NCBI GenBank assembly: GCA_023248265.1
Contig: JAHFEZ010000003.1
Location: forward strand, 1-41,696
DNA length: 41,696 nt
Direction: 5' to 3'
DNA from: Deltaproteobacteria bacterium
Lineage (GTDB): Bacteria; Bdellovibrionota; JACOXK01; 2-02-FULL-40-11
Shown: positions 1 through 41,696 of the stretch, in pieces
Layout of the letters: every line of letters starts with the position of its first letter
Position numbering within the stretch: the stretch's first letter is position 1
Notes under the pieces: model-generated
Told to the model about the DNA's origin: nothing
Database searches by the model: none
Seen by the model: only the letters and a program-made list of their open reading frames with translations
Made by a program: the position numbers and the translations under genes

Positions 1-4
1 TTTT

Positions 5-799
5 TCATTGCAGTATTTCAATAAAACTTTTTATATGCTCTGGAATGATTCTATAATTAAGCGTTGTTAAATAAATAAATTCGTTCTTATATTTTTCTAT
101 GGGATAAATGTGTAACTTACTCTTATTTGTAATGAGATGGGAAGGCACCATAGATATGCCCATACCTTTTTCTACGAAGCGAATTTGAGCAGTGGGTGAG
201 TTAACTTGAATAAGCTTCTGACTTTTTTTCTTTGAAAATTTAACAATATAGTCATGCGACTCACAGATAACCCATCTGTATTCATGAAGCTTACCAAGGT
301 TAATTTGTTCCTTTGATATCAATACAATTTTTTCCTGAAATAGTTTTCGTGAAGTTAATAGTTCTGTCTGAATATTTTTGGTATTCAATGCTAAGTCAAT
401 CTTACCTTCTTCTATCAACTTTTCAATAGCTGAGGGGGATGTCATATGGATATAAAAGTTATATTTTTTGACTTTGCATAGTTTAGAGAGTCTTTCAACA
501 AGCCAGCTTTCCAGAACGCCTTGAAGAACACCGATTCTTATATCTTGGATGGGTTCTTTTGAAAACTCTGAAGTTATCCATTCATCAAAATAGTGGCCTT
601 TTTGATAAAGTTCTTGACCCTTAGGGGTCAGCATCACTCTTTGAGGAGATCGAATGACCAGTTGTACGCCCAAGGATTCTTCCAAGAGTCTTATCTGCCT
701 ACTCACTGCAGCTTGTGTAACATGAAGCTCACTGGCTGCCTTGGTGAAGTTTAGGTGCTTTGCAACAGATATAAATGCTTTTATAAATCTATAATCCAT
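5..799 (-). CDS. LysR-family transcriptional regulator
   Basis: 264-aa ORF. N-terminal winged-HTH signature FTKAASELHVTQAAVSRQIRLLEESLGVQL is followed by a LysR-type effector-binding-like domain. Confidence 0.9.
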   Translation of the reverse strand: MDYRFIKAFISVAKHLNFTKAASELHVTQAAVSRQIRLLEESLGVQLVIRSPQRVMLTPKGQELYQKGHYFDEWITSEFSKEPIQDIRIGVLQGVLESWLVERLSKLCKVKKYNFYIHMTSPSAIEKLIEEGKIDLALNTKNIQTELLTSRKLFQEKIVLISKEQINLGKLHEYRWVICESHDYIVKFSKKKSQKLIQVNSPTAQIRFVEKGMGISMVPSHLITNKSKLHIYPIEKYKNEFIYLTTLNYRIIPEHIKSFIEILQ

Positions 800-984
800 A
801 AAGAATGCTCATAACATAATTTAATCACAATGATAAGAACTTTTAGTTTTGGTTATCATTAAGTATGGGCTATCTTGGTGCCAGATAAATAGCTTGCTTG
901 AGCAATCCCATTTTGAGGCAGGATAGCAAACAGTCTGTCATTCTGAGGGCAAAACCCGAAGCATCTCAGCGATTAACAGGCTGG

Positions 985-1269
985 CTACGCTACTTTGAGC
1001 TGAAGAGTCAAACCCAACCGATAAGCAATATCAATAAGTCGATCTGTAGAAATGCTTTGGATATCCCCGTTCATAATGGCTGTAATGACTGTTCTACCCA
1101 TATTTGCTTTTTTAGCACTTTGAAGATGTGTCCATCCGTTCCGTCGAATCCTGTTTCGGATGGCCATGACAAGATCTCGCCTCATCCCCACTTTAGCAGC
1201 TTGAGATTCCGAAACTCTTAAAATCTTACAAAGTTCTTTAACATTTCTAGCTTCAAAAAACGCTCTCAT
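985..1269 (-). CDS. XRE/HigA-like HTH antitoxin
   Basis: 94-aa ORF with HTH core (GWTHLQSAKKANMGRTVITAIMNG) and C-terminal STDRLIDIAYRLG, as in HTH_37-type antitoxins. It overlaps the upstream toxin ORF by 4 nt. The toxin-first order matches HigBA. Confidence 0.8.
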   Translation of the reverse strand: MRAFFEARNVKELCKILRVSESQAAKVGMRRDLVMAIRNRIRRNGWTHLQSAKKANMGRTVITAIMNGDIQSISTDRLIDIAYRLGLTLQLKVA

Positions 1270-1589
1270 ATTATCATCTCCTTTAATCTTTTCTGACCAA
1301 GAGAAATTTCATGGTCTGGGGTAGCTTCAGTTTTCTTTTTAAACATATGAAATACAAGGACGCTCTCCTTATGCTTTGTAAAATAAAACACTCGATATTG
1401 ACCTGAGCTATCTTTGATTCTTAATTCATGAGCTCCATGAAAAACAGAAGGCATAGGGCGGCTTATAGGCATTCCTAAAGATTCTCCTTCCGCCAACAAG
1501 GAAAAGAGTTCTACAATATATTCTCGTGTAGAATCCTCTAAACTTTTCATTTCTCTAACCACCGCCTTGTGAATTTTTATGCTCTTCAC
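1266..1589 (-). CDS. RelE/ParE-superfamily toxin, HigB/Gp49-like
   Basis: 107-aa ORF with a GTG start. The pattern HELRIKDSSGQYRVFYF...VLVFHMFKKKTEATP resembles Gp49-like/HigB mRNA-interferase toxins. It is translationally coupled to the antitoxin. Confidence 0.8.
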   Translation of the reverse strand: MKSIKIHKAVVREMKSLEDSTREYIVELFSLLAEGESLGMPISRPMPSVFHGAHELRIKDSSGQYRVFYFTKHKESVLVFHMFKKKTEATPDHEISLGQKRLKEMII

Positions 1590-1598
1590 TTTCTAAGT

Positions 1599-1631
1599 AT
1601 GTCATAAATTTATGACATTGTCAAATTTGAC
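1599..1631 (-). promoter_or_regulatory. Candidate TA operator overlapping a promoter
   Basis: Perfect 20-bp palindrome ATGTCATAAATTTATGACAT (1599-1618) abuts a perfect 12-bp palindrome GTCAAATTTGAC (1620-1631). On the minus strand, TTGACA-17 nt-CATACT lies inside them and ends 6 nt before the toxin GTG. Confidence 0.55.
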
Positions 1632-1717
1632 CTTTTTTTGGGGTGATCTTTTAAAAATAAAATTATATTGATAATAATCAATGGTCTCTTTATTCTTACT
1701 GAGATCGAAGAAAACAT

Positions 1718-2632
1718 ATGATAACTAAATCTAAGATGAAACGCCATTCCGAAGAATATTTTGGAGAACAAAGAGATTATTGGTGGAATCGTGATTTTTT
1801 GGAACTCATGGCCAAGAGATGGAGATTGGATAATATTGGTCTCGTGCTCGACGTAGGATGTGGAATCGGCCATTGGGGACAGCTTTTGGCTTCTATACTA
1901 CCAAAGCATTCCAAAGTAATCGGAGTAGATAGAGAGTCAGATTGGGTCGACAAAGCCCAAGTCAGAGCAAAAAATTTAGGATTAGATAAACGATACAGTT
2001 ATAAAAAGGGGGACGCTCAAAATCTTCCATTTAAGGATAACCATTTTGATCTTGTCACATGCCAGACAGTTCTCATGCATGTGAAGGATCCAAAGGCTGT
2101 TCTTAAAGAAATGTTAAGGGTTTTAAAACCTAAGGGATTATTGATGGTGGCTGAACCTAATAATCTCGCATCTGCAATGGTTAAAAGTAATGTAGATGCT
2201 AAATGGCCTATTCAAATCATCCTAGATACTGTTAAGTTTCAACTCATTTGTGATAAAGGAAAGCAGGCTTTAGGTGAAGGGAGTAATTCTGTGGGAGATT
2301 TTGTGCCTGGATATTTTTCAGAATTGGGATTGGAACAGATTCAGGTTTATATTTCAGATAAAGCCTGGCCACTCTATCCCCCTTATAAATCTAAAGAACA
2401 GCAAGTGATTCTAAAACAATCTTTAGAGTGGCTAGAAAGAGACTTTTGGATATGGGACAAAGAGGATACTAAGCGTTTTTTTATGGCTGGTGACGGAACA
2501 GAAAAAGAATTTAAAGAATTTTGGTCACGGGCTATGAAATATAATAAAATTTACAAACAGGCATACAAACAGAAAAATTTTAGTTCTGGAGGTGGTGGTA
2601 TGACCTATCTTGTTTCTGGACGAAAACCATAA
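1718..2632 (+). CDS. Class I SAM-dependent methyltransferase (cytoplasmic)
   Basis: 304-aa ORF. SAM-binding motif I VLDVGCGIGHWG, plus DLVTCQTVLMHV and LKPKGLL motifs. The start could also be the Met 6 codons downstream. Confidence 0.85.
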   Translation: MITKSKMKRHSEEYFGEQRDYWWNRDFLELMAKRWRLDNIGLVLDVGCGIGHWGQLLASILPKHSKVIGVDRESDWVDKAQVRAKNLGLDKRYSYKKGDAQNLPFKDNHFDLVTCQTVLMHVKDPKAVLKEMLRVLKPKGLLMVAEPNNLASAMVKSNVDAKWPIQIILDTVKFQLICDKGKQALGEGSNSVGDFVPGYFSELGLEQIQVYISDKAWPLYPPYKSKEQQVILKQSLEWLERDFWIWDKEDTKRFFMAGDGTEKEFKEFWSRAMKYNKIYKQAYKQKNFSSGGGGMTYLVSGRKP

Positions 2633-2975
2633 TTCAAAAACCACACATAACGACCAGACTTAAAGCCTAAGATTCTTCACATTTCCCAGGATGATTGCTG
2701 CGTTAGCCATCCTGACAATTTAATCCGACAGTTTCTCGATGGAACTTAAAATCCACTGTCAATATTTTGGGTAGCCGATGCACCCAAGACGAGTCACCCA
2801 TTTAAAGAAATACCTTTTGCACATCGCCGGAAAATAAGCGGCGTGCTTAAAGGTATTCCTCAGGATTAAAGTTTGATAATGGGCTTTATTGTCCTTCGTT
2901 TAAGACAACATCATTTAGACAAACATAATCATCTTCAACATGAGTACATGCCCATCCGCTATATACAAAAAGGAC

Positions 2976-4241
2976 CTAAGGGATCTGTACCCTCAAATTA
3001 TTTCGACTCCCAATGGCTGTTAAAAAACTTGCATAATTCCATGTCAGATCTCTAGCGGAAATCATATAGCCACTCTTGCGATCAATTTGTTCTGATAAAG
3101 ATCCATCAGGATTGGCATGCAACTGAACTCGTGCCATAAACTCATCGCCCTTTTTTATCTCTCCAAGCTTGTAATAAAATTCTGCTAAGGCAAACGTGGC
3201 CAATACCCAAGGATTACCACCAAAATACTGATCTTCCGGATATCTCCCGATAGCAATGCCTACCATGCCATTTTGATTAATAGAATAGAGGGATTGAAAA
3301 GCATCTTCCAAGCGTTTTGCAGTAGCTAAAACTCGAGAATCTGAAACAGACATAAATCCATCATCCGTAGTTCCATGAAGAACTCCTAAAATGACTGCAA
3401 CATCGAGCCCACTGGTTTTATAATCCAAACCTCCATCTCGATCTAGCGTTGCAACGATAATGCCACGCTCAGGATTCCAATGACGTTCAATTTCTGATTC
3501 AAGTTTTTTAGCTTGAGACCTGTAAAACTCTGCTGCAAATGGATCATCCAGTTTTTGTGCAAGGCTAGCGCCTTCTATGAGCGCACGTCTTTGAACCATA
3601 CGTGTATAGAAATGATGCCCCTTGACTTCTTCCCATAGATCAAAGGATGTGTCTTGCCAATGATGAGAGACATACTCAAGATCCAATTTAATGACAGAAG
3701 AGGTTGGGAGCTTTCCATCATAGAGCTTTTCTCTAACGATATTTTCTTTACCCATCTCTAGTAAAGAATTAGCAAAGTGAATGAGAGTAATGGCCCTCAA
3801 GGCTGGACCATCATTTTGAGGACGCCCCCATGGATCATTGAAAGCGCTGCCATCGATATTAAACTTAGGCTCCCCCAGACCTGTGAGTGTATTTATTTTT
3901 TGATTTTGTCGAGAAAATTCAACATAGTCCATCATGAGATTAAAATTTTTTTCATCAAATCTTTCAACAACATCCATGGTCAAAGCAGCATCTCTGACCC
4001 AATGATAATAGTAGTTTGGATTTTCTTTCGAGGGAGAGGCAGCCACAGATCCCCTAGCCCCATCGGCAGGAGAGATATTTAAAAGCATTTTTTGAAGCAC
4101 AACATCTTTTTCTCTTTTGAACCACGAATCTAGTCCCTCCTTCGCATTTACCTTTAATCCCATACTTATGATGAGAAGAAAGAAAACTCCACCTGCCACC
4201 TTCCTACGTGTAATCAGATTTTTTTTATTTAAGTCATTCAT
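2976..4241 (-). CDS. Secreted GH15 glucoamylase, catalytic domain only (eukaryote-like type)
   Basis: 421-aa ORF with an N-terminal signal or anchor helix. AAGGAG lies 6 nt before the ATG. Motifs LDSWF, ASPS..NPNYYYHWVRDAA, WGRPQNDGPALRA, DLWEE and LTWNYASFLTA match the glucoamylase (alpha/alpha)6 domain. Confidence 0.9.
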   Translation of the reverse strand: MNDLNKKNLITRRKVAGGVFFLLIISMGLKVNAKEGLDSWFKREKDVVLQKMLLNISPADGARGSVAASPSKENPNYYYHWVRDAALTMDVVERFDEKNFNLMMDYVEFSRQNQKINTLTGLGEPKFNIDGSAFNDPWGRPQNDGPALRAITLIHFANSLLEMGKENIVREKLYDGKLPTSSVIKLDLEYVSHHWQDTSFDLWEEVKGHHFYTRMVQRRALIEGASLAQKLDDPFAAEFYRSQAKKLESEIERHWNPERGIIVATLDRDGGLDYKTSGLDVAVILGVLHGTTDDGFMSVSDSRVLATAKRLEDAFQSLYSINQNGMVGIAIGRYPEDQYFGGNPWVLATFALAEFYYKLGEIKKGDEFMARVQLHANPDGSLSEQIDRKSGYMISARDLTWNYASFLTAIGSRNNLRVQIP

Positions 4242-4348
4242 AACAATCTCCTTTTGTTAATGTTTTTGAATTGAGATTGTTTTAAACGAGATCGGCCAAA
4301 ACTTATTCGTTGCCGTCTTCTTAAATTTCGGTTAAATCGTCATTATCT

Positions 4349-5245
4349 ATGATCACCAAGCCCGCACCTCTTTTATGGAAGGGATTTGAGATTCATCCCG
4401 AGGGGGCTCTTTTAGAGCAGGTCATTGATTTATCGCAATCCATGGGTGTGGCTTATGAAAGAAGTTGTGATTTTTTTAAAGATTTTCACATCCATGATCG
4501 ATTGATGTTTGTTTTTCCTCGGGGAAGCTCCATTATGGAGGTACGCACCCAAAAATCTCAAAAGACCACACAAACATGGGTGATTGATCACTCAACCGTT
4601 CTTATTGTTCCAAAAAACGTTGTTCATGATGATGAAGGCAAGAGCGCTATTTATGATACCTTAGCGCTCTATCCAGATGAGCCTCTTTTAAAAAATGTTT
4701 TTAAATCTTTGAAGACTCATCCATCTCAAGTAGAAAAATTTACTTCTTCTGTTGCCAAGATCCATCGAACATCATGGCTTTCACACCTTTTGGAGGAATA
4801 CTTTTTTAGAAGAATTGTGACCTCTTCGAGAGCTCCTTCACAATTAGAGTTTTTTGAAAAAGAAATTACTCAAGAAGTCCTTCGTTGTGCATTGGATATA
4901 AAAGAAGGCCTGAAGGCCACAACTTCATGGATTGATACTCAAAAAACTCCAGACAGAGCTTTGCAATTTATAGAAAATCATTTATTTGAAAATTTATCTC
5001 TTCAAACCATTGGGAAGGAAGCGGGCATGAGTGTTTCAACATTGCTCAGAGAATTTAAGAAAAAATATAAAAAAACTCCCTATGAATACATCCGCCATCG
5101 TAGACTGGATGAAGCCAAGAATTTATTAAAAAAAGAAACTCATTCGGTAGGCGAAGTGGCAACACTTGTAGGGTATGAAAACTTTGGAGCATTCTCGGAG
5201 GCTTTTAAAAAGAAGTTTGGAATGTCTCCATCTAAGCAAAGTTGA
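4349..5245 (+). CDS. AraC-family transcriptional regulator
   Basis: 298-aa ORF. C-terminal double HTH (LSLQTIGKEAGMSVSTLLREFKKKY ... VGEVATLVGYENFGAFSEAFKKKFGMSPS). Divergent from the glucoamylase gene. Confidence 0.88.
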   Translation: MITKPAPLLWKGFEIHPEGALLEQVIDLSQSMGVAYERSCDFFKDFHIHDRLMFVFPRGSSIMEVRTQKSQKTTQTWVIDHSTVLIVPKNVVHDDEGKSAIYDTLALYPDEPLLKNVFKSLKTHPSQVEKFTSSVAKIHRTSWLSHLLEEYFFRRIVTSSRAPSQLEFFEKEITQEVLRCALDIKEGLKATTSWIDTQKTPDRALQFIENHLFENLSLQTIGKEAGMSVSTLLREFKKKYKKTPYEYIRHRRLDEAKNLLKKETHSVGEVATLVGYENFGAFSEAFKKKFGMSPSKQS

Positions 5246-5284
5246 GATTCCCCTCCTCATCAAGTTCGAGAGTTTATTAGAGAT

Positions 5285-5356
5285 TGCGCCTAGGTGGATT
5301 CGAACCACCATTTTAAGCTTCGGAGGCTTATGCTCTATCCATTGAACTATAGGCGC
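5285..5356 (-). tRNA. tRNA-Arg (anticodon CCG)
   Basis: Cloverleaf read by hand. Acceptor GCGCCTA/TAGGCGC, D arm GTTC-AATGGATA-GAGC, anticodon arm TAAGC-CTCCGAA-GCTTA, T arm GGTGG-TTCGAAT-CCACC, discriminator A. No encoded CCA. Confidence 0.9.
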
Positions 5357-5380
5357 ATCTGTGATAAATGACTATGTTTT

Positions 5381-6622
5381 ATGCATTATTTTATCTACAA
5401 AAACAATAAACTTTTTTGCGAAGATGTTGCTTTAGAAACGATCGCTAAGAAAGTTGGGACACCCACGTATGTCTATAGTCAAGCTACGCTTACCAGACAT
5501 TTTAAGGCCTATGAAGATGTCCTAAAAAATCATGATCATTTGGTGTGTTTTTCTGTCAAAGCAAATTCTAACTTATCTGTCTTAAAGCTTCTCTCAAAAC
5601 TAGGAGCAGGTTTTGACATCGTCTCTCAAGGCGAACTCTATCGCGTCTTAAAAGCAGGCGGCAATCCTCAAAAAGTTGTATTTTCAGGCGTTGGAAAAAC
5701 CCAAGAAGAAATGGCCTATGCCCTTCAAAAAAATATTTTGTGCTTTAATGTGGAGTCTGATCAAGAACTAGCTCTCTTAAATCTTGTCGCACGAAAACTT
5801 AAGAAAAAAGCTCCAGTCTCCATACGCGTCAATCCCGACATTGATCCTAAAACACATCCCTATATTTCAACAGGGCTCAAAGAAAATAAATTTGGAATTC
5901 CTATTAAAGAAGCTTTGGCTCTCTATCAACGTGCCTCTGAGTTCTCTGCTATTCAATTCATAGGGATTGATTGTCACATTGGCTCTCAAATGCTCTCTTT
6001 AGAACCTATTTTAGAAAGTGTTCGAGAACTAAAAAAAGTAATCCTAGATCTAAAACAAAAAGGAATTCATATCCGACATCTCAATATCGGCGGTGGACTG
6101 GGCATTCCCTATTCTAAAGAAGTACCCCCTTCTCCTCAAGAATACCTCAAAGACGTACTCCAAGAATTAAAAGATTTAAAAATAAAACTTTTATGTGAGC
6201 CCGGCAGAACCATTGTGGGAAATGCAGGAATCCTTCTCACAAAAGTTTTATATACCAAAAAAACGACTTCTAAAAATTTTATCATTGTCGATGCCGCCAT
6301 GAATGATTTGATTCGCCCCACTCTGTATGATGCCCATCATGAAATTTGGCCTGTGGAAAAGAGATCCCTCGCTTCTATATCCGTAGATGTCGTTGGCCCC
6401 ATTTGTGAGTCAGGTGATTTTTTAGCCAAAGAACGTGAGCTTCCTCACTCCCACGCGGGCGATTTTTTGGCTATTTTGAGCGCGGGCGCCTATGGATTTT
6501 CAATGTCTTCTAATTATAATTCTCGCCCCCGAGTTGCAGAGGTTTTGGTTAATGGCAAAAGTTTTAAAGTTTGCCGCAAACGAGAAACTCTAAATGACTT
6601 GATACGGGGAGAAAATCTATGA
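5381..6622 (+). CDS. lysA: Diaminopimelate decarboxylase
   Basis: 413-aa ORF. PLP-dependent fold-III decarboxylase pattern (FSVKANSN, GGGLGIPY, EPGRTIVGNAG, CESGD, GAYGFSMSSNYNSRPR). Confidence 0.93.
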   Translation: MHYFIYKNNKLFCEDVALETIAKKVGTPTYVYSQATLTRHFKAYEDVLKNHDHLVCFSVKANSNLSVLKLLSKLGAGFDIVSQGELYRVLKAGGNPQKVVFSGVGKTQEEMAYALQKNILCFNVESDQELALLNLVARKLKKKAPVSIRVNPDIDPKTHPYISTGLKENKFGIPIKEALALYQRASEFSAIQFIGIDCHIGSQMLSLEPILESVRELKKVILDLKQKGIHIRHLNIGGGLGIPYSKEVPPSPQEYLKDVLQELKDLKIKLLCEPGRTIVGNAGILLTKVLYTKKTTSKNFIIVDAAMNDLIRPTLYDAHHEIWPVEKRSLASISVDVVGPICESGDFLAKERELPHSHAGDFLAILSAGAYGFSMSSNYNSRPRVAEVLVNGKSFKVCRKRETLNDLIRGENL

Positions 6623-7956
6623 TTGTTATGAAGTTTGGCGGTACTTCGGTTGGCAGTGCTTCTCAAATTCACAAAGTTTCTCAAATTGTTTTCGGACACC
6701 TCTCGCGACATCCTTTGGTCGTTGTCTCTGCTTTCAGTGGTGTTACCAACCACCTACTCGAGCTTATCAACCTCACGACTCAAAAGAAAAAGATTTCCTT
6801 GGCAGAGCTCATTCAACGACACAAAAACGTTCTTCGAGAGCTCAAACTCCCTGACACTCTTTTAGATGAAGAGAGCGAAGAGGTGGCAGCTCTTTTTCAA
6901 GGAATTTCTTTACTTCAAGAATGCAGTCCTAAAACAAAAGATCGTATTTTAGCTTTTGGCGAACGTGCATCTTGTAAAATCGTAGCCAGTTATCTCAATA
7001 CGGTTTTGCCCAAATCCACTCTGGCCATTTTTTCTTACGATTTAGGCCTTCGAACCACAGCCCATTTTGGACAAGCCCTTCCTCTCAAAGAATCGGATTC
7101 CATCATTCAAAACTCTGTTTCACATCACAAAGACAAACTCATTGTTACAACAGGCTTCATTGCAAAAGATCTGGAGGGAAATATCACAACGCTGGGACGA
7201 GGAGGCAGTGACTATTCTGCTTCTTTGATGGGCGCCGCCCTCCATGCCGAAGAAATTCAAATTTGGACAGATGTAAATGGCATTATGACAGCCGATCCTC
7301 GCCTTGTTCCTCATGCTCATTCCATTCGCGAAATGAGTTTTGAAGAAGCCTCCGAGCTTGCCTACTACGGAGCCAAAGTCATTCATCCTGCTACCATGCT
7401 ACCGGCCATTAGCAAAAATATCCCTGTGCGAATTTTAAATACCAATGAACCTTCTTATCCTGGAACAATCGTTTATAAAGAAAAACAAAAAATGGAAGGA
7501 ACCATCAAGGCCATTGCCCATCGCTCAGGACTTACGATTGTCAACATCACCTCTACACGCATGTTAGACCAACATGGATTTTTAGCTAAAATTTTTGAAA
7601 TCTTTGCAAGACATCGAGTCAGCGTCGATATGGTTTCTACTTCAGAAGTTTCAGTCTCTATTACCGTTCAAGAGGGACAAGATCTAGAGCCTGTTCTCTC
7701 AGAATTGAAAGTTTTTTCTGAACTATCGGTTGAAAAAGGACACGCTGTGGTCAGCGTCGTAGGGGAAGGTTTAAGAGAAGATCCAACCATTGCCGCAAAA
7801 GTTTTTACCCTTCTTCGAGAAGCACACATTCCCATTCGAATGATTTCCCTGGGAGCTTCTAAAATTAATTTAAGTTTTATCGTTGATGCAACGCAGACAT
7901 CTCAAGCCGTCACAGCCCTTCATTCCGTCATTAATGTATCTGGAAGCTCATTTTGA
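6619..7956 (+). CDS. lysC: Aspartate kinase (monofunctional class)
   Basis: 445-aa ORF. KFGGTSVG N-terminus, TLGRGGSDYSA, and C-terminal ACT-like repeats. ATGA overlap with the lysA stop. The start may be 3 codons downstream (MKFGG). Confidence 0.9.
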   Translation: MIVMKFGGTSVGSASQIHKVSQIVFGHLSRHPLVVVSAFSGVTNHLLELINLTTQKKKISLAELIQRHKNVLRELKLPDTLLDEESEEVAALFQGISLLQECSPKTKDRILAFGERASCKIVASYLNTVLPKSTLAIFSYDLGLRTTAHFGQALPLKESDSIIQNSVSHHKDKLIVTTGFIAKDLEGNITTLGRGGSDYSASLMGAALHAEEIQIWTDVNGIMTADPRLVPHAHSIREMSFEEASELAYYGAKVIHPATMLPAISKNIPVRILNTNEPSYPGTIVYKEKQKMEGTIKAIAHRSGLTIVNITSTRMLDQHGFLAKIFEIFARHRVSVDMVSTSEVSVSITVQEGQDLEPVLSELKVFSELSVEKGHAVVSVVGEGLREDPTIAAKVFTLLREAHIPIRMISLGASKINLSFIVDATQTSQAVTALHSVINVSGSSF

Positions 7957-8531
7957 TCATCTGATTTTTTTGGAAAATATTTAGAAAGAATATTGCCACA
8001 GGTTTCTACTGCCCTCACAAATCCTTCTTGAATACGACAACTTCGAATATCAAGAGTCAACTGCCGTACAACTTCATCCCATGTTCCCGCAGGCACTTTT
8101 TTATGAATACCGGTATCTGCCAATACTTGCACCCGACGCTCAAAAAGAGAAACAAAAATTAAAATACCATTTTGATCGCGTGTGGCATGCAGATTGTGCT
8201 TATAAAAAGCTTCTACAGCCCTTTGAAAAACTTCTTCTTCCATTTCTTTTTTAGGAATACTTAAACGCTTTAAAAGGGGAATATGAAAAATGAGAAAACT
8301 TACGATCATCAAAGGCATTTCAACAAAAAGATAATACACAAATTTGAGATGCGGAAATAAAAGATAAAAACAAAATGTCAGGGCTAAGCACAACACAAAA
8401 CCCCAATACCATGCTGCACCCATATAGCTATCGCTAGAAGGAACAATCATCGTTACAATTTCGCCCGATGTTTTTTCTTCTGCTTTTTTAACAGCTGCTT
8501 CAATAGCTTTTTTTACTGCTTCAGTTACCAT
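7920..8531 (-). CDS. TPM-domain (TLP18.3/Psb32/MOLO-1 family) membrane protein
   Basis: The track ORF is trimmed to ATG 8531 (MVTEAVKKAIE...). The removed W/R-rich extension is the alternate frame of the upstream gene's Gly-rich tail. Contains the TSGEIVTMIV motif and TM helices. Confidence 0.8.
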   Translation of the reverse strand: MVTEAVKKAIEAAVKKAEEKTSGEIVTMIVPSSDSYMGAAWYWGFVLCLALTFCFYLLFPHLKFVYYLFVEMPLMIVSFLIFHIPLLKRLSIPKKEMEEEVFQRAVEAFYKHNLHATRDQNGILIFVSLFERRVQVLADTGIHKKVPAGTWDEVVRQLTLDIRSCRIQEGFVRAVETCGNILSKYFPKKSDDQNELPDTLMTE

Positions 8532-9256
8532 CTTCCGCTGGCTCCTCCTCCTGAAAATCCACCCCCTCCACCAGACCAGCCCCCTCCTCCAAAACCTCCA
8601 CCGCCAAAACCTCCAAAAGATCCACCCCCTGAAAACCCACCGCCACCCCAATAAAACCCGCTGCCTAATCTACGCCTGCGATATCCAAATCCTGAGAAAG
8701 AGCCATATAGAACTAAGAAAAGAATAAAGAAAAATAATTTAAACCATTTTGAATCAAAATCTATTTCTCTGGTGCTATAGGCTCCCTCTAATTTTCCTCC
8801 GAATTTCTGAGCAATGGCATTTAACCCTATATAAATTCCAGAAACATAGTCTCCTTTTTTAAAATAAGGCACTATGAAACTAATAATTCTACCTGACTCC
8901 GCATCCGTAAGTTCTCCTTCTAATCCGCCCCCTACTTCAATTCGAATACTATGATCTTGATAGGCAATCAGCAAGATCACTCCACTATCAGAGCCCTTTT
9001 TCCCAATTTTCCATGCCTCTGCTAAACGAATAGAAAAATCTTCTAGGGCATCTCCTTCCAAAGATTTAAGAATGACCAATTGAATTTGCTTTCCTGTCTT
9101 AGAATAAAAAGAAGATAGAGAATTTTCTAAAGCCTGCTTTTGGTCAGAAGATAAAAGATGGGCTTCATCAACGACAGGCCCTGTTAGAGATGGCACTCCT
9201 CTACCTAAGGCTATTACCGGTAAAAACAGTAAAAAAATAAGGAATATTTTTTTCAA
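8525..9256 (-). CDS. TPM-domain protein with Gly-rich C-terminal tail (YgcG-like)
   Basis: 243-aa ORF. Signal peptide, TPM pattern (VVDEAHLLSS...QIQLVILKSLEG...RIEVGGGLEG), one TM helix, then a GGGFSGGG-type tail. 4-nt overlap with lemA. Confidence 0.85.
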   Translation of the reverse strand: MKKIFLIFLLFLPVIALGRGVPSLTGPVVDEAHLLSSDQKQALENSLSSFYSKTGKQIQLVILKSLEGDALEDFSIRLAEAWKIGKKGSDSGVILLIAYQDHSIRIEVGGGLEGELTDAESGRIISFIVPYFKKGDYVSGIYIGLNAIAQKFGGKLEGAYSTREIDFDSKWFKLFFFILFLVLYGSFSGFGYRRRRLGSGFYWGGGGFSGGGSFGGFGGGGFGGGGWSGGGGGFSGGGASGRW

Positions 9257-9834
9257 AATTCTACTTTAGGTGCTTCTTTTACTTTTTCTGGTTCATCGGC
9301 TACAAATTGAGGCTTTTTCTCATAGTGATAGAAAAAACCATTGGTCCAAGAACTGGGAGGCACAGTAATTTGATTATTATAATACTGCACCGCCTCAATG
9401 TAGCGTCGGCGAGAAATAGCAATCCGATTTTCTGTTCCTTCAAGCTGCACCTGAAGATCTCTAAAATTTTCATTCGCCTTTAGATCTGGATATTTTTCAA
9501 CCACCAATAAAAGTCGCGACAAGGCAGAACTCAATGCACTTTGCGCATCTTGAAACTTTTTTAAGTTCGCATCACTGAGTTGATCTACCTTGAGATTGAC
9601 TTTTGTCGCGTTGGCTCTGGCTTCCACCACAGCTTCCAACGTTTCTCGTTCATGCTTGGCGTAGCCTTTAACGGTATTCACCAAATTAGGAACAAGATCA
9701 GCACGTCTTTGATATTGATTTTGAACTTCTGCCCATCCAGCTTCAACCGCATTTTTAGATTTAGGAAGGGATTGAATTCCACATCCACTTAAAAAGAAGA
9801 TGGACATCATTAAAATAATATATTTTATTTTCAT
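9253..9834 (-). CDS. lemA: LemA-family lipoprotein
   Basis: 193-aa ORF. Lipobox FLSGC. LemA pattern (QRRADLVPNLVNTVKGYAKHERETL...NRIAISRRRYIEAVQYYN). Confidence 0.9.
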   Translation of the reverse strand: MKIKYIILMMSIFFLSGCGIQSLPKSKNAVEAGWAEVQNQYQRRADLVPNLVNTVKGYAKHERETLEAVVEARANATKVNLKVDQLSDANLKKFQDAQSALSSALSRLLLVVEKYPDLKANENFRDLQVQLEGTENRIAISRRRYIEAVQYYNNQITVPPSSWTNGFFYHYEKKPQFVADEPEKVKEAPKVEF

Positions 9835-9865
9835 AAAAATTTTCTCCTTTTGTCAGCTATATTAA

Positions 9866-10876
9866 TCACACTACATGAAAAATCAAGGTTGCAAGCCACC
9901 AGGTGACCGCAGCCATAAATGCGGAGGCAGGAATGGTCAGAACCCATGCCCACACAATGCGTTCTGCCACACCCCAGCGAACAGCTGAAAATTTATTTAC
10001 GGACCCCACTCCCATGATAGACCCCGTAATCGTATGCGTGGTAGACACAGGAATTCCCAGCCCTGTCGCAAGAAATAAAGTCATCGCCCCAGCTGTTTCA
10101 GCACAAAATCCACCGACAGGTTTAAGTTTTGTAATTTTCATCCCCATAGTTCTTACAATCCGCCATCCTCCAAATAAAGTTCCCAGCCCCATGGCTGCAT
10201 GACAAGATAATACGACCCACAGGGGCACATGAAACGTGGTTCCTAAAAATCCGGTAGAAAAAAGAAGGACTGTAATAATCCCCATCGTTTTTTGCGCGTC
10301 ATTGCCCCCATGCCCCAAACTATAGAGAGCCGCAGATAAAAACTGTAAAATTCTAAAATTCTGATCAATACGCCTGGGGGTTGCTTTAAAAAAAACAATA
10401 GAAATAGCGGCCATAAATATAAAAGCCAAAGCAAATCCCAAAAGTGGAGAAATGACAATTGAAACAACAATTTTAGTAAAACCCGCCGTTTGAAGTGCCC
10501 CCACACCCGCCTTTGCTACGGCTGCGCCTGCCAGTCCCCCAATGAGTGCATGAGAAGAGCTCGAGGGGATCCCATAATACCACGTAATCAAATCCCAAAT
10601 GATGGCTCCCATGAGCGCCGCAAAAACAACTATGGGATCTATCACTGTAGGATTAACCACTCCTTTTCCAATAGTATTGGCCACGTGAAGGCCAAAGAAA
10701 AGAAAAGCAATGAAATTAAAAAAAGCTGCCCACACGACTGCCCATTGAGGTTTTAAAACACGCGTAGAAACAATCGTGGCAATGGAATTGGCCGCATCGT
10801 GAAAGCCATTAATAAAATCAAACGCCAGCGCAACAATGATGATAAAAATAATAAGAGCGAGGCTTGCTTCAGGCAT
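9866..10876 (-). CDS. pit: Inorganic phosphate transporter, PiT family
   Basis: 336-aa polytopic ORF with the duplicated PiT signatures GFHDAANSIAT and GHGGNDAQKTMG. Overlaps the DUF47 gene by 8 nt. Confidence 0.92.
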   Translation of the reverse strand: MPEASLALIIFIIIVALAFDFINGFHDAANSIATIVSTRVLKPQWAVVWAAFFNFIAFLFFGLHVANTIGKGVVNPTVIDPIVVFAALMGAIIWDLITWYYGIPSSSSHALIGGLAGAAVAKAGVGALQTAGFTKIVVSIVISPLLGFALAFIFMAAISIVFFKATPRRIDQNFRILQFLSAALYSLGHGGNDAQKTMGIITVLLFSTGFLGTTFHVPLWVVLSCHAAMGLGTLFGGWRIVRTMGMKITKLKPVGGFCAETAGAMTLFLATGLGIPVSTTHTITGSIMGVGSVNKFSAVRWGVAERIVWAWVLTIPASAFMAAVTWWLATLIFHVV

Positions 10877-11495
10877 ACTCTAAAACGATACCTTCAATAA
10901 TATTGGCCACATCTTCACAACGATCCGTCACAACTTCCAAAAGTTCATAAATTTCTTTAAGTTTAATGAGCTGGCGGGTATCTGGCTCTTCCTTAAAAAG
11001 CTTTGAAATGGCAGACCTCAAAAGCGTGTCCGCTTCATTTTCAAGGCGATTGATCTCCACACAATCTTTAATCATTTCTTGAGGTTTTTTCAGATTACTC
11101 AACCCTCGAACCGCTCGCTTAATACATTCTGCAGAGCGAATACAGACGTCTGACATCTGTAAAGCATCTTGAGGAATAGCGGTAATCCCATACAAAACAA
11201 TTCTTTGCGATGCGGCTTCAATAATATCTACCACATCATCCATTTTGCTGATCAGCTGATGAATTTCTTCTCGATCAATGGGCGTAATAAATGTTTTATG
11301 AAGCATTTCCACCGTTTGATGCGTCACATCGTCTGCTCTATGCTCAATATCTTTAATCGTGTGGGCGTGACTTTCAGCATGAGGCAGATCCGAAAGCATT
11401 TTTTTAAATTGTTGTGCAGCTTCTTCAATGAGATTTGAGCTTTGTTCAAAAAGGTCAAAGAACCGACCTTCGCGAGGCATAATTTTACTCAGCAT
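10869..11495 (-). CDS. DUF47/PhoU-like phosphate-transport regulator (TIGR00153-like)
   Basis: Start moved to ATG 11495, with GGAGG 6 nt upstream. The longer track start lies inside the predicted -10 box. N-terminus MLSKIMPREGRFFDLFEQ is typical of PiT-associated DUF47 proteins. Confidence 0.88.
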   Translation of the reverse strand: MLSKIMPREGRFFDLFEQSSNLIEEAAQQFKKMLSDLPHAESHAHTIKDIEHRADDVTHQTVEMLHKTFITPIDREEIHQLISKMDDVVDIIEAASQRIVLYGITAIPQDALQMSDVCIRSAECIKRAVRGLSNLKKPQEMIKDCVEINRLENEADTLLRSAISKLFKEEPDTRQLIKLKEIYELLEVVTDRCEDVANIIEGIVLEYA

Positions 11496-11539
11496 ATAAG
11501 ACCTCCATGAATCCTGACACCTTTCGACTGTTCGCAGGC

Positions 11540-11607
11540 ACATTAGCGAATTGAGACGCTGAGTGTCAATGTAATTCTCTTAATTCACACAATTTTCTTA
11601 ATTCACA
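11540..11607 (-). promoter_or_regulatory. Promoter of the DUF47-pit-lemA-TPM operon with upstream direct repeats
   Basis: Minus strand: TTGACA (11569-11564), 18-nt spacer, TAATGT (11545-11540). Immediately upstream, the 12-mer TGTGAATTAAGA occurs twice (11578-11589 and 11596-11607 on plus) with an 18-bp period. Confidence 0.5.
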
Positions 11608-11612
11608 AAATT

Positions 11613-12641
11613 TTATTTTTGGGCATAGATGGTTCGGGTAGGATACGGAATAACAATATTTTCTTTTTGAAAACGCTGGTGCAAATTTTTAATAAATTGA
11701 GATTTGATGCCCGCATGATCCACATAGCGCTTAGCTGCTAATAAAATAACCAACTGAATCCCAGAATCTGCAAATTCTTGAAAAATGACCTTGGGCTCAA
11801 ACTCTGAAACGGCTGCAGGGTGTTCTTTTAGAATTTTTTTAGCTTCTTCTAGAATTATTTTTTCTACTTTCTCTAAATCACTGTCATAATGAATACTTAC
11901 GCTGATCTTAAATGTGGTTTTAGGTTCAGGGTAATCATAATTGGTAATAATACTTGAAGCCAATTTTGAATTGGGAATGATAACCATATCATTAGATAAA
12001 AGTCGAATACGGGTCGTTCTCCACCCCACCACATCCACAGTTCCTTGCCTGCCATCATCCAAAGCAATGAATTGACCTGGAGTCATCGGACGATCGGTTA
12101 GAAGATGCATCCCAGAAAAAGCATTCACCAAGGTATCTTGAAGGGCCAATGCAATCGCTGCAGAACCAATCCCTAAAGAAGCCACAAAGGGCGTAATAGA
12201 AACACCGATGGCATACAACACAAAAAGAGCAGCAAAAATAATGAGAGTGAGATGAACAATGGTTGAAATTAATTTTTGAGAAGTTTGAAGATGAGGATTT
12301 TTTTTAGCATAAAGCCGAAACATTCCCACCAAAAAGCGATCACAAAAGTATAATGCAGACAAAATCACAAAAAGACGTCCAGCTTCCGAAACATACGGAG
12401 AAAGCTCTGAGGGAAGATTGACAAAATATCTGGCAATCCAAAGAGATAAAACAATCATTAAGAAATTCAGAGGAACGCTGGCAGCGCTGACTAAAACATC
12501 ATCCCATTCCACTTCTGTTTTACGTGCCCATAAAAGCAACCTTGAAACTAAAATTCTTTTTAAGACAAAAAAGAATCCTAAAAATAAAGCAAAAACAAGA
12601 AGCGGCAAAATCCAAGAAACCACAACATGTACATCATTCAT
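11613..12641 (-). CDS. mscS: Small-conductance mechanosensitive channel (MscS family)
   Basis: 342-aa ORF. N-terminal TM helices, then the MscS core ALQDTLVNAFSGMHLLTDRP...GTVDVVGWRTTRIRLLSNDMVIIPNSKL. Confidence 0.88.
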   Translation of the reverse strand: MNDVHVVVSWILPLLVFALFLGFFFVLKRILVSRLLLWARKTEVEWDDVLVSAASVPLNFLMIVLSLWIARYFVNLPSELSPYVSEAGRLFVILSALYFCDRFLVGMFRLYAKKNPHLQTSQKLISTIVHLTLIIFAALFVLYAIGVSITPFVASLGIGSAAIALALQDTLVNAFSGMHLLTDRPMTPGQFIALDDGRQGTVDVVGWRTTRIRLLSNDMVIIPNSKLASSIITNYDYPEPKTTFKISVSIHYDSDLEKVEKIILEEAKKILKEHPAAVSEFEPKVIFQEFADSGIQLVILLAAKRYVDHAGIKSQFIKNLHQRFQKENIVIPYPTRTIYAQK

Positions 12642-14340
12642 GCGACTTAACCCACGCTTCCACCATTTCTTTAAGGGTTAACAAAGGTACAGGGCCACTG
12701 AGCAGCACTAAGTCATGAAATTTTCGAATATCAAACTTATTCTTTAATTTCTTTTTGGCCTCCTCTCGCAAATCATAAATAGCTCGTTGCCCAACCTTAT
12801 AGGCCAACGCCTGCCCCGGCCACACAATATAGCGATCAATTTCATTGTTCATTTCCATCTCATTGGCCGTGCGTGTTTCTTTCATAAAATTAAGCGCTTT
12901 CTCCCTTGACCATCCAAAATAATGAATTCCCGTATCCACCACCAATCGAATCGCACGCCAGGCCTGATCCATCAGCATCCCTACCCGTTGAAGTTCAGAA
13001 GAATATGCCCCCATTTCATCCGCCAAGCGTTCGGTATAATGTGCCCATCCTTCAATGTAGGCCGTAAATCCCAAATGCTTTTGAAATTTAGGAATATCTT
13101 TTTGTTCAGTTGCAAGAGCAATTTGAAGATGATGCCCAGGAATGGCCTCATGATAGGCCAAGGTCTCCATTGAATAATTCGCCCATTCTTGAGGTTTTAA
13201 GGTATTCATCCAAAATATGCCCGGACGGCTCCCATCTTCGGTAGGAGGATAATAATAGGCCGCAGGAGCTGAAGCCGCTTTAAGCTTATCCATCGCTTTG
13301 ACTTCGAATGGAATCGTTGGAAGTGTTCCAAAGTAACGAGGCAGAAATGTTTTCATTCGATTGAGAGCCATAGTGTGCCCCTCCATGAGCTGCTCAGAGG
13401 TCTCGTAATAATTAGAACGATCTGTCTTAATTTTTTCTAGAAAACTTTTGACATCCCCCTGATGACCTAATTTTTGCGCAATCGCTAAAATTTCTTCTTT
13501 ATTTTTTTGGAGTTCGTCTAATCCAATTTGATGAAGTTCTTCTGGAGTTTTATCTGTCGTTGTATGAGCCCTCACCCGAAAAGCATAATTTTCACGCCCT
13601 TGAGGGATGGCAGAAACTCCCACTTCTTTACGTGCACGATCTTTATATTCTGTCTGCAAAAATTTTAACAACTTTTCATAGGCCGGAACAACAGTGGCAC
13701 GAATTGTTTTTTCAAACACCCCTGAGTATTTCTGCTGATCTTTTTTAGAAAAACTTGCTGGAAATCTCTTAAGAGGTTCCGAAAAACGAGTTTCTAAAGG
13801 ATTCATTTGGACAAATTTTTGAAGCTGATCCACCACACGGTCATACGCCACATACGGAGCTACCCGTCCTGATTTTAATCCATCTCTTAAATCCCCCAGA
13901 TATTGATCCATGTATTTTGGAATCGATTTATATCGCTTGAGTAAATCATCATAATTTTTCTTTGTTTTGAGAGGATGAATATCTAACAAATCCATCAACT
14001 GAATATGAGGGCCACTCAATTGATCTAAGTTCCATTCCCAATCTTTAAATTTTTGAGACTCCATATATTCTTTCAACTTGAGCTCTAAAATTCGATAGGT
14101 CACTTTTTCTCTCTGAGTCAACTTTGCCAGATTTATTTTTTTGAGCCGTTTTAAAAACGCCTGATTTGCTGCCACCTGTTTTTTACGGGGCTGATGACCA
14201 AATTCCTCTAACCGTCCATTATATCGTGGATCCCCTAAAAACGTCGCCCATGTGGGACATGTTTTTAATACAAATTCCCAATAGTCTTTTCCAAGCTTAT
14301 CTAATTCTTGAGATATTGTTTTCTTTACTTTAGATACCAT
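12634..14340 (-). CDS. DUF885-family protein (metallopeptidase-like)
   Basis: 568-aa ORF. HEAIPGHHLQ motif and the DUF885 overall pattern. 8-nt overlap with mscS, and 2 nt after arfB. Confidence 0.8.
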   Translation of the reverse strand: MVSKVKKTISQELDKLGKDYWEFVLKTCPTWATFLGDPRYNGRLEEFGHQPRKKQVAANQAFLKRLKKINLAKLTQREKVTYRILELKLKEYMESQKFKDWEWNLDQLSGPHIQLMDLLDIHPLKTKKNYDDLLKRYKSIPKYMDQYLGDLRDGLKSGRVAPYVAYDRVVDQLQKFVQMNPLETRFSEPLKRFPASFSKKDQQKYSGVFEKTIRATVVPAYEKLLKFLQTEYKDRARKEVGVSAIPQGRENYAFRVRAHTTTDKTPEELHQIGLDELQKNKEEILAIAQKLGHQGDVKSFLEKIKTDRSNYYETSEQLMEGHTMALNRMKTFLPRYFGTLPTIPFEVKAMDKLKAASAPAAYYYPPTEDGSRPGIFWMNTLKPQEWANYSMETLAYHEAIPGHHLQIALATEQKDIPKFQKHLGFTAYIEGWAHYTERLADEMGAYSSELQRVGMLMDQAWRAIRLVVDTGIHYFGWSREKALNFMKETRTANEMEMNNEIDRYIVWPGQALAYKVGQRAIYDLREEAKKKLKNKFDIRKFHDLVLLSGPVPLLTLKEMVEAWVKSHE

Positions 14341-14342
14341 AG

Positions 14343-14753
14343 TTATTCCTCCTTGAAATGCACAGACTTTCTAAGCCCCTTTTTTAACGAATGTGCTTTT
14401 TTATTGGCAAGCATTTTTTCTTTGGCTTTTCGCGATCGTCTCTTTTTTTGTTTACGAATGCGATAGATTTCCAATTCTTTTTCAGTTTTTTGTTTTAAAA
14501 TCTGGGCTTCATATTTTTCACATAAAATGCGTCTTGCAAAAAATCTATTCTCAGTTTGGCTTCTAGATATTTGACATTTGACTTCTACGCCTGTGGGCCT
14601 ATGAATCAAACGAACACAACTAGAACTTTTATTGACCTTTTGTCCTCCCGCACCCCCAGATCGAATAAAAGACTCTTCCAGATCTTCTTCTCGAATCCCT
14701 AAATCTTTCATCCGCGCTTCTAGCGCTTTTTCTTTATCTAAAGAAACAGGCAT
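14343..14753 (-). CDS. arfB: ArfB-type ribosome-rescue peptidyl-tRNA hydrolase (RF-1 domain protein)
   Basis: 136-aa ORF. GGQ motif (SGGAGGQKVNKSSS) followed by a strongly basic tail (RKQKKRRSRKAKEK...). Confidence 0.8.
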   Translation of the reverse strand: MPVSLDKEKALEARMKDLGIREEDLEESFIRSGGAGGQKVNKSSSCVRLIHRPTGVEVKCQISRSQTENRFFARRILCEKYEAQILKQKTEKELEIYRIRKQKKRRSRKAKEKMLANKKAHSLKKGLRKSVHFKEE

Positions 14754-14809
14754 TCACTCAACATAAGGAAATTGCTTCCCTAGCGTCAAGGCATTTTTTA
14801 AAAACACGT

Positions 14810-14933
14810 GTAATCCCTCAGTTTTGGGGGAATACTGCGTTCTCAGTCGTCGGGCTCCTCGACGTACATAATAGTACGCCTGCGTCGCCCTCCTCCCTGC
14901 GGACTTGTCTTCCCCTCAAACCTGAGGGATTAC
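14810..14933 (-). repeat. GC-rich nested-palindrome element, copy 1 (candidate structured RNA, terminator or miniature mobile element)
   Basis: Perfect 12-bp closing helix GTAATCCCTCAG/CTGAGGGATTAC, extendable. Its core is homologous to 29093-29218. On the minus strand it is followed by ACGTG+TTTTT. It lies 40 nt after the stop of the 766-aa gene. Confidence 0.85.
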
Positions 14934-14973
14934 AAATCGGATATCCCCCATAACTGAGGCCTTACAAATACGT

Positions 14974-17274
14974 TTAAGGAACAGTGGCCAGTTCTTTAAA
15001 AATAGTAGCGAAAAGACGGACAAGACGAAGGCGATCGCTCCGCGTTTTTTTCTTTGGCAAAAGCACATCAAAAACACTCTCTGGAAATTCTCCTTGTGTC
15101 ACAATATATTCAAACACTTTACGATTTATTTCTTCTTGAGGGACGATCTGTTGCAGCTCCTCCTTAAAAACATGCGGTATACAACTCAAGATTCCAGATA
15201 AAATACTATGATCTTTGGATGCGTTTCCTTTTTGATATTTTTCAATCATGGCTGCTATGATAGGTGAAAAGTGACGATACATGACACTTACTTCCTCTTG
15301 ATTTAAAACACCATCAGAATCTGTATCATAACGAATGAAAAATACTTCTATCAAACGAACAATAGCAAAAATAGATTCTAGCTCTGATGTAGAAATTACC
15401 TGGAGATCTTTCCTTCCCACAATAGCGATAATAGATTCAACATAGCGCTTTAATTCATCGTGAGTAAAAGACTTCATCGCATTTGGGAAATACCATTGAA
15501 GCGTTGGAACTTCTTGTAAAACATCCATCAATCCTTCTCTTTTTAATCCTTTTTCTTCGCTTTGGGGAAATTCAGTATAAAAACTTTCTAACCGAACATC
15601 TCTAAAAAACCATGTGGCTGCCCTAGAATTTTCTAGAACAAAACTGGTTGTTTCTAAAATTTCATACTGATCTAAAGCCTGATCTCCATTGCTGTTATAA
15701 AGCAACTGATCCGAAAGAAGCGTAATAATCCTTCCTAATGAAAGTGTATCTAGAGCCAGAGGGTCTGTCCAAACTTGATGGGCCTCTTTACTTTTTTCTT
15801 GAGACAGTTCTCCTTCTGTCAACAAATCTAATCCCTTCAATAACTTTTGGATGGTTGAAATTAAAGAAGTTAATTCTAATGTCCCAATTTCAGAAAAATC
15901 ACTACCGGCATCGCCAGCAGCATCATACGAATATCTAAGAGACAACTTTCCATCATGGTCTGTATCATAGGCTTGAATGGCGCGATTAACCAACACACGG
16001 GCCACCTGCGTTAATAAAAAATTATTTTTATAAACAAAAGTTCTTTTTTCAAAAGGTGTGGTCCAAAAATAAAGCGTCTTTTGAAAATCTGGGCCTTTTT
16101 GAGAAATCGTAAGAGAATTATCTTGAAAGAACCAAACACCTTGCCCATAAGCCTCAATAGTATCATGAAATACAGATAGGAGCTGTATACTTTCCTCTCG
16201 TCCAAAAGCCTCTAAAGACCCACCAAAAATTTGTTTTTTAAATGCCAAAACAGCATCCACAAAATCTGTTGCTTTGCCATGAACGTGCGCATAAAGAAGC
16301 TCAAGCAATTGAACCAGATCGTTTTTTTGAAGGACAGACTGGTCTGTTTTTAAAAAAAGAGAAAATAAATATTCTAAAAGTTTTTCGTATGAGTTTAAAA
16401 AAAATAAAGTTTCTTGAGGCGTCCAAATGGGCTGCTCTTGTAATAGCTTAATGTCACACACCTGATGATAGACAAATTCAAGATGGGTCAACAAAGCATC
16501 GACTTCTTCTCCTGCCATCACATCTTTTTCATGCCCCAACAAAACATGGTTGGCCAAATAACCTGCTTGAATATACTGAGATCCTATTTCTTCTTCTAAC
16601 TGATCCCACAATTGATATTGCTTAAGAATAAGATCTTTAGGAATCGCATGGGGAATTTTGCCCTCTTTATTTTTCAAAAGCTCTTTAATGATTTGCATAT
16701 ACAAAGAAAACATTTTTTTCCGAAGTTCCCAAAAACGAGCCTGATCTTTTGACACTTTTTGGTATTCAGAAAAAAGAAGGGATAACTGAGGGACAAGGTC
16801 ACCCACACGATGAACTCTGAATAGCATCTCTTTTACTTCTGAAAAACTAATCATGTCATTCGATAGCCCTGACGAAGGTCTCGGCCGAGCACCCAAAAGA
16901 ATATCTCTAAATGAAAAAAGGCGTTCCAGCCAAAGCATCAACCCTTCTGGATTTCCTAAAATATGTGATTGCAGCAATACAGATATCTCTCGCAGGGTAA
17001 GTTGCCCTGTATTTTTTGAAACAATTTTATCAGAAATGGCATCTATGGCTTGAACAGCACATTCAACAACAGAATGAATATCGGAGGATTGAAGTGCTCC
17101 CTGAAGATATTTTTGAGCCATCCCTTCCAAATCTATTTGACACGAAGCGCCCCCCGAAGTTTGGCTTGAGTTAAGCTTGGGTACCTTCATAGGCAAAGGC
17201 TCTTCTCCGTACCACTTCCCACATCCCACACAGGCCAAAAAAAGTCCTAATAATAGCGTAGGCCTAAAATACAT
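14974..17274 (-). CDS. Large probable lipoprotein with two EF-hand-like Ca-binding loops, function unknown
   Basis: 766-aa ORF. Signal peptide with Cys-containing end (LFLACVGCG). DTDHDGKLSLRY is encoded at 15931-15966. The canonical DxDxDGxLxxEE loop DTDSDGVLNQEE is encoded at 15292-15327. Confidence 0.7.
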   Translation of the reverse strand: MYFRPTLLLGLFLACVGCGKWYGEEPLPMKVPKLNSSQTSGGASCQIDLEGMAQKYLQGALQSSDIHSVVECAVQAIDAISDKIVSKNTGQLTLREISVLLQSHILGNPEGLMLWLERLFSFRDILLGARPRPSSGLSNDMISFSEVKEMLFRVHRVGDLVPQLSLLFSEYQKVSKDQARFWELRKKMFSLYMQIIKELLKNKEGKIPHAIPKDLILKQYQLWDQLEEEIGSQYIQAGYLANHVLLGHEKDVMAGEEVDALLTHLEFVYHQVCDIKLLQEQPIWTPQETLFFLNSYEKLLEYLFSLFLKTDQSVLQKNDLVQLLELLYAHVHGKATDFVDAVLAFKKQIFGGSLEAFGREESIQLLSVFHDTIEAYGQGVWFFQDNSLTISQKGPDFQKTLYFWTTPFEKRTFVYKNNFLLTQVARVLVNRAIQAYDTDHDGKLSLRYSYDAAGDAGSDFSEIGTLELTSLISTIQKLLKGLDLLTEGELSQEKSKEAHQVWTDPLALDTLSLGRIITLLSDQLLYNSNGDQALDQYEILETTSFVLENSRAATWFFRDVRLESFYTEFPQSEEKGLKREGLMDVLQEVPTLQWYFPNAMKSFTHDELKRYVESIIAIVGRKDLQVISTSELESIFAIVRLIEVFFIRYDTDSDGVLNQEEVSVMYRHFSPIIAAMIEKYQKGNASKDHSILSGILSCIPHVFKEELQQIVPQEEINRKVFEYIVTQGEFPESVFDVLLPKKKTRSDRLRLVRLFATIFKELATVP

Positions 17275-18562
17275 AACGAGCCTCTAACCAAAAACGATCG
17301 TGTTGTCTTAAACTGCCCCAATAGGTATTTTCTTTGCCCACCAAAGTATTGATTCCTGCCTTCACAGTAAAACGGTTATCTAAAAAAGCTAACATCACTG
17401 CAGGCGTCATTACAAATTCTTTCAAAAAAAGATCAGACTCTGCATTAAAAGAAACCCCTTCCCCTTGAAATAGATGAAATAGTATCTCTGTAAATACATA
17501 AGAAGCTGCCTTTTTGGGCTGATACATCTCCCCTTGATTGGTTTTGCCCAAATCTTTTGAAAAAACGATGCCCGCTAGCCCTTTTTCAATAAAGCCATGC
17601 TTGTTATCATAACGAATACCCACCAAACTATTGAGTTGGGGATTGAGATTTGATTTTTGATGTCTTAAATACGCTGTTTCCGTCAAAAAAGAAAAAGGAT
17701 GAAATAAAAACGCTCCTTCAAACCCAACAGAAGATAAACGAAAAAACTGAGGATAAAGATGAACCCGCGTCTCTAGCGAGGACTCATCTTTAATAATGAG
17801 CTTTGCATCGTTGATGAGCTCAGGTGCAGGATCCATCATATGAGAGGCCAAAAGAGCTCCTTTAAAAAAAGCCCACTCTCGACTCATACGAACCGCAAGT
17901 CCTGAATTAAATAAGACGTCCGTCACCCGAGGTGTGTGTAAAGTATAATCTAGAGGAAGCCATCCTTCTCCAATTTTGACTTGATAAAATAGAGGCAGAC
18001 TCCATCTGGAACGAATGGCAAAATGAGAGTCCCCTTCTGTTTCGTAACGAGCTCCGCCTCGATTGGGAATAAAAAGAGGGCTGACCAGGGCTTCGTATAA
18101 AAAATTATTTTTACTTTGATAAGAGCCATACATCCCCACCACGCCATCTCTGTGGTACGTCAAAGCATCCAGAGAAAATACAGGAAATATTTTTTGATGA
18201 GGACTGCGCACCTCAACACCTCCCCATGGCAAAAGAATACGTCCCACTTTTACATCAAAAGGTTTTTTTTGAACTCCCACCCACGATTCTCGAACATCAA
18301 ACCAATCTGAAGCTTCTCTGGGAAATAATCCCCAGATATCTCCTAAAAAACGCCCCTCAATCCCTTTTTTATTTTCCTTTTCATACGCAGCTGAAAGATG
18401 AAGTCTCCATTCCTGGGTAGAATCGCGATACGAGCTGGCATAGGTAAACCGTTGAACATCTGTTTTAATTTCTGAATAAACACTTGAGACTGGCGAGACC
18501 AGCAAGGATGACATCCATAAAAAAAAGACAAGAACAAGAACATGAAGGACACTTCTTTTCAT
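17264..18562 (-). CDS. Putative outer-membrane beta-barrel protein
   Basis: Start placed at Met7 (MKRSVLHVLVLVFF..., signal peptide). Alternating-hydrophobicity strands throughout. C-terminal ...EARYVF is a typical OMP signature. 11-nt overlap with the downstream lipoprotein gene. Confidence 0.65.
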   Translation of the reverse strand: MKRSVLHVLVLVFFLWMSSLLVSPVSSVYSEIKTDVQRFTYASSYRDSTQEWRLHLSAAYEKENKKGIEGRFLGDIWGLFPREASDWFDVRESWVGVQKKPFDVKVGRILLPWGGVEVRSPHQKIFPVFSLDALTYHRDGVVGMYGSYQSKNNFLYEALVSPLFIPNRGGARYETEGDSHFAIRSRWSLPLFYQVKIGEGWLPLDYTLHTPRVTDVLFNSGLAVRMSREWAFFKGALLASHMMDPAPELINDAKLIIKDESSLETRVHLYPQFFRLSSVGFEGAFLFHPFSFLTETAYLRHQKSNLNPQLNSLVGIRYDNKHGFIEKGLAGIVFSKDLGKTNQGEMYQPKKAASYVFTEILFHLFQGEGVSFNAESDLFLKEFVMTPAVMLAFLDNRFTVKAGINTLVGKENTYWGSLRQHDRFWLEARYVF

Positions 18563-18615
18563 GAGGGCTTCTTGTAACACAGCTTTTAAGTATTGTAAAA
18601 ATAGCGATTAGGATA

Positions 18616-19518
18616 CTATTTCTTCTTGTATGGCGTCTTTGTGATCTTATATATTTCTCGAGTAAACTTCTCTAAAATATAAATATCTTGTGGATCCATA
18701 ACAGCTGTCGCCAGAGGATTTGCTTTTTCAAATAGATCAATGGCCGATTGAATATCTTCTCCCACATCAGACCGAATCACTTTTGTTAAGACATCAAATA
18801 TCAGTTTTCTAACAACATAAGGTTGCCCTTCAGATATTGCTGCTTGCATCAAAGCTGAAATTACTTTTGGAGAGGGGTGAGCTTGCATAAGGCTCGCCGC
18901 CAAAAGACGCGCATAAAGTCTGGAATCCTGATATAAAACATCCAGTAAAAAAGGAACACATTCCTCCCCCGCTCTGGCTAATTGTTTTACAGCCTTTCGT
19001 TTGTCTGCTATTTTTTTCGATTCTACGGCTTGATTGAGCCATGCCTCATAGTCAGACAAAGGGCCTGCTTCTTTTGCTATAGACTCCTGAAAATCCTGGT
19101 ATTGTTTCACAAAAGAAGAAATCTCTGCACGCAATGGATTCTCAGGATCCAAATGATATTGAATTAAATTTAAAGCATAAATGACGGCCGTAGGATTATG
19201 ATGCTCGCGAAGATTTATACTCAGCAATTTAGGAATTGCATTTTCCACGCCCATGCGAGAAAGGGCAACAGCAGCTGAATCTCCAACTTCCCGATCGGAC
19301 AAAGTTTCAATTAAAATATCTATGGCTCTTTCAGACCCCTCATGCCGAAGGTTATGAATAGCCTTTTCTTTCTCTCCTGAAAAAATACCTGGTTCGCTTA
19401 AAATACGCTCACACTCATCCATAGGCACCCCTTCAGATTCTTGGCTAAAAACAGGAGAAAAAGATAAAAAGCATAATAAAATCAATAAGAAAGACAAGGC
19501 ACACAGGATAAGCTTCAT
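18616..19518 (-). CDS. Secreted HEAT-repeat protein
   Basis: 300-aa ORF. The signal peptide is shared with the gene at 19708-20748. Contains repeated helical ~30-aa HEAT/PBS-lyase-like units (AIDILIETLSDREVGDSAAVALSRMG; AVKQLARAGEECVPFLLDVLYQDSRLYARLLAA). Confidence 0.7.
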   Translation of the reverse strand: MKLILCALSFLLILLCFLSFSPVFSQESEGVPMDECERILSEPGIFSGEKEKAIHNLRHEGSERAIDILIETLSDREVGDSAAVALSRMGVENAIPKLLSINLREHHNPTAVIYALNLIQYHLDPENPLRAEISSFVKQYQDFQESIAKEAGPLSDYEAWLNQAVESKKIADKRKAVKQLARAGEECVPFLLDVLYQDSRLYARLLAASLMQAHPSPKVISALMQAAISEGQPYVVRKLIFDVLTKVIRSDVGEDIQSAIDLFEKANPLATAVMDPQDIYILEKFTREIYKITKTPYKKK

Positions 19519-19562
19519 AATCTGCCTATTTTTTTAGCACAATTTGGCCATTCTGGCAAGAG
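19400..19562. repeat. Direct repeat copy 1 (promoter + 5' UTR + signal-peptide module)
   Basis: Aligns without gaps to 20630-20792 (offset exactly 1230 bp). The segment encoding FLSFSPVFSQESEG is nearly identical. Minus-strand promoter TTGCCA-17 nt-TAAAAA at 19559-19531. Confidence 0.9.
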
Positions 19563-19707
19563 GGGGCCACAGCTAATTCCTTTAAAATAGATTTTCCATG
19601 ATAAAAACCATGAAGATAATTAAGCCGTAGCATCAAAAGGATCCCATACAATTTCTGTGGCATCAGGACTACCGTGATGTACTAAAGCTCGGAGTTTTAA
19701 AAAAGCT

Positions 19708-20748
19708 TCATTTAGTTTTATTTTCTGTTTGTTTTTTAAGTGTGACACGAATAAAAGGCAATTGAAATAACATTAAACCATCTTCGGATTGATGTTTTTT
19801 AAGAACTGCTAAAAGTTTTTTTTCAAGTTCATTCCGTGTTTCTTTATCTCTGATCAAATAGGATGTTTGGAAAAAACCTCTCAATAAAATCAGCATATTT
19901 TCTGGCTTATCTTCATATGCCAATGTAAATTCTTCCACTCTCATATCAGGAGAAAATCCAGTTGTTTCATTAAAAAATTTTCTCATGCCTTGCACATTAT
20001 CTGCGCCCAAATCTCCCCAACCCCATTTTTCTAACTCAAGTTCTGGACTATCATACTGTGCCGCCGCTTCCAGATACTCATTAAAAATAGTACGTTTAGT
20101 ATTGAAAAGATCATCAGGGAGAACAATACCTGAAAGAATTCCACCAGGTTTTAAGATGCGAAAAATTTCAGCAACAACAGGCTGTAGTGGTCGGAAAAGC
20201 ATTAAACCTAGTGAACAAAAAATAACATCAACAGAGGAAGAAGGGATTGAAGAAAGGTTTTGAGCATCTTCAGATAGAAACTCAATATTCTTACTACGAA
20301 TTTTTTGCCGAGCTACCGACAGCTCTTCTTCATTAAAATCAACTAGAATAACTTGACCTTGAGGACCAACTGCTTCGACTAGCAGTTTACTTAGAGGGCC
20401 GCTACCGCCTGCCAAATCAACGACTGTTTTTCCACGAAGATTAGGAACTGCATTAAGCAAAAATTCATAACTTGTTTGACCTTCGGAAGTTTTAAAGTAA
20501 GTAAATGTATCTTCAATGTCTCCACCACGATATATGTCTGATTGTTTTATTGCATTATAAAATTCCCTATCAGTTGGAGCTATGTTTTCTTCTAACTTGA
20601 CAGGGTCAGTTATATCTTCATCTTCACTCAAAATTCGCTCACACTTATCCATGGGCCCCCCTTCAGATTCTTGGCTAAAAACAGGAGAAAAAGATAAAAA
20701 GTATAATAAAATCAATAAGAAAGATAAGAAATAGTAGATAAACCTCAT
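19708..20748 (-). CDS. Class I SAM-dependent methyltransferase with N-terminal signal peptide or signal anchor
   Basis: 346-aa ORF. N-terminus MRFIYYFLSFLLILLYFLSFSPVFSQESEG. Motif I VVDLAGGSGPLS, acidic post-I LVDFNEEEL, and ILKPGGIL. Confidence 0.8.
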   Translation of the reverse strand: MRFIYYFLSFLLILLYFLSFSPVFSQESEGGPMDKCERILSEDEDITDPVKLEENIAPTDREFYNAIKQSDIYRGGDIEDTFTYFKTSEGQTSYEFLLNAVPNLRGKTVVDLAGGSGPLSKLLVEAVGPQGQVILVDFNEEELSVARQKIRSKNIEFLSEDAQNLSSIPSSSVDVIFCSLGLMLFRPLQPVVAEIFRILKPGGILSGIVLPDDLFNTKRTIFNEYLEAAAQYDSPELELEKWGWGDLGADNVQGMRKFFNETTGFSPDMRVEEFTLAYEDKPENMLILLRGFFQTSYLIRDKETRNELEKKLLAVLKKHQSEDGLMLFQLPFIRVTLKKQTENKTK

Positions 20749-20792
20749 AAAACGCCTATTCTTATAGCATAATTTAGACCTGACGACAAGAG
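20630..20792. repeat. Direct repeat copy 2 (promoter + 5' UTR + signal-peptide module)
   Basis: See 19400-19562. The corresponding promoter-like hexamers are TTGTCG-17 nt-TATAAG. Confidence 0.9.
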
Positions 20793-20893
20793 AGACACGC
20801 TATTGAAATTTTACGCCTATTTACAAAATGATCTTTTTCATCTATATATAAAATCCCCTTAGTTCGGATATAAAATTTACAGGAGAAATAATT

Positions 20894-21211
20894 ATGAAAA
20901 AACTACTCTTTATTGGAATGGCTCTTTGTTACCTACCTTGTCAAGTATGGGCTGGGATTGATTACTCAGGTCTGATGGTGACTTCCCCAAAAGTAAAAGT
21001 TCTATATAGTGCTTTAGGAGACGATCTTGCAAATCCAGACAGAAAAACTGTGTATAAAATGGCTGACCAAGCTTGTCAGGAAAAAGTAAAACAATTTCAA
21101 AGTGAAGGGAAAGAAGTCCTCGGATATGAAATCAGACAAGAGTCTTTGTACTGGAAAGATATTTACGCAAATTGCAATATTCTAATTTCTACTCCTGAAA
21201 ACTCCGAGTAA
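20894..21211 (+). CDS. Small secreted protein, unknown function
   Basis: 105-aa ORF. AGGAG-like RBS (ACAGGAGAAATAATTATG). Signal peptide MKKLLFIGMALCYLPCQVWA. Confidence 0.65.
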   Translation: MKKLLFIGMALCYLPCQVWAGIDYSGLMVTSPKVKVLYSALGDDLANPDRKTVYKMADQACQEKVKQFQSEGKEVLGYEIRQESLYWKDIYANCNILISTPENSE

Positions 21212-21245
21212 GGACAGTCATCATTAAGCGAAGCCGGATTTTAAG

Positions 21246-21322
21246 TGGCGCGCCCGGAGGGAATTGAACCCCCAACCCTTTGATCCGAAGTCAAATGCTC
21301 TATCCAATTGAGCTACGGGCGC
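21246..21322 (-). tRNA. tRNA-Arg (anticodon TCG), CCA encoded
   Basis: Cloverleaf read by hand. Acceptor GCGCCCG/CGGGCGC, D arm GCTC-AATTGGATA-GAGC, anticodon arm TTTGA-CTTCGGA-TCAAA, T arm GGGGG-TTCAATT-CCCTC, discriminator G, then CCA. Confidence 0.88.
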
Positions 21323-21371
21323 ACTCGTTTGACAATCATATATATTTACGCTAAAAGATCAACCCATTCTC

Positions 21372-22376
21372 ATGCATCATCAGCTCAAAAATCTACCCAA
21401 GGTCGAGCTCCATCGTCATCTGGAAGGCTCCATTCCTGTACCTCTGACATTAGCATGGAGCAAAAAATATCATCTTCCCCTTCCTCCTTCTGAGCCCGAA
21501 AAAAATATCCAAGTCAAAACTCCCATGCCCCTGCCAAAAGTTTTAGAAAGACTCTTCTATCAACAGCGCTGTTTTCAAGATAGAGAAAGCGTTGAAACCC
21601 TGACCTATGAAGTTTTAAAAGATATCGCTTTAGATAACATCAAACTGATTGAACTTCGATTTAGTCCAGGCTTCATGGCAGAACCCAAAAATTTACCTTT
21701 TGATATGATTATGGAAGCAACTCTGTCGGCTAAAGAACGCGCCGAAAAAGATTTTAATATGGAGGTGGGATTTATTCTCATTAGCAGCCGAGATTTAGGA
21801 AATGACATTTGTGAAGAAACGGTAGATCTTGCTATTCGATGGAAAAAAGAAATTGTGGGCATCGACTTGGCTGGAGATGAAACAAATTTTCCACCCGAAC
21901 TTTTTGAAAAACCCTTTCAAAGAGCTCATAAAGAAGGACTTTTCATTACAGCGCACAGTGGAGAAGTGTCTCATCCTTCTCACATCACCACATCCATTCA
22001 AAAACTCAAAGCCTCTCGCATTGGCCATGGCGTCCAGGCCATTCAAGATCCCACCGTTATTCAATATCTTGTGAAACATAAAATTCCTTTGGAACTTTGC
22101 CCCACCAGTAATTTCATGACCAAAGCAATCCCTCACATCAAAGAACATCCTTTGAAAAAATTTATGGAATTAGGCGTTGAAGTTACCATTAATTCTGATG
22201 ACCCTACTCTTTTTGGAACCACCCTGACTCAAGAATATGAAATCTGTATGCAAAGCTTAGGCTTTAGTTTAGAAGAAATTCAAAAAACCATTCTCACCAG
22301 TTTTCGCCATTCTTTTTTAAGCGATGAAAAGAAAAAACGCGCCTGGAAACAGCATCTACACACTCTTGAAAATTAA
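21372..22376 (+). CDS. add: Adenosine deaminase
   Basis: 334-aa ORF. LPKVELHRHLEGS metal-binding N-terminus, HSGE, and SDDP motifs. Confidence 0.92.
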   Translation: MHHQLKNLPKVELHRHLEGSIPVPLTLAWSKKYHLPLPPSEPEKNIQVKTPMPLPKVLERLFYQQRCFQDRESVETLTYEVLKDIALDNIKLIELRFSPGFMAEPKNLPFDMIMEATLSAKERAEKDFNMEVGFILISSRDLGNDICEETVDLAIRWKKEIVGIDLAGDETNFPPELFEKPFQRAHKEGLFITAHSGEVSHPSHITTSIQKLKASRIGHGVQAIQDPTVIQYLVKHKIPLELCPTSNFMTKAIPHIKEHPLKKFMELGVEVTINSDDPTLFGTTLTQEYEICMQSLGFSLEEIQKTILTSFRHSFLSDEKKKRAWKQHLHTLEN

Positions 22377-22418
22377 TTTTACAATTCCTCTTTTATTATG
22401 TTATGGTGATGGCGTTTT

Positions 22419-23993
22419 ATGACGGTACATCCGCAACTGAAATCATACGGTTTTTCAAAAAATAAATCTGTGTTTTGGGGACTCGTAACCTCTCAGCTTT
22501 GTGAAGAGGCTATTAAGCGAGAAGAAGGCCATCTTCTCCATTTGGGACCTTTTGTTGCCACTACTGGAAAACACACAGGACGTTCCGCAGAAGATAAATT
22601 CATTGTCAAAGATTCCACCACCGAAAAAAAAGTATGGTGGGAACAAAACAAACCCTTTTCTCCAGATAAATTTGAAGCGCTTCAAAAAAAGGTCATTGCT
22701 TATTTAGAAAATAAAGACATTTTTGTGCAAGATTGTTTTGTAGGCGCCGACCCTGAGCATCGTTATCCCGTTCGAATTATGACAGAAACGGCATGGCATA
22801 GTATTTTTGTTCGAAATATGTTTTTTAGACAAGAACCTCGCTTCATTCATTCTACGCCTCCTAAATTTACCATTCTCCATGCTCCTTCTTTTCAGGCCAA
22901 TCCTGCAACAGATGGAACTCGATCTGAAACATTTATTATTTTAAACTTTACCACGGGCATAGTTTTAATCGGAGGTACCGCATATGCAGGAGAAATCAAG
23001 AAAGCCGTTTTTACACTTCTTAACTTTTGCTACCCCGATGAAAATGTTTTCCCCATGCATAGCTCTATCAATGTAGGTCGATATAATGATGTGGCCCTCT
23101 TTTTTGGTCTTTCTGGAACAGGAAAAACGACACTTTCTACAGATTCTGATCGAGTTCTCATTGGTGATGACGAGCATGGCTGGGGCCCCAAAGGAACCTT
23201 TAATTTTGAGCGCGGATGCTATGCCAAAGTCATTCGCTTGTCTTCCGAAACGGAGCCAGAGATTTTTGGAACGACTCAACGCTTCGGTACTATCCTAGAA
23301 AATGTTGTTTTTGATCCAAACTCTCGAATCATCGATTTTAATAGCGATAAAATTACTGAAAATACCCGAGCATCTTATCCTATTTCTTATATTCCACGTG
23401 CATCTCAAATAGGGGTAGCGGGACATCCTAAAAATATTATTATGCTTACGGCTGATGCCTTTGGCGTTTTACCTCCAGTTGCAAAGCTTACAACGGAGCA
23501 AGCCATGTATCACTTTATTTCTGGATATACGGCTAAACTTGCAGGCACGGAAATGGGCATTAAAGAACCCAAAGCAACATTTAGTACCTGTTTTGGTGCG
23601 CCGTTTATGCCCAGACATTCTTCTGAATATGCAAACCTATTGGGACAACGGATGGAAAAACACCGCTCTCATGCGTGGCTGATTAATACAGGATGGAGTG
23701 GCGGTCCTTATGGCGTTGGCTCTCGTATGAGCCTTCCACATACGAGATCTATTTTAAAAGCTATTTTTGCTGGCCAACTCAATGATGTCCCAACAGAAAA
23801 AGATCCTTTTTTTGGTCTTCAAATCCCAAAAAGCTGCTCCGGAGTGCCTGAAAATATTTTAAATCCAAAAACAAGTTGGCAAAATAAAACTGCCTACGAT
23901 GAAAAAGCCAAAGATCTGGCCAAACAATTTGTAGAAAATTTTAAAAAATTTAAATTTGAAGAACTTACCAAACACGGCCCCCATTCAGTTTAA
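22419..23993 (+). CDS. pckA: Phosphoenolpyruvate carboxykinase (ATP)
   Basis: 524-aa ORF. TGKHTGRSAEDKFIV, kinase-1a GLSGTGKTTLS, and IGDDEHGW motifs. Confidence 0.95.
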   Translation: MTVHPQLKSYGFSKNKSVFWGLVTSQLCEEAIKREEGHLLHLGPFVATTGKHTGRSAEDKFIVKDSTTEKKVWWEQNKPFSPDKFEALQKKVIAYLENKDIFVQDCFVGADPEHRYPVRIMTETAWHSIFVRNMFFRQEPRFIHSTPPKFTILHAPSFQANPATDGTRSETFIILNFTTGIVLIGGTAYAGEIKKAVFTLLNFCYPDENVFPMHSSINVGRYNDVALFFGLSGTGKTTLSTDSDRVLIGDDEHGWGPKGTFNFERGCYAKVIRLSSETEPEIFGTTQRFGTILENVVFDPNSRIIDFNSDKITENTRASYPISYIPRASQIGVAGHPKNIIMLTADAFGVLPPVAKLTTEQAMYHFISGYTAKLAGTEMGIKEPKATFSTCFGAPFMPRHSSEYANLLGQRMEKHRSHAWLINTGWSGGPYGVGSRMSLPHTRSILKAIFAGQLNDVPTEKDPFFGLQIPKSCSGVPENILNPKTSWQNKTAYDEKAKDLAKQFVENFKKFKFEELTKHGPHSV

Positions 23994-24741
23994 AAAAAAC
24001 TGGCTGGAAAAGCTCTATCGTACCTACAACAAAAGAGAATTCATCCATCCAGATCCCTTAGAATTTGTTTACCATTATTCTAAACCACAGGATCGAGAAG
24101 TTGCAGGGCTCATTGCTTCAACACTTGCCTACGGAAATGTAAAACAAATTCTAAAAAGCACCCAATGGGTTTTAGAAAAACTGGGGTCATCTCCTTCAGA
24201 TTTTCTAAAACAGGAATCTCCAACAACCCTTCGACATCTCACCCAAAACTTCAAACATCGATTTACAACAGATGAAGATCTCGCTCATCTTCTTCTGGGA
24301 ATACGAAAAAACTTGCACCACTATGGCTCTCTCTATGAATGCTTTTTAGAAGGCTACTCCAAAAAAGAAACTTCTATTTTACCTGCCTTAATCCTTTTTG
24401 TTGATAAACTCATTGGACATCAAGGCACGTATGGAGCCCATCTGCTGCCTCAACCCACTAAAAACAGTGCCTGTAAACGCCTTCATATGTTTTTGCGCTG
24501 GATGGTTCGAAAAGATGAGGTCGATCCAGGAGGATGGGAGGCACTTTCGCCCTCAAAGTTAATCGTACCCGTAGATACCCACATGCACCACATCAGTCTT
24601 AAACTAGGATTAACGAAAAGAAAACAAGCCAATCTCAAAACTGCTTTAGAATTAACCGCCGCTTTTGCCCGTATCTCTCCCAACGACCCTGTAAAATATG
24701 ATTTTTCTCTCACACGGCTTGGAATTTTAAAAATTCATTGA
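23956..24741 (+). CDS. TIGR02757/DUF2400-family protein
   Basis: 261-aa ORF. HPDPLEFV...LAYGNVKQI...HRFTT...CKRLHMFLRWMVR pattern. The track start is a TTG overlapping pckA by 38 nt, so the exact start is uncertain. Confidence 0.78.
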   Translation: MKNLPNTAPIQFKKNWLEKLYRTYNKREFIHPDPLEFVYHYSKPQDREVAGLIASTLAYGNVKQILKSTQWVLEKLGSSPSDFLKQESPTTLRHLTQNFKHRFTTDEDLAHLLLGIRKNLHHYGSLYECFLEGYSKKETSILPALILFVDKLIGHQGTYGAHLLPQPTKNSACKRLHMFLRWMVRKDEVDPGGWEALSPSKLIVPVDTHMHHISLKLGLTKRKQANLKTALELTAAFARISPNDPVKYDFSLTRLGILKIH

Positions 24742-24804
24742 CAAAATTTCATAAAGATTTAAAACCATTCATATCGTGTTTGTGTAAAATAATAGGGGGT
24801 TCGT

Positions 24805-25185
24805 ATGATTAAAAAATGTCTTATCGTTTCGGTATTTACTATTTTAGTATCTTTAAGTTCTTTCATGGCGTTGGCAGACCATGAGCTGGATCAATGCGGC
24901 ACTTCAGATGCCGTATGCGTTGGCAAAGTCTTGCTCGATAAACTCAATCACTCAGGACAAAATCCTACCGTGCTCACCATAGAATTTTATTATAGTGATG
25001 CTTGTTTAGAAAGCGATCTACTCATGTCTGTAGCATTTGGAGAGGATTCCCATAAAAATGAAGCACAATGTCACAGACTTTCTCTTTTGGTGGATAAACC
25101 TGTATGGGGCTTAAAAGCAAAAGGCGGAAAATGCATCAATGTTTCTGATACAGATTTCTTAAAAGCTTGTTTGCAATTTATTTAA
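24805..25185 (+). CDS. Small Cys-rich secreted protein, unknown function
   Basis: 126-aa ORF. AGGGGG RBS-like upstream. Signal peptide ending ...SFMALA. Six mature Cys residues. Confidence 0.6.
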   Translation: MIKKCLIVSVFTILVSLSSFMALADHELDQCGTSDAVCVGKVLLDKLNHSGQNPTVLTIEFYYSDACLESDLLMSVAFGEDSHKNEAQCHRLSLLVDKPVWGLKAKGGKCINVSDTDFLKACLQFI

Positions 25186-26177
25186 GATGATTTTATTTTT
25201 TGAAAAGAAAACTTTTTTCCGATATTAGAAACAGGGCTTCCTTCTACTTCGGCATAGGGATAAATAAAATAATTTAGAGGTTCTCCTCTTTGGGGAGGGT
25301 TAAGAACAATATCCCGCCCACGGCTAAATTCTATCCGATTGGCAGGCAAAGCTCCAAAGTATTCATTAATTTTTCCCGTCTTTTTGGCTTCCGTTGCATC
25401 AATGGGAATCCACCCTTGATCGCTCACGTATGCCTCAGCCCAACAATGATAGCCAGGAATTTCTCCGGAGTCTTGGTCCTGAGGAATAGGCACTCCAATC
25501 TCAAACCGCGCTGGAATTTTTTCACTGCGACTCATGGCAATAAATAAAGAATGAAAATCTGTACAATTACCTCTTTTATTTGCGCATGCCCACACGGCAT
25601 CTCCCCGGCCCCATCCCTCTCCACTTTTGTCATACGCCATGGTGCGCACAATATAATCATAAAAAGCACGAATTTTTTCTTTTGCATCTTTGGCAGACTT
25701 AGCTTCTTCAGATGCAATTGTTCTAATTTCAGGGAACAAAGGCACCAGTTTATCTGGCGCTATATATAAAGAAGGCTTCGAATAGTTATCACACGTTTTG
25801 TCTTTGCATCCAAAATAAGGATACCGTGAAACATGATATTCAAAGGAAAGATGAAGCGGTTCTTTCGAGGTTTTACCTCTTACATAAATCATGCGATTTC
25901 CATACTTAGATTCGGTTGTAATTTTAAGAGGCTCCTTAAAAGCTTGAGGTAATTTTGAACTAAACTTTAAAACTTTTTGATATCTACCTTCTCGAGGATA
26001 AGGAATCCATACAGACAAAAGTTTTCCTTCTTCTTGGGCAGGTTGAATCTCAACAGAATACGTAAATATATAATTTTTAGATTCCTGAGCATGATATTCA
26101 CACGCCTGACTCTCATAAATTCCAAGAACAAAAAGAGATAGACCTAACCCTAAAATTTTCCTATTTAGCAGGAACAA
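25182..26177 (-). CDS. Secreted transglutaminase-like domain protein
   Basis: 331-aa ORF. Signal peptide. Cys-His-Asp core (RGNCTDFHSLF ... GYHCWAEAY ... WIPIDATE). Confidence 0.85.
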   Translation of the reverse strand: MFLLNRKILGLGLSLFVLGIYESQACEYHAQESKNYIFTYSVEIQPAQEEGKLLSVWIPYPREGRYQKVLKFSSKLPQAFKEPLKITTESKYGNRMIYVRGKTSKEPLHLSFEYHVSRYPYFGCKDKTCDNYSKPSLYIAPDKLVPLFPEIRTIASEEAKSAKDAKEKIRAFYDYIVRTMAYDKSGEGWGRGDAVWACANKRGNCTDFHSLFIAMSRSEKIPARFEIGVPIPQDQDSGEIPGYHCWAEAYVSDQGWIPIDATEAKKTGKINEYFGALPANRIEFSRGRDIVLNPPQRGEPLNYFIYPYAEVEGSPVSNIGKKFSFQKIKSS

Positions 26178-26586
26178 TCTTATCTCCTTTAAAGGTATAG
26201 CGTTCTTTTTTCACCCATTGCCCGGCGACTTGCCTTGGATCTTTATGAACTTTTGTTTTAAAAACCACCAGTTTTCCTTCTTTGGGCTCCAGCCAAAAAT
26301 CAATATCATAGACTTTTTCCTTGGCATCTTTCAGGCTAAAATCTGTACATGCGAAATAATTTTTGTCCCCCAGTTTTCTAACTGGATCGTGAATCTTTAC
26401 AAATTCTAAATCAAGAACCTTATCGTGATCATCGACATCTGCGAGAGTAAAAACCCCATCTTTCGAAACAGATTTGATATGCTCCGTAATGGCTCGCTTG
26501 ACATCCTTCGCTGTGAAGTCTGCAGCAGAGAGCTGTGCTCCCACCAAAAAAATAACACTTACACTTAATATAACAACTCGTCGCAT
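26161..26586 (-). CDS. Secreted protein, unknown function (coupled to the transglutaminase-like gene)
   Basis: 141-aa ORF. GGAGGAG RBS. Signal peptide ...GAQLSA. 17-nt overlap with the downstream gene. Confidence 0.7.
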   Translation of the reverse strand: MRRVVILSVSVIFLVGAQLSAADFTAKDVKRAITEHIKSVSKDGVFTLADVDDHDKVLDLEFVKIHDPVRKLGDKNYFACTDFSLKDAKEKVYDIDFWLEPKEGKLVVFKTKVHKDPRQVAGQWVKKERYTFKGDKIVPAK

Positions 26587-26622
26587 AACTCCTCCTCCAA
26601 ATAAAGGTTATAAGTTAGATAC

Positions 26623-26691
26623 AGAGGCAGAATTGTTCTGGAGCGATCAAATAAAAGCATGCTCGCTCCAGAACAATTCTGCCTCTTTTTT
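26623..26691. terminator. Long perfect hairpin (23-bp stem, 18-nt loop) with a T-run on the plus strand
   Basis: AGAGGCAGAATTGTTCTGGAGCG (26623-26645) pairs perfectly with CGCTCCAGAACAATTCTGCCTCT (26664-26686), then TTTTT. It lies 30 nt downstream of the mpg stop, but mpg is on the minus strand, where no T-run follows. Confidence 0.45.
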
Positions 26692-26716
26692 AACATGTAA
26701 CCAATACTACAAGGAG

Positions 26717-27250
26717 TTAGAAGGCAGGATCAAGATAAAAACGCCATGGCTTATGTTGCCATTGTCCTGCATAGCCAATGCCAATCCGTTTTCCTTGTCG
26801 AATATGCTTTGAAGAAACTTTAACCCCCTGATCTTCAAACCAAAGTCCCACTTCAGGAAGTGCTTGTTTCCCATTAAATTTATTATCAATTTTTAAAAAA
26901 CGGGTGAGTTTACCAGGGCCATTGAAATGCGCTTTCTCTGTCTTCACTCCCCGAATGAGAATGGCCGCTGGGAAATCTTTTTCCTCGGTAACAATATTGA
27001 GCATCCAATACATCCCATAGACCAGATACACGTACCAAATACCTCCTTCTTCAAACATGACTTTATTTCTCTCAGTTTTTCCTTTTGCAGCATGGCAGGC
27101 TTTATCTTCCATTCCCACATAAGCTTCCACTTCAGTTACTTGCCCCCTAAGACACTGATTTCCTTTTTTTCTAACTAAAAATTTTCCTAAAAGATCATGC
27201 GAGATATCTAAGGTAGGACGATGGAAAAAATCTTGGGATAAAACACTCAT
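26717..27250 (-). CDS. mpg: DNA-3-methyladenine glycosylase (Mpg/AAG family)
   Basis: 177-aa ORF. FFHRPTLDISHDLLGKFLVR, EVEAYVG, HAAKGKTERNKVMF and YVYLVYGMYWMLNIV motifs. Confidence 0.9.
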   Translation of the reverse strand: MSVLSQDFFHRPTLDISHDLLGKFLVRKKGNQCLRGQVTEVEAYVGMEDKACHAAKGKTERNKVMFEEGGIWYVYLVYGMYWMLNIVTEEKDFPAAILIRGVKTEKAHFNGPGKLTRFLKIDNKFNGKQALPEVGLWFEDQGVKVSSKHIRQGKRIGIGYAGQWQHKPWRFYLDPAF

Positions 27251-27253
27251 TCG

Positions 27254-28420
27254 TTATCGATAGGCCGGGATACCCGTCACAGCTTCCCCCACAATCAACG
27301 TGTGAATATCATGGGTACCTTCGTACGTTTTCACAGCTTCCAGATTGCACATGTGACGTCCAACGTGATATTCATACGCCGTTCCATTGGCTCCAAGCAT
27401 ATCCCTGGCCATACGTGCCACTTCAAGTGCCATCCAAACATTATTTTTCTTAGCCAAAGAAACTTGATGGGGTTTGATTTTTCCTTCATCTTTCAATTTG
27501 CCCAGTCGCCACGCCAAAAGCTGAGCCTTTGTAATTTCTTGAACCATCCAGGCCAGCTTTTGTTGCACCAATTGAAAGGACGCAATCGGTTTTTCAAATT
27601 GAATCCGTTCTTTGGCATATTCTAAAGCAATATGATAACACGCCATGGCAGCCCCAAGAGCCCCCCAGGAAATTCCATAGCGCGCTTGGTTTAAACACAT
27701 GAGAGCAGATTTGAGGCCCTCGCTTTTGGGCAAAATATTTTTAGCTGGAATTTTAACATCTGTCAGAGAAATTTCACTGGTCACAGAAGCTCTTAAAGAA
27801 ATTTTTCCTTTGATATCTGAGGTCTTCACGCCTGAAGTCCCCTTCTCTACTAAAAATCCTCGAATACCTTCATCTGTCTTGGCCCAAATGACACAGACAT
27901 CTGCCACAGAGCCATTGGTAATCCACATTTTGGTACCATTTAAAATATAAGAGCTTCCATCTTTTTTAGCAGCGGTTCTCATCCCAGAAGGATAAGATCC
28001 AAAATCTGGTTCTGTAAGCCCAAAACATCCAATGGCTTTTCCTTGCTGAAGCAGTGGAAGCCATTTTTCTTTTTGCTCTTCACTGCCAAAAGTCAAAATG
28101 GGATACATCACCAACGCCCCTTGTACAGAGACAAACGATCTTAGCCCACTATCTCCCCGCTCGAGCTCTTGCATAATGAGCCCATAGGCGTTGGCCCCCA
28201 GACCTGCACAGCCATAGCCTTTGAGCTGCGCTCCTAAAAGCCCCAACTCTGCCATTTTTGGAATTAATTGAGAGGGAAATTTGGCCTTTTCATTATAGTC
28301 TTCAATGATGGGGATAACTTCTTTTTCAACGAACTCACGAACTGTTTTTCGGATGAGCTTTTCTTCTTCGGTCAAAAACACATCCAAATCATAAAAATCT
28401 AATCCATCAAACGTCCTCAT
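27254..28420 (-). CDS. gcdH: Acyl-CoA dehydrogenase, glutaryl-CoA dehydrogenase-like
   Basis: 388-aa ORF. The N-terminus FDGLDFYDLDVFLTEEEKLIRKTVREFVE and CFGLTEPDFGSYPSGMRT resemble GCDH-type ACADs. Confidence 0.85.
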   Translation of the reverse strand: MRTFDGLDFYDLDVFLTEEEKLIRKTVREFVEKEVIPIIEDYNEKAKFPSQLIPKMAELGLLGAQLKGYGCAGLGANAYGLIMQELERGDSGLRSFVSVQGALVMYPILTFGSEEQKEKWLPLLQQGKAIGCFGLTEPDFGSYPSGMRTAAKKDGSSYILNGTKMWITNGSVADVCVIWAKTDEGIRGFLVEKGTSGVKTSDIKGKISLRASVTSEISLTDVKIPAKNILPKSEGLKSALMCLNQARYGISWGALGAAMACYHIALEYAKERIQFEKPIASFQLVQQKLAWMVQEITKAQLLAWRLGKLKDEGKIKPHQVSLAKKNNVWMALEVARMARDMLGANGTAYEYHVGRHMCNLEAVKTYEGTHDIHTLIVGEAVTGIPAYR

Positions 28421-28464
28421 ACGTGGGCATTGTTACTGAAATTTAGAAGATTAGGCAAGTATCT

Positions 28465-28989
28465 TTATCGCTGAACGAGCTCTACCAAATGCACTTGGCA
28501 CCAGTTCCCACCAATAAGCGCCCAACCAGAACGAAGTTCTTGATAAAGCACATCTCTATTTTTTTCATTGCGATCTACAATCGGATAACATTCGCGTCGA
28601 AGATCTTTGACTTCAGAATCAGATTCAAACATCGTGTAATCCAGAGACTGAGACTCAAGTTCTATGGAGCAACGATATCCCAAAAAATCTCTATCAATTC
28701 CACCTGAAAATAATTCCACCTGGGGTGTTATTTTAATAAGCTTTGGATTAAAACCCACGTGTTTTAAAGACAAATAAAAGAGCTTGGACTCTATATCAGA
28801 AACTGTTTCAGAACATTTTTGTTCAGCCGCAGTTTTTAATTTTAAAACATCCGGATGCTGCGCCCCATACCAACTGCTCTCAACTGTTTGACTATAGGGG
28901 ACCACTGTTACACTATCCCTAACTTGTGCACTCAGAGTTAAACTTCCAGAAAAAAATACCAGAAAAATGAATATTATTTTAGATTTCAT
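28465..28989 (-). CDS. Secreted protein, unknown function
   Basis: 174-aa ORF. GGGAGG RBS. Signal peptide ...LTLSAQV. Confidence 0.6.
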   Translation of the reverse strand: MKSKIIFIFLVFFSGSLTLSAQVRDSVTVVPYSQTVESSWYGAQHPDVLKLKTAAEQKCSETVSDIESKLFYLSLKHVGFNPKLIKITPQVELFSGGIDRDFLGYRCSIELESQSLDYTMFESDSEVKDLRRECYPIVDRNEKNRDVLYQELRSGWALIGGNWCQVHLVELVQR

Positions 28990-29092
28990 ACCAACAATAC
29001 CTCCCTTAAAGTTTCTAACTTCTTATCCATACAAGAGTTAAAATTTTTATCAAGAAAAAAGTTACAGGGCATTTCTATTTACTTGAATTTTG

Positions 29093-29218
29093 GGGCACCT
29101 CTAAAAAGTGCCCAGATGCAAGGCGCCCGAGAAGCGGCGACCGAGGCGTACTTATGCAGTACGTTGAGGGAGACGCGACAAGGGCAACGAAGCAGATGGG
29201 TGCTTTTTAGAGGTGCCC
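29093..29218 (+). repeat. GC-rich nested-palindrome element, copy 2
   Basis: Outer helix GGGCACCTCTAAAAAGTGCCCAGATGC / GCAGATGGGTGCTTTTTAGAGGTGCCC, with two G-U pairs and a 2-nt mismatch. Its core is homologous to the reverse complement of 14810-14933. Followed by TG+TTTTT (29221-29225). Overlaps copA by 12 nt. Confidence 0.85.
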
Positions 29219-31429
29219 TGTTTTTAATCGATTTGCATTCAACACAACGGTGAGAGAACTTAAGGTCATGGCGGCCCCAGCTATCATGGGATTTAATAAA
29301 ATTCCCCAGTGCGGATAGAGAATACCTGCGGCAATAGGGAGACTCAACACATTATACAGAAAAGCACCAAAGAAATTTTGGTAAATATTTCTAATAGTCA
29401 CCTTGGAAATTTGAATAGCTGAAACAATAGGTGTCAGTCCCTCCCCCATCAAAATGACATCTCCACTTTCAATGGCCACATCGGTCCCTCGGCCTATGGC
29501 AAACCCCACATGTGCCCGAGACAAAGAAGGCGCGTCATTCATCCCATCTCCGACCATCCCTACTTTTTCACCCTGCATTTGAAGCTCTCTTATTTTTTGC
29601 TCTTTATCTCCGGGCAAAAGCTCTGAAACCACCTCTTGAATCCCAAGTGTTTGGGCAACACGCTGCGCTACATCGTGACTATCTCCTGTCATTAAGATAA
29701 TCTTAAGTCCCATCTTTTGAAGAGTCTCCACCGTTGCCTTGGCATCTTTCTTAAGGGGATCTGAAACGCTCACCCTTCCAATCACTTTTTCTTCTAAAGC
29801 TAAATACATGGAAGTTTCTCCTGAAGCTGGAGAAGCAAAATCTCCCAAGTCCATATGCACATGACGCATGAGCTTCATATTTCCAAAATAAATATTTTTT
29901 CCTTCAAACATTGCACATACACCTTGGCCTGCTTCAGCATGGAAATTTTGAAGAGACAAAAAATCTAAATTTGTTTCTTTAAATTTGGCAACAATAGCTT
30001 GAGCCAGCGGGTGCTCTGAATGTCGTTCAAGGCTTGCGGCCAACTGCAACACTTTTTGTTCATTAAATTCAAAAGACCCCACGATGCGAGTCACTTCAGG
30101 ACGGCCTTCAGTGACGGTTCCTGTTTTATCCAATACGATTGTGGTGAGTTGTCCTGCTTTTTGAAGGGCTTCTCCATTTCGAATTAAAATACCATGCTCT
30201 GCCGCCTTCCCCACCCCCACCATAATGGAAAGAGGGGTGGCCAGTCCTAGCGCACAGGGACATGCAATAATAAGAACCGTCATCATCGTTACAAAGGCAT
30301 AGGCAATGGATGGCGTAGGCCCAAAGTAAAACCAGACAGAAAAAGTCAAAAGAGCTAGCGCCATCACCACTGGCACAAACACAGAAGAAATCTGGTCTGC
30401 CAATCGCCCTAAATGAGGTTTTGAGCTTTGAGCTGTTTTCACCATCTCCACAATTTGAGCTAACGCTGTTTCTCTTCCTATACGTGTCGCCTTCAATAAA
30501 AAACTCCCACTTTTATTGAGTGTTCCTGCATGAGCTTCTTGCTCCACACTTTTTTCAACGGGCATTGACTCTCCTGTTAGCATCGACTCATCCACCCAGG
30601 AACTGCCTTCGACCACTTTTCCATCGACAGGAATTTTTTCGCCCGGCCGAACGCGTACGATATCTCCCACTTTAACTTGGTCTAGAGGGATATCTGTTTC
30701 TATTAAATTTCTAATCACACGCGCCATCTTGGGCTGAAGCGCCAAAAGTTTTTGAATAGCTTCGCTTGTTTTTCCACGCGCTTTGGCTTCAAGGGCACTG
30801 CCTAAATTCACAAAGGCAATAATCACAACCGCCGCTTCAAAATAAACATGTCGGGCAAACTCCGGAAGAAGCACCGGAAATAAAGAAAGAAGCATCGAAT
30901 ACACCCAGGCCGAGCCTGTCCCTAATGCAATCAATGTATCCATCGTGGCGCTTCGATATTTTAAGGAAGCCCAAAAACCCCTAAAAAACTGTTCTCCAGA
31001 ATAGATCAATACCCCTAAAGATAAAATCCCGACCCCAATCCAAAAGATCTGCCCTCGAGATTCATCGAGATATGGAAGCACATGAAAAAAATCGGCCACC
31101 ATTAAGGGAATACCCACAACAGCAGCCATCGCACTTTTTTTCAAAAGTTTTTTATACTGAAAAGATTCTAAACTTTCTTTTTCTGATTCACTTTCACCAT
31201 TCCCGCATTCTTTGGCCTGATATCCAATGTCGTTCACCACTTTGATCAAAATTTCCGTCGAAACTCCCCCTTGAACGATAGCCGTTCGTTCCACCAAGTT
31301 CACACTGGCTGAGGTTACCCCATGGACTTTGGATAATGCCTTTTCAACTTTTGATACACAACTGGCACACGTCATCCCCGAAATTAAAAATCGCTTAACA
31401 TTAGAATTATTATCAGAATTATTATCCAT
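29207..31429 (-). CDS. copA: Copper-translocating P1B-type ATPase
   Basis: 740-aa ORF. HMA domain [18 protein letters not shown] motif [28 protein letters not shown]. Confidence 0.95.
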
Positions 31430-31433
31430 CTTT

Positions 31434-32576
31434 TTATTGTGAATCTGGGTGAATTTTTCTGAACGTCGTATACATCAAAAGATCATAAATAATTTTAATG
31501 GAGGGGCCAATGAAAAAAGGAGTAGAAAAACTCACTGTATTCATCACATCCCCCGCTACCATAGGAGATACAGCCCATCCAAAGTTACGAGTGACCGTCA
31601 CCATACCCAAGGCAAACGTTCTTTCTTTAGGTTGAACAATCGAAGCCATATAAGACTGACGCGTAGGCACGTCCATTTCTACCAAACATTCTCGAATAAA
31701 ATACAAAATCGCTGCCGACCAAAAGGTCGCCATAAAAGGGATACACATGAGAAGTAAACTCGACGGAATATGTGAAAAAACCATGGTATTTAATAATCCA
31801 ACTCTATTGGCAAGCCAGGCTGCCATGAGATGAGAAAATGCATTGGCAATGCGCGTTGTAAAAAAGAGAGTACCAATGGTTGCTTCGCTCACTCCAAAGG
31901 TTTTAAAAAACCAATACGCCACCAAGGCATTGGTTAAAAACCCCCCACCGATGGAATCTAAAAAAGAAATACCGGCAAAACGCTTTACTCGTTTTAGGGA
32001 GGCAGCCGATATGGGCTCCTTGGCAACATTAAAAATTTCTACTTTTTTAGATAGCCCAAAATAAAAAAGGCCACTTAAAAAAATAAGTCCACAATAAACC
32101 AAAAAGGTCCATTGGTAAGAAGCAATATCTGAAACCTTATATGTGTGTCGAAGGAAAAAAGGCAATCCTCCTAAAAAACTTCCAGATGCATGTCCCACAT
32201 CGAGCACCACATTATACCAGGCAAATGTCTGGGTTCTGGATTTCACATCATACCCGGAAGATAAAATGGCTTGTTCCAAAGAAGAAGCTGCCATCCGATC
32301 TCGTCCCATACCATTGATCATTCCTAAAAAAGTAAGCCCACATAAAATGACAAAAGAAGGATGCATCAAGAGCGCACCTCCTCCCCCCACAGATAAAAGA
32401 GAAATCAATAACAACAGTTTTCGACGGCCCACACGATCCGCATAAAGACTCACCCCTAAAGTGGCACACGTTCCCCCGAGAAGTCCCAGTGTAATTAAAA
32501 TTCCAATTTGAGAAGTACTGAGCCCCATTGTTGCCCAGTAAATGGCAATCACAACTCCCGTCAGAGCAATTCCCAT
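31434..32576 (-). CDS. MFS transporter
   Basis: 380-aa polytopic ORF. Motif-A-like ADRVGRRK after the second TM helix. Confidence 0.8.
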
Positions 32577-32636
32577 GGAGCGGAAAAGACCAGAGGCATA
32601 AATAAGAACTGTATCTTTAGAAAAAGAAATGCGCGT

Positions 32637-35039
32637 TTACCCTTGTTTTGTAATACGCATACCGTAAAAAGATCTAGCCACAAAAACCAATCCAACAACG
32701 AACAGCACAGAGCCAATGTATAACGCCGCATGTTGGGCAGATACTGCAATTTCTACAGCTAATAAACCGAATAATGTCGTGAACTTAATAATTGGATTTA
32801 AAGCAACAGATGAAGTGTCTTTATAAGGATCTCCCACCGTATCTCCCACCACGCATGCAGCATGAAGAGGCGTACCCTTTTCTTTTAAATCTACTTCAAC
32901 CACTTTTTTGGCATTGTCCCAAGCACTCCCCGCATTGGACATGAAAATCGCCTGGTACAAACCAAAAACAGCAATAGAAATTAAATAAGAAGCAAAAAAC
33001 GTTGGATCAAAACAAGCAAACGCAAGCGTAAAACAAAAAATAACAGCAAATATATTTAACATCCCGGCCTGAGCATATTGCGTGCAAATTCGAACCACCT
33101 CTTTTGATTTTGCGACATCTGCCTTGGCTTCGGAATCCAGGCGAATATTTTTCTTAATATATTCCACCGCTCGGAAAGCACCCGTTGTCACCGCTTGCAT
33201 CGAAGCTCCAGAAAACCAATAAATGACCGCCCCACCGGTAATTAAACCCAAAAGAACCTTTGGGTTTAAAAGATCCAGCTTCAAATTCAAAAGCAGAATA
33301 ATTGAAAAGATCATCGTGGTTGCCCCAATCACTGCAGTTCCAATCAGCACAGGCTTAGCTGTTGCTTTAAAAGTATTTCCTGCAGAATCATTTTCTTCCA
33401 AGAGATGTTTGCCTCTTTTAAAATCCGGCGTAAAACCAAATTGACGTTGGATGTCTGCTTTGACATTAGGTAAATGTTCAATCTGAGAAAGTTCAAATAC
33501 CGATTGAGCATTGTCTGTCACTGGGCCATAGCTATCCACAGCAATCGTCACAGGCCCCATTCCTAAGAATCCAAAAGCCACCAGACCAAATGCAAATACC
33601 GTTGGATAAACCATAAAACCATCCAGTCCCGTTGAAGAGGTCAGATAAGCAATAAACATAAGCGACACAATGGCAATTCCCATCCAAAACGCGCTAAAAT
33701 TCCCCGCAACCAACCCTGAAAGAATATTAAGCGATGCTCCGCCCTCGCGCGATGCAGAAACAACTTCTGCCACATGCTTAGATTTGGAGGATGTAAAAAT
33801 TTTTGTAAACTCAGGAATCACGGCCGCAGCGAGCGTACCACAGCTAATAATCGTTGAGAGCTTCCACCACAAATCGGGCCCCAAGTGAGAAATCAAAAGA
33901 TAACTCACACCATACGTCACCAAAATCGAGACAACAGATGTAATCCACACAAGCGTTGTCAAAGGGATTTCAAAATCAAAGTGATCGGCATTGGCAAATC
34001 TAGCATGTGATAATTTGTTATTCATCCAATATGAACCCACAGAAGTCACAATCATTAAAACTCTCATCACAAAAATCCAAATAATGAGAGTTGCTTGAAG
34101 ATCAGCGCCGCCTGGCGATAATGTTAATCCGCCATTGGGATTCGCAAGCATTCCCACGGCCAGAACAATAAAACTAATCAGAGCAACACCTGTCACACCA
34201 TAGGTTTCAAAACCGTCGGCCGTTGGACCCACAGAATCACCGGCATTGTCACCCACACAGTCAGCAATGACACCTGGATTTCTAGCGTCATCTTCTTTAA
34301 TATTAAAAACAATTTTCATAAGATCGGAACCAATATCCGCTATTTTTGTAAAAATACCTCCGCAAATTCTCAAAGCTGAAGCGCCCAAAGATTCTCCAAT
34401 CGCAAATCCCACAAAGCAAGCCCCAGCACTTTCCTTAGGAATAAAAAGCAAAATAAAAATCATCATGACCAGTTCAACACAAATCAAAAGGACACCAATA
34501 GACATGCCTGAACGAAGCGGAATTTCCATCACCGGATAGGGCTTACCTTCTAATGAAGCAAAGGCCGTTCGGCTGTTGGCATAGGTATTGAGTCTCATTC
34601 CAAACCAAGCCACACCATAAGATCCCAAAATTCCAAGGATAGACCATGATAAAATCATCAGAACTCTAGAAATCTCCATCTGTTGCAAAATATAAAAATA
34701 ATAAAAAATACAAGACCCAATAAAACATTCCAGAAGAATTAAAAGTTTTCCCTGTTGAACCAAATACGCTTTACAGGTTTCATAAATAAGAGCCGAAACA
34801 TCCAGCATGGACTGATGGGCAAGCAAATGTTTGGTTCTTAAAAATTCATACAAACCAAAGAGCATCCCTAAAAGGGCAACCACAATCCCACACATCAAAA
34901 GCGAGGTGCCTTGAACCGTCGTTCCAAAAAGATTAAAAGTTACATTTGAAAATTCAGGGATATGAAGTTCCGCTTCACTGGCGAAGACATTCCCACCCAC
35001 AAAAAGACTTAACAGAATCAATTTTGAAAGTTTTTTCAT
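32637..35039 (-). CDS. hppA: Membrane-integral pyrophosphatase, K+-independent signature
   Basis: Start moved to ATG 35039 (GGAGG 9 nt upstream), giving 800 aa. Motifs GGIFTKIADIGSDL, NPGVIADCVGDNAGD, AGNTFKATAKP (Lys at the K+-dependence position) and GDTVGDPYKDTS. The N-terminus looks like a signal peptide. Confidence 0.9.
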   Translation of the reverse strand: MKKLSKLILLSLFVGGNVFASEAELHIPEFSNVTFNLFGTTVQGTSLLMCGIVVALLGMLFGLYEFLRTKHLLAHQSMLDVSALIYETCKAYLVQQGKLLILLECFIGSCIFYYFYILQQMEISRVLMILSWSILGILGSYGVAWFGMRLNTYANSRTAFASLEGKPYPVMEIPLRSGMSIGVLLICVELVMMIFILLFIPKESAGACFVGFAIGESLGASALRICGGIFTKIADIGSDLMKIVFNIKEDDARNPGVIADCVGDNAGDSVGPTADGFETYGVTGVALISFIVLAVGMLANPNGGLTLSPGGADLQATLIIWIFVMRVLMIVTSVGSYWMNNKLSHARFANADHFDFEIPLTTLVWITSVVSILVTYGVSYLLISHLGPDLWWKLSTIISCGTLAAAVIPEFTKIFTSSKSKHVAEVVSASREGGASLNILSGLVAGNFSAFWMGIAIVSLMFIAYLTSSTGLDGFMVYPTVFAFGLVAFGFLGMGPVTIAVDSYGPVTDNAQSVFELSQIEHLPNVKADIQRQFGFTPDFKRGKHLLEENDSAGNTFKATAKPVLIGTAVIGATTMIFSIILLLNLKLDLLNPKVLLGLITGGAVIYWFSGASMQAVTTGAFRAVEYIKKNIRLDSEAKADVAKSKEVVRICTQYAQAGMLNIFAVIFCFTLAFACFDPTFFASYLISIAVFGLYQAIFMSNAGSAWDNAKKVVEVDLKEKGTPLHAACVVGDTVGDPYKDTSSVALNPIIKFTTLFGLLAVEIAVSAQHAALYIGSVLFVVGLVFVARSFYGMRITKQG

Positions 35040-35148
35040 CGTTTTTATCCTCCGATTGTCAGGATGACCGTATTCAAGCCTTGAGAAAATAACTGTAGAG
35101 GCCACATCTTGTCAATTATTTTGAACATGTGTATATTCTTCTTCCTTC

Positions 35149-35889
35149 ATGAAAAAACGTGGAATTTTCATACTATTAGCCCTGGGAATTTTGATTACAA
35201 GCCTTGGTTTTTTTATTCGAGAATTTCCAGATGTTCGCATTCTCAAAAATCACCATCCTGTTATTTTTACGCAAGGCTTTACAAGACCTAAAGTTTTTTT
35301 TGTAAAAAATAAACCCCTGGAGTGGGTTTCTCTGAGTGATATTTCAGAAAAAACACTGGGAGCTATTTTGGTCAGTGAAGACTGGGCTTTTTATCACCAC
35401 AACGGACTTGATCCAAATCAGATCAAGAAAGCACTTGAAATCAATTGGCAAAAAGGACGCTTTGTTCGAGGTGCCAGTACCATTACTCAGCAGGTCGTTC
35501 GTAATATCTTTTTAAACAAAGATAAAAACTTATGGCGAAAATTTAAGGAAATTATCTTGGCCCTGCGCCTGGAAAAAGAATTGAGTAAAAACGAAATCCT
35601 AGAAATTTATTTAAACATTGCTGAATGGGGGGAAGGCCTCTATGGCATTGGCCCAGCGTCGCGCTATTACTTTAATAAACATCCCTCCGAACTGACAGCC
35701 AAGGAAGGCGCCTTCTTAGCAGTGCTTCTCCCCAGTCCTAGAAAATACAGCCGAACCTTTCGAGAGCAAGGTCTAACGGAGTTTGCATTTAATCGGATGG
35801 AAAATATTTTACAAAAAATGACTCAAGCTCAATATTTAACAGCAGAAGAATACCAAGAAGAAAGTTCAGAGCCTTTGGTCTTAAATTGA
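35149..35889 (+). CDS. mtgA: Monofunctional peptidoglycan glycosyltransferase
   Basis: 246-aa ORF. N-terminal anchor. GT51 motifs EDWAFYHHNGLD, RGASTITQQ, RKFKE. Confidence 0.92.
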   Translation: MKKRGIFILLALGILITSLGFFIREFPDVRILKNHHPVIFTQGFTRPKVFFVKNKPLEWVSLSDISEKTLGAILVSEDWAFYHHNGLDPNQIKKALEINWQKGRFVRGASTITQQVVRNIFLNKDKNLWRKFKEIILALRLEKELSKNEILEIYLNIAEWGEGLYGIGPASRYYFNKHPSELTAKEGAFLAVLLPSPRKYSRTFREQGLTEFAFNRMENILQKMTQAQYLTAEEYQEESSEPLVLN

Positions 35890-35890
35890 T

Positions 35891-35916
35891 CTAGCAGTTT
35901 TCTGCTGGTTATTTTT
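35891..35916 (+). terminator. Rho-independent terminator of mtgA
   Basis: CTAGCAG-TTTT-CTGCTGG (7-bp stem with one G-U pair) followed by TTATTTTT, starting 2 nt after the mtgA stop. Confidence 0.7.
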
Positions 35917-36172
35917 GGAAAATAAGATACGCGCCAAACGCAATCATGGAAAATCCAACAGCATATTTCAGAGTAAAGGCTTCCTTGAGATACACCACAG
36001 AAAAAATTCCAAAAGCCATTAAAGAAATGACCTCTTGAATGGTTTTGAGTTGAGCGGCTGAAAAAGAACCATGCGTAATACAATCGTTTTCATATTGATT
36101 GATATCAAGGGAGAGAAGAAAGTCCATCCGCAGGATCAGCGGTCGAATCACCAGAACCGGTAGCCTCAACAT
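35909..36172 (-). pseudogene. DUF486 (DMT-superfamily small membrane protein) C-terminal fragment
   Basis: Only the C-terminal half is recognisable (FSAAQLKTIQEVISLMAFGIFSVVYLKEAF...AFGAYLIFQK). The first ~50 aa and two TM helices of the ~110-aa family are absent. The 5' end of the ORF runs into the preceding gene. Confidence 0.6.
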
Positions 36173-36839
36173 CAGCTTCTAGACCGGCTTCAGTTTCTCC
36201 CACTGGGGCAGCCGTACTTGTGCCATATTCAGTTCCAAGGGTGGCCGTTTCAACATGGGTTGTATTTTCACTAACATCCACTAATAAACCTGCATCTGAA
36301 GTCAATTCTTGATTAACCGGATCCGTACTAGCAGTTGCTTCTGCATCCAGGAGGGCCCCACCTGCATTAGGATTAATAGCCAAATTGGCATCTGCATTGA
36401 TATTATCTTCACTTAAGTTTACATCTGCGCCCACTGTAATAATACTTGTATCCGTACTGCCGCTTTCTATAGTTTCTGGGGGCGTTGTCGGTGTTTCTGG
36501 AATAGTTTCTGTTGGAACGGTTTCTAAGGGTATCTCTGTATGCGGAGCACTGGTTTCACTTTTATTCGTTTCTAAATTTGCACCGCCACCAGTTTGATTT
36601 CCAGTATTTATTTGTGGGCTTAATTCTTTTCCAGGAATTTTAGAAGTTTGATTTATCCCTGCACCACTTTTCGGGGAAAGAATATGACTGCCTTGTTTCA
36701 TTCCTCCAATAGCCAAATCCACAGCCATTTCTCTGAAATCCACTTTATTTTTATCCGCAAAAACAGGCCCATTTATTTTTAAAATAGAAGCGCAAACCAA
36801 CAACATAATGATTTTAGACTTACGATGCTGTTGTTTCAT
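36105..36839 (-). CDS. Secreted acidic low-complexity (T/E/P/A/G-rich) protein
   Basis: 244-aa ORF. Signal peptide ...INGPVFA|DKN. PT-rich linker TVPTETIPETPTTPPETIE. Degenerate ADVN/ADAN/EADVEA repeats. ATGA overlap with the upstream TPR-barrel gene. Confidence 0.7.
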   Translation of the reverse strand: MKQQHRKSKIIMLLVCASILKINGPVFADKNKVDFREMAVDLAIGGMKQGSHILSPKSGAGINQTSKIPGKELSPQINTGNQTGGGANLETNKSETSAPHTEIPLETVPTETIPETPTTPPETIESGSTDTSIITVGADVNLSEDNINADANLAINPNAGGALLDAEATASTDPVNQELTSDAGLLVDVSENTTHVETATLGTEYGTSTAAPVGETEAGLEADVEATGSGDSTADPADGLSSLP

Positions 36840-38212
36840 AAAGAAAAAATAACCTCCAACCCCACCATGTGTCGTTTACGATCAAAAAATCCACTATCAT
36901 TGTCAGACTTAATAAAACGATAGAATTGCCGTGTTCCAAAGTTTGGCCTCCAATGATACGTTAATGCCTGATAAAAATCCAAACGCTTGTCGCGTCGTTC
37001 CGTAAGATCGAGCGTTGAAAGAGAAGAAAATTCTGGGTAAGTCCCATAATCAAAACCCATTGAAATATCCGAATCTACATGACCCAAAAAATCCAAAAGT
37101 GAGTGAACTCCCAAACGAGTTAACGATCCCACTCGATCAAAATTATCCCCTCGTGTTTGCGCAAAGCTCCCCTCCTGCTTTAAGAAAAAATAAGTCGTAA
37201 ATTTCGCTGTTGTATAAAAATACTGTACTAGTCCCAAGCCTCCACGATAACCATCACGAGAAGTTGCAGATGGATTAGAGCCATCGGGTCCATAGTTTGA
37301 ATAGGAAAATCGTGTATAAAAATGGGTTCTTGTTTTATGCCAAAAAGAAGTATTCGCACTTAGAAGAAAACGATTGATTACCGAGAAAAGATCACTTCTC
37401 AAGAAATTAACTTTTAAATCATATCTTCCACCTAAGAGAACCGCTCGATGCCCCAGAAATGTTCTTTTTTTAACATCCAAAGCAAAACCTTGAGAAGAAA
37501 AATTAACTTGATCAGTCCCTCCATCATGAAGCATTCCTTCCCCTATATAAATAGTATCAAATCGAAAGTCCCTTTTTAAAATCCAAGGATACCCTAAGCT
37601 AAAATCGATGGGAAAATCTGCGCCAGCGGTTCTAGAGGTTGATATCAAATTCTTGTTGTCAGGAATAAGCAAAGGATTGCTATCATAAACTGCTCCAATT
37701 TTTCCTATGAAATAGGGCTTCTTTCTGACCTGCCTAGCAAGCTTTTCTCTCGTTTGACGAAGACGGGTTAGCTGCGCCTGAGCCCAGTGGCGATACTCTT
37801 CTGAGTGACTGTTTTTAATAACCCAATTAAGCTCTCTTGAGGCCTCTTCAAATTTCTCACCGCGACCATAGGCCAACCCCAAGAAAAGATGCGTTGGCAC
37901 ATGATTAGGATTTTGAGATAAAATCTGTTGATAGCCAGAAATGGCAGCATCATGATTTCCTAACTTATCTAAAGTCAGCGCACGATAACGCAAAATTAAA
38001 GAATCGTGAGGATATTTTTTAAGTAACCCTTCTAAAACATCGAGCGCTTTATTAAACTCCCCCTTTTTAAAATATCGACTGAAATCACTGGCAATAAACT
38101 CTTTAGAAGAAATAAGAGATATTTTTTCTTTTGAAAACACGGTAGAGTTTTGAAAAAAAACACTCACCCAAAGAAAAATAAAAATGACTAGGATTAATAA
38201 TTTCAATTTCAA
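36836..38212 (-). CDS. Outer-membrane protein with N-terminal TPR domain and C-terminal beta-barrel (Slam/DUF560-like architecture)
   Basis: 458-aa ORF with a TTG start. Signal peptide. ~130 aa of TPR repeats (ALDVLEGLLKKYPHDS...GNHDAAISGYQQILSQNPNH...GEKFEEASRELNWVI). These are followed by ~290 aa of alternating beta-strand pattern rich in Y/F/G/R/D. Confidence 0.7.
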   Translation of the reverse strand: MKLKLLILVIFIFLWVSVFFQNSTVFSKEKISLISSKEFIASDFSRYFKKGEFNKALDVLEGLLKKYPHDSLILRYRALTLDKLGNHDAAISGYQQILSQNPNHVPTHLFLGLAYGRGEKFEEASRELNWVIKNSHSEEYRHWAQAQLTRLRQTREKLARQVRKKPYFIGKIGAVYDSNPLLIPDNKNLISTSRTAGADFPIDFSLGYPWILKRDFRFDTIYIGEGMLHDGGTDQVNFSSQGFALDVKKRTFLGHRAVLLGGRYDLKVNFLRSDLFSVINRFLLSANTSFWHKTRTHFYTRFSYSNYGPDGSNPSATSRDGYRGGLGLVQYFYTTAKFTTYFFLKQEGSFAQTRGDNFDRVGSLTRLGVHSLLDFLGHVDSDISMGFDYGTYPEFSSLSTLDLTERRDKRLDFYQALTYHWRPNFGTRQFYRFIKSDNDSGFFDRKRHMVGLEVIFSL

Positions 38213-38298
38213 AGAAGCTTTATCCTTTTAAAAGATATATTATAATGAGTGTACGGAAATTATTTATTAAAGTACAATGAAATTTTAGTTTAGATGCC

Positions 38299-38805
38299 TT
38301 ATTTTTTTAGAGTTAAAGTCTCAATCATCTCAGAAAAATCAGAATATCTTGCCGCTAAATCTTTGGAGATCTCAAGAGTAAAATCCTCAAATTCAAATCC
38401 AGGTGCCACCGTACAGCCAATAAGCGCATATGAAGCGGTCTTATTAAGCAGCCCCCCAAACCATGTTCCTTTAGGAATAAGAACCTGTGGCCTTTCTCCT
38501 TTTTCCAAATCCCTTCCCAAAGTTTGTATCTCCCCATCTCCATTTGGGTACAAAAGCAGTATCTCTACAGGGCCTCCATCATATAAATGAAAGATCTCGT
38601 CACTTTTTAATTTGTGCAAATAACTTTTAGGCTCTTCCTTTGTTAAAAGAAAATAGATCGCCGTAGAAGCCACTCTGGAGCCAGAATAATGATTAGAAAG
38701 ACCTTCTTTTGAAATCACAAGATCAGATCTATAGGTCTCTTTAAAATATCCTCCCTCTGGATGAGGTTCCAATTCTAAAGCCTTAATAATCTTTTCTTTA
38801 TTCAC
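38299..38805 (-). CDS. DUF985 cupin-family protein
   Basis: Start moved to GTG 38805 (GGAGG 7 nt upstream, GTGA overlap with the preceding stop). LEPHPEGGYFKETYRS is the DUF985 N-terminal signature. Confidence 0.82.
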   Translation of the reverse strand: MNKEKIIKALELEPHPEGGYFKETYRSDLVISKEGLSNHYSGSRVASTAIYFLLTKEEPKSYLHKLKSDEIFHLYDGGPVEILLLYPNGDGEIQTLGRDLEKGERPQVLIPKGTWFGGLLNKTASYALIGCTVAPGFEFEDFTLEISKDLAARYSDFSEMIETLTLKK

Positions 38806-39143
38806 TTTTGATCCTCCCACACAGAAATAGACTCCTTCGCCCATTTTAAAAGTTCCTCAGAATCTTCCATTATATCTCCCGGAACTTCAAAATAATTCTT
38901 TAATTTTTGATTGGCGCTGGGTTGAAAAGGTTTCATCCCCTGGTCTTTATATTTCTGAATAGTTCCCTCATTGGTTTTAAAATAAAGACGCCCATCATTA
39001 ATAATTCCGAAAAAAATATTATTGGAATAAAGACCAAAACTACTAAACATGGAACTTGCAGTCACTTCAGAAAGACCATTTAATTGATCGAGAATGAAAT
39101 CTTTAAAAGATCCGTCTTTTGGCATGTTCTTTTCATAGCACAA
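38802..39143 (-). CDS. TfoX N-terminal-domain protein
   Basis: 113-aa ORF. FKDFILDQL...SMFSSFGLYSNNIFFGIINDGRLYFKT pattern of the TfoX_N domain. Confidence 0.75.
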   Translation of the reverse strand: MCYEKNMPKDGSFKDFILDQLNGLSEVTASSMFSSFGLYSNNIFFGIINDGRLYFKTNEGTIQKYKDQGMKPFQPSANQKLKNYFEVPGDIMEDSEELLKWAKESISVWEDQK

Positions 39144-39217
39144 CAGAATAATTGTTCAAAGCGAGTTTTTCGTCGATAAATAAATTTAAGATATTTTAAA
39201 TCGAAGAAATGTCTGCA

Positions 39218-39796
39218 TTAACGTTGTTTTGTTGGGATTTGTGGAAAATCTATCGCCATGCCATTAAACAAAAATCTAAGAATTCCTTCCGGTGGCGACA
39301 CGAAATATGCATCGTAATCCATAGAAGATTTAATTTCTCTAATTTTCTCATCGAGCTTAAATCGAATTTCTTGCCTCAACCAATTAATATCAGGAATGCC
39401 AAATTTAAAAATAGTGGACATGTCGCTTAGCGTTCTTGGTTTTAAGCTAATGACCTTGGCATGACATCCCAATGAAGATAAAGCTTGATGGACATCCTTT
39501 AACGAAACGGCACAAACCTCACATTGATCTTGGGTCATAATAATATCAGGATTAAGTTTTTTTAAAAGCTCTTCATTAACTTGATAAATACTTAAAGCGT
39601 TTTGAAGTAATCGTCGCACATCTTTATCTATTTCATCGCTTCTTTTCGTTGGGTCAATAGAGCTAGTCGTCAGAACAGGCTTGTTTTTAATACTAGGTGG
39701 ATAATCACATTCATGGGAAATGCCAATAAGCTTGTCTTCCAGTCCAAGTGCACAAGCTATTTCAGTATTGCTAGCAAGTAATGAGGCTATTTTCAT
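39218..39796 (-). CDS. Signal-less, half-length periplasmic-binding-protein (BtuF/FecB class) homologue
   Basis: 192-aa ORF. IASLLASNTEIACALGLEDKLIGISHECDYPP...PDIIMTQDQCEVCAV matches the N-lobe of cytoplasmic cobalamin-binding-type PBP proteins. The sequence ends where the second lobe normally begins. 4-nt overlap with the upstream gene. Confidence 0.65.
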   Translation of the reverse strand: MKIASLLASNTEIACALGLEDKLIGISHECDYPPSIKNKPVLTTSSIDPTKRSDEIDKDVRRLLQNALSIYQVNEELLKKLNPDIIMTQDQCEVCAVSLKDVHQALSSLGCHAKVISLKPRTLSDMSTIFKFGIPDINWLRQEIRFKLDEKIREIKSSMDYDAYFVSPPEGILRFLFNGMAIDFPQIPTKQR

Positions 39797-41454
39797 GAGG
39801 TTGACTCCAAATGATGGTAAGGCGGATGTGTCATGAGCCGAATATCTTCGACAGCTCCTCCAATGGTAAAGTGATATAAACTTTGATAGGAATTGTCATT
39901 AACACCCAGTATTTCATGGACAGGATCATCAAAAAAACATCCAATGCCTGTACCCCGCACATCATGAGCTTCAGCTTCTAAATAAAGCACTTGTCCAATC
40001 ATTCCTGTTTCCCAAAAAAGAGTGCGATAGTTATGTGGAGCCTTTTTGATTTCTTTGTCAAATCTCGCAATCATACCAAGAGAAAAGCTACTATCACCTG
40101 CGATTTCTTGACCACAGCTCACAGAGGCAGCTATTTGTCTAAAATCACCTGTCTTTAACAAATATAATGGCAAGTATTCATGTATTTTTTTCCATTGAAA
40201 CTCTGAACTAGATTTCTCTTTTAATAGATTATATTCATTTGGATTTCGAACAAGAAAGTAAAGGCCTGGTTCCATACCCTCAACACGGTGCACAAATAAA
40301 AGCAGATGGATGGATATATCAAACAGACCGAGATCAAAGGGAGCACTTTGTTGCCTTGGGAGTGTTTTATCTAGCATAGCTAAAAATTGAGATTTTGAAA
40401 TTGTTGTTTTTCCATCAAATGCGACCGCGCTTCTTCTTTGGCGAATAACTTGTTCAGCAGAAAATTGGAATTCTTGAGGAAAATAAGGGTTAGCGTCCCA
40501 TTCAAAAGTTTTTGCTTCTGTTTTTGATTTTAAGGTTGCTTGAGAGACATCACCAATTGTATCCCAATCTAAATGATCTTTACTTAACTGATTAGGCGTC
40601 CCCTGAAATTTAATATCAGAGAAATAAGAAAGTGTTTCTGAAGGAAATGACAGGGGAATTTTTGAATTTTTATGACTGTGGACGAAGCATAAAAGATCAG
40701 GATGTTCTTCTTCATGCTCTATCCAAGAAACCTGATTAAATCCAAGAATGGTTCGAAGCTCTTTATCAGAGAGTGTATTTAAGTAAGTAACTTTCCAACC
40801 CCGTAGGTTTGCAGAAAAGCTCAATGCTGCTAATGCATGCCCTACATCGTGATGACAATATCGAAAAGCTCTTTCTCCATATTTCCACGCCTCTCGCCAG
40901 TAAATGCTGCTCAGCGCAATGAAGAAGCCTTTAGTTTTGTAATAACCTTCCATTTCAGTCCATACTATTTTGGATAACTCAGCTCTCCTTTCCAAGGCGT
41001 GATGAAAAGGGTCGTAGTGGAAAACACCCCCTGCATTTTCATTCATGTCAGGAAGTATTAAGTGAGCTTCGGTAGGATGAAGATTTCCACTCGAGGGGTT
41101 TATTCGAAGTGCCCATTTAGTTTCTGAAATAGATTTCCAAGCTGAAAGCCCCATTGAAAGCTCTAAAAATGCACCGATATGTTTTAATGAAAATTCATTT
41201 ATGTGGTTTCTGCTTCTCTCATACAACTCAATATACTTGGCAGGCTGTTTATCCTTTAAAAAAGGTAATTGTGTCGATGACGTTCCTTCATAAAAACGAA
41301 ATGGATGGGGCTGGGTATCCCAATCCATATATCCTGGCGCATGAGCATAGCGATAGTAGTGATGTTTGGTTCGCTCATGATATGCCAATGTTTGCTCGAT
41401 ATTTTTTTCTAAATGATTTTCCATGCTTGATCTTATATATAGCACCAATGTCAC
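39793..41454 (-). CDS. SagB-type dehydrogenase-domain / tandem nitroreductase-fold protein
   Basis: 553-aa ORF. YHERTKH...PGYMDWDTQPHPFRFYEG N-terminal motif and two nitroreductase-like halves. The start is either GTG 41454 or ATG 41424. Confidence 0.75.
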   Translation of the reverse strand: MTLVLYIRSSMENHLEKNIEQTLAYHERTKHHYYRYAHAPGYMDWDTQPHPFRFYEGTSSTQLPFLKDKQPAKYIELYERSRNHINEFSLKHIGAFLELSMGLSAWKSISETKWALRINPSSGNLHPTEAHLILPDMNENAGGVFHYDPFHHALERRAELSKIVWTEMEGYYKTKGFFIALSSIYWREAWKYGERAFRYCHHDVGHALAALSFSANLRGWKVTYLNTLSDKELRTILGFNQVSWIEHEEEHPDLLCFVHSHKNSKIPLSFPSETLSYFSDIKFQGTPNQLSKDHLDWDTIGDVSQATLKSKTEAKTFEWDANPYFPQEFQFSAEQVIRQRRSAVAFDGKTTISKSQFLAMLDKTLPRQQSAPFDLGLFDISIHLLLFVHRVEGMEPGLYFLVRNPNEYNLLKEKSSSEFQWKKIHEYLPLYLLKTGDFRQIAASVSCGQEIAGDSSFSLGMIARFDKEIKKAPHNYRTLFWETGMIGQVLYLEAEAHDVRGTGIGCFFDDPVHEILGVNDNSYQSLYHFTIGGAVEDIRLMTHPPYHHLESTS

Positions 41455-41520
41455 CTATCTATTGGGATTCTACACGAAAAAAAAGGGTCCCCCGAAGGAC
41501 TCATCGCGAACACTTCCTCC
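41451..41520 (-). promoter_or_regulatory. Candidate leader ORF (17 codons) containing a hairpin + T8
   Basis: Minus strand: GGAGG-11 nt-ATG AGT CCT TCG GGG GAC CCT TTT TTT TCG TGT AGA ATC CCA ATA GAT AGG TGA. Its TGA overlaps the GTG of the SagB-type ORF (GTGA). Codons 1-7 form GAGTCC-TTCGGG-GGACCC, followed by T8. Confidence 0.3.
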
Positions 41521-41662
41521 AAAAAATAGTTATCTTCTTGATATCACTGAGCATTCAAAAAATCCAGCCGCACCTGAGAAACAATTTTTGTTAGAAAAAT
41601 ACCTTAAAAATGGACAGCTTCGATACGTAAATACTCTTTACGAAAAATAATATATTTTTTCT

Positions 41663-41694
41663 GGGGGATTCCGAAAGGAGTCCCTCATTTTTTT
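41663..41694 (+). terminator. Plus-strand intrinsic-terminator-like hairpin at the window edge
   Basis: GGGGGATTCC-GAAA-GGAGTCCCTC: up to 10 bp including G-U pairs that form only in plus-strand RNA, with a GNRA-type loop. Followed by ATTTTTTT. Confidence 0.5.
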
Positions 41695-41696
41695 AC

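Follow-up and report, generated by a model that had tools for sequence, protein, structure and literature searches.

The window analysed here, a stretch of 41,696 nucleotides from a Deltaproteobacteria bacterium, carries two GC-rich hairpins of about 125 nt (Table 1). The first of them, on which the analysis centred, is probably a copy of a MITE-like element: a nested palindrome that transposes non-autonomously. A lineage-specific terminal inverted repeat, visible as the closing helix, encloses a module of ~95 nt that is conserved across phyla, and in the mechanism that we propose the copies would be moved in trans by DDE transposases recognising the ends. A long subfamily uses the ends of an IS1380-family IS, and the 3-bp TNA duplication of the best-sampled short subfamily suggests an IS5/IS1031-like enzyme; the window copies, with their TA-flanked ends, would presumably be moved by such a transposase as well. 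Insertion would take place into A+T-rich TA or TNA sites, which in these genomes would be located chiefly in intergenic DNA and at stop codons.

If this reading holds, an apparently undescribed repeat is present in the Desulfobacterota, the Acidobacteriota, the Nitrospirota, the Eisenbacteria and a low-GC groundwater lineage. Its apex is a point at which metagenome assemblies break, and it alters the ends of genes, in the window by changing the C-terminus and the stop codon of an ATPase; structure-based screens would mistake it for a small-RNA gene. Its conserved part would be a strand-specific central hairpin common to MITEs with unrelated ends, and not the transposase-binding ends, which raises the question of the benefit of such a central hairpin to a mobile element.

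Table 1. The two elements, their surroundings and the types of element ends, in window coordinates
Feature	Coordinates	Strand	Sequence or basis
Copy 1, complete element, nested hairpin	14809..14934	(-)	Fold, covariance model R1, matches to L114 and L065
Copy 1, ends		(-)	(T)G-TA-ATCCCTCAG ... CTGAGGGAT-TA-C(A)
Copy 1, conserved apex	14852..14890	(-)	Exact pattern match, structure, family consensus
Relic, 21 nt	14944..14964	(-)	TAAGGCCTCAGTTATGGGGGA; alignable to the 5' end of the element in L065, TAAGGCCTCAGTTAT-AGGGGAAGAC
766-aa EF-hand protein, lipoprotein-like N-terminus, upstream of copy 1	14974..17274	(-)	Context, outside the element
136-aa RF-1-domain protein (ArfB-like), downstream of copy 1	14343..14753	(-)	Context, outside the element
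Promoter-like TTGACG-18-TATGTT before arfB	14789-14760	(-)	
Copy 2, complete element	29092..29219	(+)	Fold, covariance model, match to L070, L126 homology break
Copy 2, conserved apex	29136..29174	(+)	GGCGAC-CG-AGGCGTAC-TTATGCA-GTACGTTGAGGGAGAC
P-type heavy-metal ATPase, 3' end remodelled by copy 2	29207..31429	(-)	
Window-type ends			TAATCCCTCAGG, GGGGCACCTCTAAAAAG
TNA-type ends			TTCCAATTTCAAATC..., TACCAAGGTGCAATC...

Both sites that the preliminary description had singled out hold a very stable hairpin, with an RNA MFE of -66.8 kcal/mol for copy 1 (z = -7.75 against dinucleotide shuffles) and of -78.8 kcal/mol for copy 2 (z = -10.5). The apex of copy 1 reads GGGC-GA-C-GCA-GGCGTAC-loop-GTACGTC-GA-G-GA-GCCC and is built from a 7-bp stem, one C-G pair and GA/GA loops in tandem. 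The core string GGCGAC-NN-AGGCGTAC is found at exactly two places in the window, one per element and one per strand. The alignment of copy 1 with copy 2 has a mean column identity of 71%, with a conserved block centred on the apex and unrelated closing helices, in agreement with the homologous core and the unrelated outer helices reported earlier. A repeat search independently recovered both closing helices, and the outer helix of the window copies measures 13-23 bp. At both termini of the window copies stands a TA, which is itself palindromic, so that direct and inverted duplication are indistinguishable there. Adjoining copy 1 upstream, 9 nt past the stop codon of the 766-aa gene, lies a 21-nt relic that corresponds to the 5' end of a second copy, similar to an element of a groundwater MAG (L065). 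The covariance model described below detected no third copy in the window. A Logan contig terminates at the apex of copy 1.

Copies of this element are numerous outside the window. A scan with the exact core pattern GCGACNNAGGCGTAC-N4-9-GTACGYYGAGG, run on one genome per species, returned at least 119 loci, many of them at contig ends; retrieval by this pattern makes the invariance of the core partly built-in, and divergent cores do exist. Judged by the record titles, the loci on the Desulfobacterota side belong to Geobacter, Trichlorobacter, Oryzomonas, Pelobacter, Desulfuromonadales, Desulfobacteraceae, Syntrophobacteraceae and Syntrophus. Further taxa among the matches listed are Nitrospirota, Acidobacteriota (Terriglobia, Thermoanaerobaculia), Eisenbacteria and others, the labels being those of MAG records, in which some short contigs are possibly mis-binned. 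A further view comes from a covariance model, R1, which was built from 27 Geobacter/Desulfobacterales copies with the window copies left out. This model scores copy 1 at 80.9 bits (E = 7e-20, model positions 1-128) and copy 2 at 70.8 bits (E = 4e-17), and gives only 10 bits to the opposite strand of copy 1, which bears out the strands assigned to the two copies at the outset. The search with this model recovered about 100 copies (97+) in the fetched loci outside the window, some of them falling outside the seed pattern.

The members of the family are 122-190 nt long, with 46-58% GC and an apex loop of 4-9 nt. Some genomes contain tens of near-identical copies with fixed ends; in the MAG VGTG01, more than 20 near-identical, fixed-end copies are flanked by CTAG. 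Elements similar to the window copies occur in other genomes. An element of the groundwater MAG L114 matches copy 1 at 88.6% identity over 123 nt, and one of the groundwater MAG L065 does so at 89.9%, and copy 2 is 80.8% identical to L070:7602-7719, with unrelated flanks in each case. This likeness between elements in unrelated surroundings may be counted in favour of horizontal spread. A plasmid collection contained a single, unannotated copy, on pGLOV01 of Trichlorobacter lovleyi SZ, and no match to a window copy. The single match in a viral collection was a core-like string in coding DNA, without the hairpin, and was discarded. A coding element was also considered, given an Arg-rich ORF that can be read through Geobacter copies, and was rejected by inspection: the loop length of 4-9 nt breaks the frame, and the reading frame is thus not conserved.

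The repeat family is apparently previously undescribed. Rfam 15 gave no relevant match for the window or for 18 related loci, at the gathering threshold and at E <= 10, which upholds the statement that the hairpin belongs to no named RNA family. A literature search with the exact core strings returned no match, and the family is absent from the MITE reviews that were compared. The catalogues of multicopy sequences that accompany the genome papers on G. metallireducens and G. bemidjiensis contain 0 occurrences, and a broad MITE/taxon literature search yielded nothing informative.

Our analysis of the ends and of the insertion sites points to mobility. Each subfamily has fixed ends. For the Geobacter/Desulfobacterales type, 59 distinct copies were compared; TNA stands at both termini of 35, and the middle base of the two TNA is identical in 30 of these, complementary in 2 and neither in 3. 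Thirty direct against two inverted flanks indicate a 3-bp duplication and not an extension of the inverted repeat. For copies of this type, the inspection for target-site duplications advised in the preliminary description has therefore given a positive outcome. The duplicated TTA reads TAA on the opposite strand, and for this reason many copies lie directly against a stop codon there. The family thus displays the features of a MITE: small size, non-coding sequence, terminal inverted repeats, a duplication, dispersed copies and insertion differences relative to a syntenic contig, L126, discussed below. Many genomic copies with conserved termini and duplications were precisely what the preliminary description had named as the mark of an ordinary MITE, and the family shows all three.

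The genomic surroundings of the copies agree with this picture. Relative to the nearest ORFs, which were called crudely for this purpose, the 51 intergenic copies are oriented same/same in 17 cases, opposite/opposite in 15, same/opposite in 10 and opposite/same in 9. The 150 ORFs next to the copies represent 191 Pfam families, of which none has more than 5 members and none is enriched; there is no transposase among the top 25, and the genes between clustered copies are housekeeping genes. Neither the fixed orientation nor the recurrent gene class of a cis-regulatory RNA or riboswitch is seen, as the orientation is random and no gene class recurs. GC skew is negative throughout the window, which places the two window copies on opposite replication strands. 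For the family, a crude test against local GC skew revealed no replication-strand bias (19 vs 29, p = 0.19).

A connection to a known transposase is provided by the long subfamily (182 nt in VGTG01, with variants in Acidobacteriota), the ends of which are the 17-nt sequence TAGCCYGCATTTCTCAC. We scanned metagenomes for this end with a pattern that ruled out the base standing next to it in the 182-nt element, and counted among the matches listed. At no fewer than seven loci (>=7), ends identical to those of the long subfamily bound elements of 1.65-1.70 kb, and the 454-aa ORF from two of these is an IS1380-family transposase (NF033539, 385 bits; PF13701, 500 bits); a gene for this transposase is located at L128:300-1664. 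Homologues of this transposase were found at at least 24 loci among the matches listed. The ends of this type are flanked as Y-TA-[GCC...GGC]-TA-R. They also bound many short elements (99-490 nt) that differ in content, among them GTAG-type REP-like palindromes, and the conserved module is present in only 2 of 97 further loci with TAGCCYGCATTTCTCAC ends among the matches listed. The full-length IS does not contain the module. The window copies have ends that are not of the IS1380 type, and no autonomous partner IS was found for window-type or TNA-type ends. Arms and centre are separable, as can be seen from a mini-hairpin that consists of the terminal inverted repeats only (L119:6752-6811) and from an element with window-type arms and a reduced core (L126:15468-15594). 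The module occurs between at least two unrelated end types with different duplications and behaves as cargo; given its presence in only 2 of the 97 loci, it is not part of the IS1380-family IS.

The syntenic contig L126 (JBFOMO010000008) illustrates the effect of an insertion on a gene end. Its ATPase is 75% identical to that of the window, and the gene order H+-PPase, MFS, ATPase, acyl-CoA dehydrogenase is common to both. In L126 the gap between the ATPase and dehydrogenase genes is 25 nt long and without an element, whereas the window has copy 2 there, and the nucleotide homology between window and L126 stops exactly at the boundary of copy 2 (...CGATTAAAAACA|GGGCACC). The C-terminus of the ATPase reads ...NANRLRTSSLRKD* in L126 and differs in the window: on the minus strand, the 3' arm of copy 2 constitutes the last three ATPase codons (G-H-L) and the TAA stop (29207-29209). 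Since these codons lie inside the element arm, the TGTTTTT that follows copy 2 is the antisense of ATPase codons, and it reads TGTTCTC at the same positions of L126. A 174-aa ORF at the copy 2 site is found in the window and is missing in L126, so that the L126 locus is no clean empty site. L126 has two copies of its own (51 and 35 bits), at sites where the window has none. Because the gene order of the closest relatives differs at both loci, no clean empty/filled pair was found for either window copy.

The conserved module itself has an elaborate architecture. From the apex outward, it comprises the GGCGTAC/GTACGYY stem, an NNA/GA loop, one C-G pair and a tandem GA/GA loop; further out follow a short covarying stem, GA-G-GA opposite GA-C-GA, and AAGGCG opposite CAACGMAG. 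The internal loops are mostly GA opposite GA with single G-C pairs between them, and the unpaired positions are 83-90% purine in both arms. In an alignment of 97 copies that was fitted to the model, standard pairs make up 93.1% of the cells against 73.4% in shuffles, double-sided changes are present at 36 of the 42 pairs, and the covariation score reaches 0.42, compared with 0.12 in shuffled alignments (0/500 attain 0.42) and 0.05-0.09 for slid partners. In the outer helix, covariation extends to all 20 pairs, each with double changes in these copies, so the closing helix is indeed kept as base pairing only, although inverted transposon ends are expected to covary regardless. Given the model-fitted alignment and the covariation expected of inverted ends, this result establishes a conserved hairpin and not necessarily an RNA. 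RNAalifold on a plain MAFFT alignment recovered the apex stem only, a model-guided alignment being needed for the remainder, and automatic extension of the hairpin ends was left out since it over-extends in GC-rich loci.

The hairpin also favours one strand. The C-G versus U-G difference between the window copies, on which the earlier argument for an orientation had drawn, lies in the apex stem, is real and is the commonest variation in the family as a whole (GU in 65 and GC in 30 of 96 copies). With the orientation set by the non-palindromic core, the outer helices contain 186 G:T pairs against 33 A:C. Among 20 lineage representatives, with the apex stem excluded, the counts are 48 G:T and 13 A:C (p = 8e-6). 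The more stable fold belongs to the sense strand in 20 of 20 lineages, with means of -69.4 kcal/mol for sense and -55.6 kcal/mol for antisense. These observations support the single folding strand that had been proposed; RNA and single-stranded DNA are indistinguishable from sequence alone. The suggestion of a switch between alternative folds does not extend to the family: the local hairpin of the 5' arm, with z = -2.55 and -2.66 in the window copies, is peculiar to these two, the family mean being z = -0.07 (20 lineages). Likenesses to a K-turn, a CsrA site, an IHF site and the sarcin-ricin loop were judged by eye; in no case is the respective consensus matched, and the pair of N positions adjoining the apex stem varies. 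MITEs usually conserve their ends rather than their centre. The centre of the present family is conserved and strand-asymmetric, which a plain cut-and-paste mechanism on double-stranded DNA does not explain.

Such a fold might be taken to signify a structured non-coding RNA, either a gene or a cis-regulatory element, whose function resides in the core and whose multiplicity reflects many functional loci. The degree of pairing (93% vs 73% in shuffles), the double changes at 36 of 42 pairs with a covariation score of 0.42 vs 0.12, the strand specificity and the purine-rich internal loops would all be in keeping with it. We nevertheless consider an RNA of this kind unlikely, because 15 of the 51 intergenic copies are antisense to both neighbours, the orientation is random and no gene family is associated, while the copies within a genome are identical, overlap gene ends, and bear target-site duplications and IS ends. 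Copy 2 is preceded by no promoter-like site, and the paired ends of a transposon in an inverted repeat are also expected to covary. The dedicated RNA gene, switch or terminator of the preliminary description accordingly gives way to a multicopy element with fixed ends, direct TNA duplications, random orientation and no linked gene family. A strand-specific fold would equally be expected if one DNA strand were the substrate of an enzyme, as in a REPIN/REP-like element moved as single-stranded DNA through recognition of its folded top strand by an HUH (RAYT/IS200-IS605-type) enzyme. REPINs have conserved arms, a GTAG/GTGG foot, no duplication and a RAYT gene with copies on its flanks. The likeness to REP/REPIN-RAYT systems lies in abundant, GC-rich extragenic hairpins of two inverted arms; the conserved part is a hairpin here as well, each arm of the two window copies is a small palindrome, and GTAG-containing REP-like palindromes occur inside related MITEs with identical IS1380 ends. 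In the present family, however, it is the apex that is conserved while the arms vary, and the window copies have no GTAG at the foot. Neither direct TNA duplications nor terminal repeats of the DDE type with a matching IS1380-family IS belong to HUH transposition; a Y1 transposase is not among the top 25 neighbour families, there is no bias with respect to local GC skew, and the window copies lie on opposite replication strands. We therefore regard movement by an HUH enzyme as very improbable.

Taken by itself, copy 1 could be read as a hairpin for intrinsic termination or mRNA stabilisation that arose in situ downstream of the envelope operon. It is sense to both neighbour genes and lies 37-40 nt past the 766-aa gene, and a TTTTT begins 6 nt after the stem, followed by the promoter-like site for arfB. 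An origin in place is hardly credible, however, for a 123-nt sequence that recurs at ~89% identity at unrelated loci in other genomes. A run of T>=4 is found within 15 nt of only 11 of 86 copies, so termination is no family property, and a hairpin placed directly before a U-tract, as in an intrinsic terminator, is not the general arrangement; a terminator scan did not call copy 1. Copy 2, flanked by the ATPase gene and the 174-aa ORF, runs antisense to both and extends over the ATPase stop codon. The T-run stated earlier to follow both copies is, in copy 1, a U5 at 6 nt from the stem and, in copy 2, the antisense of the ATPase codons N-R-L-K-T and not a terminator tail. Within the reading as a mobile element, the predicted hairpin of copy 1 may serve as the transcript end of the upstream operon as a local by-product. 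When co-transcribed with that operon, the hairpin (-67 kcal/mol, with U5 six nt further on) would act as a 3'-end barrier or a leaky terminator.

The preferred reading, a non-autonomous element moved in trans, may be taken one step further, if only tentatively. The hairpin of ~95 nt could be a portable, single-strand-specific module, acting as RNA or as single-stranded DNA, which MITEs with unrelated ends (IS1380-type, TNA-type and window-type) have repeatedly captured in at least four phyla and which is kept for a benefit to the element or the host; the module would then be a cargo structure under selection, and not filler. We hold this to be a possibility, although a rather doubtful one. Examples of such a benefit would be excision or integration via the folded top strand, or a harmless insertion brought about by ending or stabilising transcripts.

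Comparison with described systems places the family among small mobile repeats, its nearest parallels being palindromic MITE-type repeats such as ERIC, Correia and RUP. An attC site carries R''/R' boxes (RYYYAAC ... GTTRRRY) at its ends and forms same-orientation arrays separated by cassettes. The ends of the present elements (TAATCCC.../...GGGATTA and GGGGCACC.../...GGTGCCC) do not conform to this, and the copies lie scattered between housekeeping genes in either orientation, so that the element is not an attC site; the preliminary description had likewise been unable to match it to one. The duplication of the IS1031 group is 3 nt long and reads TNA in ISfinder. Members of this group (IS5 family) recognise three nucleotides (PMC2516522), and the 3-nt target duplication is shared with the IS5 (IS1031 group)/Tourist-like MITEs; the duplication is the single feature from which we infer this link. 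As for IS1380-derived MITEs, the ends of the long subfamily are identical to those of IS1380-family IS, while the window copies do not have them.

Chunjie, a MITE of Geobacter uraniireducens, in the same bacterial family, resembles the present elements in its very stable hairpin. According to its published description, with which we compared our copies, it is A+T-rich, 178-235 bp long, and has a 21-bp terminal inverted repeat and a 9-bp duplication (PMC3184786), whereas the elements described here are ~125 nt long, with 46-58% GC and a 3-bp duplication, and belong to a different family. The Correia and RUP/BOX/SPRITE elements are small, non-coding, palindromic mobile repeats, some of them nested, whose transcripts can form hairpins or terminator-like structures (PMC3184786; PMC10969869). 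Correia/CREE elements (Neisseria) and RUP, BOX and SPRITE (S. pneumoniae) are genus-specific, and no centre conserved across phyla has been described for them. ERIC is a MITE of ~127 bp with terminal inverted repeats, duplications and TA flanks (PMC3184786). Like the present family, ERIC/IRU of the Enterobacteriaceae is of similar size, intergenic, inserted in either orientation, provided with terminal inverted repeats and 5'-TA-3' termini, and able to form a long hairpin when transcribed; its sequence is unrelated, and the hosts belong to other phyla. The present family further differs from ERIC in that one centre is combined with unrelated ends and with two or more types of duplication (TNA, and TA within YTAR), the strand asymmetry having been measured for this family alone.

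Just upstream of copy 1 is a 21-nt minus-strand fragment that has the same pattern as the L065-type element at its 5' end, which suggests a remnant of an older, mostly deleted copy or a nested insertion. In a separate assembly of this organism, the contig that corresponds to window 13454–14844 (L121, Logan SRR14366766) ends precisely at copy 1's apex, as would be expected if a repeat or hairpin had halted assembly. Copy 2 is adjoined by an ORF that has no match in Pfam and whose N-terminus resembles a signal peptide. The syntenic relative (L126) lacks this ORF, and its gap between the ATPase and acyl-CoA dehydrogenase genes is 25 nt. Elsewhere in L126, a family copy lies immediately beside the counterpart of the second window tRNA gene.

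The window contains a third palindrome, located between two co-directional minus-strand genes. It scored 20 bits with the family covariance model, which matched nothing but its stem geometry. This palindrome is unrelated to copies 1 and 2; it could represent either a terminator or a small repeat of another kind.

Coordinates of the features in the window and at loci from other genomes and metagenomes
Feature	Location	Strand	Details
tRNA gene 1	window 5285–5356		Rfam 71 bits
21-nt fragment	window 14944–14964	−	
tRNA gene 2	window 21249–21322	−	Rfam 71 bits
Third palindrome	window 26623–26686		arms 27 nt, 96% complementary; loop 10 nt; AGAGGCAGAATTGTTCTGGAGCGATCA...
ORF	window 28465–28989	−	174 aa
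Copies with secondary insertions	L007:3281–3408; L021:175–325; L070:5950–6077; L071:7217–7418; L093:2141–2268		
Mini-hairpin	L119:6752–6811		60 nt
Clustered copies	L034:820–1076; L085:2943–3158; L071:6020–7418		
Plasmid copy (L122)	NC_010815.1 26212–26338		full-length, unannotated; 136 bits
Short elements with IS1380-type ends (examples)	L147:1–138; L184:2321–2459; L238:76–302		

Elsewhere, some family copies carry secondary insertions in the 3' arm interior or at the apex, such as a small hairpin, TGTCCTGAGCGAAGTCGAAGGGC, within GAGCC^AACGAAG. The mini-hairpin at L119 consists of two Geobacter-type terminal repeats alone, without the central module. Copies also occur in tandem or head-to-head clusters, lying no more than a few hundred bases apart, similar to the clustering described for both REP/BIME and pneumococcal repeats. 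The copy on plasmid pGLOV01 of Trichlorobacter lovleyi SZ lies within an operon, where it is antisense to both of its neighbours, cobN and a DUF2149 gene, and its last base falls at the position of the DUF2149 stop codon.

The short elements between IS1380-type ends, TAGCCYGCATTTCTCAC (L127–L246), enclose varied cargo, including GTAG-containing REP-like palindromes (GTAGCGCCGGC...GCCGGCG), and IS1380-ended MITEs therefore seem to collect hairpin modules.
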